Made by a program: the position numbers and the translations under genes. A stretch of 64,000 bases of DNA from Carcharhinus longimanus. Its lineage: Eukaryota. Every line of letters begins with the position of its first letter. The first letter of the stretch is position 1. The notes beneath the pieces are model-generated. The model had not been told where the DNA came from and searched no databases. It saw only the letters and a program-made list of their open reading frames with translations. Location: NCBI GenBank assembly GCA_030264375.1, contig JASCQW010000032.1, positions 61,585,942 through 61,649,941 of the forward strand, in the 5' to 3' direction. Shown here one piece after another: positions 1 through 64,000 of the stretch.

Positions 1-350
1 TCTATAGTTCCCACTGCCTCGGCAAAGCAGCCAGCATAATTAAAGATCCCACGCACCACGGACATTCTCTCTTCCATCTTCTTCCATCGAGAAAACGATA
101 TAAAAGTCTGAGGTCACATACCAACCGACACAAGAACAACTTCTTCCCTGCTGCCATCAGACTTTTGAATGGACCTACCCTGCTTTAGATTGATCTTTCT
201 CCACATCCTAGCCATGACTGTAACATTAAGTTCTGCACTGTCTTATTTCCTTTTCTATGAACAGCATGCTTTGTCTATACAGCATGCAAGAAACAATACT
301 ATTTACTGTATGTTAATACATGTGACAATAATAAATCAAACCAAATCAAA
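1..350 (+). mobile_element. Rex1/Babar non-LTR retrotransposon, 3' end (RT C-terminus plus 3' UTR)
   Basis: Translates as YSSHCLGKAASIIKDPTHHGHSLFHLLPSRKRYKSLRSHTNRHKNNFFPAAIRLLN, the typical Rex1/Babar C-terminus. Ends in ...tacatgtgacaataataaatcaaaccaaatcaaa. Near-identical to 14550-15072. Confidence 0.85.
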
Positions 351-789
351 AAATGGCAGAAGAGTTGGAATGGGAAAGGGGATGGTGTGGGTGGAGATTG
401 ATACAGGAAAGTGTTCAGAGTTGGTCCTATTTATAGTGCACCCAATGGGAGTAACAACACCAAGTGACATGTGGATCAAGGAGCTGAGAGGGAGTTGGAG
501 ATCATCACTGCTGCCGCAGAGGGAGGAAAACAGTAAAGATATCTGGTTGAGAAAAAGAAAATGATGGTACTTGCGTGGCCAGTAAACAATGAAGAGGTGA
601 GGAGTTGGAATAAGGGACAAAAGAAAATGGTAAAGCTTTAGGTTTAGGAGAACAGCACAAAGACCTGAAAGATTAGATTCACTATGGTTTAAAATTGGAA
701 ACAGTCACTAAGAAGAAAATGGGACAGCAGATTTAATACTTAGCACACAGTGCAAATGCAAATAATAGTTAGGCTGCAGTTAGAATCAT

Positions 790-1270
790 GTGCCCTTGCA
801 TTATGAAAAATGTGAAGGCTATGCAGACATTCAGGTGATTCAGAGGTTGAGAGTTTTTAATTATGAAGAAATCAATTGAGGCTCGTTTTACGAGAATAAA
901 GGAAAACAAGGGATGATAGAGAGAGGTGTTTACAGCTATGAAGACTTTTGATTAATTAAATGAGAAAATAATATTTTGGCTGGCCAATACATCAGCAACC
1001 AAAAGACTATCAACATCACAAACGAACTTCCAAAGTGGTTGGGGGGAAGTTTTTACATGAATGGTGATGAAGATACAGAACGCCCTAATCAGTAATGGAA
1101 GGAGAATCCATAACATGGCTTTTAGAATGGGAAGTGGATAAATACTTCAAAGAAATATTTAAAAGGATATCTAAAAAGGCAGAGGAATAAGACTAAGTGG
1201 AAAAACTCCTACAGTGAACCAGCTAAGCAGGATGAGCTTAATAGCTTCTTTCTGCACTGTGCAATTTTAT
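790..1270 (+). mobile_element. Old, degenerate CR1-type LINE 3' fragment
   Basis: Decayed CR1 3' motifs (aattatgaagaa..., gggatgatagagagaggtgttta..., gtggataaatacttc) and tail tttctgcactgtgcaattttatgatt. Confidence 0.55.
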
Positions 1271-2595
1271 GATTTGATAATTCTAAATCCACCTTGACAT
1301 AATTACAGTAAAAAATTAAAATGAACCTAATAGATTAAGTTCTAAATCAAGTCCTCGCAAAATGAATAAAATTCATTTTTGTGGAAGCCATCAAAGGTTC
1401 TTACAAAAGCCATTAATTAACATTTCAACCTAGGAAAAGCATCCTCTAAATTTAGATTCTGAATCATTAAATACTTTAGCATTCAAGATCTACTGTTGAG
1501 AAGCTACAGTTCTATGCAGGATTATGTTGCCGAATCCATAATTGACATAAAGGAAGTTAGGAACTGGAATAGGCCACTCTGCCCTTTGAGCATGATATCC
1601 CATTTGTCCCTCAATTCATTGCTGCCTTCACTCCACATTTGTCTCCATGATTTTCCTCCCTGGTGGCATCGTTATAAAGGTGCAGATTATCGTCCTTGAC
1701 TCAGGTTCGCGGGAGATTTCCTGCCTTGTTGAATCAATTTTTAAACTGGCTGGCAGTAGGTCATCTTTTCAGCTGGGGATTGAGGGAGAGGAGTGGTGGA
1801 TTGAATTAGGAGTCGGGGCAGGAGAACTCAGAATTGGTGTGAAGGGTATGGCAGGAGTGTTGGATGCAAACCCTGCCTCTGCGTTCTTGCACTATTTACA
1901 TTTTTAAAAAGCAATAATATCAAAAACATCCCACCATCCCTCACCACTCTCACTCCTACACACTCCTTATTCCTCATCCATGCCAACCTATGTCAACACA
2001 TACCATCCACTCCTATATCCCCTCATAGCCCCTATGTCAACACATGCACCACCATCCACATCACCGCACCATCCCCCCCCCTCCCCCACTCATGGCCTTT
2101 CATAAATCTGATGCCAGCCTAGGTTCCTTTACCCGCCCTCCATGGTTCCTTATACCACCTAACCCCAGTCCAGACATCTCTACTCATACCCCATGCCCCC
2201 TATGGTAGTCCATGCCTGTCAATCCTACCCCCATAGGATTAACATTACATTACATTACTTACATTATTTTATGACAACTTAGGGCCAATTCATGCCACCC
2301 CATACCCCTCCACCCACATTTGCCCTTACCCCATCCATGTCGACTCACTAGTACCCTTTGAGACTTTCCTGACAGCTTGAGGCTTCCAGTGAACTTGTTC
2401 ATTTAAAAAATGCATCATGTTTAAGTCTAACAATCCTAAGAGTGCCTAACCTCTCCCAAAGAGCGCCTTTTCTATCCTAAAGATGCCCCAGAACCCTATC
2501 CAAAAGATTACCTTACTCCTCCAAAGGGATACCCTAGCTATCTAAAGGATCTGTCAAATTCAGTTCTCCCCTTGCCTCCTCTCACATTTCTGCAG

Positions 2596-3008
2596 CCTGG
2601 TATAAATCTGGTGAATTTACATTCAACCCCATCTAGAACTTATCCATCTTTTCTGTACTTTAGTGCTAAAACTGGAAGCATGTTTCCAGATGAAGTATGA
2701 CTAAGACTCTGTACAACTAAAACATCACTGTCCATTTTTGTTTTCCAATCCTCTTGAGAAATAATTTATCATGCCTTTTTGTTTTTTTTAAATTACTTTT
2801 TATACCAGGTACATAGCTTTTAGTGATTTGTCTTCTTGGAAGCCTCAGTGCCTTTGCTCTTCCACAGTTCCGAATATCTCCTCATTAAGAAAACTCTCTG
2901 ATTTGTTTACTGATATCCAATGTGGATATTATGCAAAATGTTGAAAGTAACATCCATCAGTGTTGATTTCAGTTGCTCACTGATACTCTGGATATGATAA
3001 TATCAATG
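2596..3008 (-). repeat. Old CR1 RT fragment, copy A of a ~415-bp local direct duplication
   Basis: Aligns end to end with 3954-4368 (cctggtataaatctgg... to ...tgatactctggRtatgataatRtcaa). Confidence 0.8.
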
Positions 3009-3248
3009 TCTGGCCCTGGTCTTCTCTATGCACTCCAGGATTTATGTAGCGAGTGTTCAAAAATCCCACTTCAGTGGAGATAGCTGGCAGTTTAATTGGC
3101 TAGCTCCATAACTCGCAGATGCACGAATCCTGGCCCAATTCCAGTTCCACTCCCACAAAGATGAAAAATGCAGGGTTCAGGGATGGGACTTCAAAATTCT
3201 GTCCATTCCCAGCACTTTGGAGAGGTTGTCTGTTGTGGCGAAAATCCA

Positions 3249-3585
3249 GGACGGCACGTTGGCACCGTGGTTAGCTTCTGCTGCCTCACAGCTCCAGGGA
3301 TCTGAATTCGATTCCCAGCTTGGGTCACTGTGTGTGGAGTTTGCACATTCTCCCTGTGACTGTGTGGGTTTTCTCCGGATGCTTTGGCTTCCTCCCACAG
3401 TCCAGAGATGTGTGGGTTGGGTGCATTGGCCATGCTAAATTTCCCCTTAGTGTGTCCCGGGATGTGCAGTTTAGTGTGATTAGTGGGGTAAATATGTGGG
3501 ATTATAGGGATAGGCCCTAGCTGGGATTGTTGTCGGTGAAGACTCGATGGGCCAAATGGCCTCCTCTGCACTGTAGGATTTCTAT
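3249..3585 (+). mobile_element. HE1-type V-SINE (tRNA head, CR1/HER1 tail)
   Basis: A box ggcaccgtggttagc, B box ttcgattcc, central tgtgtggagtttgcacattctcc...cctcccacagtcc, tail gatgggccaaatggcctcctctgcactgtaggatttcta. Confidence 0.9.
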
Positions 3586-3953
3586 AACTGCCTCTATTTT
3601 GGATGCCTCCATCAGAAGAAACATTTTCTCTCTATCTACCCCATAAAATCCCTTTATCATGGAAATTTGGATAATTGCAGGTAGCAGTAAATGAATGCTC
3701 ATCAATATGGAAGAACGGGAGGAGGCCATTTAACCCCTCACGCCTGTTCCACTACGAATGTGATCAGAGCTTTTATGTGACCTAACTCCACATACCTGCC
3801 TTTGACCCCTATTCCTAAATATCTTTGGTCACGAAAGGTCCGTCAATCTTAGATTTAAAATTAGCAGTTTAAAATCATTATCATTTTACAAACCGCGATT
3901 AGATTACCTCTCAACCTTTTAAATTCGAGGTAATATAGATCACATTTATGCGG

Positions 3954-4368
3954 CCTGGTATAAATCTGGAGAATTTACATTCGACCCCATCTAAAGCTAA
4001 TCTATCTTTTCTGTACTTTAGTGCCCAAATTTGAAAGCAGGTCTCCAGATGAGGTATGACCAAGACTCTGTACAACTAAAGCATCACGATTCATGTTTGT
4101 TTTCCAACCCTCTTGAGATAAAGTTTATCATGCCTTTTTGTTTTTTTTTTAAATTACTTTTTGTACCAGGTACACTAGGTTTTAGTGATTTGTCTTCATG
4201 GAAAGCTAAATCCCTTTGCTCTTCCACAGATCGTAATATCTCATCGTTAAGAAAACTGTCTGATTTGTTTACCAAGATCCAACTTGGATATTGTGCAAAA
4301 TGTTGAAAGTAACAACCATTAGTATTGATTTCAGTTACTCACTGATACTCTGGGTATGATAATGTCAA
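3954..4368 (-). repeat. Old CR1 RT fragment, copy B of the local direct duplication
   Basis: Minus strand reads LYRVLVIPHLETCFQIWALKYRKDRLALDGVECKFSRFIP (CR1 RT C-terminal motif). Shares private decay with 2596-3008. Confidence 0.8.
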
Positions 4369-5285
4369 CCACAATAAATTGTACCAGAACCATCTGATTA
4401 CTTCTGTTGCTAACTTTGCGGTTAAGTTGCGTTTTTACTATATTGTGCAAAAGATTATTCTTTTGATTGCTGATGCCAGCACAGTATCTGGCTATAATAC
4501 GCACCCCGATAAACGTGATTACGTATCTGGATGTGCACTGCTAAGGTAAGTCAATCGTTACATTGACCAATACGTTGTTCGTATATTAACATGCATTACC
4601 TGGAGGCATCAAGGGGACATGGGGTTCTGTGGTGTTAAAATGAGCAGGTATGGGAGCTATGAGAGCATGGAATGGATACAGAGTGTATGAGGGATCATGG
4701 GGGTGGGATTGAGGAATTTGAGGAAAGAGTGATCTTGGGAGCTGAACTGTTGTCCCTGAGAAAGAAGCCTTCTAAACAGCCTGCCTCTGCAATCACACTC
4801 CTCCCACACTCCTCCTGCACTGCACTGAGGCTGGCACACTGTACATGGAACCTTTGAAAATATGTGAATCCTAGGCAAAGTCAGTCATGACTCAGGTGTG
4901 CATTTGCGAGGTGGCGAGAGGCACAATTTACATTTTGCAAGAAGAAATCAGGGCCCAAATGTTTTATTAAATCATATCCACAAGATGGCAAGATATAATT
5001 CTTTCAAATTGAATGTCTACTGCTGCTGTGGTTTGATTCTTTATTTCTGTATTGGTTACTCAGAAAAGTTTAAAAACAATCCGTGTCAGTCCTGTATTCC
5101 TCTCCTGCACAGGATAAAGCAACCTCTTGTAAAGAGATAAGTGAGGAAAATCAAGGACTGTCACCATCATCAGTGTTTGCAAACATACGGTAAATAAACT
5201 TTAGTGATAGTGATAGCAGCTTGTTATGTCCCATACAAATTGAACAAATTGAATTAAATGACTTATTTAATTTCAGGGCAAAGCT

Positions 5286-5361
5286 TAGAACATAGAACAT
5301 AGAACACTACAGCACAAACAGGCCCTTCGGCCCACGAGTTGCGCCGATCACGTCAACACCT
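5286..5361 (-). mobile_element. CR1/HER1 LINE 3' tail, runs into gap
   Basis: (tagaaca)n terminal repeat followed by ctacagcacaaacaggcccttcggccc. Confidence 0.75.
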
Positions 5362-5742
5362 NNNNNNNNNNNNNNNNNNNNNNNNNNNNNNNNNNNNNNN
5401 NNNNNNNNNNNNNNNNNNNNNNNNNNNNNNNNNNNNNNNNNNNNNNNNNNNNNNNNNNNNNTCCAGTTTATTTGTCCAAGTAACTTCCTGACTTCTCCGT
5501 ATCTCCCCTTACCCCAGACAAACATCTTCCTAGCCTGCTTATATGAAATTAATATTTTGCTAATGTCAGGAAAGGCGATGTGTGGCCTGCCAACCAGGTG
5601 TCCAAATGAAACATTTAAAGAGAGCGTTTAAGGGCTTCACCTCACCTCTGCTGGCATCTTACCAGTAGCGTGTGGGTCCCAGCTTCTACGACACTGTTTG
5701 GTATAATGAACGGACCTAATTCCCGCAGCTCTGCAACATCAG

Positions 5743-6037
5743 TGTTATAATGTAACCGAAGGTAACATTGGAATCTGTAACAATGTAACCAATGGTAACA
5801 TGCTGTGAGAGTCAGCTGACCCAGTAGACAATGTAACCATTGGCAAAATGATGTGGTGGTCAGCTGATCCGGTGTAAATAGAAAGCATATGGGGATTGTC
5901 AGGAGCTTGTGTGGCCCAGGGTGTGGCCCGAGTGTTGTGTCATGAAGTTTCTTTATTAAACCTTTGCCTATGATTTATTTTGTGAAGTTAGTTCTTTTAT
6001 TGCTTGCAATTGAAGTATCCTTACTGCCGGATAAGCA
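5743..6037 (+). mobile_element. Solo LTR, probably Ty3/Gypsy
   Basis: TGTTAT...ATAAGCA ends, 4-bp TSD TCAG (5739-5742 and 6038-6041), internal repeats (aatgtaacc; gtcagctga), ATTAAA polyA-like signal near 5955. Confidence 0.7.
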
Positions 6038-6239
6038 TCAGTGCCACCTGTGGCATAAAGAATTAACAGATAGGATCTACTGATGAATGACAGAGATGAT
6101 GATATATCATTGACACCAGTCAGTCATGTGCTAGACTTAAGAGAGAAAGAAAGCGAGAAAGAGACGTTGGACTCATACCAAGGAGCTATATGCCTATTTT
6201 CCAGTACAAATGACCAAGTGTTAAACTGATACCAAAGTA

Positions 6240-6900
6240 TGGGCAAGATCTAATGGCCTTGTTTGCCATGGCCCAAATCCCATCATGGCTACTAAATCTC
6301 GCAAATGGGAGTTTGTGCTGGCGAAATCTCGGTTGGAAATCTTCCTCACCTCCCAGTAGTGACGGTTTATGCCCAGAAAGGGCCTGAACCTGATTTTCAT
6401 TAATTTGAATAGATTTAAACGTACTTAAATAGATTTATGTCATAGCATGCACCCATAATGGATCCTCACCCTGATGGCATGAGGTCAACACAGTAAGACG
6501 TCTCACAACAACAGGTTAAAGTCCATCAGGTTTATTTGATAGTAAACCCACAAGCTTTCGGGGTTTGCCCCTTTGTCAGGTGAGTGGAGAGTTCTGGCAT
6601 GAGGTCATGCCAGTGCTAATCACTACTAGTTTTCAAAAACTAAGATTAGTCGTGATGACCACAGCAGGTGCATGAAGGTACCTGCAGGNNNNGCAGGCCT
6701 TGGGAGTTCAGGGCCAAGACTGGGCATTGCCCCTTGGCACCCTGGCAGTGCCAAGTGGGGTGGGGGGGGTTTACCACAAAGCTCATGAATGTGGCCCTCC
6801 ATGTCTTTGCGAGAGGTTTAAGGGAACTATTTTAAATGCAGATCAGGGCAGCTATGAAAGGTGGCTTGAGAGAGAGAGATGTTACAAAGAGTAAGCCAAA
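6240..6900. mobile_element. GC-rich non-autonomous DNA-transposon relic (Harbinger-type), host of a Penelope-like insert
   Basis: Starts gggcaagatct, resembling the GGGC(G/A)(G/A)ATT ends seen throughout the window. Internal ggcactgcc/gtgcc motifs are shared with other copies. Confidence 0.4.
6488..6594 (-). mobile_element. Short Penelope-like (pLTR) insertion with minimal hammerhead motif
   Basis: 13-bp TSD TGGCATGAGGTCA (6475-6487 and 6595-6607). Minus strand CAC-CTGACAA-A-GGGG-CAAA-CCCC-GAAA-GCT-T-GTG, then caaataaacctgatggactttaacc. Confidence 0.75.
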
Positions 6901-7124
6901 ATGCAGTAATGGCTATTTTCTGTTCAACCTCTGGACTCATTACTCATTTTCTACTGTTGGTCTCATCAAAGTAAGCAAGACCTTACCTTTCTGAGTACCA
7001 AACCTGAGCAAAATATGAAGGAAAAGCACCAAACAAATAACATTAGACTTTGTAGCAATCTGTTCAGTTTATCTCCTTCAGCATCCAGAATACTTGAATT
7101 ATACACATGAGGTCCAAATGTTGT

Positions 7125-7298
7125 GTGATTTCAAGAAAAAATTTGATACAGCTCTTGGGGCTAAGGGGATCAAGGGATAGGGGTGAAAGCAGGATCAGGA
7201 TATTGAATCTGATGATCAACCATAATCAAAATGAATGATGGAGCAGGCTCGAAGGGCTAAAAGGCCTACTCCTGCTTCTAGCTTCTATGTTTCTCTAT
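7125..7298 (+). mobile_element. CR1/HER1 LINE 3' tail
   Basis: ttcaagaaaaaatttgatacagctctt...ggagcaggctcgaagggc...ggcctactcctgcttctagcttctatgtttct. Confidence 0.8.
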
Positions 7299-7597
7299 CA
7301 GGTCTGAAAATTCTTTTTCTCCAGGATAAACAATCCTGGGCTCTTTAGCCTCTCCTATTAGGCTGGATGTGTTAAGCTATTAATCCTGTTGCCCTACTAT
7401 TACATTGCCTCCAATGTTTGGGTATCATTAGTGCAGTATACCAGCCAGCATTGTGCACGCCAGTTCCATTTCTTTGCCTCCTAAGATATGTGCTCTTTTC
7501 CTTAGTTATATATTTCATGGACTGTTTCACTGTCTTTAGTTGAGCCATACACTGTGATTGTGGTTTCAATGAACTATCACCAAAATTTCACAAGGAT

Positions 7598-7720
7598 AAA
7601 GGCAAAATACTGCATATACTGGAATCTGAAACAAAAACATAAAGTGTTGGAAAAACATTGGCTCTATTCTCTCTCCACACATAGACCTGCTGAGTTTTAC
7701 CAGTATTTTCTGATTTTGAC
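7598..7720. mobile_element. Penelope-like inverted terminal fragment (second family)
   Basis: gcaaaatactgc...ggaatctgaaacaaaaaca facing gacctgctgagttttaccagtattttctg. Related pieces near 43830 and 56840. Confidence 0.5.
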
Positions 7721-8014
7721 CAAAATCTCACCCCATTGGCTGTGTAAAGTTGTTTCACACTGTCTGGGTTATAGTTCTACTTACTTTATTTTGCTTAATG
7801 CCTTGCAAGTGTCCACATAAATGTCATCTTCTACCTCCCCAAACTATATAGGTGGTTGCTTTGTGTTTGGTTCATCTATTCCCTATAACTTAAAGGCATT
7901 TTTTCTCAGTTTCCTGTCATATGTAAATGGAGTTTTGAAGTTGTTGCTGTTTAGAGTGTGTATTCCCAAGCCTTTTCTCAATAAATGAGTGTATTCAGAA
8001 GCGACGTGAAAGAA

Positions 8015-8305
8015 GCTTCATAGAATTGTGAAGGGATTAAATAGGTTAGACGTGTTTATCATTGTGAGGAAGTCTAAAATTAGAGGCCTAGAATCTAATA
8101 ATAATAGTCATCAATAAATCAAACAAAGGATTCAGGAGAACCTACTTTACTTTGAGTGGTGAGAATGTGGAACTCACTGCCACACAGAGTGGCTGAGGTG
8201 AGTAGTTCAGGTGTACTTAAGGAGTACATGAGGGAGAAAATAATAAAAGGATGTGTGAGTAAGTGGGGTGAATTAAATGGAATGAGGAAGCTCAAGTGGA
8301 ACATA
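8015..8305 (+). mobile_element. CR1 LINE 3' fragment
   Basis: Frame reads VVRMWNSLPHRVAE (CR1 ORF2 terminal WNxLP motif). Confidence 0.7.
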
Positions 8306-8412
8306 GAGGTGCAATCTCATCACTTACCTACCTACCCCCTTCCAGTCTATCATTTGATTGGGTGGGGGCAGAACTTTGGAGATGGGAAAATCCCTAGGTC
8401 GTACCAACGATG

Positions 8413-8693
8413 ATAGAATCCCTACAGTGCAGAAGGAGGCCATTCAGTGCATTGAAGCTGCACTGACAACAATCCCACCCAGACCCGTCCCCTTAACTCC
8501 ACATTCCCCTGACAGTAATTTGACATGGCCAATCAGCCTAACCCACATATCTTTGAACTGTGGGAGGAAACCAGAGCACCCAGAGGAAACCCACACAGAC
8601 ATAGGGAGAAAGTGCAAACTCCAGACAGACAGTTGCCCAAGGCTGGAATTGAACGCTGATCCCTGCTGCTGTGATAACCACTGTGCCACCATG
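8413..8693 (-). mobile_element. HE1-type V-SINE
   Basis: atagaatccctacagtgcagaaggaggcc...tgtgggaggaaaccagagcacc...ggaattgaac...ctgtgccacc. Confidence 0.9.
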
Positions 8694-9619
8694 GTGTGTG
8701 TGTGTGTGTNNNNNNNCGGTGCGGTAGGCATTGGTGGGTAAGGGGTCGTGCAGCCCACCTGCCTTTAAGTCTTTTGAGATCAATAAATGGACAATTAACT
8801 GAGACTTAAGGGCCTCATTCTGCCTCCACCACAATTTTTCAGTCCGCAGGGGTTAGCAGGGCATGGCAAACAGTCCAGCACCTTTCACTACATGGGTTGC
8901 TGCTGGATAGGAATGGGAAAACATCCGCTATGGTGTTCCCTGTGCCCATTGGGAACATGCCATCTCCCTTCTCCCAAGACGTTACCCCTCCTTGACCTGC
9001 CTTCACTTCTCTAACTCACTAACCTTTTCCTGCACCCCTTCTCCCATATGCCCCCGCATTGCTGGGGACCCCTGCCATACCTGCTCAAAATCCCCAAACT
9101 TATTTAAAGCCCAACATCCATCTCTACTTCTTTCTTGGGACTGGGACTACTTGAAGTCCCAGGACTGGCCATGATTCTTTTCTGGCGCTGCTGAGACTAC
9201 GCCACTGCAGGCCAGATTGGCCGGCAGCTCTTGAGTAGAGTACTTCCTGTCACTGATGGCTAGAAGTCCCACTGTTATCCATTTAAGGCCTTCCCCTGCA
9301 TACTACTGCCGTAGGGAAGAGAGATCCATCTTGTTAGCAGATACCAACTGACTTTTGGTTCAGAGTAAACCACCTCCCCTAAAAAGCAGTTAGACCAAAA
9401 GACCTGCTTCTGTGCTGAAATTTATATCCAAATGATTTGGAGTGCAGATGGGGGGTTGGGGGAACTTTGTGTTACCCTGTGAACAATCTCTTGCTATGTC
9501 AATGCAGCTCAGTTCATAATCACACACTAGTTGCTGTAGGTTAACCGATTTTCAGTTAATCCCAGGTGCTTATGGGCTTTTCTATGCCTTGCTAACTTGT
9601 GAAGTAATCACTTGTACAA

Positions 9620-9737
9620 CAAATTATCAAAGCCTTGCTGACACTTAACACCATCTAGGGCAAAGCAGCCCATTTGATCAGCTTCCCCTCTATCACCTTA
9701 ATCATTTACTCCCTCATCCACCAATGCACAGTTGCGG
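9620..9737 (+). mobile_element. Family-B CR1-superfamily LINE fragment
   Basis: acaccatctagggcaaagcagcccatttgatc...tactccctcatccaccaatgcacagt, homologous to the 27455, 44630 and 57815 fragments. Confidence 0.55.
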
Positions 9738-10095
9738 TAGGAACATAGGAAATAGAAGCAGGGGTATGTCATTCCACCTTTCAAGTCTGCTCCACCATTC
9801 AATTTGATTATGGCTGATCATCAATTTAATATTCTGATCCCGCCTTTCCTTTATATCCTTTGATCTCTTTAGCTCCAAGAGGTTCATCTAATTTCTTCTT
9901 AAAATCACGCAATGTTGTGGCCTCAACTATTTACTGTAGCAGTAAATTCCACAGGTTCACCACTCTAGGTGAAGATATTTCTCCTCAACTCAATCCTAAA
10001 AATCCCTTAGCCTCAGACTATGACGCCTAAGTCTGGACTTCCCCACTATCAGGAATATACTTTCTGAATTTACCCTGTCTAATCATTTTAGAATT
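9738..10095 (-). mobile_element. CR1 LINE 3' fragment
   Basis: taggaacataggaaatagaagcaggg tail; gtaaattccacaggttcaccactct reads RVVNLWN on the minus strand. Confidence 0.8.
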
Positions 10096-10845
10096 TAGAA
10101 CATAGGGCATAAAACAGTACAGTATAGTACAGGCCCTTTGGCCCTCAATGTTGTGCTGAGCTATGTCCAAACCCAGGATCAAGCTATCCCACTCCCTATA
10201 ATTCTGGTGTGCTCCATGTGCTATCCAATAACTGCTCGAAAGTTCCTAAAGTGTCCGACTCCACTATCATAGCAGGCAGTGTATTCTACACCCCAACCAC
10301 TCTCTGAGGGGAGAATCTACCTCGGACATCCCTCTTATAGCTCCCACCATGATCCCTATAGTTATGCCCCCTAGTAACAACTACATCCACCCGAGGAAAT
10401 AATCTCTGCACATCCACTCTATCTATTCTCCTCATCATCTTATAAACATCTAGTAAGTCGCCTCTCATCCTCCTCCTCTCTAAAATGAAAAGCCCCAGCT
10501 CCCTCAACCTTTCCTCATAAGAACTACCCTCCAAACCAGGCAGCATCCTAGTAAATCTCCTCTGCATCCTCTCCAATGCTTCCACATCCTTCTTATAGTG
10601 AGGTGACCAGAACTGGACACAATATTCCAAATGTGGTCTCACCAAGGTCCTGTACAGTTGCAGTATAACCCCACAACTCTTAAACTCAAACCCCCTGTTA
10701 ATTAACACTAACACACTATAAACCTTCTTCACAGCTCTTGAGTGGTAACCTTCAGAGATCTGTGGATAAGAACCCCAAGATCTCTCTGTTCCTCCACATT
10801 CCTCAGAATCCTGCCGTTGACTCTGTAATCCGTGTTCAAAACTGT
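10096..10845 (-). mobile_element. CR1/HER1 LINE, 5'-truncated (RT C-terminus and tail)
   Basis: ORF 10286-10939 contains LYRTLVRPHLEYCVQFWSPHYKKDVEALERMQRRFTRMLPGLEGSSYEERLRELGLF...RRMRGDL. Tail tagaacatag. Confidence 0.95.
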
Positions 10846-11066
10846 CAACGTTGAGAACTCTCAGACCTACTACCCTCCCCCAGCCACGCGAATTGTACGC
10901 CATATATTGGCCACCATGACTCAATGACCGTGACTCCATGACAAGTGCAGGAAAACAGGATTAGCGTGCCTTTAGTAATAGCTATTGTCAGTGCAGACTC
11001 GATGGACCAAAGGGCCTGTTCTGCGCTGGACAACTCTGTGAGCTCTGGTTGGTTATGCCAGATTCT

Positions 11067-11115
11067 GCTACAAATAAACCTGTTGGACTTTAAGCTGGTG
11101 TTGTGAGACTTCTTT
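11067..11115 (+). mobile_element. Penelope-like pLTR fragment
   Basis: caaataaacctgttggactttaagctggtgttgtgagacttc, same family as 30808 and 52506. Confidence 0.65.
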
Positions 11116-11569
11116 CGGTCATGACAGTGGGACAGGGGCATATCCAGGGGTGGCAGCGATGGAAGCATTTGAGACGCTATCTAGAACAGCTCTCCCGACT
11201 CTGGCCCGTGCCCAGTCTTACTGATGTTTGACAGAAGGATTTTGCAACCTTTAATTCGTCCCACTCAGCTGTTCTTTTCCCTGCAACATCTTTTCTCTCC
11301 CCACTCCAAGTATTTAACCTGTCCCGATGTGAAGGTTATTATTAAATCTCCAAGCACCAGCCTTTTAGGCGCGTGTTTCACATCATAACATGTTTACATT
11401 GAGAGGCGTTTTCCACCCGTAGAAATCGACACTGCATCCACATGGTGATTTTAGTGAGGGTGGACAGGAAGTGGGGAACAAAAGGCAGACAGAGTGTGGG
11501 TGGGATTGGCATTCTTTCACACATCGTCGTAGCAAGTGGAGGAGGAAGAGGGAGAGACTCCAAATATAA

Positions 11570-11860
11570 ATAAAATTAACAGAATAATAACACCCTCAGA
11601 CCGTTCTGCAGTGGAATAAATATTCATTTATCGCTCTTTAAGCTTTAGAAATAATTTGATTGGATGCCGCTCTCTGTGTTGAGATTGTATTACAGAAGGT
11701 TTAACCTCTCCCCATGTCTCCAAACCGAGATCATTTACATTTCTTTATGTCTTTTTTTGGCCTGCAATCTTGGACGAAAGCGTGCACGCTGTTGTTTTTA
11801 CTGACTGACTCATTACCTGCTCCAAAAAATTGTTGCTTCACAATAGGATGCTAATTCCTG
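11570..11860. promoter_or_regulatory. Candidate conserved non-coding element or enhancer
   Basis: Unique, AT-rich but CpG-retaining. TAAT, TGATTGGAT (PBX-HOX-like), ACAAT (SOX) and TGACTCA motifs. Confidence 0.35.
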
Positions 11861-11865
11861 AATAT

Positions 11866-12212
11866 TCATAAAATCCCTGCAGTGCAGAAGGAGGCCATTT
11901 GGCCTATCGAGCCTGCACTGACAACAATCCCACCCTATCCCTGTAACCCCCTTGCACTTATCCCTCTGACAATAAGGGGCAATATACCGTGGCCAATCCA
12001 CCTCACCTACACATCTTGGGACACTAAGGGTCAATTTAGCATGGCCTAACCTGCACATCTTTGGACTGTGGGAGGAAACCAGAGCACCCGGAGGAGACCC
12101 ACGCAGACACAAGGAGAATGTGCAGACTCTGCACAGACAGTGACCCAAGCCGGGAATTGAACCTGAGTCCCTGGCGCTGTGAGGCAGCAGTGCTAACCAC
12201 TGTGCCACCGTG
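11866..12212 (-). mobile_element. HE1-type V-SINE with internally duplicated segment
   Basis: Full head to tail. The taagggg(c/t)caat...tggcc...acct(a/g)cacatctt unit occurs twice. Confidence 0.9.
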
Positions 12213-12231
12213 TCACTCATATTGTGGATTC

Positions 12232-12456
12232 TCATAAAAACCCTACGGTGCAGATGAGACCCATTAAGTGTGCATCGACAATAATTCCACCTAGGCCTTA
12301 TCCCCGTAATCCACACGTTTATCCTGCTAATCCCTCTAACCTTCACTTCCCGGGACACTAAAGGGCAATTTAGCATGGCCGATCCACCTAACCAGCACAT
12401 CGTTTGGGCTGTGGGAGGAAACCGGAGTACCCGGAGGAAACCCATGCAGACATGGG
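12232..12456 (-). mobile_element. HE1-type V-SINE (head lost in gap)
   Basis: gggacactaaagggcaatttagcatggcc...tgtgggaggaaaccggagtacccggagg. Confidence 0.85.
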
Positions 12457-12589
12457 NNNNNNNNNNNNNNNNNNNNNNNNNNNNNNNNNNNNNNNNNNNN
12501 NNNNNNNNNNNNNNNNNNNNNNNNNNNNNNNNNNNNNNNNNNNNNNNNNNNNNNNNGTCCCCTCTCAGTCTTCTAAATTCCAATGTCTT

Positions 12590-12745
12590 TTAAAAGCTGT
12601 TTAGACAGTTACATGGGTAAGATGGGTATAGAGGGATATGGGCCAAATGCAGGCAATTGGAACTAGCTTAGGGGTTTAAAAAAGGGGGCGGCATGGACAA
12701 GATGGGCTGAAGGGCTTGTTTCCATGCTGTAAACCTCTATGAATG
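12590..12745 (+). mobile_element. CR1/HER1 LINE 3' tail
   Basis: ttagacagttacatgggtaagatggg...gggctgaagggcttgtttccatgctgtaaacctctatg. Confidence 0.8.
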
Positions 12746-12769
12746 TATAACTCTGTATCAAATTATCAA

Positions 12770-13300
12770 ATACATAGTTACCCAATTTCAAGCTTTGTTA
12801 TTTCTACAAAGAATTCTTCATTTTACAGGACACATCTACCTTCCTTAAATCAATGCCGACTCCCTCTTACCATACCATATCTCTCTACATGTTTCGTATC
12901 TGCTCTTTAAAGATAAATGCAAAGAAAAATGTCAAGTTCACTGGTCTACATTTCCTGGGTTCTCACTGTGCCTCCTTTTAAAGATTGCAATTATTTTGAC
13001 TACTTTCTAATCTGCTGACATCACTCCTGATTCCAATGATTCTCTAAAATTGATTCTCTAGAATTGATGACATTGATGAAACTGATTTCACTTCTTTAAA
13101 ATATCCTTGTATGAAGTCTATTCAGACATATTTGTCTTGCCTGCCTTTAGCTTCCTCAGCCTATCACTGATCAGCCTATCCAAAATATCTATTCATTTTA
13201 CTATTTATTCCAACCCTTCTCCCTGGAAATTCAATTTCCTGGATGGGCAGATTACTCATGACCTTCTCTGTTAATAAAGAAAAAGGATTTGTTTGGTGTA
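12770..13300 (-). mobile_element. Old CR1 ORF2 internal fragment
   Basis: Minus strand ESLESGVMSAD*KVVKIIAIFK resembles the CR1 SLxxGxVPxDWKxANVxPIFKK motif. Confidence 0.5.
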
Positions 13301-14261
13301 TGTTTCAGTGCATTAGATAATATTTATTGCCTCGAAGCAAACCATTCAACCCTAAGTTCCATGATAGTGTTCATGCTTCACTTAAACATCCTCCACCATC
13401 ACTCATCTAATTTGTTGTTGTAATAATTCATTGATTTCTGATGAGTTGAGTCACCCTCATGCCTGCGTGATTTTGGCGGGGGGTGGAGAGACAGGTGGTG
13501 ACCTGTTACTTGAGTGGTGTGGGAAGGAAGCCCCATCTTTGCTGTTGAGTTATATGCTTCATCCCTGATCAGTGAGGGTTTCCCGAGATGTGCACCTTTA
13601 TGATGTGCTCGTTTGCACCTTGTTACTCCCACCTGACAGACTCTGCCAGTGCCAACGGGAAACAGTCTCGTTTTCCCGCTGGTGTGGGCACTTAGCCTGA
13701 AAAAGGGTGAACTCCACCTGTAGTCAAGTATCTCACTTTTATCTCCGTAATCTTGAATGCGTAATCTTAAAGTCTAATTACTCACATTCTGAATTGGCTT
13801 GAGATTTATCACACACTCCACTGTGTCTCTCAGAGTCAAATGAGTGGCGGACTCAGAGTATGGCAGATTTTCCCCACATACTTTAGTTTGCTAGATCTTA
13901 GCCAGACATTTTATTGGCACCTAAGAATTATGAATCATTATGACAAATATCAATCAGATTAAAGGACCAGCATTTTCATCTGCATTTTAACATAATTGTA
14001 AATGTTGCCAAAAAGCAGAATTCTTATAACCAGAAGAATTTTGCAATTCTCCCTCATTTTACTCATTAGAAATTGTCATTTGTATCTTGAATGTCTTCTG
14101 TCAGGTGGAATTTGATGTCCTTCTTCCTGGAGATTTGGGTGCTAGGGGCTGGCAGTGTATATCTCACTGCCTTCCTGCTGCAATCCTAATTAAATCTGAG
14201 ACATTTCTCCTCCACTATCAATTGAGACCCTAAGTAGGCACTTAATTAAGTTTTAATTAAG

Positions 14262-15072
14262 AGCTTCAAGTTCTTTCGAGTCCAGATCTCCAACAATCTG
14301 CCCTGATCTCTATAAGCGGATGCTATAGTTAAGAAAGACAACCAACACTTCTGCTTTCTCAGGAGGCTAAGGAAAATTGGCATGTCCACTACAATTCACA
14401 CCAATTTCTACAGGTACACCATAGAAAGCATTCACTCTGGTTGTTTCACAGCTTGGTATGGCTCCTGCTCTGTCCAAGATGCAATAAATTACAAAGTGTC
14501 ATGGTCAAACCCCAGTCCATCACTCAAACCAGCCTCTCATCTATTGACACTATCTACACTTCCTGCTGCCTCAGAAAAGCAGCCAGCATGATCAAGGACC
14601 TCACACACTCCATACATACTCCCTTCCACCTTCTTCCATTGGGAAAAAGATACAAAAGTCTGAGGACATGTATCAACCAACTCAAAACCAACTTCTTCCC
14701 TGCTGTCATCAGACTTTTGAATGGACCTACCTCACATTNNNNNNNNNNNNNNNNNNNNNNNNNNNNNNNNNNNNNNNNNNNNNNNNNNNNNNNNNNNNNN
14801 NNNNNNNNNNNNNNNNNNNNNNNNNNNNNNNNNNNNNNAGGACATGTATCAACCAACTCAAAAACAACTTCTTCCCTGCTGTCATCAGACTTTTGAATGG
14901 ACCTACCTCACATTAAGTTGATTTTTCTTGACACCCTATCTATGTCTGTAACATACAGTCTGCACTCTCGCCTTTCGTTCCTAATGTATGATATGCTTTG
15001 CGTGTATAGCGCACAAGAAACAATACTTTTCACTGTAAACTAATACACGTGACAATACATCAAACCAAATCA
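14262..15072 (+). mobile_element. Rex1/Babar LINE, 5'-truncated
   Basis: FKFFRVQISNNL...IVKK...FLRRLRKIGMS...TNFYRYTIESI..CFTAWYG...CLRKAASMIKD...LLPLGKRYKSLRT...FFPAVIRLLN. Same 3' tail as 1-350. Split by a 100-N gap with duplicated flanks. Confidence 0.9.
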
Positions 15073-15480
15073 AGAAACTAAGCATCAGGGTCGGTGACTG
15101 TGTTTGAATAATTATCCATTATCTGCAGTACTTTGAGCTTCATTAAATAAGATGATGCTATACAATTGCAAATGTGCCTTTTTTAAATTAATAAACTGCA
15201 GCATATTACAGCAATTTCTCACAGAACTTTAAACAGCAACTTCACCCTGAGATATACACAAGTTGCAAGTTTGCTAAAGCTCAGTGCGAAGCATTTCAAT
15301 GCATGAAAATGTTTCACCACCGAGCCAAAGACAGATCAATTATAAATCCCAGATTCATTGGTGCTGAGTAAATTGATCTGAAGCAATCTGACAATCAGTC
15401 TCAGAAGGGGTGAAATTTAATATCAGTCACAGTGCAGAAATGGGCAGTAGGAAGATGGGTGTAAATTCCACCCTCTGCAG

Positions 15481-15630
15481 GATGGCACGGTGGCACAGTG
15501 GTTCGCACATCAGCAGGAACCCGGATTCAATTCCCAGCTTGGGTCAGTGTCTGTGCGGAGGTTGTATGTTCTCCCTATGTCTGCATGGGTTTCCTCTGTG
15601 TGCTCCAGTTTCATCCCACAGTCTGAAAGA
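15481..15630 (+). mobile_element. HE1-type SINE, 5' half only
   Basis: ggcacggtggcacagtggtt...ttcaattcccagcttgggtc...cccacagtctgaaaga. Confidence 0.8.
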
Positions 15631-17375
15631 TTTTGTGACTTGGCAGATCCACTTCTGTTTAAAGTTTTCCATTAGATCCAACATTCGCTCTAGGGAGTGC
15701 AGGATAGAATTGTTTCTGACCCACTGCCCCCCAAAGCAAATTGTCGGCAACAAAGGATTGGAAAGTGTTTAGGTTAGCTGGTTCTCTGGGGTACACCCAA
15801 TTGTTTTAGAAGCCATTCGGCCTTCTGGCCCTCACCCTTCACATTGTATCATTTGAAATTCAGCCAAACATTCATATGGCATAATACCCACTGAAATTTT
15901 TCAGCAAAAAAGTAAACTGAAACTGCCCAAATGTTTCCTCACCTATATCAGATGATCTGTCAATCAAAGCAGTCCAGCAGATGGTGTTTATTTCAATGAC
16001 AGCTTAGCTTGTCTTTCAAGTTTAAAGAGAAGAATTTTAAAAAAGCCTTTAAATCAGGACACTTAAACTGCCATTACTCACCCTTGAAGAGTCTGTATGT
16101 CTATTCCATCCATTTGTGACTCCCACACTGCATGCTAAGACAGCTAAAATATGGTCTGTTTGAATTCAACACTAAGTTCAAATGGTTCCGTTTGGTTTAG
16201 GCTTCCTGTCTGCTTCAATCATACCCTGTCCACTTACCCTGCCAGAAAAAAAGTGGAACCGTCAAAAATGGGTGTGGGATTTCTGCTTTGGGATCCAACC
16301 TACTATTTTTAAAGTTCTGTGGAGTCTTCCCAACTCTTCAACGATATGGCCCCAAATGTCTTCAGTAACAAGCAAAAGAAACGTTTGTCACATAATTGCA
16401 CTGAATCGAAAAGGTGCTTTTCTATACTGGCTTGTATCTTTAGTTAATGACAAATTTAAACAGATACAGGCAATCCTTCTTAAAAACCCACAAGTTCAAG
16501 ACAACATTGTTAGGAACAAATAGAAATTAGAGTTCATTAATTGGCTAAGTATGAATATGGGTTGCAAATTTGTATTCAAGATACTGTTAACTCGATAAGT
16601 CTAGCTAATTAATTGGCCCTGTGAGGTTTGTTTAATGTCTGTCTCGTATCCTATCAGCCATGTTTCAGCTGTTCACCACAGCTCACCCGAACCAGAATTT
16701 TACATGTGTAAATTTTTGACCGTTCTGCTGCAACAACCAAGATATCCATTTCAAAGCTATGGTGAATTGTACCTTTTCAGTGTCACAGGTAAAACTAGTG
16801 GTTATATTGAAAGAATGTCACTATCATATTGCTTTTTTTTAAAAAGTTACATTAGCAATTGCTGTCAGAGCAAATAAATGTCAGTTTATGTAAAATTTGC
16901 ATGTACTATATATAATACACCAAAGTGTATAAGCCTGCAATACGGGGCTGTGGAGTGAAAGGCCAATTTTTATGGAAGTAAATAGCAGGGTTTAGAAATG
17001 GCAAAACTAAAATGAAGCAGTACTTAGTAAAGGGAGATTAGCTTGTCAGAAGTCAGATGTTATCATGCAACTTCTGCCAGATGCAGAACTTAAAGTGTTT
17101 TACAGAAGGCCTTTCTGAGGCAGCACTCAATTTCTTTCATGCATGGTGAAAACTTTTAAACCATTGGTTAAAGTTTGCACCAATGTTTTTTTTCCCCCCA
17201 GTGACATAGTAATTACTACTTGCAAAACAGAGATACGCCAAAGCTCCAGCCATTATTTTCCACCCTGAATATCAGAGTTTTCTAAAATTAGATGAACTGA
17301 GAAAAACAAAAAAAAAGTAGATTGAGGCTGTTCCACTTAATGCACTAATAAGTGGTTAGAAGGTCAATTTAGAAG

Positions 17376-18012
17376 GGGAGGTTGTGGTGTAGTCACTGAT
17401 CTAATGGTTCAGAGGTCCATGCTCATGATCCTGCATTCAAATCCCACCGCACCAGATGGTAGAATTCAAATTCAATTAATCAGAAAATCTGGAATTGAAA
17501 GCTAGTCAGTAATGGTGTCCATGAAACTGTCAATTGTCATCAAAAACACATCTATTAATGTCCTTTATAGAACAGAATCCCTACTGGACAAAAGGAGGCC
17601 ATTAGGTCCATCAAGTCTACACTGACCGCAGTCCCACCCAGGCCCAATTCCGATAACCCCACACATTTACCCTGCACACCCCCCTGACACCAAGGGTCAA
17701 TTCACATGGTCAATCAACCTAAGCCGCACATCTTTGGACTGTGGGAAGAAACCAGAGCACCCGAAGGAAACCCATGTAGACACGGGGAGTATATGCAAAC
17801 TCCACACAGACAGTGACCTAGGCTGGAATTGAACCTGGGTCCCTGGTGCAGTGAGGCAGCAGTGCTAACCACAGTGCCACCTCCTTCAGGGAAAGAAATC
17901 TGCCCTCCTTACCGAGTCTGGCCTACATGTGACTCCAGACCCACAGCAGTATGGTTAACTTTTAACTGCCCTCTGCAATAGCCCAATGAACTACTCAGAT
18001 CAAGGGCATTGG
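17376..18012 (+). mobile_element. Family-B tRNA-SINE, interrupted by HE1 and Tx1 insertions
   Basis: ttcaaatcccacc...gatggtagaattcaaattc...[HE1]...cagggaaagaaatctgcc...ggcctacatgtgactccagaccc. Homologous to 36498-36856. Confidence 0.7.
17567..17880 (-). mobile_element. HE1-type V-SINE nested in family-B SINE
   Basis: Full HE1 pattern. Host sequence tcctt is repeated on both sides. Confidence 0.9.
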
Positions 18013-18328
18013 AAAGGTCACTGTGTAAGCCAATGTATACCTAGGGGCCAGTAACTGGGTAAAATCCCTCGCACAGTGTGTATATTCTAACTGTATGTAG
18101 CTCTATTGAAGTAGCACAGAGTGCAACATGACCTATGTGTAATAATTTGTAATGAATTTTGAACTCTGTAATGAAAATATTGGAAGACATGTACTGTTCT
18201 GAACTGAACTCAGCGTGCATTTTAATCTCAGAAAAAAAATGTAAATATTGTCAAACTTTACTACTGTAATAATTGGAAATGTGTTTTTCAGATTTTAAAT
18301 GAATAAAGTATATTTTTGCAAAAATAAA
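18011..18328 (+). mobile_element. L1/Tx1-type LINE 3' end
   Basis: ggaaaggtcactgtgtaa resembles a recalled Tx1 ORF2 stop region (GKxTV*). AT-rich 3' UTR ends atgaataaagtatatttttgc followed by an A-rich tail. Confidence 0.55.
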
Positions 18329-18688
18329 ATTAAGGATGGAAACCACTTGGACTTTTCACTGAAATCAAACATTGGATCAAGCCCAAGATGGGATGCAATG
18401 CCTTATCTTGTCAACTTGGATCTTTGTTCAGGGGACGATGAATTGGATTCAGTTGGGTTTTGAATTTGGTTTTTGGAGAAAGCAAGAAATGGATTTGGGT
18501 TTGNNNNNNNNNNTGATGGGTCCATTCTGAGCAATGGCTTAGTAACTTCAAGAATGGAGTAAAAAGAAATTAGGGATAGTTAATAAATGTAGCCATATCC
18601 ATATCATGTGAAAGATTTTTTTAAAAATCGGTTTAATTGGTGGGCAATTCTTATTGAAAGTAACTTTTATAGATGTGATTTTCTATGT

Positions 18689-19024
18689 TCATAGAATCAT
18701 AAAAATCCTACAGTGCAGAAGGAGGCCATTTGGCTCACCAAGTCTACACTAGCAACAATCCCACCCAGGACCTATCCTCATAAACCCACATATCTACCCT
18801 CCTAATCTATGCATCCTAGGACACTAAGGGGCAATTTATTATGGCCAATGCACCTAATCCGCACATCTTTGGACTGTAGGAGGAACACAGAGCACCTGAA
18901 GGAAACCCACGCAGACACGGGGAGAACATACAGACTTCATACAGACAGTAATCTAAGCGGGGAATCAAACCCAGGTCCCTGGAGCTGTGAAGCAGCAGTG
19001 CTAACCATTGTGCCACAATGCCGC
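18689..19024 (-). mobile_element. HE1-type V-SINE
   Basis: catagaatcata...cagtgcagaaggaggcc...gcagcagtgctaaccattgtgccac. Confidence 0.9.
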
Positions 19025-19181
19025 CTGTTCATTTGCATTGGGAAGATGATGGAAAATATTGCGGGAAATCTAACGTGTTTCACAATGACATGAAGACGTG
19101 ATGTGATTATCCCCTCCCCGCAACAGTGATGGGCCACTTTTCCCCTGTACAATGTTGGAAACCTCATTTGAATAACTTAGA

Positions 19182-19318
19182 TGGAGGAATTTTCCTGTCC
19201 CACTGGCCACCAGGATTGTAGTGGGTTGGGGAGAGGGAGATGGACCATGCATATTTCCGTTGACCTCGGGTGGGATTTTCCAGTTTTGGGGTGAGCATGG
19301 CTGCAAAATCATACCCAG
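19182..19318. mobile_element. Harbinger-type MITE
   Basis: Imperfect TIRs (ggaggaattttcc / gcaaaatcataccc). Internal gttgacctcgggtgggatttt matches the reverse complement of 25075-25097. Confidence 0.5.
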
Positions 19319-19364
19319 CATCTCACTATTAGGCCCATGCACTGGAATCAAACCCTCATGTCAA

Positions 19365-19790
19365 ATAGAAACATAGAAAATAGGAGCACAAGGGGGCTAT
19401 ACAGCCCATCGAGCCTGCTCCACCATTCATTATGATCACGGCTGATCATCTAACTCAATTGTCTGATTCCACCTTCCCCTCATATCATTTGATCCCCTTT
19501 ACCTCAAGTGCTATATCTACCTGTCTCTTAAAAAATATTCACTACTTTATGAATTCCATAGGCTGACTACTTTCTGGGTGAAGGAATTTCTTCTAATCCC
19601 AGTCCTAAACAGTGTACTCTGTATTCTCAGACTGTGGCCCTTGGTTTGGACACCCCCACCATTGGAAACATCTTCCTTGTACTTACCCTGTTTAGTCCTC
19701 TTAGAATATCATAAGTTTCTATGAGATTCCCCCTCATTCTTCTGAACTCCAGCAAATACAATTCTAATTGAGTCAATCTCTCCTCACAAT
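19365..19790 (-). mobile_element. CR1 LINE 3' fragment
   Basis: atagaaacatagaaaataggagca tail; atgagattccccctcattcttctgaactc reads EFRRMRGNL on the minus strand. Confidence 0.85.
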
Positions 19791-19971
19791 GCAATCATGG
19801 CTGTGTGATGTCAGAATGGTGTGAAGCATGACAGGTCCCAGAAGACGTGCATCAGGTGAACTGTGTTTCCAGGGGAGCTTGGAGATGAATGCAGCACTTA
19901 GTGGGGGATGGTGAAGAGGCTCATGTCAGGGTGATACTGAGGGATGCCAGGGTGCCAGGGTAATGCCAGAA

Positions 19972-20275
19972 ACCAGAACTTGAGGGCACAGCCTCAAAAC
20001 AAGGGTGGGCGTGGGGGAGCAGTTTAGAACAGAGTTGAGGAGGAACTTCTCAGAGGGTGGTGACTCTCTGGAATTCTCTGCCCGTTGAAGTGGTGGAGGC
20101 TACCTCATTGAATATGTTTAAGNNNNNNNNNNNNNNNNNNNNNNNNNNNNNNNNNNNNNNNNNNNNNNNNNNNNNNNNNNNNNNNNNNNNNNNNNNNNNN
20201 NNNNNNNNNNNNNNNNNNNNNNGGCAGGCTCAAAGGGCTAGATGGCCTACTCCTGCTCCTATTTCTTATGTTCTT
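19972..20275 (+). mobile_element. CR1 LINE 3' fragment spanning a gap
   Basis: RVVTLWNSLPVEVVEATSLNMFK; tail ggcctactcctgctcctatttcttatgttctt. Confidence 0.85.
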
Positions 20276-21178
20276 GGGTGCCAGTTTGTTGCCAGTTTAA
20301 TGCGAGGTTGGTGCGGAGATGTACTTGGATGAAAGTTTCTCTGCCTTTGTTCGCAGTGCAATGGGGTAGCCTTTCGAAATAGTGCCCGGATCACTGATTT
20401 GTTGAGTTGATGGGGAGGTGGGTGAATCAGAGACTACTTGCCAGTGACATGGTGTGCAACCTGTTCCTGGCTTCTTTCTTCTTCAAAGTCCCACACCATT
20501 TGATGGAAAAAGCTGACATTGACGTTAGTGACCTCAATGCTGCTTTTCCCACCCAACATTGGTCTTCGCCAATATCGGAGGAAATCTCACCCATCATTTT
20601 TGAAATGTAGTGATGGCATAGGCAGAATCCCCTGCCTCAGATACACATGGTCATGTAGCGGCAAGCTCACCAATGGTAAGGCTATGACAGTAGCTTGTCA
20701 GGAAGAGAAACCATGAAATACTATTCTAAAACACATCTTTGTGAGCAGATATCATTCTCTTGCGGCTATGAAATCCTTGTCTAATTATTGCTGGAATTAA
20801 ATTTAATATCTTCAAAGTCCAAATGTGAAGATTGACATCAAAATTATTCAGAATATTTTCAAAAAAATAAATGTTCACAGAGAGGGAAGAGACGAACGAA
20901 AAACAACTGGAGTTCTTCATAAGGGTGTAACAGCTGGCAAGCTGGAAGGGTATAATGCCATTGGTTACACTTACTTACCATGCAACAGGAAATGGAAATA
21001 TTTATAAAACATGGCCTGACTAATTGTAATTAATGGTTATCGGAACTTAAGGATTGGGCTGGTTTTACCTCCAACTTCATTTTCTCTCATTAGATTGAAT
21101 GCGTTATATTACCCTCACTTTTACTTTGACTCTACAGATGGCTAACTGAATACGTTTTTAAAAACATATTGAGACACA

Positions 21179-22745
21179 GGGCAGAATTCTCCCAATTTGA
21201 AACTACACGCAATGGCTCCAGTGGCCCTTCTCCTGTCCACTATAATAGCGGGATCCCGCATCAAATTCTGTGCTTAGAATTTTATTATCTATGCAAAAGC
21301 GGGCAAGAAGCTCATTTATTCACCAACTCTCAGCTAACTAGTTCAAATGTCCTGGGGCCATGTTTAAACACCAGTCCATCACACTCATCACTCTTTTCAG
21401 CTCACGGTACACTAGCACAGTGGTTAGCACTGCTGCTTCACAGCTCCAGGGACCTGGGTTTGATTCCCGGATTAGGTCACTGTCTGTGTGGATTTCCTCC
21501 AGGTTGTCTGGTTTCCTCCCACAGTCCAAAGATATACAGGTTAGGTTGATTGGCCATGCTAAAATTGCCCCTAAGAGTTCTGACATACATAGGTTAGAGG
21601 GATTAGCAGGTAAATATGTAGGGATATGGGGGTAGGGCCTGGGTGGGATTATGTTTGGTGCAGACTCGATGGGCCAGATGGCCTCTTTCTGCAGCTGTAG
21701 GGTTTCTATGATTCTACAATCTGTCTTCACCAGACTGTGCAGGAGTTCAGAAACCCAGAAGGAAAAGGCTAGCAGACTCAAGAAGAAGTCAGTTCCTTGA
21801 TTTAGCCCACCCACCTCCCCTGAGCTCACACCTGCAAGATGTCCATACTCCACTTGGGCATCTACCCACAGCATCTGGAGGCTTCATACATTCCCTTCCA
21901 GTAAAAAATGTGGTATCAGTTTAACCCCCTTGCCAGTGAGTTTGTCATGCAGCCTCATCAGGGTCCAACTTCCCTCCCCTCATTCTTTCCTCTGTCTTCC
22001 ATTGTTCACCTTCATCTTCTGTCTCCTTCTGCCCGAAAGCGTGAGCCCTCACCCTTCCCCCACACCGTCCTTGCACAGCTCTCCTTCCACATCGCCCCCT
22101 TGTCTTCATTAAACCGCACCTCCTCAGTCCCCAGCCTCACCGTGCACTCCATCCCGGTCTAACCTTGGATCTTTGTTGTGGTGGCTGCATGAGTCCCACA
22201 GCACTGTGCAGTCCAGGTAGATGCTGGTGTGTGCACCTGAAGGAAGAAGACCCCTGTACTCTCCAATCCTAAGCACAGTACTGATCTTACGCAGTGATAC
22301 AGGAGGGTCCATGGGTCAAGAAGCATGGTGCCGTCTATGAAGACCAGCTCAGCACGGAGATGGAGGGCAGGAACCGGTCAGAGTGATGAACAACACATCA
22401 GGAGCAACACAGCACAATGGCAGAGAGTTGTTGCACACACCTCAATGTCCCTGATGAACTGAAGACTTCCTTGTTTCTGTCACACATTATCAATTGGGTT
22501 TAATGCCAATGTAGTTTCCCGTTGGCGTGACACAAATTTGAAAGTCCTGATAGGATGGTTGTGGGTAGCTATTTCAATTAATGAGCATCGTGAAATGCAA
22601 ATACATGCAAGTGGCCCTTCCACCAGCTGCCAGCAGGAAAAATGACCCGCCGTTGGGAAAATTGTAAGTTGATTTTAAGCCTGCAGGTTTTCACTAGGCC
22701 CACCCACCATCAAACCCACCAAGGCTGGTTCAGGGAATTCCGCCC
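21179..22745 (-). mobile_element. Decayed Harbinger-type element with possible transposase C-terminal remnant
   Basis: Ends GGGCAGAATTCTC and GGGAATTCCGCCC (inverted). Minus strand ~22170-22290 loosely follows the HARBI1-type RFxCLD..GG.LQY.P...CC.LHN motif with frameshifts (...LCL/D...LQ..TP...SCSHHN). No clear TSD. Confidence 0.35.
21401..21716 (+). mobile_element. HE1-type V-SINE
   Basis: gcacagtggttagcactgctgcttcacagc...tail ctgcagctgtagggtttctatgattcta. Confidence 0.9.
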
Positions 22746-23084
22746 ATTATCTCTGATTTCAGTACTTCACCAAAATCTATAATCTAAAATTAATCATTAT
22801 TCTATCCAAAACAAATGTTAGGAATTTTCTAATCACTCATTATTCTAGGAGTTACTGTTGACTAAAAGCTTAATTGGAACAACCAGATCAAGATGGCTAC
22901 AAGAAAATCAATGCTTTGAACAAAATCTCTCCATCTATTGCCTCAATTACACTCTACTGGCTAGAAGTTTGTAGTTAGGGATATAATTGGGCACTCACTC
23001 TTTATCTAGGTGGGTGAAGCTGAAACTCAAAGAACCAAACAGCTTTCAGGTCAGGGCAGCCCAATTGATTAGTAACCTCGAATA

Positions 23085-23440
23085 TCCACTCCTTCCACTG
23101 TTTCACTACCATTGTAACATGAGTTATCTACAGGGGGCAATGCAGCAATTCATCAAAGATATTTCAAAAGTACTTCTCAGACTTGAGATCACTGCCATGA
23201 ATAAAAACAAGGTCATAGTGAATATGGAGCTTCAAGGCCTCTAGGTTTCCCCACAAGTTACATACTACCCTAGCTTGAACATAAAACATCACTCCTTCAC
23301 CATTTCCATGTCAGAATCTTAGAATTCTATAGCTAATGGCATAAAATAAAACTGTGATATGAAAAAAAAATCTATGAGATCCACTACCACCTTCTGAGGA
23401 AAACTAGGAATGGGCAATAAATGCATCTTGTCAACATCAA
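23085..23440 (+). mobile_element. Family-B LINE 3' end, old
   Basis: atccactccttccac...gcaatgcagcaattc...; ends ctaggaatgggcaataaatgc. Confidence 0.55.
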
Positions 23441-23579
23441 TAGGACCAAAAAACATTCTTATGCATTTGTTACAAATCCAACTTAAAAATATATAAAAAT
23501 GATAAACAAATATAAACAAGACACAGCATAGAAATGTTATTTGTAAATGATTTAAACAAGTTAAGTTTTTTTTGTCTTG

Positions 23580-23828
23580 TGATTAAGTTGATTGGCCAAG
23601 CTAAATTCACCCTTAGGCCAGAATTTTACCAGCACGCCTCTGAGAATGGCACTCTCTGTTGGCCTCAGGCGGGATCATACAAACCCCAGGCGGACATGCC
23701 AGTAAAATTCCATCCTTAATGTCAAGGCGATTAGTGGGATAAAAGCCTGTGTTGATGAGGATAGGGCCTGGGTGGGATTGTTGTCAGTGCAGGCTCAATG
23801 ACCTCCTTCTGCACTGTAGAAATTCTAG
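23580..23828 (+). mobile_element. HE1-type SINE 3' half, interrupted by a MITE
   Basis: gattggccaagctaaattcaccctta [MITE] ttaatgtc...gggcctgggtgggattgttgtc...ctgcactgtagaattcta. Confidence 0.8.
23616..23715. mobile_element. 100-bp PIF/Harbinger MITE with TTA TSD
   Basis: TIRs GGCCAGAATTTTACCAGCA / TGCCAGTAAAATTCCATCC (14 of 19 match). TTA on both sides (23613-15 and 23716-18). The host HE1 carries a single tta here. Confidence 0.8.
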
Positions 23829-24904
23829 GAGTTGCATTCTGGTAATTGTGGCCTAACAAATCTAAAATACATATTTTATCTTTGTCAGTATTTTTTGTGT
23901 ATTAGGAAGAGAAGAATTGTTCCTCCAAGCCTAGCAAGGAGTCCTCGAGCAGTACTAGTTCCATCTCCTTGTCTCTCCCACCACTAGCAACTCTTTGAAG
24001 ACCTGGTTCCCAGCACTAACCTTAGACTCAGGGTTACTCCTTCCCAATTCTGTCAGCCAGTTGACCAATCCAGTGGTGATACATTTAAACAAGGCCTTGG
24101 ATTAAGAATTGACAAGAAATTCTTGGGAAAGTTCCAATCGCCTCACACTCTGCCTTGCCCCGGTAAAGATCATATGTGCAAAATGACAAGTACAACTGAA
24201 AATCTGGCTAAAATTCAATGTGGTGCTTTACTTTGTGAGTCAGACATGGGATTCTCGAAAAACACGTCATCTGTTATGATGTAGGTCTGGATAGGTTAGG
24301 GTACCTTCGGAATCTAGGATTTGATCCAGCCCTGAGTGAAAGGATGGAAATCTGTTCTGAGGCTATTAACTGAAATTGGGCTCAACCAGATTTCTAGAAA
24401 GCAGAACAGCACAAGAAATAGAATCCCGAGAATTTGGCATTCAGTGACAAAATTGACTACGTTGGCAGTCTCACAGAGCACATAGGCTGATGTGTGAAAT
24501 TGAAATCGCATGAAGGCACAATATGTGTTCCTCTGTTGGGGATGATTTAAACATTGCAGAGGTAGATTCATTTTTCACATGACCTGCACAGTACCTGACA
24601 CTGAGAGTACTTAATACCGAGCAAAAATTAAAACACCGTCCAGCAATTGGATTTTCAACTACTCTATAATTCTGTGATGTTTTAGATTTTTAATTCTTTA
24701 TGGATATGGGTTCCCACTACAGATCACACAAATCTGAGTCAGTTCCTGATTTCCTAACACATATTGATGTACAGAAGTGTCAAATGAGTTTGAATGCAAG
24801 AAGGATGCATAATTTCTGAATAGCTGTTACACACATTTTAGTGAGTAGTTTTTGGACGTGTTGGTGTGAGTTTGTGGGGCCAGATACCATCAAAATCTTA
24901 GGAC

Positions 24905-25002
24905 CATAGAATCCTTGCAGTGCAGAGGGAGGCCATTTGCATCGACTCTTTGATAGAGGGTCCCACCCATGTACTTTCCTGTAACCCCTTGTATTTACCC
25001 CA
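24905..25002 (-). mobile_element. HE1/CR1 tail fragment
   Basis: catagaatccttgcagtgcagagggaggccatt. Confidence 0.65.
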
Positions 25003-25039
25003 CTGGAGAAGCAGACCCACCTTGTAGAAGCAGACCGTG

Positions 25040-25418
25040 GCCGTTATTTTACGACCTCTCTCAGATGAGGCTCATAAAATCCTGCCCGAGGCCAACGGTG
25101 AGTTCCATTCTGCAAGCCGCCCAGATTTCAGAGCGGGCTTGGTGGTAAAATTCCAGCAAGTGTCTTCCATGCATGCTTGTGAATAAAGGGCAGGAATTTC
25201 CCGCTCTGCCCACCACGGGAATCGTAACGAGTGGGACAGAAAATTCGGTGGACCAGGTCCATTGAGCGCGACTGGAAAATCGCTCNNNNNNNNNNNNNNN
25301 NNNNNNNNNNNNNNNNNNNNNNNNNNNNNNNNNNNNNNNNNNNNNNNNNNNNNNNNNNNNNNNNNNNNNNNNNNNNNNNNNNNNNAGGTCCATTGAGCGC
25401 GACTGGAAAATCGCTCCC
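25040..25418. mobile_element. Two adjacent Harbinger-type MITEs
   Basis: gccgttattttac...gtaaaattccagc, then gggcaggaatttcc...ggaaaatcgctccc. The second spans a gap with duplicated flanks. Confidence 0.5.
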
Positions 25419-25691
25419 CTGCCCCCCAAAGCCTCTGTTACTGTGATTTACAGGTTTGAGTGGTTTCAATCTTTTACCACAACAATAGAAAAGGTAGAAA
25501 CTGTCTATTCAGGAAGGAATATAGTGGAATGTTTTTGGGACATGTTCAACCTCATGAAAACGTGTAAATATTTCATTTTCAGGATGAAGACATTTCCAGA
25601 AAGATCAAAGATTTTTCTCCGCTTAATAAGCAAAAATTCATTTATTGACATTTTCTGTTCTTCTCAGTGTAGCTGGCAACTTCCAACACTC

Positions 25692-26277
25692 AAAGAACAA
25701 AGGATAGTACAGCACAGGATGAGGCTCTTCGGCCCTCCAAGCCTGTGCCGATCACCTTGTCCTATTTTGACCAACTGCCTGTATTTCTCTTTTCCCTATC
25801 TCTTCATTGTCAATCCAGATAAGTCTTAAATGTCGCTAATGTGTCTGCCTCAACCATTTCACTTGGCAATGCATTCCAGGCCCCCACCACTCTCTGTGTA
25901 AAAAACTTCCCCTGCACATCTCCACTGAACCTTCCCCCCCACCGCCGTCTTGAACTGCCCTGGGGAAAATGCTTTCAACTGTTCACCCTCTCTATACCCC
26001 TTATCATTTTATAAACTTCTATCAGGTCACCCATCAGTCTCCGTCTTTCCACGGAGAACAGTTTATGTAATCTCTCCTCATAGTTAGTACCCTCCATGTG
26101 ATATGTATATGTAATATTACCCTCCTACAGACAGCTATGTAAATACCCTCCATACCAGGCAACATCCTGGTAAACCTTTTCTGTACTCTCTCTAAAGCCT
26201 CCACAACCTTCTGGTTGTGTGGCAAATGGAATTGGACATGTTAGTATTCCAAATGTGGCCTGACCAACGTTTTATAT
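25692..26277 (-). mobile_element. CR1/HER1 LINE 3' fragment
   Basis: QKVVEALERVQKRFTRMLPGMEG; tail aaagaacaaagga. Confidence 0.9.
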
Positions 26278-27454
26278 CAGAATAATATACTCAGAATAAA
26301 GCTAGTCCATGAATCGCTAAATTAGCATAATGGGTTTCTAGTGCATCTTTCTATTAATATTTGGAATACCCATGATGCACTTCACAGAGGTATATTTTGT
26401 GCAAAAGCTTAAAACTTGAATGAACACTTTTTTTATAAAGGGATATAACAACTGTTTGCAGCTAGGGGATAGCATCTATAATGAGAATAGATGTTGTACT
26501 GATTTGGCGAGGAGCACAGCAAGAATTGGAGAAACTATAGTAGGATGTTAAAGATCAAGCTGAAGATTTCCTGAGGCTTATTGCACACTCCATCAGCGCT
26601 ACTTCAGCAGGTGATGAATAATTCTGCATTGGAGCTTTTGCATACAGAGGAACAGAGCTCCAGGTTACAAAACTCGAGCAGAGATTTCTCCAGAAAAGAG
26701 AAGCTTCTGCCGAAATTAATGTCCAAGTCAAAGACACTCTACATTGAAAGACAAAATGGGTGACATGTGTAACATAAGCACGGTCTAATGCTAGCTAAAG
26801 GGTTATCTGGGAGACATTTCAGGCATTATGAGGCTTAGACAGCAAGTGTGGAGCAACATTAAAGAATGTCAGGATGCTGCTTTATATTGCTAAATCTGTA
26901 AAATATAAGCCAGGGAACTGAATGCTAAAACCACAATGCTCTAGTCAGACCAAACACTGAGCACCAAATCCAGCTTTGCTCACTGACATGGAAAAGATGA
27001 TATTTAAAATGGTACAAGGAGTAACAAGGTAGACATCTTGGGCAGAATGATCCCAAAATTGCACAGAGTGTTGAATGAAGCGAGGAAAGCTGTGTCAAAC
27101 TTGGCAGCTTCACAGCCGCTATTTCTCACCTGAATGAACAGCCCTCCTACAGATAGCTATAACCCTCCGTGCAACGTCAGGGTGCTGGTAAGGGTCACAC
27201 AGCCAGTTGAATGGGCAGCACCTAAACACGTTGGTAACACATGGAATCTGAGATTGGGGTATCGTTTTTAAAGGGCAACCCCATCTCAAAGTTTAATTAA
27301 AGGATGCCCCCTGCCATGGACATCAGGATGCTCCCTCCCCCAGGTAGATAAGAGGACCACAAGTAGAACCCACCTCACCCTCCAGCATGCAAAAGGAGAA
27401 CTCCCTCCCAACTGACGGAGGAGGATAACTCAACCTGCCACTGCCCCTTGGCAT

Positions 27455-27925
27455 TTTTAAAATTCATTTACAAGATGTGAGCATGAATGAAGGGAATAAC
27501 AGGATTTTGACCCAATAACAGTGAAGGATACATTTCCAAATCAAGATGGTGAGTGGCTTATGAGGGAACCTCAGGTGGTGATGTTCCCCGGTATCTGCTG
27601 CTCTTGTCCTTCTAGGTGGTAGTGGTCATGTGTTTGGAAGGTGCTACCTAAGACATCTTGGTGAATTCCAGTAGTGCATCTTGTAGGTGGTGCACATGCT
27701 ACCACTTTCTTCGATGGAAGAGGGATTGAAAGTTTCTGAAATGGATAGCAATCAAGTGGGCTGCTTTGCCCTGGATAGTATTGAGCTTCTTGAGTTTGTT
27801 GGAGCTGCACTCATCCAGACAAGTGGAGAGTATTCGATCACACTCCTGTCTTGTGCCTTTAGGTGGTGGACAGGCTTTGTGGGGGGAGGGGGGTCAGGGG
27901 GTGAGTTATCGGCTGCAGGGTTCCT
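27455..27925 (-). mobile_element. Family-B CR1-superfamily LINE 3' fragment
   Basis: Minus strand KAQDRSVIEYSPLVWMSAAPTNSRSSILSRAK, homologous to 57815-58265. Confidence 0.8.
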
Positions 27926-27937
27926 AACCCCCTACCA

Positions 27938-28245
27938 GCAGTGGTATAGTGGTTAGCACTGCTGCCTCACAATGCCTGGGACCCTGGTTCGATTCCCGGT
28001 TTGGGTCCCTGCCTGTTCGGAGTCTGCATGTTCTCTTTGTGTCAGTGTGAGTTTCATCTGGATGCTCCAGTTTCTCCCACAGTCCGAAAGATGTGCTGGT
28101 TAGGTGCACTGGCCATGCTAAATTCTCCCCCAGTGTACCCAAACAGTCACCAGAGTATGGTGACTAGGGGACTTTCACAGTAACCTTGTAGCACTGTTAA
28201 TTTAAGCTTACTTGTGACACTAATAAGTAAAAGTAAACTAAAAAA
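27938..28245 (+). mobile_element. HE1-headed SINE with alternative (Rex1/Babar-like) tail
   Basis: HE1 head and body up to ggccatgctaaattc, then cagtgtaccc...tttcacagta...tacttgtgacactaataa in place of the CR1 tail. Confidence 0.85.
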
Positions 28246-28974
28246 GTGATCCCCTTGCATTGTCTCTGCCAGTGCACCATGACAATGACAGGGGCACTTC
28301 CATGGGGTACTGCCAGGATGCCAGAGTGCTGGGGGCATGTCCTTCAACCCCTGAGGGCATCTCCATGTCCCCCAGCGTAGTCACCACAACTGCTTTCCAT
28401 TTTGGAAGACAAGGAGTGATTCGCGCCAGTATGATATTACAGTGCTAGATGTGGTGGGGGGATGGGGGAAACAATTGTGTATCTATCTTGGGTGGACATT
28501 ATGATGTCAAGTCCAGTAATTATATTTAATACATTAAAATATATGGAAATCAGGTTCATATTCTTTCTGAGTGTGAACCTTATTTCATCACCAGTGAAGG
28601 GTGGTGAAAATTCAAACTGAGATCTCAAGACACAAAGCCCATTTTTGGTCGCTCACATGATTTAAGGCCAATTACGAGATTCGTACCCAAGCTCAATGGA
28701 GCCGAATGATTCTGCACCTTGTGTCAAAGACTAAATAGATTGGAAAGACCGAAGAAACTTAAACTGTTTAGTCTGAAAGGAGATGGCTGAGAAGCTTCTT
28801 CAGAAGGTTAAATTCAAAGCATTATTACAGAAAATGCCATGAAAGTCTGGCTTTAAAAGGAATTGAGTTAAAAGGGAAAGGTAACACAAAGATGACAAGG
28901 GCGTTGAAACAGAAATACAAGGGAATGCAGCCATAAGCTTGGCAAGCTCTAATAAAAAATAAGATGGCTACTTA

Positions 28975-29139
28975 TACGTGGTGTATATGGATTTTAGCAA
29001 AGCATTTGATAAGGTTCCCCTTGGTAGGCTATTGCAGAAAATGCAGATGCATGGGATTGAGAGTGATTTAGCAGTTTGGATCAGGAATTGGCTAGCTGAT
29101 AGAAGACAGAGGGTGGTGGTTGATGGGAAATATTCAACC
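28975..29139 (+). mobile_element. CR1 RT domain fragment (young), runs into gap
   Basis: VVYMDFSKAFDKVPLGRLLQKMQMHGIESDLAVWIRNWLADRRQRVVVDG. Confidence 0.95.
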
Positions 29140-30129
29140 NNNNNNNNNNNNNNNNNNNNNNNNNNNNNNNNNNNNNNNNNNNNNNNNNNNNNNNNNNNNN
29201 NNNNNNNNNNNNNNNNNNNNNNNNNNNNNNNNNNNNNNNTAACCAATCAAAAACTAACACCAATAAACACAGAATAGCTAAAAAGCAGAACCAAGCAGAT
29301 AAAACTTATAAAAAGCAATGCACAGGGATTTGAAGTACTGAAGCTGCTGTCTGAGCATTTGAGTGTCATTCCACAGCTGGAACAGATGGGGAAACACATT
29401 CAGAATCAAACCAGGTTAGCAGTCTACTTGCAGCATGTGGGGATTCAATCGCAGGGCACTAGCACTCCACATTACATCACAGTTTGTCTAGTTATCAAAC
29501 TCATTGTACAGTCCCTGCAACCCAGCAGGGTTATGCAAAATGCAGCACACAAAAAAAACTGCAGAGATTCTCTAAAGGGTCCATTGTAGATTCCCCTAAA
29601 AAGGCTTACAATAAAGACTTGAAACTCATGCTTCCAACTGGGCAGGAAGTGGCTGTGACAATCAAGGTGACCCTAGCCACTCATATTGTTTGTTTTGTGC
29701 TTATCCCAGGTTGAAGGAGGTGACATCAATCATTTAAGTCAGCTTTTTTCCCCAAGCCTACATCAATGTGCTCTTTTCCAGGCTACCAATTGCATTACAT
29801 TTCCAATGGATGCCAGCAGTCAGCAGGAGAAGTTGGTGGATTTTCTGTCATAACCAGCTTTTGCAGTCAACAGACCTTTTGGGGGAATGTAGCCTCCTGA
29901 TGCACTGATCCTTGGAAAACTGTAGTTAAGTGGCTCTGAACTTATAAATACCAAGAGCTCTGAAAAAGTACATGTGAAGATAACTCAAGAATAGTCTGCT
30001 GAAAATCCGTTTGCATTTACTTGTGGTTCCTTGCCCTGCTGCTGTTCTTATTAATCCTCTTCTCCCCCCCACTCCACCCCAACAATAAGTTAAAATTAAA
30101 ATGTCGCTGGTGTATGAACTCCTGGTAAA

Positions 30130-30290
30130 CTTCACAGTGCAGAAGAGTCCCTTCGGCCCATTGAGTCTGCACGATGCATGAAAGGCCCTGACCTGCCCAG
30201 CTAATCCCACTTGCCAGCACTTGGACCATAGCCTTGAATGTTATGGCACAGCGAGTACTCATCCGAGTACTTTGTAAAGGATGTGAAGCA
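30130..30290 (-). mobile_element. CR1 LINE tail fragment
   Basis: cagtgcagaagagtcccttcggcccattgagtctgc...catagccttgaatgttatg...catccgagtacttt. Confidence 0.7.
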
Positions 30291-30550
30291 TTTTCTATGC
30301 TATTTTGGCCAAGACATAAAATTATGCTCAAAGGCTTCTCAAATACTTCTTCTAGGATAAAGGAGCAGGAATGTTAAGCAGATTTTTTTTAAATGTTAGC
30401 ACCCATGTTGTAATTCCAAGTCCTTCGAAATGGGTTCAGAAAGCAGTGCAAAAATAAATCCTGGGGAAGTTTGACGCAATAAAGCATAGTCTACTAATTT
30501 GATATTATCCTCCTTAAAACACACCATTGATTCCACTCATAACAACTTAG

Positions 30551-31129
30551 GGGTTGCACGGTGGCACAGTAGTTAGCACTGCTGCCTCACAGCGCCAGGC
30601 ATCTGGGTTTGATTCCCGGCTTGGGGCACTGTCTGTGCGAAGTCTGCACGTTCTCCCCGTGTCTGCGTGGGTTTCCTNNNNNNNNNNNNNNNNNNNNNNN
30701 NNNNNNNNNNNNNNNNNNNNNNNNNNNNNNNNNNNNNNNNNNNNNNNNNNNNNNNNNNNNNNNNNNNNNNNNNNNNNCTCTGGGGGCTCTAGTTTCCTCC
30801 CACAGTCAGTAGTCTCTCAACACCAGGTTAAAGTCCAACAGGTTTATTTGTTAGCACGAGCTTTCAGATGCTCGTGCTACCAAATAAACCTGTTGGACTT
30901 TAACCTGGTGTTGTGAGACTACTTATTATGTCTGCCACAGTCCAACACCGGCAACTCCACATCCTGCCTCCCACAGTCCGAAAGACATGTTGGTTAGGTG
31001 CATTGGCCATGCTAAATCCTTCCTCAGTGTACCCAAGCAGGCGCTGGAATGTGGCGACTACGGGATTTTCACAGTAGCTTCATTGCAATTTAATGTAAGC
31101 CTTACTTGTAACACTATTAAATAAACTTT
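30551..31129 (+). mobile_element. HE1-headed SINE with alternative tail, second copy (contains gap and Penelope-like insert)
   Basis: gcacggtggcacagtagttagcactg...; tail cagtgtaccc...ttttcacagtagcttcattgc...tacttgtaacactattaaataaac. Confidence 0.85.
30808..30966 (+). mobile_element. Palindromic mini-Penelope insertion
   Basis: 54-bp inverted arms (30808-30861 and 30870-30923, 52 of 54 match), 8-nt spacer, end cagtccaacaccggcaactccacatc, 12-bp TSD CCTCCCACAGTC (30796-807 and 30967-978). Confidence 0.85.
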
Positions 31130-31284
31130 AAAGATGATTTCAGCCGTGGTGGGGTGTTTGAAGTCTTTACAGCAGTCCTGTATTCACAGAGAAAATGTTT
31201 TTTGAGTCCAAGCAATACTGCAGTTTCTATTAATAGAAATAACTATATTGAGAAAATTGTTCTCCATTCCACAAGGGGAACATG

Positions 31285-32110
31285 CCAAAACCTGACAAGC
31301 ACGCATAAATAATCATAATTAAGGAGTTAAGGTAAAGACTTGTGGGGCTCATCTGTCATTAATGGTCAATTAGGATTATGCCTGTCAAATGGTGGAGGTT
31401 TGAGATTGAGAAATTACGTAAGTGCACAGCCTCTTCCCATACCACTCAATCGAGCTTCAAAAGAAAGTTGAGCAATGGTATTTGATTAACTTTACACTGT
31501 TGCTAATTGTGAAGCGTAGCCCTGTGCCTGCACCGCCTGTTTTTACTTCTGCTAATTTATTAAACCACGCGATGACACTTAAAAACATTTCATCATATAA
31601 TTATGCCTCGGTTACTATGAGAGGCCGCGTTTATACATTTTGTAGCAAGTTAAAATATAATATATTTATTGAAAAGCAACTGATTAACCTTTATTTCTCT
31701 TTTTAGAACCCTGCACAGATTTGATGGGTTATTAGTTTTTACCAAAGAGAAGTCATTAACTGTTTGAAAGAAATAGACAGTACATCCTGATTACTACAAT
31801 TCTGAGGGTGGATCCTATGTTAATTACCAAGAGCAGTTTAGTATTTACAGATATTTAAATTTATCCCTCATTTTAAGCCTCCGCAGCCACAAGATGGAAA
31901 AATATTTACGCAGTTTGATTAGTCACAGCCATAAGATTGACATATTCCGACAGGAGGAAGCACCATTGATTTCAATTAGACATTACTGTTTGTGTTATTA
32001 GCATCTGAATGCATCATGTTTGGATGTCATTCCTTTGTCCGTGAATTTAACTAAGGCCTTAACCTTATTAAAATAAATATGCTAATACTATCATTAAAAT
32101 AACAAGCACA
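31285..32110. promoter_or_regulatory. Candidate long conserved non-coding element or developmental enhancer
   Basis: About 800 bp free of repeats, dense in TAAT/ATTA, TGACA/TGTCA, TGATTAA and CATTGA motifs, with CpGs retained in AT-rich context. Confidence 0.5.
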
Positions 32111-33167
32111 TATGACAAAATGAAATGAAGGATTCCCATGGTAATGCAACAAAGAACAATTTCTACATAATGATTCTCCTACAGCTTAATAAATATCACA
32201 GTATTCTGAGCACCTCCAAACAAATATCAGGGCGTGTGTCTCAGATGCTATATTAAGCAATGAATGTTAAATTGAGAGATTGTGTATCTATCTGGTTTCT
32301 CCTCCCTTCCTTCTTAATTAATTGAGCGTCTTTTGGAATATTGCAGTCCAAAGCCCAATTCCTGAATCCAAAGAGCTAATTTTAATTCATTTTATTTTAA
32401 TACTGTAACTGCTTGGCTCCCAATGTTAGTCTATCTCAAGTCCCATTATTTTCTCATCTGCCTTTTTTTTACTTGCACTAAATTCTTCCCTTTGATGTAT
32501 TTGAACCACTGCTATTTTATCTCCTTCTCCCACTGTGAAAACAGGTGAAAAGTGTTTATTTAACAACTCTGTCATTTACATATTATCCATTGTACTATAT
32601 TGTCTATTGAATCCATTTTTAATTTACCACTCTTTTCTTTAAATACATTTATTTTTGCAGTTGGATACAATAGCTCTTGTAACGTTATTATACCTCTTAT
32701 TAATTTCTTAATATCCTTCCCCATTTAACAGCATGTACAGGTTTTGGTTCACACCAAATAGTTCTCCTTATTTGTCTCTAGTTTACCCATTGACAGTTTA
32801 ACCCAATTTACTGTGGCTAATTTATTTTGCATGCATTTGAAGTTTTTTTTTAACTTGGATATGATTTGGAACTGCCTATCAAGTCAAATATCAAATTGAA
32901 GGATACTTGCAATCTTTTTTAAGTGTATCTTCACACACATATGCTTTATTCCTTTGGGAATAGTGGGGAAGTGTTGGGCTAATTATCAGCCCATTGAACT
33001 GAGTCATGAATGCTCCGCTGTGACCAATATAAGACTGAAACCCAGACCTTCTAGCACAGAGGTACGGACACTGCAATTATGCTACAAGCCCCCATTATTT
33101 GTCATGAATGTGATATGTGCATATGTAGGCTTCCCGGGCAAAGTTTCATAAAGGAATAATATTTACA

Positions 33168-33969
33168 NNNNNNNNNNNNNNNNNNNNNNNNNNNNNNNNN
33201 NNNNNNNNNNNNNNNNNNNNNNNNNNNNNNNNNNNNNNNNNNNNNNNNNNNNNNNNNNNNNNNNNNNNNNNNNNNNNNNNNNNNNNNNNNNNNNNNNNNN
33301 NNNNNNNNNNNNNNNNNNNNNNNNNNNNNNNNNNNNNNNNNNNNNNNNNNNNNNNNNNNNNNNNNNNNNNNNNNNNNNNNNNNNNNNNNNNNNNNNNNNN
33401 NNNNNNNNNNNNNNNNNNNNNNNNNNNNNNNNNNNNNNNNNNNNNNNNNNNNNNNNNNNNNNNNNNNNNNNNNNNNNNNNNNNNNNNNNNNNNNNNNNNN
33501 NNNNNNNNNNNNNNNNNNNNNNNNNNNNNNNNNNNNNNNNNNNNNNNNNNNNNNNNNNNNNNNNNNNNNNNNNNNNNNNNNNNNNNNNNNNNNNNNNNNN
33601 NNNNNNNNNNNNNNNNNNNNNNNNNNNNNNNNNNNNNNNNNNNNNNNNNNNNNNNNNNNNNNNNNNNNNNNNNNNNNNNNNNNNNNNNNNNNNNNNNNNN
33701 NNNNNNNNNNNNNNNNNNNNNNNNNNNNNNNNNNNNNNNNNNNNNNNNNNNNNNNNNNNNNNNNNNNNNNNNNNNNNNNNNNNNNNNNNNNNNNNNNNNN
33801 NNNNNNNNNNNNNNNNNNNNNNNNNNNNNNNNNNNNNNNNNNNNNNNNNNNNNNNNNNNNNNNNNNNNNNNNNNNNNNNNNNNNNNNNNNNNNNNNNNNN
33901 NNNNNNNNNNNNNNNNNNNNNNNNNNNNNNNNNNNNNNNNNNNNNNNNNNNNNNNNNNNNNNNNNNNNN
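33168..33969. other. Assembly gap (802 N) flanked by an identical 28-mer
   Basis: aaagtttcataaaggaataatatttaca at 33140-33167 and 33970-33997. Confidence 0.95.
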
Positions 33970-34779
33970 AAAGTTTCATAAAGGAATAATATTTACACTT
34001 AAACGAGAGCTGACTCCATAAATCTCATCACCTAGAAGAAAAATGAAACTAGTACTTGGGAATAGCAAAAGAATCCTCGTGTTATTACGATATTCAAATT
34101 TGTTTCAGATACTCTTTTGGATTAAATGGTACTAGCCACTTCCATAAGTGGCCCCTGTACCTTAACGTCAGGAATGTATCCATAATGTTGAATATCTAAT
34201 CATACAATAACATCACCTAGAGGTCAGACAATAGCACCATTTTTATCAAACTGGATAATGCATTTCATGCATAATCTTATATTCATGCATTTCACTTCAC
34301 CAACTCTTTGTTGCAATCAGATTGAAAACATGTCATTGAGACAATGCACAACAATTCATCATGCATTCTTGGCTGACAACCCAGACATCCATTAGTTTGT
34401 TGAAACAGATAACTGATTTTTTTTCTTATATCTATTTTGTCAATTGCTCAAGGATTATTTGTACAAGATAAAGAGCTGTCTAGCGCTTATAATTTCTGCT
34501 ATTCATACTTTGATAGTCTGGCTGATTGACAGTTTTATAGGGTTATAGTAACAGCAGGAATTTAAAGAAATTTCCTATTTTTAATCTATTACACACATGC
34601 AATTGCTACAATAGAGTTCATTGGTTCTGTATCTACAGCATCTTTTTGAGACTTTCTGAGCACCATAATCATTGCAAGCTCAAAGATTGCTGTTATTCTA
34701 TCTGGCATAAATACCTGACATCATCTTACCAGTAAAACAATCCTAATCCTTATTTTGATCTCTAATATTCAAACCAACA

Positions 34780-35085
34780 AGGTAGCACAGTGGTTAGTAC
34801 TACTGCTTCATAGTGCCAGGGACCCAGATTCAATTCCAGCCTTGGGTAGTTGTGTATGTGGAGTTTGCACATTTGCTTCGCGTCACGTGTGTTTCTTCCG
34901 GGTGCTTCGGTATCCTCCCACAGTCCAAAGATGTACATGTCGGGTGGATTAGTCACGGTAAGTGTGCAGCATTATGCAGCTAGGGAAGAGGATGTGGGCC
35001 TGGGTAAGATGCTCTTTCGAACAGTCGATGCAGAATCAATAGGCCAAATAGCCTCCTTTTACACTATAGGGATTCAATGGTTCCA
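34780..35085 (+). mobile_element. HE1-type V-SINE, older variant
   Basis: ggtagcacagtggttagtac...ctcccacagtccaaagatg...ggccaaatagcctccttttacactatagggattc. Confidence 0.85.
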
Positions 35086-35301
35086 TGGTTTACTGCAAGG
35101 TAGACTTGAAAAGAGATCACATGATTCCCTTCATTTACCCTAAATTTAAAACTACCATCCAAAATTTAATAATCTTATAAACCCACAATCGTAACAAGTG
35201 ATAGTTACAATCAGACCTCACCTACTTCATTTAACTTCAGACAGCTTCCCTTGACTTAGGAAAATGATAAACCTGTTTGAGTTAATTAACACTAAATCAG
35301 A

Positions 35302-35400
35302 ACAATAACAGCTTGTAATAGTATACAATACATAAGACAGAAAGATGTCCCAAGGCAATCCAAAAAATCATAATCAGACAAACGTTGTTACCAATCCAAA
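35302..35400 (-). mobile_element. L2-type 3' end fragment
   Basis: aacagcttgtaatagtata...gatgtcccaaggc...taatcagacaaa, the reverse of an L2/DeuSINE-type tail. Confidence 0.4.
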
Positions 35401-36497
35401 ACATATATACTGCTATTTCCTTAGAAAGCTAGAACAGCAGATCTGCTCAGTTATGTGATTGCCTGAATAGTCATTACATTAGATGCTATCTAGAAAATAC
35501 TCCAAATTCCATATGTCAAAGTTTCAGAAGTACTGCATGAAAGAAGGCAATCCAGAATGTTCAAAAGGCAGTTTTGCTTGATTGGCTACATCGAGTAAGA
35601 TACGATCAAACCTTTCTGTAGGCTTTGGCACAGCTACCTGGCAATGACCATTAGGAACTCTCTTGCCAGGGTTTGGGACAGCAGAAACACAGACTCAGAG
35701 TTGTACCATCTGTTGCACGGACATCAGCTACCACACAGCATATGGATAGCACATGCGGTGACTGTAGTCATTAGCAGTGGCTTAAAACTTGGCTGCAACT
35801 TCTTCCGCAGCCAAAAAACTGGGAGTTGTGTGTGGGCCATGCTGTCATTCACTTGCAGCCTGACACCTACATCTTGGATTCACATATTGGATTTTCTTTT
35901 CCTGCGTTTTTGCCTGTTGTTAATCCCAGATTTTCTAGCTTGGTACAGGCTGGCAATGGGTCGAGATAATGTTTCTTTTTAAATTTGTCCAAAGTCTTAT
36001 AGAAAGTCTGGCCTATTGTTGTGATGCTCACCTGGAAAGGCCAGTGCCATCTCAATTTGACTTGCAGCCAATCTTTCTCTCCTATTTGCATCTAACAAAG
36101 AAAACCTGTCAAAAGTGGGAGGTATGCCAAAAGAGGAAAATCTATGCATGAATGTTTGAGAGACAGAAAGTTGTGAATGATTAAGTTGTACATTTGTATT
36201 GTTTATGATGTTAGCAGAGAGATGAAAAGATGAAAGATAAAGGTTCTCACCAGGGAGAAAGTTAGTTGATATACGATGAGATAGTCTTTTATTGCTACAC
36301 TTGCTTCCAGTAAACTATGTCATTCAGTATTGAAATGTCTTTTTGATCTATTGATATTTTTACTTACACTAAATATAATCTAGAATAAAAATAATTCACC
36401 ATATATCACATTATCAGGTAAGAATATTTGAATTTTTGCATTAATTGTAAAAATGAATGGAATTTTGAAATGACTGTGGTGGATCAGGAGCTCATTT

Positions 36498-36856
36498 TCT
36501 TTTATTCATTCATTGGACATGGACATTATTGGCTGGCCAGCATTTATTGCCCATCCAAAGTTGCCTGATGACAGTTGAGACTCAACCACATTGCTGTGGC
36601 TCTGGAGTCATGTGTCGGCTAGACCAGGTAAGCTCAGCAGGTTTCCTTCCCTGAAGGACATTAGTGAACCAGATGAGTGTTTCCAACAATCAACAATGGT
36701 TTCTTGGTCACAGTAGATTCTTAATTCCAGGTTTGTCGTTTTAACTGAATTCAAATTTCACCATCTGCTGTGCAGAAATTCGAACCTGGGTCGCAGAACA
36801 TTAGCTGAGTTTCTGGATTGATAGTCTAGCGATAATACCACCAGGTCATCACCTCA
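36498..36856 (-). mobile_element. Family-B tRNA-SINE, near full length
   Basis: Minus strand head ggtggtattatcgctagac...ggttcgaat (A/B boxes). Tail ggatgggcaataaatgctggcc is shared with family-B LINE ends. Confidence 0.8.
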
Positions 36857-37054
36857 TTTTTGTTAAAGGAGCAGGTTTTTTTAACTCAACCATCTCACTA
36901 GTGCCCTTCTTCTCAGTTTTCTCACCAATTCAAGAGGAGGTTGAGGATGATGGTGTGCCAAATCTGTCAGTGAAGGCTCTTTACTTAAAGGAACCTGTGT
37001 AGAGCTGAATGGCTGTAAGGAATCTTACTGATAAAACATTCGTTATGGAGGAGA

Positions 37055-38720
37055 ATGGAAAGAAGACAAAGTAAGGCTGTTCCATGGTTCTCAGTGTTTG
37101 CTGGAGGCAATGCTGGAGGTTCTAAAGGCCAGGAGAGAAGTCTTCGTCCCTGCGGACAGACGAAAAAGGCCAGTAAGCCTAATGAAGCAGGTATGAGTGG
37201 TGGTAGCAGAGGCTGTCAGCAGCAGGTGCCATGGACAAGAATTGAGTGTCGGAAAACGTTTTAATGACCTCATTAGCTCCTCTCAGTTACACTTCTCAAA
37301 TGTTCTTATTCTATTCTCAATAGACATTCCACTTCTCAAATTCTTAACTCTTTGTGTTCTCTTGCTGCAGAAGAGAGTGCGCAACTCCAGGGAAAGGCAA
37401 AGAATGGGGGTTGGAGCTGCAGTCATTGACACAATGGACCATTATGGGAAATTAGCAGATAAACATACACACTGGTGTTGGTGATGGGGAGAAGAGGTGG
37501 TTCAGAGACTTGCTGACAGCATTGAATGATCCATCACCACTTGGCACTTAGTTGTCACTCATGTTGAATTGATGTCAGCACTTAGTAAACAATCGTAGTT
37601 TGTAACCATTCTCAAATTTAGCACTAACTCATGCTTTTCATCTCTCACCCGTCCTTAACAGGTGACAGAGGTGAGGGAGTAAGCGAGTGAATCTCCAGAG
37701 GAGGACGAACAGATTAAGGCTGCACCTTCACACCTGCACATCTCCTCCCAGTGCAGATAACCACATTTCAGTGAGTAAAAAGGTAAAGTTGCCATAGTCC
37801 CAGATGACCATATATTGTGATTGGTGATGATTTAACCTGGGGATCACCACATCTCAGGCAAGGGGTAATGTTGAGAAGGTGGGACCTTCAACTAATATGG
37901 GAATTCAACCCAAGCTTTTGGCATCACTAACCAGCTGTCTAGCCAATTAAGCTAAACTGACTCCCCATCTCAGTAGGTATTGGAGTGGTAGTTAGGTTGG
38001 CACATGGTGAGGAGAACACATATGAGCAAGTGCAGATGCTGAAGACTATGGCAACTGTGGTGAGTCCCCCACGGGAGAGGATACTCCAAGATCTGGTTAG
38101 CTGGACCTCAAAGAACAATTGGGAAGGGGGTCATGCATGAAGCAGGAATCTATGGAACATCAGTGGGGAGTTTATGTGCTGCTGCCAACGTTTTCAGAGG
38201 ATGTGCATAGTCTTGGTAATAGGATGGATTAGTCCATCCCCAGCATGAGGGCAATAATGTGTCAGACACCTGCGCTGATATCCACTGCCATGGGAAGGTG
38301 GCCACCTTCAGGGAGAATCAGACACTGCAACAATTGAGTATATGCTGGCCTAGACCAATGGCATACTCTACTCAGTGGATCAATCAAAGTCTTGCCTTGG
38401 TGACTGTGCTCCTCACTGATGTGTGGCGGTTCTCTTCCATTCCACACTAACAGGGAAATGCAGGTAGACCCTGAGAAAGATGGAGAAAGTGCACATGACA
38501 GTGGCAACTCTCCTCAAGCCACCTTCTTTCTCAGCCATTTCCCCCCACCTGCAGATAGAGCCACACAAAGCTGTCCCTTTCTCCTTTTTGGTATCAACCA
38601 CACAGGCTCAAAAATCCAGAGGATGTCTGCCACAAGCATTTCACCTGTCAGAGCAGGGGAACTAACATCCTGCCTCCAGCTCTGCTGATGCCACAGTGGT
38701 AGCGTCACATAGAAGTAAGA
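37055..38720 (+). pseudogene. Decayed Harbinger Myb/SANT-like DNA-binding gene (MSANTD/Myb_DNA-bind_5 type), multi-exon
   Basis: MERRQSKAVPWFS / LLEAMLEVLKARREVFVPADRRKRPVSLMKQV*VVVAEAVSSR / RIECRK-RFNDL. Exon 2 follows ttgctgcag (KRVRNSRERQRMGVG) and exon 3 follows ccttaacag at ~37662. Frameshifts and a TGG>TGA stop. Confidence 0.75.
37777..37965 (-). mobile_element. Third tRNA-SINE family, inserted in the Myb pseudogene
   Basis: Minus strand tttagcttaattggctagacagctggtt...gggttgaattcc (A/B boxes). Flanks catttcagt / catctcagt resemble a TSD. Confidence 0.6.
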
Positions 38721-38984
38721 GGAAGCAGATGAGAAACATATTTTAGTTGCAGTGATAACTTATTTTAATATTAATGTACAAAATAAAGCTCAGATCTTCC
38801 AAACAGAGCAATGATCATTAAGAATTCCCCCGACTTGATGCTGCTGCATATATCTATCGAGACCAGAGAACTATGCAACAATGTCATTCAGGGAAGTCCA
38901 TCAGAGTGATTCAGAATTGGGAGAAGATAGGAAATGCAGTGTGTGGTACGTTTTGTCCAGTTTGAATATTAGCGAATGGGTAAA

Positions 38985-39390
38985 AGGGTGAGCAAGGTGG
39001 TAGGTGGATAAGATGGCAGGTGGGTAACAGTGTCAGTGGGCAGCTGAGTGAGTGGGCAAATGGATAAATGGGTAAGATCAGTCGGTGGACAAGTGGGTAG
39101 ATGATAAGTGGGTCAGGAGATAATTAGGTCTGGTCAGAGGGCCAGACTGATAGCCAGCAGTATTTGAGTCTGGTCAAGGGATAGTCAGATCAGATTGGGT
39201 CAGAGGGCTAATTATGTGGTTGTGGATTAACTGTATTGGTTCTGAAGGGTAGTTGAGTAGTCAGTGTGAGGGTGGGAGGCGGTAAGGGAGATGGTATTTG
39301 GGGCAGGTTTGGTTAGATTGTGGGGGATGGGTGCTGTGGGGGGCGGCAGTCCAATCAAGTCAGTGGGGTAGTCAGGAGGTGATTATGTGT
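38985..39390 (+). repeat. G-rich degenerate simple repeat (gggt/ggtcag units)
   Basis: Strong G/T strand bias with no exact period. Mirrors the C-rich tract at 1930-2340. Confidence 0.5.
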
Positions 39391-39959
39391 GTGTTACTGG
39401 CTGTATAATTACCCGGGTGTTAGACTAAGTTTTAATCTGGGTAACTATTCAGCTAAGTGCATCAGAACTGTCCCAAGTCTTCGTCTCTCCTCAGAGTCAG
39501 GAACAGTGGCAGACCGTCCCAGGATACAGGGGAATTGTCCATTGAGTGTAGATTTCCAGATATTAAAGATATTAAGGGATATAGGAATAGGGCAAGAAAA
39601 TGTTGTGGAGGTACAAGGTCGATCATAAGCTAGCTAAATGGTGGAGCAGACTTGATGAGATGAATGATCTATTATGTCTCCAATTTTCTACCCTACTATG
39701 CATTTAGTACTGGATTCTGACAAGGAGACACAAATTAGAATTCTGAGGGTAAGTTGCAAAAAGGCGAGGTGCAACTAGGCAGGAGTTCTTTTATGCAGCA
39801 TCCAAGTGTGCCGTCCAGTGAATTAACCCAGTTGTGGCAGTGATTGTGACTACTGAGTGCTACAGAACCCCGTCCCACTAAATGGAACAACACAGACCTG
39901 GGTGTGAGGGGAAGAAGGATTGTATTGCACAATACTTGGATTTTAACTGGAAAGAAACA

Positions 39960-40400
39960 TTGCATATAAACAGCAAATCTAATCAAATTAATTAATTGCG
40001 TAAAACTATGACGTGCTTTCTGCCGAAAAATGGGCTTAACATGCTGCCTAATTCAAATGCATTCTAAATGCTCCTTTTTTTTCAGATTTATGTGATTAAC
40101 TTATTTAATGAGGTAGAAAGAAGGAATAATACATTCTGTTTAGTCACACGACACAGTCCTGAATAAACAAGAATTGCCCATATATCTTTCTGACTTCTCA
40201 ATATACAGTAGTAATAGAAGCAAATTAATGTATTTTCATCCCCTCCCTGTCATTAAGTTTTGTCACCCCTAACTAATTGTGTGTTGTGTTCAGATACAAA
40301 ATATGGCTTCTAATTACTATGCTGGTTTCTTCTGCAAAATGACTGTTATTAAAAGTACTTCCCACTATTTACGTCTGCAGTACATAAGGAACAAAGGAAC
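39960..40400. promoter_or_regulatory. Candidate conserved non-coding element
   Basis: Unique AT-rich block: ctaatcaaatttaattaattgcg, tgacgtg, ctgtcattaag, ctaattgtg. Confidence 0.35.
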
Positions 40401-40552
40401 AACTGCATTAGCTATTTTAAAAGCTCAAAGATTTAAGAGTAAGCCACTAGTTTGTTGAATGCTTAATGGAAACTACTGCATTACCATGTATCCAGTCTTT
40501 TTCTAAATTATTTATTTGCCCCTTGTATGCATTCAATCATTCTATGAAGCTT

Positions 40553-40777
40553 GAAGTGGAGATGCTGGCGTTGGGTTGAGGTGGACAAGATGAGAGGTCA
40601 GACGACATCAAGTTATAGTCCAACAGGTTTATCTGAAATCACAAGCTTTCGGAGTGCTGCTCCTTACTCAGCTGAAGTGTTTGCCATTTGACTTAATGAA
40701 GGATCAGCGCTCTGAAAGGTTGTGATTTCAAATAAACCTGTTGGACATTTATCTGGTGTTATGCGATCTTTCATCTG
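40553..40777 (-). mobile_element. Inverted mini-Penelope insertion with two hammerhead motifs
   Basis: 10-bp TSD TATGAAGCTT (40543-52 and 40778-87). Minus CTGAGTA-A-GGAGC-AGC-ACTCC-GAAA-GCT-T-GTG. Plus TTAATGA-A-GGATCAGCGCTCT-GAAA-GGT-T-GTG. Confidence 0.8.
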
Positions 40778-41132
40778 TATGAAGCTTATCATATTACACT
40801 ACAAATTTATTTGTTAAAAGTGGCCCTTAAACCACTTTACATATCTTGAAAGATCTACATTAAATGCCGTCAGAAACTCAAATTCCTTTCTTGAATATAT
40901 TTGACATTAAAGTTATTTAGATTTTCTGCAATTCATGAATTTGCATTCCTTACAGTTTTGAGCCCAGATGGATCATAAGCCTCTGGGTCCTGGCTACATG
41001 AACCACAAACTCAGAGGTCATGTTGGTTTAAATGTGTGACTTCAAAATATGGGAGAAAAGTACGATGTTTTGAAAGTAAAATATACTTTTGAATACAGTA
41101 ATGAAAGCCATTGTAGCTTGATATTGTAGCTT

Positions 41133-41460
41133 GGGCGACACAGTGGCACAATGGTTAGCATTGTTGCCTCACAGCGCCAGGGACACGAGTTCAATTCCCG
41201 ACTTTGGTCACTGTCAGTGTGGAGTTTGCATGTTCTCCCCATGTCTGTGTGGGTTTCCTCTGGGTGCTCTGGTTTCCTCCCACAGTCCAATGGTTCTGAG
41301 TAGATGGATTGGCTGTGCTAAATTGTCCATTAGTGTCAGGGGCTGGGTAGGGTAAATATATGTGGTAACAAGGATGAGGCCTGGGTGAGATCATTGTCAG
41401 TGTTGGCTCGATGGGCCAAATGATCTCCTTCTGCACTTCAGGGATTCTATGATTCTATGA
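41133..41460 (+). mobile_element. HE1-type V-SINE
   Basis: Full pattern ending gggattctatgattctatga. Confidence 0.9.
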
Positions 41461-41564
41461 TACATTTACTGTAGGACTCACTCAAAAAAAACCTTTGGAG
41501 AATAGGAATTCCAGTAACAGAATCAAATTTACCTGGTTAGTGAATGAAAGAAAGAGTGAAAGAG

Positions 41565-41672
41565 AAGTGGAGATGAGGATTATCACATCAGATCAGTCAT
41601 GATCTCATTGAATGGCAGAGCAGACTCGATGGCCAAATGACCTACTTTTGCTCCTCGGTCTTATGGTCTTAT
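41565..41672 (+). mobile_element. CR1 tail fragment
   Basis: gatcagtcatgatctcattgaatggcagagcagactcgatgg...tcttatggtctta. Confidence 0.75.
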
Positions 41673-42874
41673 AAAAGGAAGGAGAGAAGATGAGAAAGGA
41701 CAGCAAGATTGGAAAACGATACCAAGTTTGCGAGGACTCAACAACATAATTAAATGAATAGCTATTGCAAACAAACCCAGGAGAACCCAGATTCCATTCC
41801 AGATGTCCTGAGTTTGCTTACTTCAACTGAGATGGCAATAGGGTTGGATTTCGGATGCCAAGTCAGATAACTGCCTGTACCCAGTAGATTTGCAGTGACC
41901 CTGTGTTGGAAAGTGCATGTTGTGTTCTGAAAATATAAGGTCCAGCTCTGATGCCTCTCACAAGTAAAGAACTTGCCGGCCATTCACTGGCAATGCTCGA
42001 AGGTAAATAATGACCAACTCACTCAAGGTGACAGTAAATGAATTTCAGGAAAGTGCATAGGCTGAATTTCCATCAGGGGCATTCAGTGGCACATTTCAGT
42101 GTGCGAGTGGCAGCACTTCAGTGTTTTTAGAGGAAATGCAACTTTTCCCCACTATTCCAACCCATTTTCCACAGGCCTTTTATGCACGTTGTGAACATCT
42201 AGTCTACGAAATTCACACCCATCTCCTTCTGAGCTCATGTTCCTCATTTTAAATGGGGGAATGAAAATCAAATTTCCTCATGCACACTATTTTCATCTGA
42301 CAGTGTGGGATTTTAGTGCGCCAGGTTTGAGAGTTTGTGAAGAAAATGGAAAACCTGCTGAGGAGTCTAGAACATTCTGTGAGGAAATTGCAAAGTGTTT
42401 CCACAAGTTCAAATATTACTATTATGTTGTGATCCAATGTGGATGTGTTTACAATGTAATAATTCTTCAAAAGGATCTGTCCTTCAGGAATACATTCACC
42501 CTTCCATTGACCAGCCTTATGTATTTCTTCATAAGAAATTATAACAACAGATTGTGCCTTTGATGTGGTTTCTGATTTGTTAACATAAGCTAATAGAATT
42601 GCAACTATTTCAAGTACTCTTCACATATCAGAATGCATTCTTTGTCCCTCACTATCAATGATTTAGAGGTGAGGGCTTTCTTTTTCCCCTGCGAGGAATG
42701 TAAAATATTTTCCATTGGTTTTGTGTGGAATTGGAGGACACGAGGTACATACTAGGTGAGTGGCTATGGAGGATGCATGGGGTGGGGGGGTGAGGAAGCA
42801 TTGAGTGGTAGTAGCGATTGAGGGAGCATGGGCTGCCATGGGAGTGGATAATGGATAATGTGGTGAGGGGGAGG

Positions 42875-43520
42875 GAGAACAAAGAACAAAAATCAGCCTG
42901 GGAAACAGGCCCTTCGGCCCAATGAGCCCACGCCGCCATCTCAACACCACCAGTCCCCGTCTCTACCCACGACGCCTGTCTAATGTTTTATGGCCATCCA
43001 GATTGAGGGAAACTGATTTAGGGACAATTTATTCCTGCCAATCAGCCTAACNNNNNNNNNNNNNNNNNNNNNNNNNNNNNNNNNNNNNNNNNNNNNNNNN
43101 NNNNNNNNNNNNNNNNNNNNNNNNNNNNNNNNNNNNNNNNNNNNNNNNNNNTTTTAAACAACGGTACCACGTTCACTATCCTCCAGTCCTCTGGGACCTC
43201 ACCTGTGTCCAAAGAAGAGACAAAGATTCGCGTCAGAGGCCCAGCAATCTCGTCCCTCGCCTCTCTAAGCAGCCTAGGATAAATGCAATCGGGCCCCGGA
43301 GATTTATCGGTTTTAATGCTATCTAAATAGATCTTTCAATTGGTCTACCGCTCCCTCAATGACGTACTAGACATCAAGCCCCTCTCCTTCGTGAATACCG
43401 ATGCAAAGCATTCATTCATTCAGGATCTCCCCCATTCCCTCTGCCTCTAAGCACAATTCCTCACGTCTGTCCCTGAGAGGACCAATTTTACCCCTAGCCA
43501 CCCCTAGCCTTTATATACTT
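42875..43520 (-). mobile_element. Young CR1/HER1 LINE (tail, gap, ORF2 internal)
   Basis: Tail gaacaaagaaca. After the gap, minus strand SIKTDKSPGPDCIYPRLLREARDEIAGPLTRIFVSSLDTGEVPEDWRIVNVVPLFK. Confidence 0.85.
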
Positions 43521-43869
43521 TTGGAAGCTGGGATACTGTGTTGAAGAAGCAACATGAGGCTTCGAACCATCCCGTCTCCACATCAACAGTCCTCCCGCAC
43601 TTCAGTGCAGGTCGTAAATTTCATTGTAAACCCAATCCTGATGTGAAAAGATAAAAATGGCAGGTGAAGTCACATATGGGTCACGTGTGTAGTTTGTGAA
43701 CAATGAAAGTGCATGGATTGCATTTTTCCCCTGAGTTCAGTTGAAGCTTTAGTTCAACATTTCAGGTTGATGACTTTTCATCATTTCCCTTTGATTCCTT
43801 CTTTTACTTTTTATCCCTTTTTTGTTGATTTTAGATTTCTGCAGTATTTCGCTTTTGTGCTTACTTTGG

Positions 43870-44260
43870 CTGCCTGACAAACAATATTTTTAGACCTTCT
43901 ATCACCGCAATACTTGTAGCTGCCGAATGATCATAATCCATGCATTATTTAGCTGCAAGTATACATCGTTTCCTTTGATTCTGCTATTTCAATACACAAA
44001 GACTGGATTTGATGGAAAAGTGGAGAGATGCTTAATTAACAAAATAGAAGGGCAACAGCACAAGGGCAAATCATTCTTGCTTCTGAATGATGAGCTGTGC
44101 AGCTTGTTTGCCTTGTGAGAATATATCAGTTAATATAATGGGAACTGCAATGGCAATTGTGTTTAAAGTTTGGCAATAAATTTGACTCATTAACTTGGTG
44201 TTTAACTAGTGTTGTCAAAAATCTCATTTGTAACTTTATGTGCTGTTCTGAAGAATCGTT
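43870..44260. promoter_or_regulatory. Candidate conserved non-coding element
   Basis: Unique AT-rich block with TGACA, ACAAT, TTAATTAA and TGACTCATTAA motifs. Confidence 0.3.
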
Positions 44261-44629
44261 TTTTTTTTGGCCATCATTACTTGACTAACTCCTTGATGGC
44301 TATAGAGTCTCATTTTTCTGTTATGCAAAGATTAAAAAGAGATCAGTCGATATGAAAATAATTCTATGATTTGTCAGCATCAAAATAATAAGCTATTGGG
44401 CACATAGGGGGCTTTGTGCTGCAGATTTACACTTTCAGAAGGATTTAATGTATTCTTAATGTCACAGGTGGCTTCAGGCAATTCATAACCATGTTCTGTT
44501 CTTTAGTCAAACCTTTATGTTTGCTAAAATATTTATTGATTTCCTAATCTTTTAGTGCTCTTTACGTTTAGAACAATGAAATATTTTATGAATACAAATA
44601 GATGCTGCATTAAAAATTGTTTTTACTGT

Positions 44630-45505
44630 CAAAGCAGCCATCGTTAGTTGCTGCAGTGCACCTTATAGATGGTACACATGGCTGTCAATGTGGGTTGGCA
44701 GTGGAGGGAGTATTGGAGGTGATAGCTAGGGTGCCAGTCAAATAGATTTGTTTTGTCCTTGATGGTGTTGAGCTTCTGGAGAGATGTTGGGGCTGCACTC
44801 ATCTAAGGAACTGGAAATTATCCTAACACACTCCTAATTGTACTGTATAGATGGTGGGCAGGCTTTGATGAATTACCTGCTGCAGGATTCCTAGCATCTC
44901 CCCTGCTTTTGTAGCAATAGTATTTACATGCCTGATTCAGGTGAGATTCCAGTCACTGATAAGCCCATGATGTTGATAGTGGGGGATTCAGCAATGGTAA
45001 TGCCTTTGCCATGGGGAGGTGATTGGATTGTCTCTTGTTGGAGATGATCATTTCTTAGCACATGTTTGGCATGAATATTCCTCACTGATTATCAGCCCAA
45101 GCCTGAATGATGTCCACATTTGGATGCACGTGGGCACGGACTGCTTCAGTATCTGAGGAGTTGTGAATGGTGCTAAAAATCATCAACAAACATCCCTATT
45201 TCAGACCTTATGATGGAGGGAAGGTCCTTGCTACATTACCTGAAGATGGTTGTGTTTAGGACACTACCCCGAGGAACTCCTGCTATGATATGCTGGGACT
45301 GAGATGATTGATCTCCAACTACTACAACCATCTTCCTTTGCGTTAAGTACAACTCACTCTAGCGGAGAGATCGTCCCCGATTCCCATTGATTCCAGTTAT
45401 GCTACGGCTCTCTGACATCGCACTCAGTCAAACGCTGCCTTAATATCAAAGAGCAGTCATTCCCATCTCGCCCCCGGAGTTCAGCTCTTTTGTCTATGTT
45501 TGGTA
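44630..45505 (-). mobile_element. Family-B CR1-superfamily LINE RT fragment
   Basis: Minus strand carries LDIKAAFD, GVPRGSVL and LFVDD/FINDL-like RT motifs. The 3' part aligns with 27455-27925. Confidence 0.8.
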
Positions 45506-45849
45506 TACTCGAGATTTATCCCAATTTTTGTAACTGAAATAATATGTGAAAGACAAACGAAACACCCAGTGTGCGAGTTCCTGTCATGAAAGGGAAGATT
45601 TGCAAAATTACCTTTCTTCTCAAGCCAGATTCAAATACATTTGGGGATTTGCTGATTTAATTGTCTAAATTGAGGCTCCTACCAATTTCCACAGGGCATC
45701 TTAACCAATAAACTACAATGAGTTAAAATGATGGGCAGCAGGATTTCACAGAGAACAGATGAATGCTCCATTTTGAAGGCACAAACAACACCCTATTCCA
45801 CAAAGAAGGAGTGATTTAAAATGTAAGTTAGCAATAAAAATTGACTAAA

Positions 45850-46544
45850 TGGGTGCAATCTCTCCAGTCCACTACATCAATGGACTGGCACAGCAAGCCA
45901 GGAAGATAGAGCGGGAGGCTTAAACCGGTCTTGCGATGAAAGCCAACTTCCTGGGTTGTGTTTTGCTGGCATGATCGGCTTTGCGCTCGCCTATTTAAAT
46001 ATTACTGATATGCTTTGCACCAAGCACCCTGGCAGTGTCCACCAGGTACCATAACTGCACTGGGGGCAGTGCCGAGGACCCGGGGCCTGAGTGGGTGTGG
46101 AGCAATGACAAGGGGGATGCAAGCGGGTGCTCCTCACTGAGGAGAAGGAACTCTGTAAGGGGAGAGTGGGAAAGGAGGTCTGTAAGCGGGGAAGTGAGGG
46201 GGAGCGAGATGAACCCTGCAGACAGGGTGTGACAGGCAGATGGGGGGTAGGTGTGGGGTAACCAGTACAGGCAGCAATCGGCAGGGATAGTAGGGGGTGG
46301 TGGCAAGAGGTCTCCCAGTTCACTGAGAGATTTGGGCACCTGCACAATGGCGCCCAAGTAGTCTGCAGCTGGCTTCACCCAAAATCTTAGGCTCTGTCCA
46401 TCCCCTTACTCATGAGAATCATACTTCTGTTCGAAAAAATGATAGCGTGGCATAAGATTGCATTTTCAAAGTTGCCCAAAAAACAGACCTGAAACTGTCC
46501 CTCATTCGTTCAGCAATCAGAATTCTTTTGGGAAGATCTTGCCC
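45850..46544. mobile_element. Harbinger-type non-autonomous element
   Basis: Inverted ends gggtgcaatctctcc / gggaagatcttgccc. GC-rich interior with ctggcagtg/gggcagtgcc motifs. Confidence 0.45.
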
Positions 46545-46619
46545 AGTATCTTAGATATTGAGCATTAAATTTTGATTATTCTAGAATTTTCAATCACCTC
46601 ATTGTTGGCCTGGCCTATT

Positions 46620-46920
46620 GCGGCATATCTAATAAGCTATTGAAATGGTTTGATGATTTTGCTGGGGGGCACAGAGTCATCCATGAAAAAATCGACATCT
46701 CATATCTTTTTCGGAATAACTATGCGGGAGTGCTGAAAGCAAGGATGCCTGCGTCCCTCGTGCGTTTTCATCTTTGGTGAACTTATAGACGCAGGGATGA
46801 GAAAGTTCTTCTTGCAAGGACCCCTTTATATATATACAGCCTCAGATCAGGAGGAGTGGGCTAAATTGACACTGAGGTAGGCTTCCTGAATTTGCTATTA
46901 CACAGCACACAGGATTGGTT
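46620..46920 (-). promoter_or_regulatory. Candidate minus-strand TATA/CCAAT promoter with CpG-retaining downstream region
   Basis: Minus TATATAAAGGGG at 46821-46832, CCAAT at 46914-46918, CpG cluster 46620-46795. Confidence 0.25.
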
Positions 46921-47267
46921 GGATATCTAAGCACCTTAGCAAGCAAGCAGCGGCTATTTCAAATGAATGGACTTGGAAAGCTGCCTAAGGCAATGTCCTT
47001 CATATTTGCACATAGCTGAACATTTTAGGATTTTAATTAACCTTGCAGAAAAGTCTTGTTGAACTATCATTCATTGATAATGGATTATTTGGGAATGCTA
47101 GAGTAAACCTTCTGAAATAAAATCAGTAGCTGTTTCGCTGTTTAGTAATTCATTCAATTGACTTTTCAACTATTTCCTTTTTTACTGCAACATTTTACCA
47201 ACAACCATCCCCATTTGAATTGAATTGCTTTGTGATTTAATATTTACTTTGATCAGTTTAGAAGCAT

Positions 47268-47587
47268 ACATAGAAACAGAGAATCCTACAGTGCAGAAGG
47301 AGGCTATTTGGCCCATCGAGTCTGCACCAATCACAATCCCACCCAGGCCCTATCTCCATGTATTTACCATAGATACTCCCCCTGACACTAAGGGGCAATT
47401 TAGCATGGCCAATCCACCTAACCCGCACAGCTTTGGAGAGCGGGAGGAAACTGGAGCACCCAGAGGAAACCCACACAGACACTGGGAGAATGTGCAAACT
47501 CCACACAGACAAATGACCCAAGCCAGGAATCAAACCCAGGTCTCTGGCACTGTGAGGCAGCAGTGCTAACCATTGTGCCACCATGCT
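47268..47587 (-). mobile_element. HE1-type V-SINE
   Basis: Full pattern. Confidence 0.9.
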
Positions 47588-49709
47588 GGCCTTGTTTCCT
47601 GAAGGCACTGAGCTGAACCTTCCTCTGGGGTCAGGGAAATTCAGCCTGCACATTCTCTCAGCTTACAGTTTGCACAGCTCACCAGCAGGAATACATACAG
47701 GTCCAGAACATGTCTGGAACAATGTGGTGTGTAGAATTTGGGACAATGTCTGGGGTGGCCTTTGGAGTTCAGCATAGAGGCTGCCAGCAATGCTGGACCA
47801 TGGAATACTTTGAGTGGGGAGTATCCTTCAGGTGGTTCTTCAAGCTTCAGTATCATCAAGAAGGTAAAACCTCCAGCCTCACAGTGTTTCTGAAGATCCA
47901 TTTTCTTTTTTCAGGAGGTCCATTCTCTTTCATCAATGATGGATCAATGATGTTAGGCATCTTTTACCTATGGCACCTAAATATGATGGCAGGACATATG
48001 CCATCATGCCTGTTCTGACATAGAATATGGCACTAAGATCCCAGGTGCACAGTTAATGAAATATCCAGCTGGAAGATATGGCATGATTTCCCACAATCCT
48101 CCACAGTGGGTAACACTCCCCGTCTCCACCACAGAGCCTAGTCCCAGATGGGAGAGTTCCATCCACTAACATTAATACTAGGAAAAAATACATTCTGCCA
48201 CATGAACTTTTTGAAATTGTCATTCATTCTGATTTGAACATCAATACACTGAAACCCATTAGCACTTGAAAATCAGTCAAGCATTGATAATGGCCGCAGC
48301 TGGGAGGAAAAGAACAACAGGTGTTCATTTCAGTTTCAATTTTAATCAATTTCAAGAAGCAGATGGTTAGTTGTTTTCAAGTGTCAGAATCAAGCTTTTT
48401 TTTAAAAGAATCAGGCTAAACCATTTAAATCACAGTAGAAAATATGACAGCACAACCTGACGGACATTTTGATCTATTTTTCACTGCATTACAGTGCTTT
48501 CTCCATTGCTCCAGATTCTGCACAAGTTTTCCATTTTCTTCAGGAGCTGTCAAGCCTGGAGTGATATTAAAGGATTTCCAAATCCCTGAACCACCATATT
48601 AAGTTGGTGTGAAGGAGGAAATTCAATATTTGTCCCTCATTTAAAATGTGCAAATTTGACCTCAGCACAGGCAAGTATTTATTTTGCACACTTGGCATTC
48701 CCAGCCACATGTAGGCCTGAGGTAAAATGGCACGAGTCTGGGGATGCAGAGAGAAATCAAATTTCTTTCAAAAAAAGGAGAGTATTTGATGGAATGTGAT
48801 GGGTGGGTGACTAAATTAGACAGAAGTTGAAATTTCAATTTCTTGATAGTGGGTTGAGTTGTAGAGGTTACTTCAGGCCCTGTTTTGTCATGATGGGTCT
48901 CATGCCATTCTGTAGCAGATCCCCACTTGTAATAAACTTGCACACTAAGAATACTCATTAATGTAAAACTCTTCTTAATTAATCATACCCTCAAGTTAAA
49001 GTCAGTGGTGCATGTGAATCTCTTGGCACATGGTTCACTTTCACCTAATTTGGCACGCAATAGTTGGTTTTGTGTAGCTGTGTCTGGCGTCAGTTTTCCT
49101 TGTTGAACTCAATGGCACAAGAGAAGGGAGCAGGAGAAGAGAAGTGTGCTCGGAGGCTTAAGCATGGCAAGAGTGAATCAATGTGAAGAGAGGTTGTCAA
49201 GTGTGAATAGGGGTGCGGAGAAATGAAAGAAGGCATTCAAAGGAGGACAGAATGGGGTCAGGAGCATGCAAGAAAGGAAGAGGGAAAAGGCCTGGTATCC
49301 TGAGTATGGTGGAAAAAATCAGACAAGATCACAAAATAACAGGTCCAAAAGGCAAATTCAGGACTTCCCACAAATGTCTCCATCTCAATGTGTTTTCTGG
49401 CAGAGTCCTTACAAGATTTTGAGATCAGATGCAACATTTCAATTATCCCTACTAAGCATGATCTTGGACAATGGCATTTACAATGCATAGAAGGGAGTCC
49501 GCTAACTCTGTAAGATCAGGCATGTTGCACATGGAGTTAAATGCAACAATGGATGCCAACATGAACATTCAATAAAGACTGAATGTTAAAACACATCAGC
49601 TGGGATTTGCTGCTGCTGTTTTTCTTAGGCAGGCTTGGCGACGGGAAAATCTCATGAGAGGCCCAAATTGCCGATGCAAAAGTGTGACGGGATTGTCCCC
49701 ATCCCCACC

Positions 49710-50080
49710 CAGCCTGGACTCCAGGGGTTTAATTATGAGGAGCGATTATTTAGAAGGTTAAGGTGTGATGTGATCGAAGCCTTCAAGATATTAACAGAAA
49801 AAGACAGGGTAGATAATAAAGATAAGTTATTTCCACTGGTTGGAGATTCTAGAACTAGGGAGCATAGTCTAAAAATTAGGGCAGGCTGTTCAGAAAGCAG
49901 TTCTGCACACAAAGGGTGGTAGAGGTTTGAAACACTCCTCCTTTAAACTTTTTTCTTAAATTAAGGATTTAAGGGATATGGGCCAAAGACAGGTTCATGG
50001 AGTTAGGCGACAGATTAGCAATTATCTCTTTAAATGGCACAACAGGCTCGATAGGTTGAATGGCCTACTCCTGTTACTGC
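49710..50080 (+). mobile_element. CR1 LINE 3' fragment
   Basis: PGLQGFNYEERL.RRLRCDVIEAFKIL...LFPLVGDSRTREHSLKIR; tail gaatggcctactcctgtt. Confidence 0.85.
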
Positions 50081-51271
50081 ATTTGCCGTCAATGACATAA
50101 CAGGATTCTTGACATTTAACATCAGGAAACATCATCTCTTGACATTAATATCTCATTACCAGGCCTCTATGCCTGAATCATTCCACCGCCCCTACCCCGG
50201 AAAAGTTTATTTGCATTAGCAAGAGGACAGACCGCCATGAATCATGACTGGTCTCCAAAGTTGTGCACCTGGCAAGCAGACCTCCAAGAGGAGTTCAGTT
50301 GAGTGCATTACCCAGGCATTGCTGGGGCACTTCCTGGGCACTGCCCAGTTGCTCACCGAGCACTGCCTGAACACTATCCCTGGTGCTGCAGTGCCGGAGT
50401 GTCCAGGCAGTGCTGGGGGGAGGGAGTGCTCCTGGTTAACTGTGGTGGCCTTTAAAATGTGCACCAACCTCTGTCTCAGTATATTTAGTTGATTATGCTA
50501 GTATCAACAAATGGCAAAGATGCACACATGAAGAAAGAGTGAGAAGAATGTAATGTGAAATATTTACAAGTTAAATTTTAAAAAATCCATGCCACCTTTA
50601 TTGCTCTCAATATGGATTTCATAATTCCCTTGAATGAATACATTCTAATGAAGAGTTATAAGCTTTTTAATAAGGTGTATGTAAATACCATGCATTGTTG
50701 CAACCTGCCATTGCTGTACTAATTTGATTATTCAACAAACATTTACATTCTCAAGAACACAGAGCTTTTATTCAATATTCACCCAAAGAATATATAGCAA
50801 AGTTATATACCATGCCAAAATTTAAATTCACATACTTCTAGATCTTCTCCAGTAGTCTCCTCGTTATATTCAGATTTCTAGTTATTATATTTCAGAAGCC
50901 ACACAAGAGACAGAGGTTATAGTCACTCATTTTATCCACAGTTAGGAGCTGCAAGGATGTAACGATAAATTCTGTGTTTTTGACTGCAGTTTAGAAAAGT
51001 GATCTGCAAGTGTTTCAGTTTAACCTAACATTCTCTCTATGCTGTAAAGTAGCAATAATTTGAGTAAAGGTTTCTAAGTATTCCACGTGATTAGTCTCTT
51101 TCTTTTTGCAGCATTCCCCTCTCAGTCGTGCTGCTAGGAGACTTCAGAACAAAGCATTTTCAGATCGTCAATTGGTGTTAATGCGAGTAGAGACTACTTA
51201 ACTTCCCATCTTTTCTGCACCGCCAATTATAGACAGAATAGACATTAGACCGAACATTACAACTAAAACCT

Positions 51272-52437
51272 GGGGGAAAATTCTCCCAAAAGTGCTGAAT
51301 TGGTGAGAAAGCTGGCCTAGATCACGACTGTGTTTTCAGTGGAACTTCAGACCTGATTCTCTGTGCAATGCAGAGGTCACACTCGTGAACCTCATCAAAA
51401 ACCAGGGAGGGAGGTGGTGGGTGGGGGGGCTATTCATACTGGAACCTGGCTCTTCTGGACCTCTGTGCATGCACAGTGGCCCCGGTCTGNNNNNNNNNNN
51501 NNNNNNNNNNNNNNNNNNNNNNNNNNNNNNNNNNNNNNNNNNNNNNNNNNNNNNNNNNNNNNNNNNNNNNNNNNNNNNNNNNNNNNNNNNNNNNNNNNNN
51601 NNNNNNNNNNNNNNNNNNNNNNNNNNNNNNNNNNNNNNNNNNNNNNNNNNNNNNNNNNNNNNNNNNNNNNNNNNNNNNNNNNNNNNNNNNNNNNNNNNNN
51701 NNNNNNNNNNNNNNNNNNNNNNNNNNNNNNNNNNNNNNNNNNNNNNNNNNNNNNNNNNNNNNNNNNNNNNNNNNNNNNNNNNNNNNNNNNNNNNNNNNNN
51801 NNNNNNNNNNNNNNNNNNNNNNNNNNNNNNNNNNNNNNNNNNNNNNNTGCAGAGTGGCAGTTGACCCCCCACCCACACCGATGGCCCCCTACCCCCTGGC
51901 CCCAATAGGCCCCCCTCCCTTGGCACAACCCATGCCTGATGGGTGGTGCCAATGTGCCCCCTGGGCATAGACACTTTGCCCCCTGGGCAGTACCAAGGTT
52001 CACAAGCTATCACTGCCAGGTTGCCCATGTCCAGTGGGTACTACCCCCCCTGCTGCCTGACTCCCTGGGGAGCCTTGATTGCCCCTCCATCACTCCAATG
52101 GGGTTTCCTGCTAGTTCCCCAAACGTGGGGAGTTACTCTAAAGCCTGCCGGAGTGAAGTACTCCTGCTGGGGCGGGAGACTCTATCAGGCCTGGCAAGTT
52201 CAGTGCTGGGCCTGATAATCACGTGTAATCTACATTTAAATTACGTTAAAAACAGATTAAAATCACTTACCTATCTTTCAACCGATTTCCAGCACGATCC
52301 CAATTGCGACTGTTCTCCGACTCTGGGACACGCATGCACCGGAAACACATGCGCGAATCCCACAAAATGGTCGACACACGATTCGCCTAACCTGACCCGC
52401 CAGAAAATGTGCGGATCGCAATGGGAGAATCGCCCCC
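51272..52437. mobile_element. Harbinger-type non-autonomous element (contains gap)
   Basis: TIRs GGGGGAAAATTCTCCC / GGGAGAATCGCCCCC. CpG-rich right end suggests a younger copy. Confidence 0.6.
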
Positions 52438-52505
52438 ACCCCCTCTTATTTCTTAAAACTGTTGTCACAGAAAATTTATCCTTTTCTAAATCATTATATC
52501 TAGAA

Positions 52506-52589
52506 TATCCAAATAAACCGATTGGACTTTAACCTGGTGATGTGAGACTTTTACTGTGCTTGCCCTCGTCCAACACTGGCATCTCCACA
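52506..52589 (+). mobile_element. Mini-Penelope 3' end insertion
   Basis: ccaaataaaccgattggactttaacctggtg...gtccaacactggcatctccaca. Approximate 15-bp TSD tcattatatctagaa / tcattagatccagaa. Confidence 0.75.
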
Positions 52590-53539
52590 TCATTAGATCC
52601 AGAAGTAGTGACTGCACATCCATGGATGAAGCTAGGATTATGCCCACTGCTGCCAACTAGCATTAACCCGATTACAGCAGGTTTTGAATAAACAAGATTC
52701 AGTCATGGGGATCACTCCATGGGTGCAAAGGCAAGTATAACACCCAAGAGAGGGGTACATGGCCAGGTAATTCTCTGGCACTGCCACCTAACACTACCCC
52801 ATGGCATAGGTTGGGAGCAGGCAGTAAAGGGGAACTTGCAGCCACAGTGTTGGGCGGGGAGAATGCCCAGGTCCTGAGAGGGGGGAAGAATGTTGGTGAT
52901 ACTTTCCTCAGTGGTGGTAGAGAAGACGGAGCCCTGATAGTTGTCTGGGGAGAGTAAGAGCCCAATATATCTGTGGTAGGGATATGGGCAAGGGATGACG
53001 GTGGGGGGAGTTAAACTTCAGTTCTGATCAGTATACCCTTTAAAGATGGCACCCTGATCTCTGTGGAGCCACCCTTGCTGGAATAGTGAGTTGCATATTA
53101 AATTTAAAGATGACATACTCTAATCACGAACCTCAAAACTGAAGAAAGTCAGTTCAGAGGGATAAGGAGAGAGCTAGTTAAAATTAATTGGTTAAATGGA
53201 CTATAATGTAATTAAATAATTTGAAAACAGTTAAAGAAACAATTAAAAATGTTCAAACACAAGTAGGATCCTATGGCTTATTTAGGAGGTTCAGAATAGT
53301 ATTAGATTAAACGGAGCTTATAATGCTTCAAAGAATAATTGTAAGCCTGATGATTGAGAGTGCTTTAGAAACCAGCCAAGAGTCACAAAAAAGTTGATTA
53401 GAAGGGAAAAAATAGAATTGGAGAATAGCCCAGCCAAGAATACATAAACAGGTTGTAAGAGCTTTTACAGATATATAAAAGGAAAAGTGATGAAAAAATA
53501 CTTTGGTTCCTTAGAAGCTGAGGCCAAAGAAATGATTTA

Positions 53540-54080
53540 CTCTGTCCAGACCCCTCATGATTTTGAATACCTCTATCAAATCTTCTCTTAGACTTCTTTT
53601 CTCCATGGAGAACAGTTCCAACCATCCCAATCTCACATCTTAACTGAAGATTCTCATCCTTGTAAATCCCTTCTGCACTCTCTCAGTGCATTCACATCCT
53701 TTCTATGGAGTGGCCTACACAACTGCATGCAATATTCCAGCTGAGGTATAACTGGTATCTTGCATAAGTTTAGGATCACTTCCTTGCTCTTGTACTCTAT
53801 GCCCCTATTAACGAATCCCAGGATACTATCTGTATTGTTAATTGTTCTTTCCAACTGTGCTGATCTATGCACATGTACATCCAAGTCCCTCTATTCCTGC
53901 ATCCCTTTAAGAATTTTACATCTTACATTGTCTCTCTATATTCTTCCTACTAAAATGCATCACCTCACATTTCACTGCATTGAACTTCATCCGCCACTAT
54001 CTGCCCACCCCACCAACTTTTCTATGTCTTTTTAAAGCCCTGCACTGCCTTTTCACAATTTACAATACTTCCATAGTATT
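53540..54080 (-). mobile_element. CR1 LINE RT C-terminal fragment
   Basis: ILGFVNRGIEYKSKEVILNLCKIPVIPQLEYCMQ. Confidence 0.85.
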
Positions 54081-54109
54081 TCCAAAAAAAATTTAAATTA
54101 CGTGCCATA

Positions 54110-54350
54110 CAAAAGAGACTTGATGGAGGTAGTCAAGATCTCGAGGGGTATGGACAGGATAAATACTGAGAAACCTCCCACCCAAGAAGAGCATCAAGAA
54201 CTGGAGGGCACAGTTTCAAAAGATTTGGCAAGAGGACTAAAAGTGATTTGAGGAAAAATATTTTCATCCAGAGGGTGCTTGTAATTGGGACCATATTCCC
54301 TGAGAAGGTGGTAGAGGCAGGTTTGGTAGAGGTGTTCAAAAGGTTAATGC
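54110..54350 (+). mobile_element. CR1 LINE 3' fragment
   Basis: RTGGHSFK...LRKNIFIQRVL...PEKVVEAG. Confidence 0.7.
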
Positions 54351-54612
54351 GTTGCACAAACAAAAGAATTGTGCCAGAAATCGGCAAAGCCCAATATTGG
54401 GTGGGGAGTCGGCATGTGACCCACCAATGGAAATGGTGCCATTTTCTGCCATATCACATGCCACTTGATTTAAAAATTGAGAGGCATGAGTTTTATGTCA
54501 GATTGCTGATAAGGCAATCTTTGATTCCCCATTGTGACATCAGGTCTTCAGTAAATCGGGTGCCATATTGAAAGTCCACCCCCTTTAAGGGATAGGAAGC
54601 GACTGAGAACTG

Positions 54613-55110
54613 ATGGCTGCCAAAGGGAGGAAACAGGCTGCCCCCAAATTTAGTGGTTCCTCCCTCAAACCCCTACAGTGGAGGGCCAGCGTGATGAGCT
54701 CTACCCTTGCTCTGTGTGAAGATTTTCATCCACGGTAACAAATCTAGCATGGCATGTAGTGGCAGAGCAGTTAGTGTCAAGGGCCTCCAAGAAAGGACAG
54801 CCACCCAGTGCCAAAAGAGGATGAATGATCCCTTCCATTCTGCCAGGATAAATCACTCTTCTCATTGTTCTCCAGTCACACACGCATCACACATCCACAG
54901 GGAGCTCACTCATTGCCAGCTCAAGCATCACTGCCATTCCTTCTCTCACACATACCGTCACCTGCCCTGCAGATTGTGTCCTCATCTGGTTCATGGCACC
55001 ACTCAACATCCACGCATGTTAGGCATCCTTCTCACAAAGCCTGGCAGGCATCCTGCTCACATACTTTCCATCTGTGTTCAGGCAGAACAACCTGGCACAA
55101 AAAAAAATGC
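54613..55110 (+). pseudogene. Second decayed Harbinger Myb/SANT-like gene (exon 1, intron, start of exon 2)
   Basis: MAAKGRKQAAPKFSGSSLKPL / VEGQRDELYP...TNLAWHVVAE / VSVKGLQERTATQCQKRMNDPFHSAR. Donor mutated (agg|ataa). Pyrimidine-rich intron, then gcag|AACAACCTGGCA. Confidence 0.75.
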
Positions 55111-55119
55111 CTAGGTTGT

Positions 55120-55990
55120 AGACTGGTGGAGTTCTGTTTAACAGCCGGGAAGCAGAGAGTGGAGATAAATCGGGCATTTCCAAGTTGGCAGACAGTGAAT
55201 AGTGGAACGTAGCACAGATCAATGCTGAGCCGTCATCTATTTAGTATCTGCATTAGTGGCTTGCACAATGAAAGAAAGAGTCATTTATCTAATTGCGCTG
55301 GTTATGCAAAGCTAAGTGGAAATGTAAGCTGTGAGGAAGATACAAAGTGTCTGCAAAAAGATATAAACAGATTAAATAAATAGGCAACAAGATAGAGCAC
55401 AATGTGGTTAGCTGTGGGGTTATTCAGTTTGGCTGTAATAGAAAAGCAGAACATTTCTTAAATGGCATGTAACTTGTAAATATTGATGGTCAAAGAGGTT
55501 TGGGTATATTCAAACAAGGAATACAAAATATAAGTATGCAGGTACAGCAAGCAATTAGGAAAGCAAATGGCATTTTAGCCCTTATTGTAAGGAGATATGA
55601 GTACAAAAATAGAGAAGACTTGCTAAAGAAGTCTGTGTAGGATTTGGTGAGACTACACCAGAATACTGTGTGCAATTTTGATCTTTTTAAAGAAGAACAT
55701 ACATGCTTTGGATGCAATACCGCAAGGTTCACTAAATTGACCCTTGGGATCAAAGGTTGTGCTATGATGAGAAGCTGTTTAAAACATATCTATATGTTCT
55801 GAAGAATGGAAAGTGATCTCATTGAAATATTCAAGATCTGAAGGAGCTTGACAGTTTAGGAACTGAAATGTTGTTTTCCCTAAGGAATTTATAGGGCAAA
55901 GTTTCAAGACAAGGGGCTGATCATTAAGGTCAGAGATGATGACAGCTTTCTTCATTCAAAGAGTTTCAAATCTTTGGAATTCCCAGAGGG
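55120..55990 (+). mobile_element. Old CR1 LINE RT to 3' fragment
   Basis: KQRVEINRAFPSWQTVNSG...; caggtacagcaagcaattaggaaagcaaatgg (QVQQAIRKANG); ends aatctttggaattc (NLWNS). Confidence 0.85.
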
Positions 55991-57814
55991 TTGCAAAAAA
56001 AAAGAGGATTGTTTGTTCTTTCCTGCTGTGCATAACCTTGGTTTGAAATATCTTGGAGTGTTGCAGCCTATACTCAGCTGGCATTGCATCTGAAAGAGTC
56101 CCTTACTGCAGGCAGTTTTCCGCACTATCAGCTAGCTGTAATTGCAGCAGTTAATTTCCTGCAGACTGTTCAAATTTCTTCCATAGTTCAGGGCCATAAA
56201 CTCTCCTCAAGACTTATAATTCTTGACTTCTTTCTTACCAACATCAACAAAATCTAATTCCTTGGTTTAAAATGTTACATCTTTTTGTTTCTACCCCAGG
56301 CACCAGAGTCTTAACTTTTTTTCATTGACTTCCTTCACATCTCACAGCCCCAAGGCCCTCTCCTTTCCCTTTTCCCTGTTGACCACCTGATTTTCGCATG
56401 TTTTGACCCAACTCCGATTTCCAGACTTTTTCCACCTTGCCTGGCCCCAAACCTGTCTCCAATTGTTGGGAAAATTCTGTCCAATGACTTTTGGAGGAAA
56501 TAATTTTTCCTCTCAGACTGAATGCTAAACAAACAGCGACACTGAGAGAAAGAAAATACTGGTCAGTGAGTCAAATATGTTTTATTTAAATTATATCATA
56601 ATGTTTTAAAAATCCACATCAGCTTCAGTTTAAAACATCATCCAATCTGTTTAAATTTATTCATGCCATCTTTCAATTGCTACTCTAGTGAGAATAGAAT
56701 CTACTTAGTTCTAAAGTGCTTCATTGGAAAATAACAATTAGTCCCCCATGCATTAACACTTGGAGTTCTTTCTTGTTTGTTAATCACACATACAGGCAAG
56801 AAGACACCTTTAATCTAAAAGCTAATTCCATCTGTTCAGACCTGCTATACATTTCCATCATTTTCTGTTTTCATTGCAATATTTGGGTGATAATTTGGCA
56901 CAGTGCAGCTCCAACCATTGCAGAAGCCATCGCCCCCAATGTTGGTGAAAGTCAGACGGATTCTACAACAGGCAGTGGATCTGATCTGCCAGATTACTGC
57001 TGAGGCAGTTCAGGTAAAAATGATCCTCTAGATTATTGTAAATTTGAGACAAAAGCAGCACCATAATCTAAGTTTCTAATGGTGTTCCAAATATGATGGG
57101 GATCATTTCTCTAGTAATACCCGGGGAAATGGAAGTGTGCTCTTGCGTATTTGGAAATGCCTTTAAAATGTGAGAATGTATGCATCATTTCACATGATGT
57201 TGTTTTTGCCCCTCAGAGGAGCGAATGAGTATTCACCAGCATGTGTGTAGAAATATCAGCAGAGATAACATTTGCAGGTGACTTTGAGTCTACCCACTGA
57301 GGAAAGATTGAGTGGGCAGGCAACTAAAATGTCTCAAGTGATATGCCATCATTTTTCAGATAATTCTGGGTTCACCTTGCTATTCTGAACAGGAGGCAAA
57401 GGCAGATTTGGGCCAATGATTTACTCAGGCCGAAACTGTAAGTTTAATTTAGGCTGGAGTGGGGAAGCCTGGGTGATTTTCCAGAGCAGATGGGAAGAGG
57501 ATTGGGGAAGTGAATTGGTCCTATATCTAAAATTTTAAATTTTCATTTGTAGGACAAAAGTGTTCCTTAGGGCCTATTGTAAGGACAGTATCATTTTTCT
57601 CCAATAGCATTTCCCCTTGCCTTAACACAAGACCTTCCCTTAACTCCTTTCTCTATTCTCTAGGTAGCCATGGCCATATGGTGTCATGAGGCAGATTCCA
57701 ACCGGGAATCAATACCAAGAATTTATTATGTCAAGCTTCAGTGTTTGTTTCAATAATTTTTTGTCCTACAGCACTTCTGAAAATATTGAAACATTCATTT
57801 TTGAAGAGTTTTTT

Positions 57815-58265
57815 TTTGTTCTTTCATGGAGTCATGAGCATCACCAGTAAAGCCAGCATTTATTGCTCACCCTGAACTGCTTAAGTCCATCTGATGCAGG
57901 TACACTCACAGTGCTGTTAGGAGGGAAGTTCCAGAATTGACCCAGTTGCAATGAAGGAATGATGACATACTTCCAAGTCAAGGTGATGTGTGATTCGGAA
58001 GAGAACTTAAAGGTTTGGGTCTTCTTCCAAGAGGCATAGATCATAAGTTTGGAAAGTGCTGATGAAGAAGTCTCGATGAGTTGCTACAATGCATCCTGTA
58101 CATGGTACACACTGCTGTCACAGTATGCAGGTATGGGAGTGACTGAATGTTTAAGATCGTTAGGGTGCCAATCAAACAGACTACTTTACCCTGGATGATT
58201 TCAAACTCGTCAAATGTCGTTGGAGCTGCACTTATCCATGTGAGTGAAGAGTATTCCATCACACT
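57815..58265 (-). mobile_element. Family-B CR1-superfamily LINE 3' end
   Basis: MEYSSLTWISAAPTT...IQSLPYLHTVTAVCTMYRMHCSNSSRLLHQHFPN; terminal gccagcatttattgc. Confidence 0.85.
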
Positions 58266-58499
58266 TCACATGATATCACATTGCTGACAGAATTATATCA
58301 GATTGAGTGCATTCTATTTGACATCTTGAACAATGAAGCTGACCGGAGAGATGAGTTTGTGTCTATACCCAATGCGATATTATAGCATTAAATAACTCCA
58401 GAGGGAAACTCAAAAGTATAGATTGGAAGATCTGAGAGCATCCTGTTATCATAGCCTGGGTGGCTAGAAATTCCAACGTACACAGAGCTCTTGTTGAGA

Positions 58500-58600
58500 A
58501 GGGTAAGGGTAAGGCATGGGTTAGATACTCTGTCAGAGTGCAGACTCAATGGGTCAAATGGCCACCTTCTGCACTGTAGGGATTCTATTCTATTCTATGA
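58500..58600 (+). mobile_element. HE1/CR1 tail fragment
   Basis: gtgcagactcaatgggtcaaatggccaccttctgcactgtagggattcta. Confidence 0.75.
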
Positions 58601-59084
58601 TCAATTTTCTCATTGATAACAAGTTGCTAAGTAGATTATGTTTGTGGCATATATGACAATTATATTAATTATCCTTCATTTTCCAGAGTAGACTTGGTAC
58701 AGTAGAGTTTGTTTAACTCCCTTCTTGAGATCCAGAACCAAGCTGAGAGATAAATTTTAATGCAAAAAAATGAAACTGCTTTAACAGAGTTGGGGGCGGG
58801 GGTGTGGTGGGTGTCATGATGATGGTGGGTAAGTGGGGAGCTCTAACAAACTCTTATCTGTAACCTTGAATCCTTGGGAAGAAAGCAATCTCACCACTTT
58901 GCTTAAAGACCCTCACATGAGGATCTGGAACAAGCAGTTGGTAATTATAATGCCTGATCCATGGCCAAGGACCTTGCGATCGAGAGCCATATGTTCCCAG
59001 GTAAGGAACTCTTCCCTTACAACAGCTTTAAAAGATGGGAGGTAGTCAAAGGGGATCCACCAGGGTGCTAAGGTAGGTACAGCC

Positions 59085-59408
59085 CTGGCGGGGTGGGACA
59101 GTGGTTAGCACTGCCGTCTCACAGAGCCAGGGACCCAGACAAGCCCTGCCTCGGTCGTCTGTGTGGAGTTTGCACATTCTCTCTGTGTCAGTGTGGGTTT
59201 CCTCTGGGTGCTCCGATTTCCACCCACAGAGCAAAGATGTGCAGGTTAAGTTGATTGGCCATGCTAAATTGCCCCTTAGTATCAGCAGGATTAGCAGGGT
59301 AAATATGTGGTGTTATGGAGACAGGGTCTGGGTGGCATTGTTTTCGGTGCGGGCCCGATGGACAGAATGGCCTACTTCTGCTCTGTAGGGATTCTATGAC
59401 TCTATGAC
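59085..59408 (+). mobile_element. HE1-type V-SINE
   Basis: Full pattern ending gggattctatgactctatga. Confidence 0.9.
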
Positions 59409-59844
59409 TGCATGAAGGACATGACCAGGTAGTGCCAGGCCAGAATGGCACTGCCAGGGAGGAGTGCTGGGACAGTCTTCCGGGGACTCCCATTGGAAGG
59501 ATTCCCTTTATATGTGTGGAGCAGGGGGTGGGGGTGGAATGGTGTTGGGCTGTCCCGCTGCTTAATGGGTCCTGCCCCAGTTCTTGGCAGAGAGTGGGGT
59601 GGGGTGTAATGGGAAGATTTTCAGCGCTGATCAAGGCCTTTCACTGTTCATTGCCAGCTTCATCAGGACCCGCCCCACCAACTTGACAATGAAAAGCACA
59701 CCCCAGGTTTCCTGTGAAGACTGACAGAGAATCTGGAGAGAAAACTCGGCTGTGCAGCTGGAGAGCTACGCATTAGTTTTCTTACCCCAGATAGCAGTCT
59801 GTTCACACAATGCAAATTTCCACCCTTGATCACGAAGAACAGGT

Positions 59845-60340
59845 CACCCGATCATCATCACATTGCTGTTTTTGGGAGTTGGCTGTGTGAAAATTAGCTG
59901 CCACATTTTCTTCCTGAATGTGAGTAAATTTCTTTTTAAGTACTTGTGGTTGTTAAGTTCTTTGGGATATATTTGGTGGACATGAAAAACACTAAATAGA
60001 ATCCCTACAGTGCAGGTGGAACCTATTCAGCCCATTGAGTCAATCCCCTACTAACAATAGTCCCAAACAGGCCCTATCCCCCAACCCCAAGTATTTTACC
60101 CACTAATACCCCTGACATTAAGGGGCAATTTAACATGGTCAATCAACCTAACCCACACATCTTTTGAAGTGTGGGAGGAAACCAGAGCACCTGAAGAAAA
60201 CTCACGCAGACACGGGGAGAACGTGCAAACTCCACACGGACACTGAACCAAGCTTTGAATTGAACCCAGGTCCCTGGCACTGTGAGGCGGTAGTGCTAAC
60301 AACTGTGCCATCATGCCGCTCATAAATAAATGCAAGGTTT
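59845..60340 (+). mobile_element. DeuSINE-like 3' part, interrupted by HE1
   Basis: cacattgctgtttttgggagttggctgtgtgaaaattagctgcc...ctttggga...[HE1]...taaatgcaag. Confidence 0.55.
59997..60318 (-). mobile_element. HE1-type V-SINE
   Basis: Full pattern. Confidence 0.9.
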
Positions 60341-61034
60341 GTTTTCATTTATGAAGAGAAGCTCATACCTACTGCACTACTAGGCTCAAAACTGCAATTT
60401 CCTTCCAGACAGTGTGTAAGGGGGTGGAGTGAGCAATGAGCTTGAATTATTCAACTTCAAAGATTTCAAGTTTAGCTTCTTGGCCAAATCAGAGGCGGCG
60501 CGACCTTTCCACATCTAAAATTTAGCTACTCAACCAAGCTGAGATAATTATTATGCTTCGTGACTCCCAATACATATGCAATGTATTTGTTTGACTCTGT
60601 CATTAATTATTATCTCCTATCTGTTAATCTGTCTGTAGTTACAGTCATTGCTGGAAAACAATCAATTGAAATGGTTAATTGAATGTCAGACCTAAGAAAG
60701 GGCATATATAACACTCGATTTGTATCCTCACTTCACTGTCATGCCTTACAGTCTTGATAAATAGACTAACAAAGCTGAAGATTTCAAACTTAGAAAATAA
60801 TCATCATTTTTCACTGTATCAATCCAATTTAAGCTCCTTAGATGAAAATGACTTTGTGTGGAATATAAACGTATTTATTTTATATATATGTAAATATATT
60901 TGCAATAAACAGATCAAAATGAAAATGATGGGGCATTTTAAGAACCCCCAATGGTGCCACAGTGTGGAAGGGCCAAACATCTGCAAAAATACTGTTTTTT
61001 TGTTGTTGTTGAATTATTAAGCAAGTTTCAGTTA

Positions 61035-61215
61035 AAATATTATAGGCTGAGAAAATTTAAGTTAGATAAGACACCAGGCCTAAATGGAATTTGTATAAGG
61101 ATTCTTGAAGTGGCTAGACAAATTGATTATATCCTTTCCACCATTTATCTTTACTGAATTGCTAGAAATGGGCACAGTACCCAACGATTGGAAAGTAACC
61201 AACACAGGACCAACT
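61035..61215 (+). mobile_element. Old CR1 ORF2 fragment
   Basis: KLDKTPGLNGICIRIL...GTVPNDWKVTN. Confidence 0.65.
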
Positions 61216-61299
61216 TCCAGAGGGATCACTATGCTTAACATCTGCTATCGATATGAAAAACCATCCTGAAAGAAGGGGTGATGATATGGGAAAGATTAT

Positions 61300-61675
61300 T
61301 GTGTATAGGTTTCTCAAGGTTCAAGTCCCACTCCAGGATTTGAGCACAAAAACCAAGGCTACCACTCTAGCGAAGTACTAAGGAATCATTGTATTTTTGG
61401 AATTGCTAACCTTTGATTGATGTGTTAAATTGAAGGCCTATCTGCTTGTTTGAATGGATCTAAAAGATCCTGTTTTGCAGAATATCAATTTTTGGGGTTC
61501 TGGACAGTATTTATCCCTCAATCAACGTCATAAAAACAGATTATCTGGTTACTATCGCATTAGGAATTTGCTGCATGCAAATTAGCTGCCACCTTTCCTA
61601 CTTTACAACAGTAAATATACTTTATTTGCTGGAAAGTGCTTGGAGACATCTGGCAATTGTGGAAAGCAATAGAAG
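61300..61675 (+). mobile_element. DeuSINE-like element (SacSINE1/AmnSINE-related)
   Basis: B box ggttcaagtccc; Deu-domain-like tatttatccctcaatcaac...aacagattatctgg...gcaaattagctgcc...tttcctactttacaacagt. Confidence 0.7.
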
Positions 61676-62299
61676 GAGCTCTTGCATCTATCTATCTAAC
61701 ACACATGATGAGGAAATGAAGGACTCGTAAAATTCTGTGCACGTGACATTGAAATTTCAACAAAACCTTCAAAACTCTGCCTCAGCGGTAGAAAAATGTC
61801 GCAGGAATTTGAAACCTTTCGTTCTGCAATGTCTCAAGCCACACTTGTCTTTACTTCCCAGTGACCAGCACAGGAATTAATCCTGAAATTACTGTCTTTT
61901 GCTGTTTTCCTTTTTAGCCTTAACCCTAGTCTTAGCCCTCAGTCAACATTCCTTAGGAAGTTTGAGAATGTCCCCTGCATCTTTTGGCTAAGTAATTACT
62001 GAGTTTGCTTAAAAGAAGAAAACATTATCAGGTGCGTTAGCCCTGAATTGTGAATTACTCAACCATGGAACCTGACGATAACTCACCAGGATCAAGGAGG
62101 CAAGTTCAAAGTAGGAAGAACTTCTTCAATGAAACTGACAAGCTGAAATGGCTTTGATCAATTCCACCGAAGAGATCCAGCCATGGTCATAGAGAAACTG
62201 CTCTTCAAATCACTTTTCTCAATGGGCGCTTTTACTACTTGACAGATGATTGCTAACTTCTCAGAAGACACTTCAATTGTCCAGCACTTCACTTCTGTT

Positions 62300-63110
62300 T
62301 CCAGCCTTCCTCAGGCATAGAGGCACTTGGGCAGCTCCAATGTCCTCCTCTTCTAAGGGCCAAGAACAGAGGCCACAATATTGCCAACTACTCCAGCAGC
62401 AACATCAGCAGTAGCACTATCTGATTCCCCCTCAGTGTCATGCCCTTATATACAGCATACGGTATGGAAAACAATACCCATTTGGAAGGAGGTTACACCC
62501 CAAACACAAGATCCATCGTTCTCTTGACAAGTCTGAAAACTTGATCTCCTTCCAAGTGGGCCAGATAGGCATGGATTGCCAATGGCCAATAGGGTGTCCA
62601 GCACTAGAGAGCTCTCCCCTAGTTTCTGCCTCTCACCAAGTTTTATGCTCTCTTGCATGGAGACAAAGCAGATAGGTGCATGTTCTCAAAATGACTTACA
62701 TTGCAGAACAGGGGATAACACCACTTGTAAATGGTAAACATAAGGAATGGCTATGAAAGGACAATAGACTGAGAGTGTGAGTGTAGCCTTCTCAATTAAT
62801 ATGTAATGTTCATGCGAGATGAACAAGTAGAATGGTAAAATGTGTTGTTCTGAGGAGTTCTGTGCAAGGGAATGCTGGGCAGATCAGAGCACCTGAAAGC
62901 TATCATGTGCTCCTGAAGGTCTAGAGGCTCAGTGTGCTGTCTCTAGATTGGAGGGGCAAACGTCTGTCACTTACATGCACACCTACTTGGTTGGAGAGGT
63001 TGGTGTCTTGATCCCCTCTTTCACTGCAGTTCCCCAATTTCCTCAGCAGGGTCTCCAGGCAAGGCTGATAACCTCCAATTAGGTGGGACTTTCCACGTCT
63101 CCTCTCCACC
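62300..63110 (-). pseudogene. Third, heavily decayed Harbinger Myb-like gene
   Basis: Minus strand VERRR...LAWR../AEEIG, an intron-like spacer, then a segment ERQKLGES resembling the RERxxTGGG exon of the 37055 copy. Confidence 0.3.
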
Positions 63111-63861
63111 CCTGCGCCGTTAGGAAAAATTCACATCCTGATGAACTTCACTGACACATGGTGTGGTTTATTTAATTTGAAAGTCTTCCTTTGACAGGAT
63201 GGACACATCATCCTGCCATCCATCCCTAATTGGTTGGGGATATCAATTGGTTAAGAGCAACAGTCAGACATGCTTTGTAGAGTTGGGTTCTGTAAGCTGA
63301 TTTACATTTGGCCAATATTGTGGCCTCTGTTCTTACATATTTGCATACTGTTTTAGATTTGAATTTAGTAGGATTTAGTGTGCTTGCTTAACTCAGCCAT
63401 TTTATACCTACTTGTGAACAGAAGCCATTTTGATATTGTTAACCTTTTACAACAAAAACAGTATTATAAATTATTAACTGAGTAGCAACAGATGATTTCA
63501 TTAGAAGGAAGTACCTCAATTACTCTGGTAATGTAATTAATAATCAGTTATTAATTTAAAGTTGCTTTATGTTATTTCTGCACTTCTTTGTTAACATTTC
63601 TTAGGAGACAACTGAAGTGCTGTAATGGCTGGGAAAGAAATTGCGCAAGACTTGGACTCCTTCTCTCTCTAGAACACATGCTGCCCTTGACTGCTGTGTC
63701 TGTCTTAATGAATGGGACTCCTATAAAGACATCAAGATAAGCGAGATAGCCTAAAGGAAGTCATTGTTCTAAGTTTCAGACAACATAAACAATCAGCTAG
63801 AGCCAATGGAGTTAACCCTTGTGACATTGTCGCCAATAATATGGCTAAGGTGTACTTACAT

Positions 63862-64000
63862 GGGCAGGATTTTCCTGCCTTTCTCACTGGTGGGATCTTC
63901 CAGTCCAACCAATGCCGCAGTCCCGCCGTGGGTTTCCCAGTGGTCACCTTCCATTCCCGGAAAACATATTGCGGGGCAGGGGGGTGAGGAGAGAGATACC
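63862..64000. mobile_element. Harbinger-type MITE left end
   Basis: gggcaggattttcc...tgggatcttcc, same terminal motif as the other copies. Confidence 0.5.

What the first reader, a model, noticed from the sequence alone, without database searches (positions are those of the whole stretch)
27938..28245. Tail-swapped HE1 SINE carrying a Rex1/Babar-like 3' stem-loop with a compensatory base pair
Seen: two SINE copies (27938-28245, 30551-31129) have the HE1 tRNA head and body but, after ggccatgctaaat, replace the CR1/HER1 tail with a different one. Its end, TCAC-A-GTA...TAC-T-(T)-GTGACACTAATAA (28175-28226), parallels the ends of both Rex1/Babar copies in this window: TCAC-T-GTA...TAC-A-(C)-GTGACAATA (15030-15056) and TTAC-T-GTA...TAC-A-(T)-GTGACAATAATAA (303-333). 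The stem and single bulge are the same, with an A-T versus T-A swap at one paired position. An extra hairpin gtcacca/tggtgac lies upstream. Established: stringent LINEs recognise 3' stem-loops, and SINEs borrow LINE tails. Inference: one SINE head is mobilised by two unrelated LINE clades (CR1 and Rex1/Babar). I cannot say whether this subfamily is already catalogued.
Basis: partly seen in the sequence, partly recalled or inferred. Interest (0 to 1): 0.7.

Follow-up and report, generated by a model that had tools for sequence, protein, structure and literature searches.

The report
Shark SINE with Rex1-type tail
A very common short repeat in this genome (likely a shark) shares its front part with another repeat family but ends in a different tail that matches the end of a Rex1-type retrotransposon, whose enzyme likely copies it; tail swaps of this kind are already known in other repeats.

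Summary
The feature is real and genome-wide. The focal copy belongs to a SINE family (S) of roughly 2x10^5 copies (extrapolated from 68 hits in 0.8 Mb; 20,642 exact motif hits). S keeps the HE1-type tRNA head and V body to window 28136, then has its own ~100-nt tail. The tail end matches the dominant Rex1/Babar-type LINE 3' end at 30 of 34 bases in two blocks (0 of 5000 shuffles); after S itself, the 10 best non-S matches in 0.7 Mb are all Rex ends. Both can form the same 8-bp bulged stem, and the two have similar ages.

Corrections: S replaces the 6-nt Rex loop with a 26-nt second helix. The A-T/T-A swap is one fixed difference between families, with no covariation among copies. The perfect upstream hairpin is private to this copy. 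Rex1 and CR1 are not unrelated clades. No LINE carrying the exact S tail was found. Mobilisation by Rex1 is inferred, not shown.

Verdict: an ordinary kind of event (SINE tail swap) giving a V-SINE/Rex1 pairing that I did not find in seven paper searches; Repbase, Dfam and SINEBase could not be checked.

The parts
27938..28136 (+). tRNA-derived head plus central (V-type) body, shared with the HE1-type copies
   Evidence: the two class consensuses differ at 15 substitutions and one indel over about 200 nt; names HE1 and V are recalled
27942..27952 (+). Pol III A box (decayed in this copy)
   Evidence: sequence; consensus
27986..27996 (+). Pol III B box
   Evidence: sequence
28137..28171 (+). 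5' part of the replaced tail, origin unknown; holds the hairpin 28146-28164, perfect only in this copy
   Evidence: found in no other family of the 0.7-Mb sample
28172..28182 (+). Rex-like block 1 and 5' arm of the lower stem (A at 28179 where Rex has T)
28183..28208 (+). 26-nt SINE-specific segment in place of the 6-nt Rex loop; predicted to form a second helix of 8 pairs in the consensus
28209..28240 (+). 3' arm of the lower stem with bulge, Rex-like block 2 and A-rich short-repeat end
30551..31129 (+). second copy of the same family, broken by an assembly gap (30678-30777) and a 156-nt insert (30808-30963)
1..350 (+). 3' end of a dominant-family Rex1/Babar-type LINE (ORF end, 3' UTR, stem 303-325, pentamer repeats)
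14260..15070 (+). 5'-truncated, frameshifted dominant-family Rex1/Babar-type LINE copy; stem 15030-15052; start approximate
   Evidence: (PF09004, E 1.5e-6)

Best explanation
This is a copy of an abundant SINE family that keeps the HE1-type head and body but carries a different tail, likely taken from a Rex1/Babar-type LINE whose protein likely copies it. One master element likely gained the tail once, probably by template switching (inferred). Pol III would transcribe it from the A and B boxes; the Rex1-type ORF protein would bind the lower bulged stem and its flanks and prime reverse transcription at the A-rich end. The partner is most likely the dominant family of this genome, which would mean that recognition rests on the lower stem, bulge and flanks and tolerates a different loop. 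Shown: the family, its tail, the two-block match, separate head lineage, similar ages, 5'-truncated copies. Predicted: the folds. Inferred: origin, partner and recognition.
For: In 80 position-chosen 10-kb stretches (698 kb without N), 54 of 182 heads reaching their 3' end carry this tail, 112 the HE1-type tail, 16 neither. Two blocks, 30 of 34 bases, 0 of 5000 shuffles. Exhaustive scan: apart from S copies (two more truncated ones scored 26), all 10 hits scoring 19 or more are Rex-type ends, background at most 18, HE1-type tails at most 15. Both consensuses fold the 8-bp bulged stem at minimum energy; the only two differences in the 16 stem bases fall on one pair and keep it (about 1 in 45 by my rough reckoning). 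Rex loop positions differ among copies (0.30, 0.74, 0.65 identity, 23 copies) while stem positions stay at 0.83-1.0. Non-CpG distance to consensus 0.082 (58 S tails) and 0.096 (25 Rex UTRs). Heads alone separate 33 S from 64 HE1-type copies with one change (support 71/77, weak). Other Rex-type families in the assembly end in longer hairpins before a similar motif. Stem-loop recognition by stringent LINEs and a needed bulge: PMC4176376 abstract, PMC1636434 abstract and introduction.
Against: The match is short (34 nt), split by a 20-nt difference, and weaker without the A-rich end (56 of 5000); the S-tail profile did not hit any Rex end at E<0.001. No within-family covariation and RNAalifold predicts no pairs on either alignment. 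The TT in the SINE's 3' arm allows a second register in which the changed base is the bulge, and the minimum-energy fold uses that register. In L2 elements the loop gives specificity, and here the loops and the terminal repeat units differ. The adjacency test was not specific: Rex end followed by a truncated S tail 9, by a truncated HE1-type tail 6. The Rex1/Babar label rests on domain order and recall, not on a tree with named references.
Confidence: 0.62

Rival explanations
1. The tail came from, and was copied by, a sister Rex1-type lineage with a long hairpin that is now lost or rare; the dominant family is only a relative.
For: Loop and terminal repeat differ from the dominant family; other Rex-type families have long hairpins; loop-specific recognition in L2.
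Against: Five searches for the tail or stem behind non-SINE upstream DNA showed no recurring LINE upstream in the 100 rows listed of 276, 225, 121, 1035 and 159 hits (read by eye); 0 of 68 sampled tails sit on a LINE. A LINE able to make about 2x10^5 SINE copies should have left copies of the same age.
Confidence: 0.22
2. The Rex-derived end is a passenger; the SINE is copied by HER1/CR1 or another LINE with loose recognition.
For: S and HE1-type heads have the same divergence (0.105 vs 0.112, p=0.26); neither class shows target-site duplications, so insertion marks do not tell the partners apart.
Against: No similarity to the HE1-type tail (850 of 2000 shuffles score as well); the stem is kept through a paired change; stringent LINEs recognise their own tail strictly.
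Confidence: 0.11
3. The likeness is chance or convergence of two AT-rich hairpin ends.
For: p is only about 0.01 without the A-rich end; the comparison was chosen after seeing it.
Against: Match lies at the very 3' end of both elements, in order, and outranks all background in 0.7 Mb.
Confidence: 0.05

Closest known systems
HE1 SINE / HER1 (CR1) LINE pair of sharks and rays
   Same: tRNA head and central body nearly identical to the HE1-type copies in this genome; listed as a V-SINE with HER1 tail in PMC3747384 Table 1 (passage).
   Different: Whole tail after 28136 replaced; separate head lineage. The original HE1 and V-SINE papers were not held, so subfamilies described there could not be checked.
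Tail-swapped members of SINE superfamilies (V-SINEs DANA, Lun1, SINE2-1_XT, BivaV-SINEs; MetaSINEs; CmiSINE/SacSINE1-CM)
   Same: Same body with tails from different LINEs, compensatory changes in the stem between SINE and LINE, template switching proposed (PMC4824008, PMC5499810, passages).
   Different: Partners named there are CR1, L2, LfR1 or unknown; none of the passages seen names Rex1 for a V-SINE.
SINEs with Rex1-clade tails: SINE2-5_NV / Rex1-24_NV; salmonid HpaI, SlmI, OS-SINE1 / RSg-1
   Same: Listed as SINE/LINE pairs in PMC3747384 Table 1; that RSg-1 is Rex1-clade is recalled.
   Different: Other bodies (CORE, Deu or unassigned) and hosts; here the shared part is split by a SINE-specific second helix.
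UnaL2/UnaSINE and ZfL2 3' stem-loop recognition
   Same: About 60-nt tail, bulged stem, terminal short repeats.
   Different: There the loop gives specificity and mobilisation is shown by assay; here the loop differs between SINE and LINE and varies within the LINE.

Membership tests
HE1 SINE (strict sense) | 3' tail nearly identical to the HER1/CR1 tail | tested here: not met
   no similarity to the in-genome HE1-type tail; so a sister family, not HE1 itself
HE1 SINE (strict sense) | tRNA-derived head with A and B boxes | tested here: met
   ARAGORN calls no intact tRNA in the window
V-SINE superfamily | central V domain of about 80 bp | tested here: inconclusive
   body shared with HE1-type copies, but no published V consensus was on hand; the label is recalled
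Rex1/Babar (partner LINE) | AP endonuclease and RT in one ORF | tested here: inconclusive
   RT linked upstream of dominant-type 3' ends, 42-53% identical in L144 to an intact EN-RT-PF09004 ORF; the EN was not seen on a dominant-family copy
Rex1/Babar (partner LINE) | conserved 3' UTR followed by an oligonucleotide repeat (PMC6274825 passage) | tested here: met
Rex1/Babar (partner LINE) | RT groups with named Rex1/Babar elements | not testable with these tools
   no named reference was on hand; PF09004 as a Rex1/Babar marker is recalled
Stringent SINE/LINE pair | shared 3' end sequence | tested here: met
   30 of 34 bases in two blocks; shorter and more split than textbook pairs
Stringent SINE/LINE pair | shared stem-loop backed by covariation | tested here: inconclusive
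   one between-family paired change; none within families
Stringent SINE/LINE pair | overlapping period of activity | tested here: met
   0.082 vs 0.096; HE1-type heads are as old too, so this does not single out Rex1
Stringent SINE/LINE pair | mobilisation in trans by the LINE protein | not testable with these tools
   needs a cell assay

The most novel reading that the evidence does not exclude
An uncatalogued elasmobranch V-SINE of about 2x10^5 copies outnumbers and hijacks the dominant Rex1/Babar LINE while keeping only its lower stem, bulge and flanks and replacing the loop by a 26-nt helix: a natural loop-swap showing that Rex1 proteins read their tail without the loop, unlike L2, with two sister SINEs amplifying side by side on CR1 and Rex1.
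Probability: 0.3. Interest if true: 0.6.

Novelty: new member of a known kind. Interest (0 to 1): 0.36.

Why it matters
About a third of the V-type SINE copies with an assigned tail here (54 of 166) carry this tail, so shark repeat annotation that knows only HE1/HER1 misnames a large family. If the partner is confirmed, it gives a V-SINE/Rex1 pair and a ready set of natural variants for asking what a Rex1 protein recognises; I found no such test for Rex1 in the searches run. The kind of event, a tail swap, is established.

Tried and rejected
Covariation among copies: none above shuffles (S: 2 pairs with double change, 352 of 500 shuffles as high; Rex: 1 pair, 288 of 500); RNAalifold gave no pairs. 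LINE with the exact S tail: five negative-upstream pattern searches, 100 rows seen of 276, 225, 121, 1035 and 159; none found; the filters miss a LINE that has the excluded letters by chance. PF09004 search: 30 loci of 150 scored, of 34,972 candidates, showed the dominant family, one older family and seven small contigs (ends of several not held); none of the ends seen has the S tail (output partly cut; 49). Target-site duplications: longest repeats in 31 S and 62 HE1-type copies like shuffled pairs. Rex-S adjacency as a sign of shared machinery: 9 (Rex then S), 6 (Rex then HE1-type), 2 (HE1-type then S) against roughly 2 expected each by my estimate; not S-specific, rejected. Rfam: one hit at E 0.17, below threshold. 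Earlier findings: nothing. One run guessed as RNA holds the tail, but contigs and a guessed label do not show transcription.

Full report
Observation. The focal copy reads TCAC-A-GTA at 28175-28182 and TAC-T-T-GTGA at 28209-28217; the LINE ends read T at the fifth place and A opposite. The host is likely an elasmobranch, from the HE1/HER1-type repeats (names recalled).

The family. A search with the tail gave 4550 candidates, 40 scored, 85-89% identical apart from the window itself; 29 other loci align over the whole tail behind a whole or partial head (output partly cut). A pattern of both stem arms with a long loop has 20,642 exact hits, with a short loop 20,382, and 0 reversed. In 80 stretches of 10 kb chosen by position on large contigs (698,333 bases without N) profiles found 68 S tails, 33 Rex UTRs, 194 HE1-type tails and 205 heads; of 182 heads that reach their 3' end, 54 go on into the S tail, 112 into the HE1-type tail and 16 into neither. 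Extrapolated, S has about 2x10^5 copies. The 14 tails without a head hit are truncated, gap-flanked or tandem S copies. Runs of four other coded organisms from four studies hold 5,181 to 153,055 contigs on the tail and its junction with the body (4 of 24 listed runs laid), so the family is not private to this assembly.

Anatomy. Consensuses of 33 full S and 64 full HE1-type copies agree to position 200 (window 28136) and then part. A tree of the heads alone splits S from HE1-type with one change, weakly supported (71/77; 32 of 33 S at 91/80), and head divergence is the same (0.105 vs 0.112, p=0.26). So one master lineage gained the tail, and both classes spread at about the same time. The first 35 nt of the tail have no match elsewhere in the sample. 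No target-site duplications stand out in either class.

The LINE. The window copies end an ORF with a PF09004 hit, follow with a conserved UTR of about 150 nt, the stem and a pentamer repeat. Dominant-type ends lie downstream of RT matches to an intact EN-RT-PF09004 ORF. This fits Rex1 as described in PMC6274825 (passages); the clade name itself is recalled and was not tested by a tree.

Is the likeness real? Two blocks match at 10 of 11 and 20 of 23 bases; 0 of 5000 shuffles reach the score, 56 of 5000 without the A-rich end; an ordinary whole-consensus alignment gives 11 of 2000 and the HE1-type tail 850 of 2000. Scanning both strands of the sample with the last 61 nt, every non-S hit scoring 19 or more (10 of 10) is a Rex-type end, and background stops at 18. 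Both consensuses fold the 8-bp bulged stem; S extends it by a second helix. Loop positions vary among Rex copies while stem positions do not. Against: no covariation within either family; in the first 100 listed hits S has A-T 98, A.A 2, T-A 0 and Rex has T-A 96, T.T 3, A.A 1, A-T 0. The swap is thus a single historical event, and the TT allows another register, which the minimum-energy fold prefers. The focal copy itself has decayed and folds otherwise.

Which partner? Five searches for the tail behind non-SINE DNA and a look at 30 PF09004 loci found no LINE with the S tail. S tails and dominant Rex UTRs are about equally old. Adjacency of Rex ends and truncated S tails is matched by HE1-type tails and tells nothing. 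I therefore take the dominant Rex1-type family as the likely partner (0.62), a lost sister lineage next (0.22). The step from shared tail to mobilisation rests on work with L2 elements (PMC1636434 abstract and introduction; PMC4176376 abstract), where the loop gives specificity; that is the main tension with this reading and also what makes it worth testing.

What is known. PMC3747384 Table 1 (passage) lists HE1 with HER1, other V-SINEs with CR1, L2 and LfR1 tails, and SINEs with RSg-1 and Rex1-24_NV tails. PMC4824008 and PMC5499810 (passages) describe tail swaps, compensatory changes and template switching. PMC13343379 (passages) places Rex1 in the CR1 group, with low support, and reports high Rex1 cover in rays. 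PMC10468316 (passages) added only HE1 and SacSINE1 as known shark SINEs in 2023. PMC6887750, PMC5786205 and PMC5804259 (passages) showed no such element. Seven searches (listings) found no report of this pairing. Ogiwara 1999 and 2002 were not held, supplements were not opened, and Repbase, Dfam and SINEBase were out of reach; so abundant a family may well be in them without a named partner.

Verdict. Real, abundant, likely Rex1-driven; a new member of a known kind. Interest 0.36.

Noticed in passing
L292 (G000:C1226), L293 (G000:C945); also L133, L153: Small contigs with Rex-type elements unlike the dominant family; two have intact 1027- and 1037-aa EN-RT-PF09004 frames, and none of the four holds the shark-type repeats profiled. 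Possibly foreign DNA or recent horizontal transfer.
   Followed up: partly
L143 / L294 (G000:C27:44.83 Mb): An older, decayed Rex-type family on a large contig with a different, longer terminal hairpin.
   Followed up: partly
alignment A1; loci L295-L314: S has subfamilies: a 24-nt deletion at the end of the body, a 1-nt insertion at the junction, and a 2-nt shorter end in 19 of 54 sampled tails.
   Followed up: partly
window 30808-30963: A 156-nt partly palindromic insert inside the second SINE copy, flanked by a 12-bp duplication (30796-30807, 30967-30978); recalled as a Penelope-like shark repeat, untested.
   Followed up: no
window 14664-14738 and 14839-14914: A 75-nt duplication on both sides of a 100-N gap in the LINE copy, likely an assembly artefact.
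   Followed up: no
L271-L279, L282-L287: Rex ends are followed directly by truncated SINE tails of both classes about 3-5 times more often than my chance estimate.
   Followed up: partly
L089 and two further rows: Truncated S tails preceded by an inverted S tail (3 of 100 rows, by eye).
   Followed up: no
window 28052-28127: Weak Rfam match (RFPL3-AS1_1, E 0.17) over the central body; chance, or a link through the V domain in mammalian MER6 (PMC6887750 passages).
   Followed up: no
L236:3200-5100: HE1-type copies with tandem repeats of the last part of the body.
   Followed up: no
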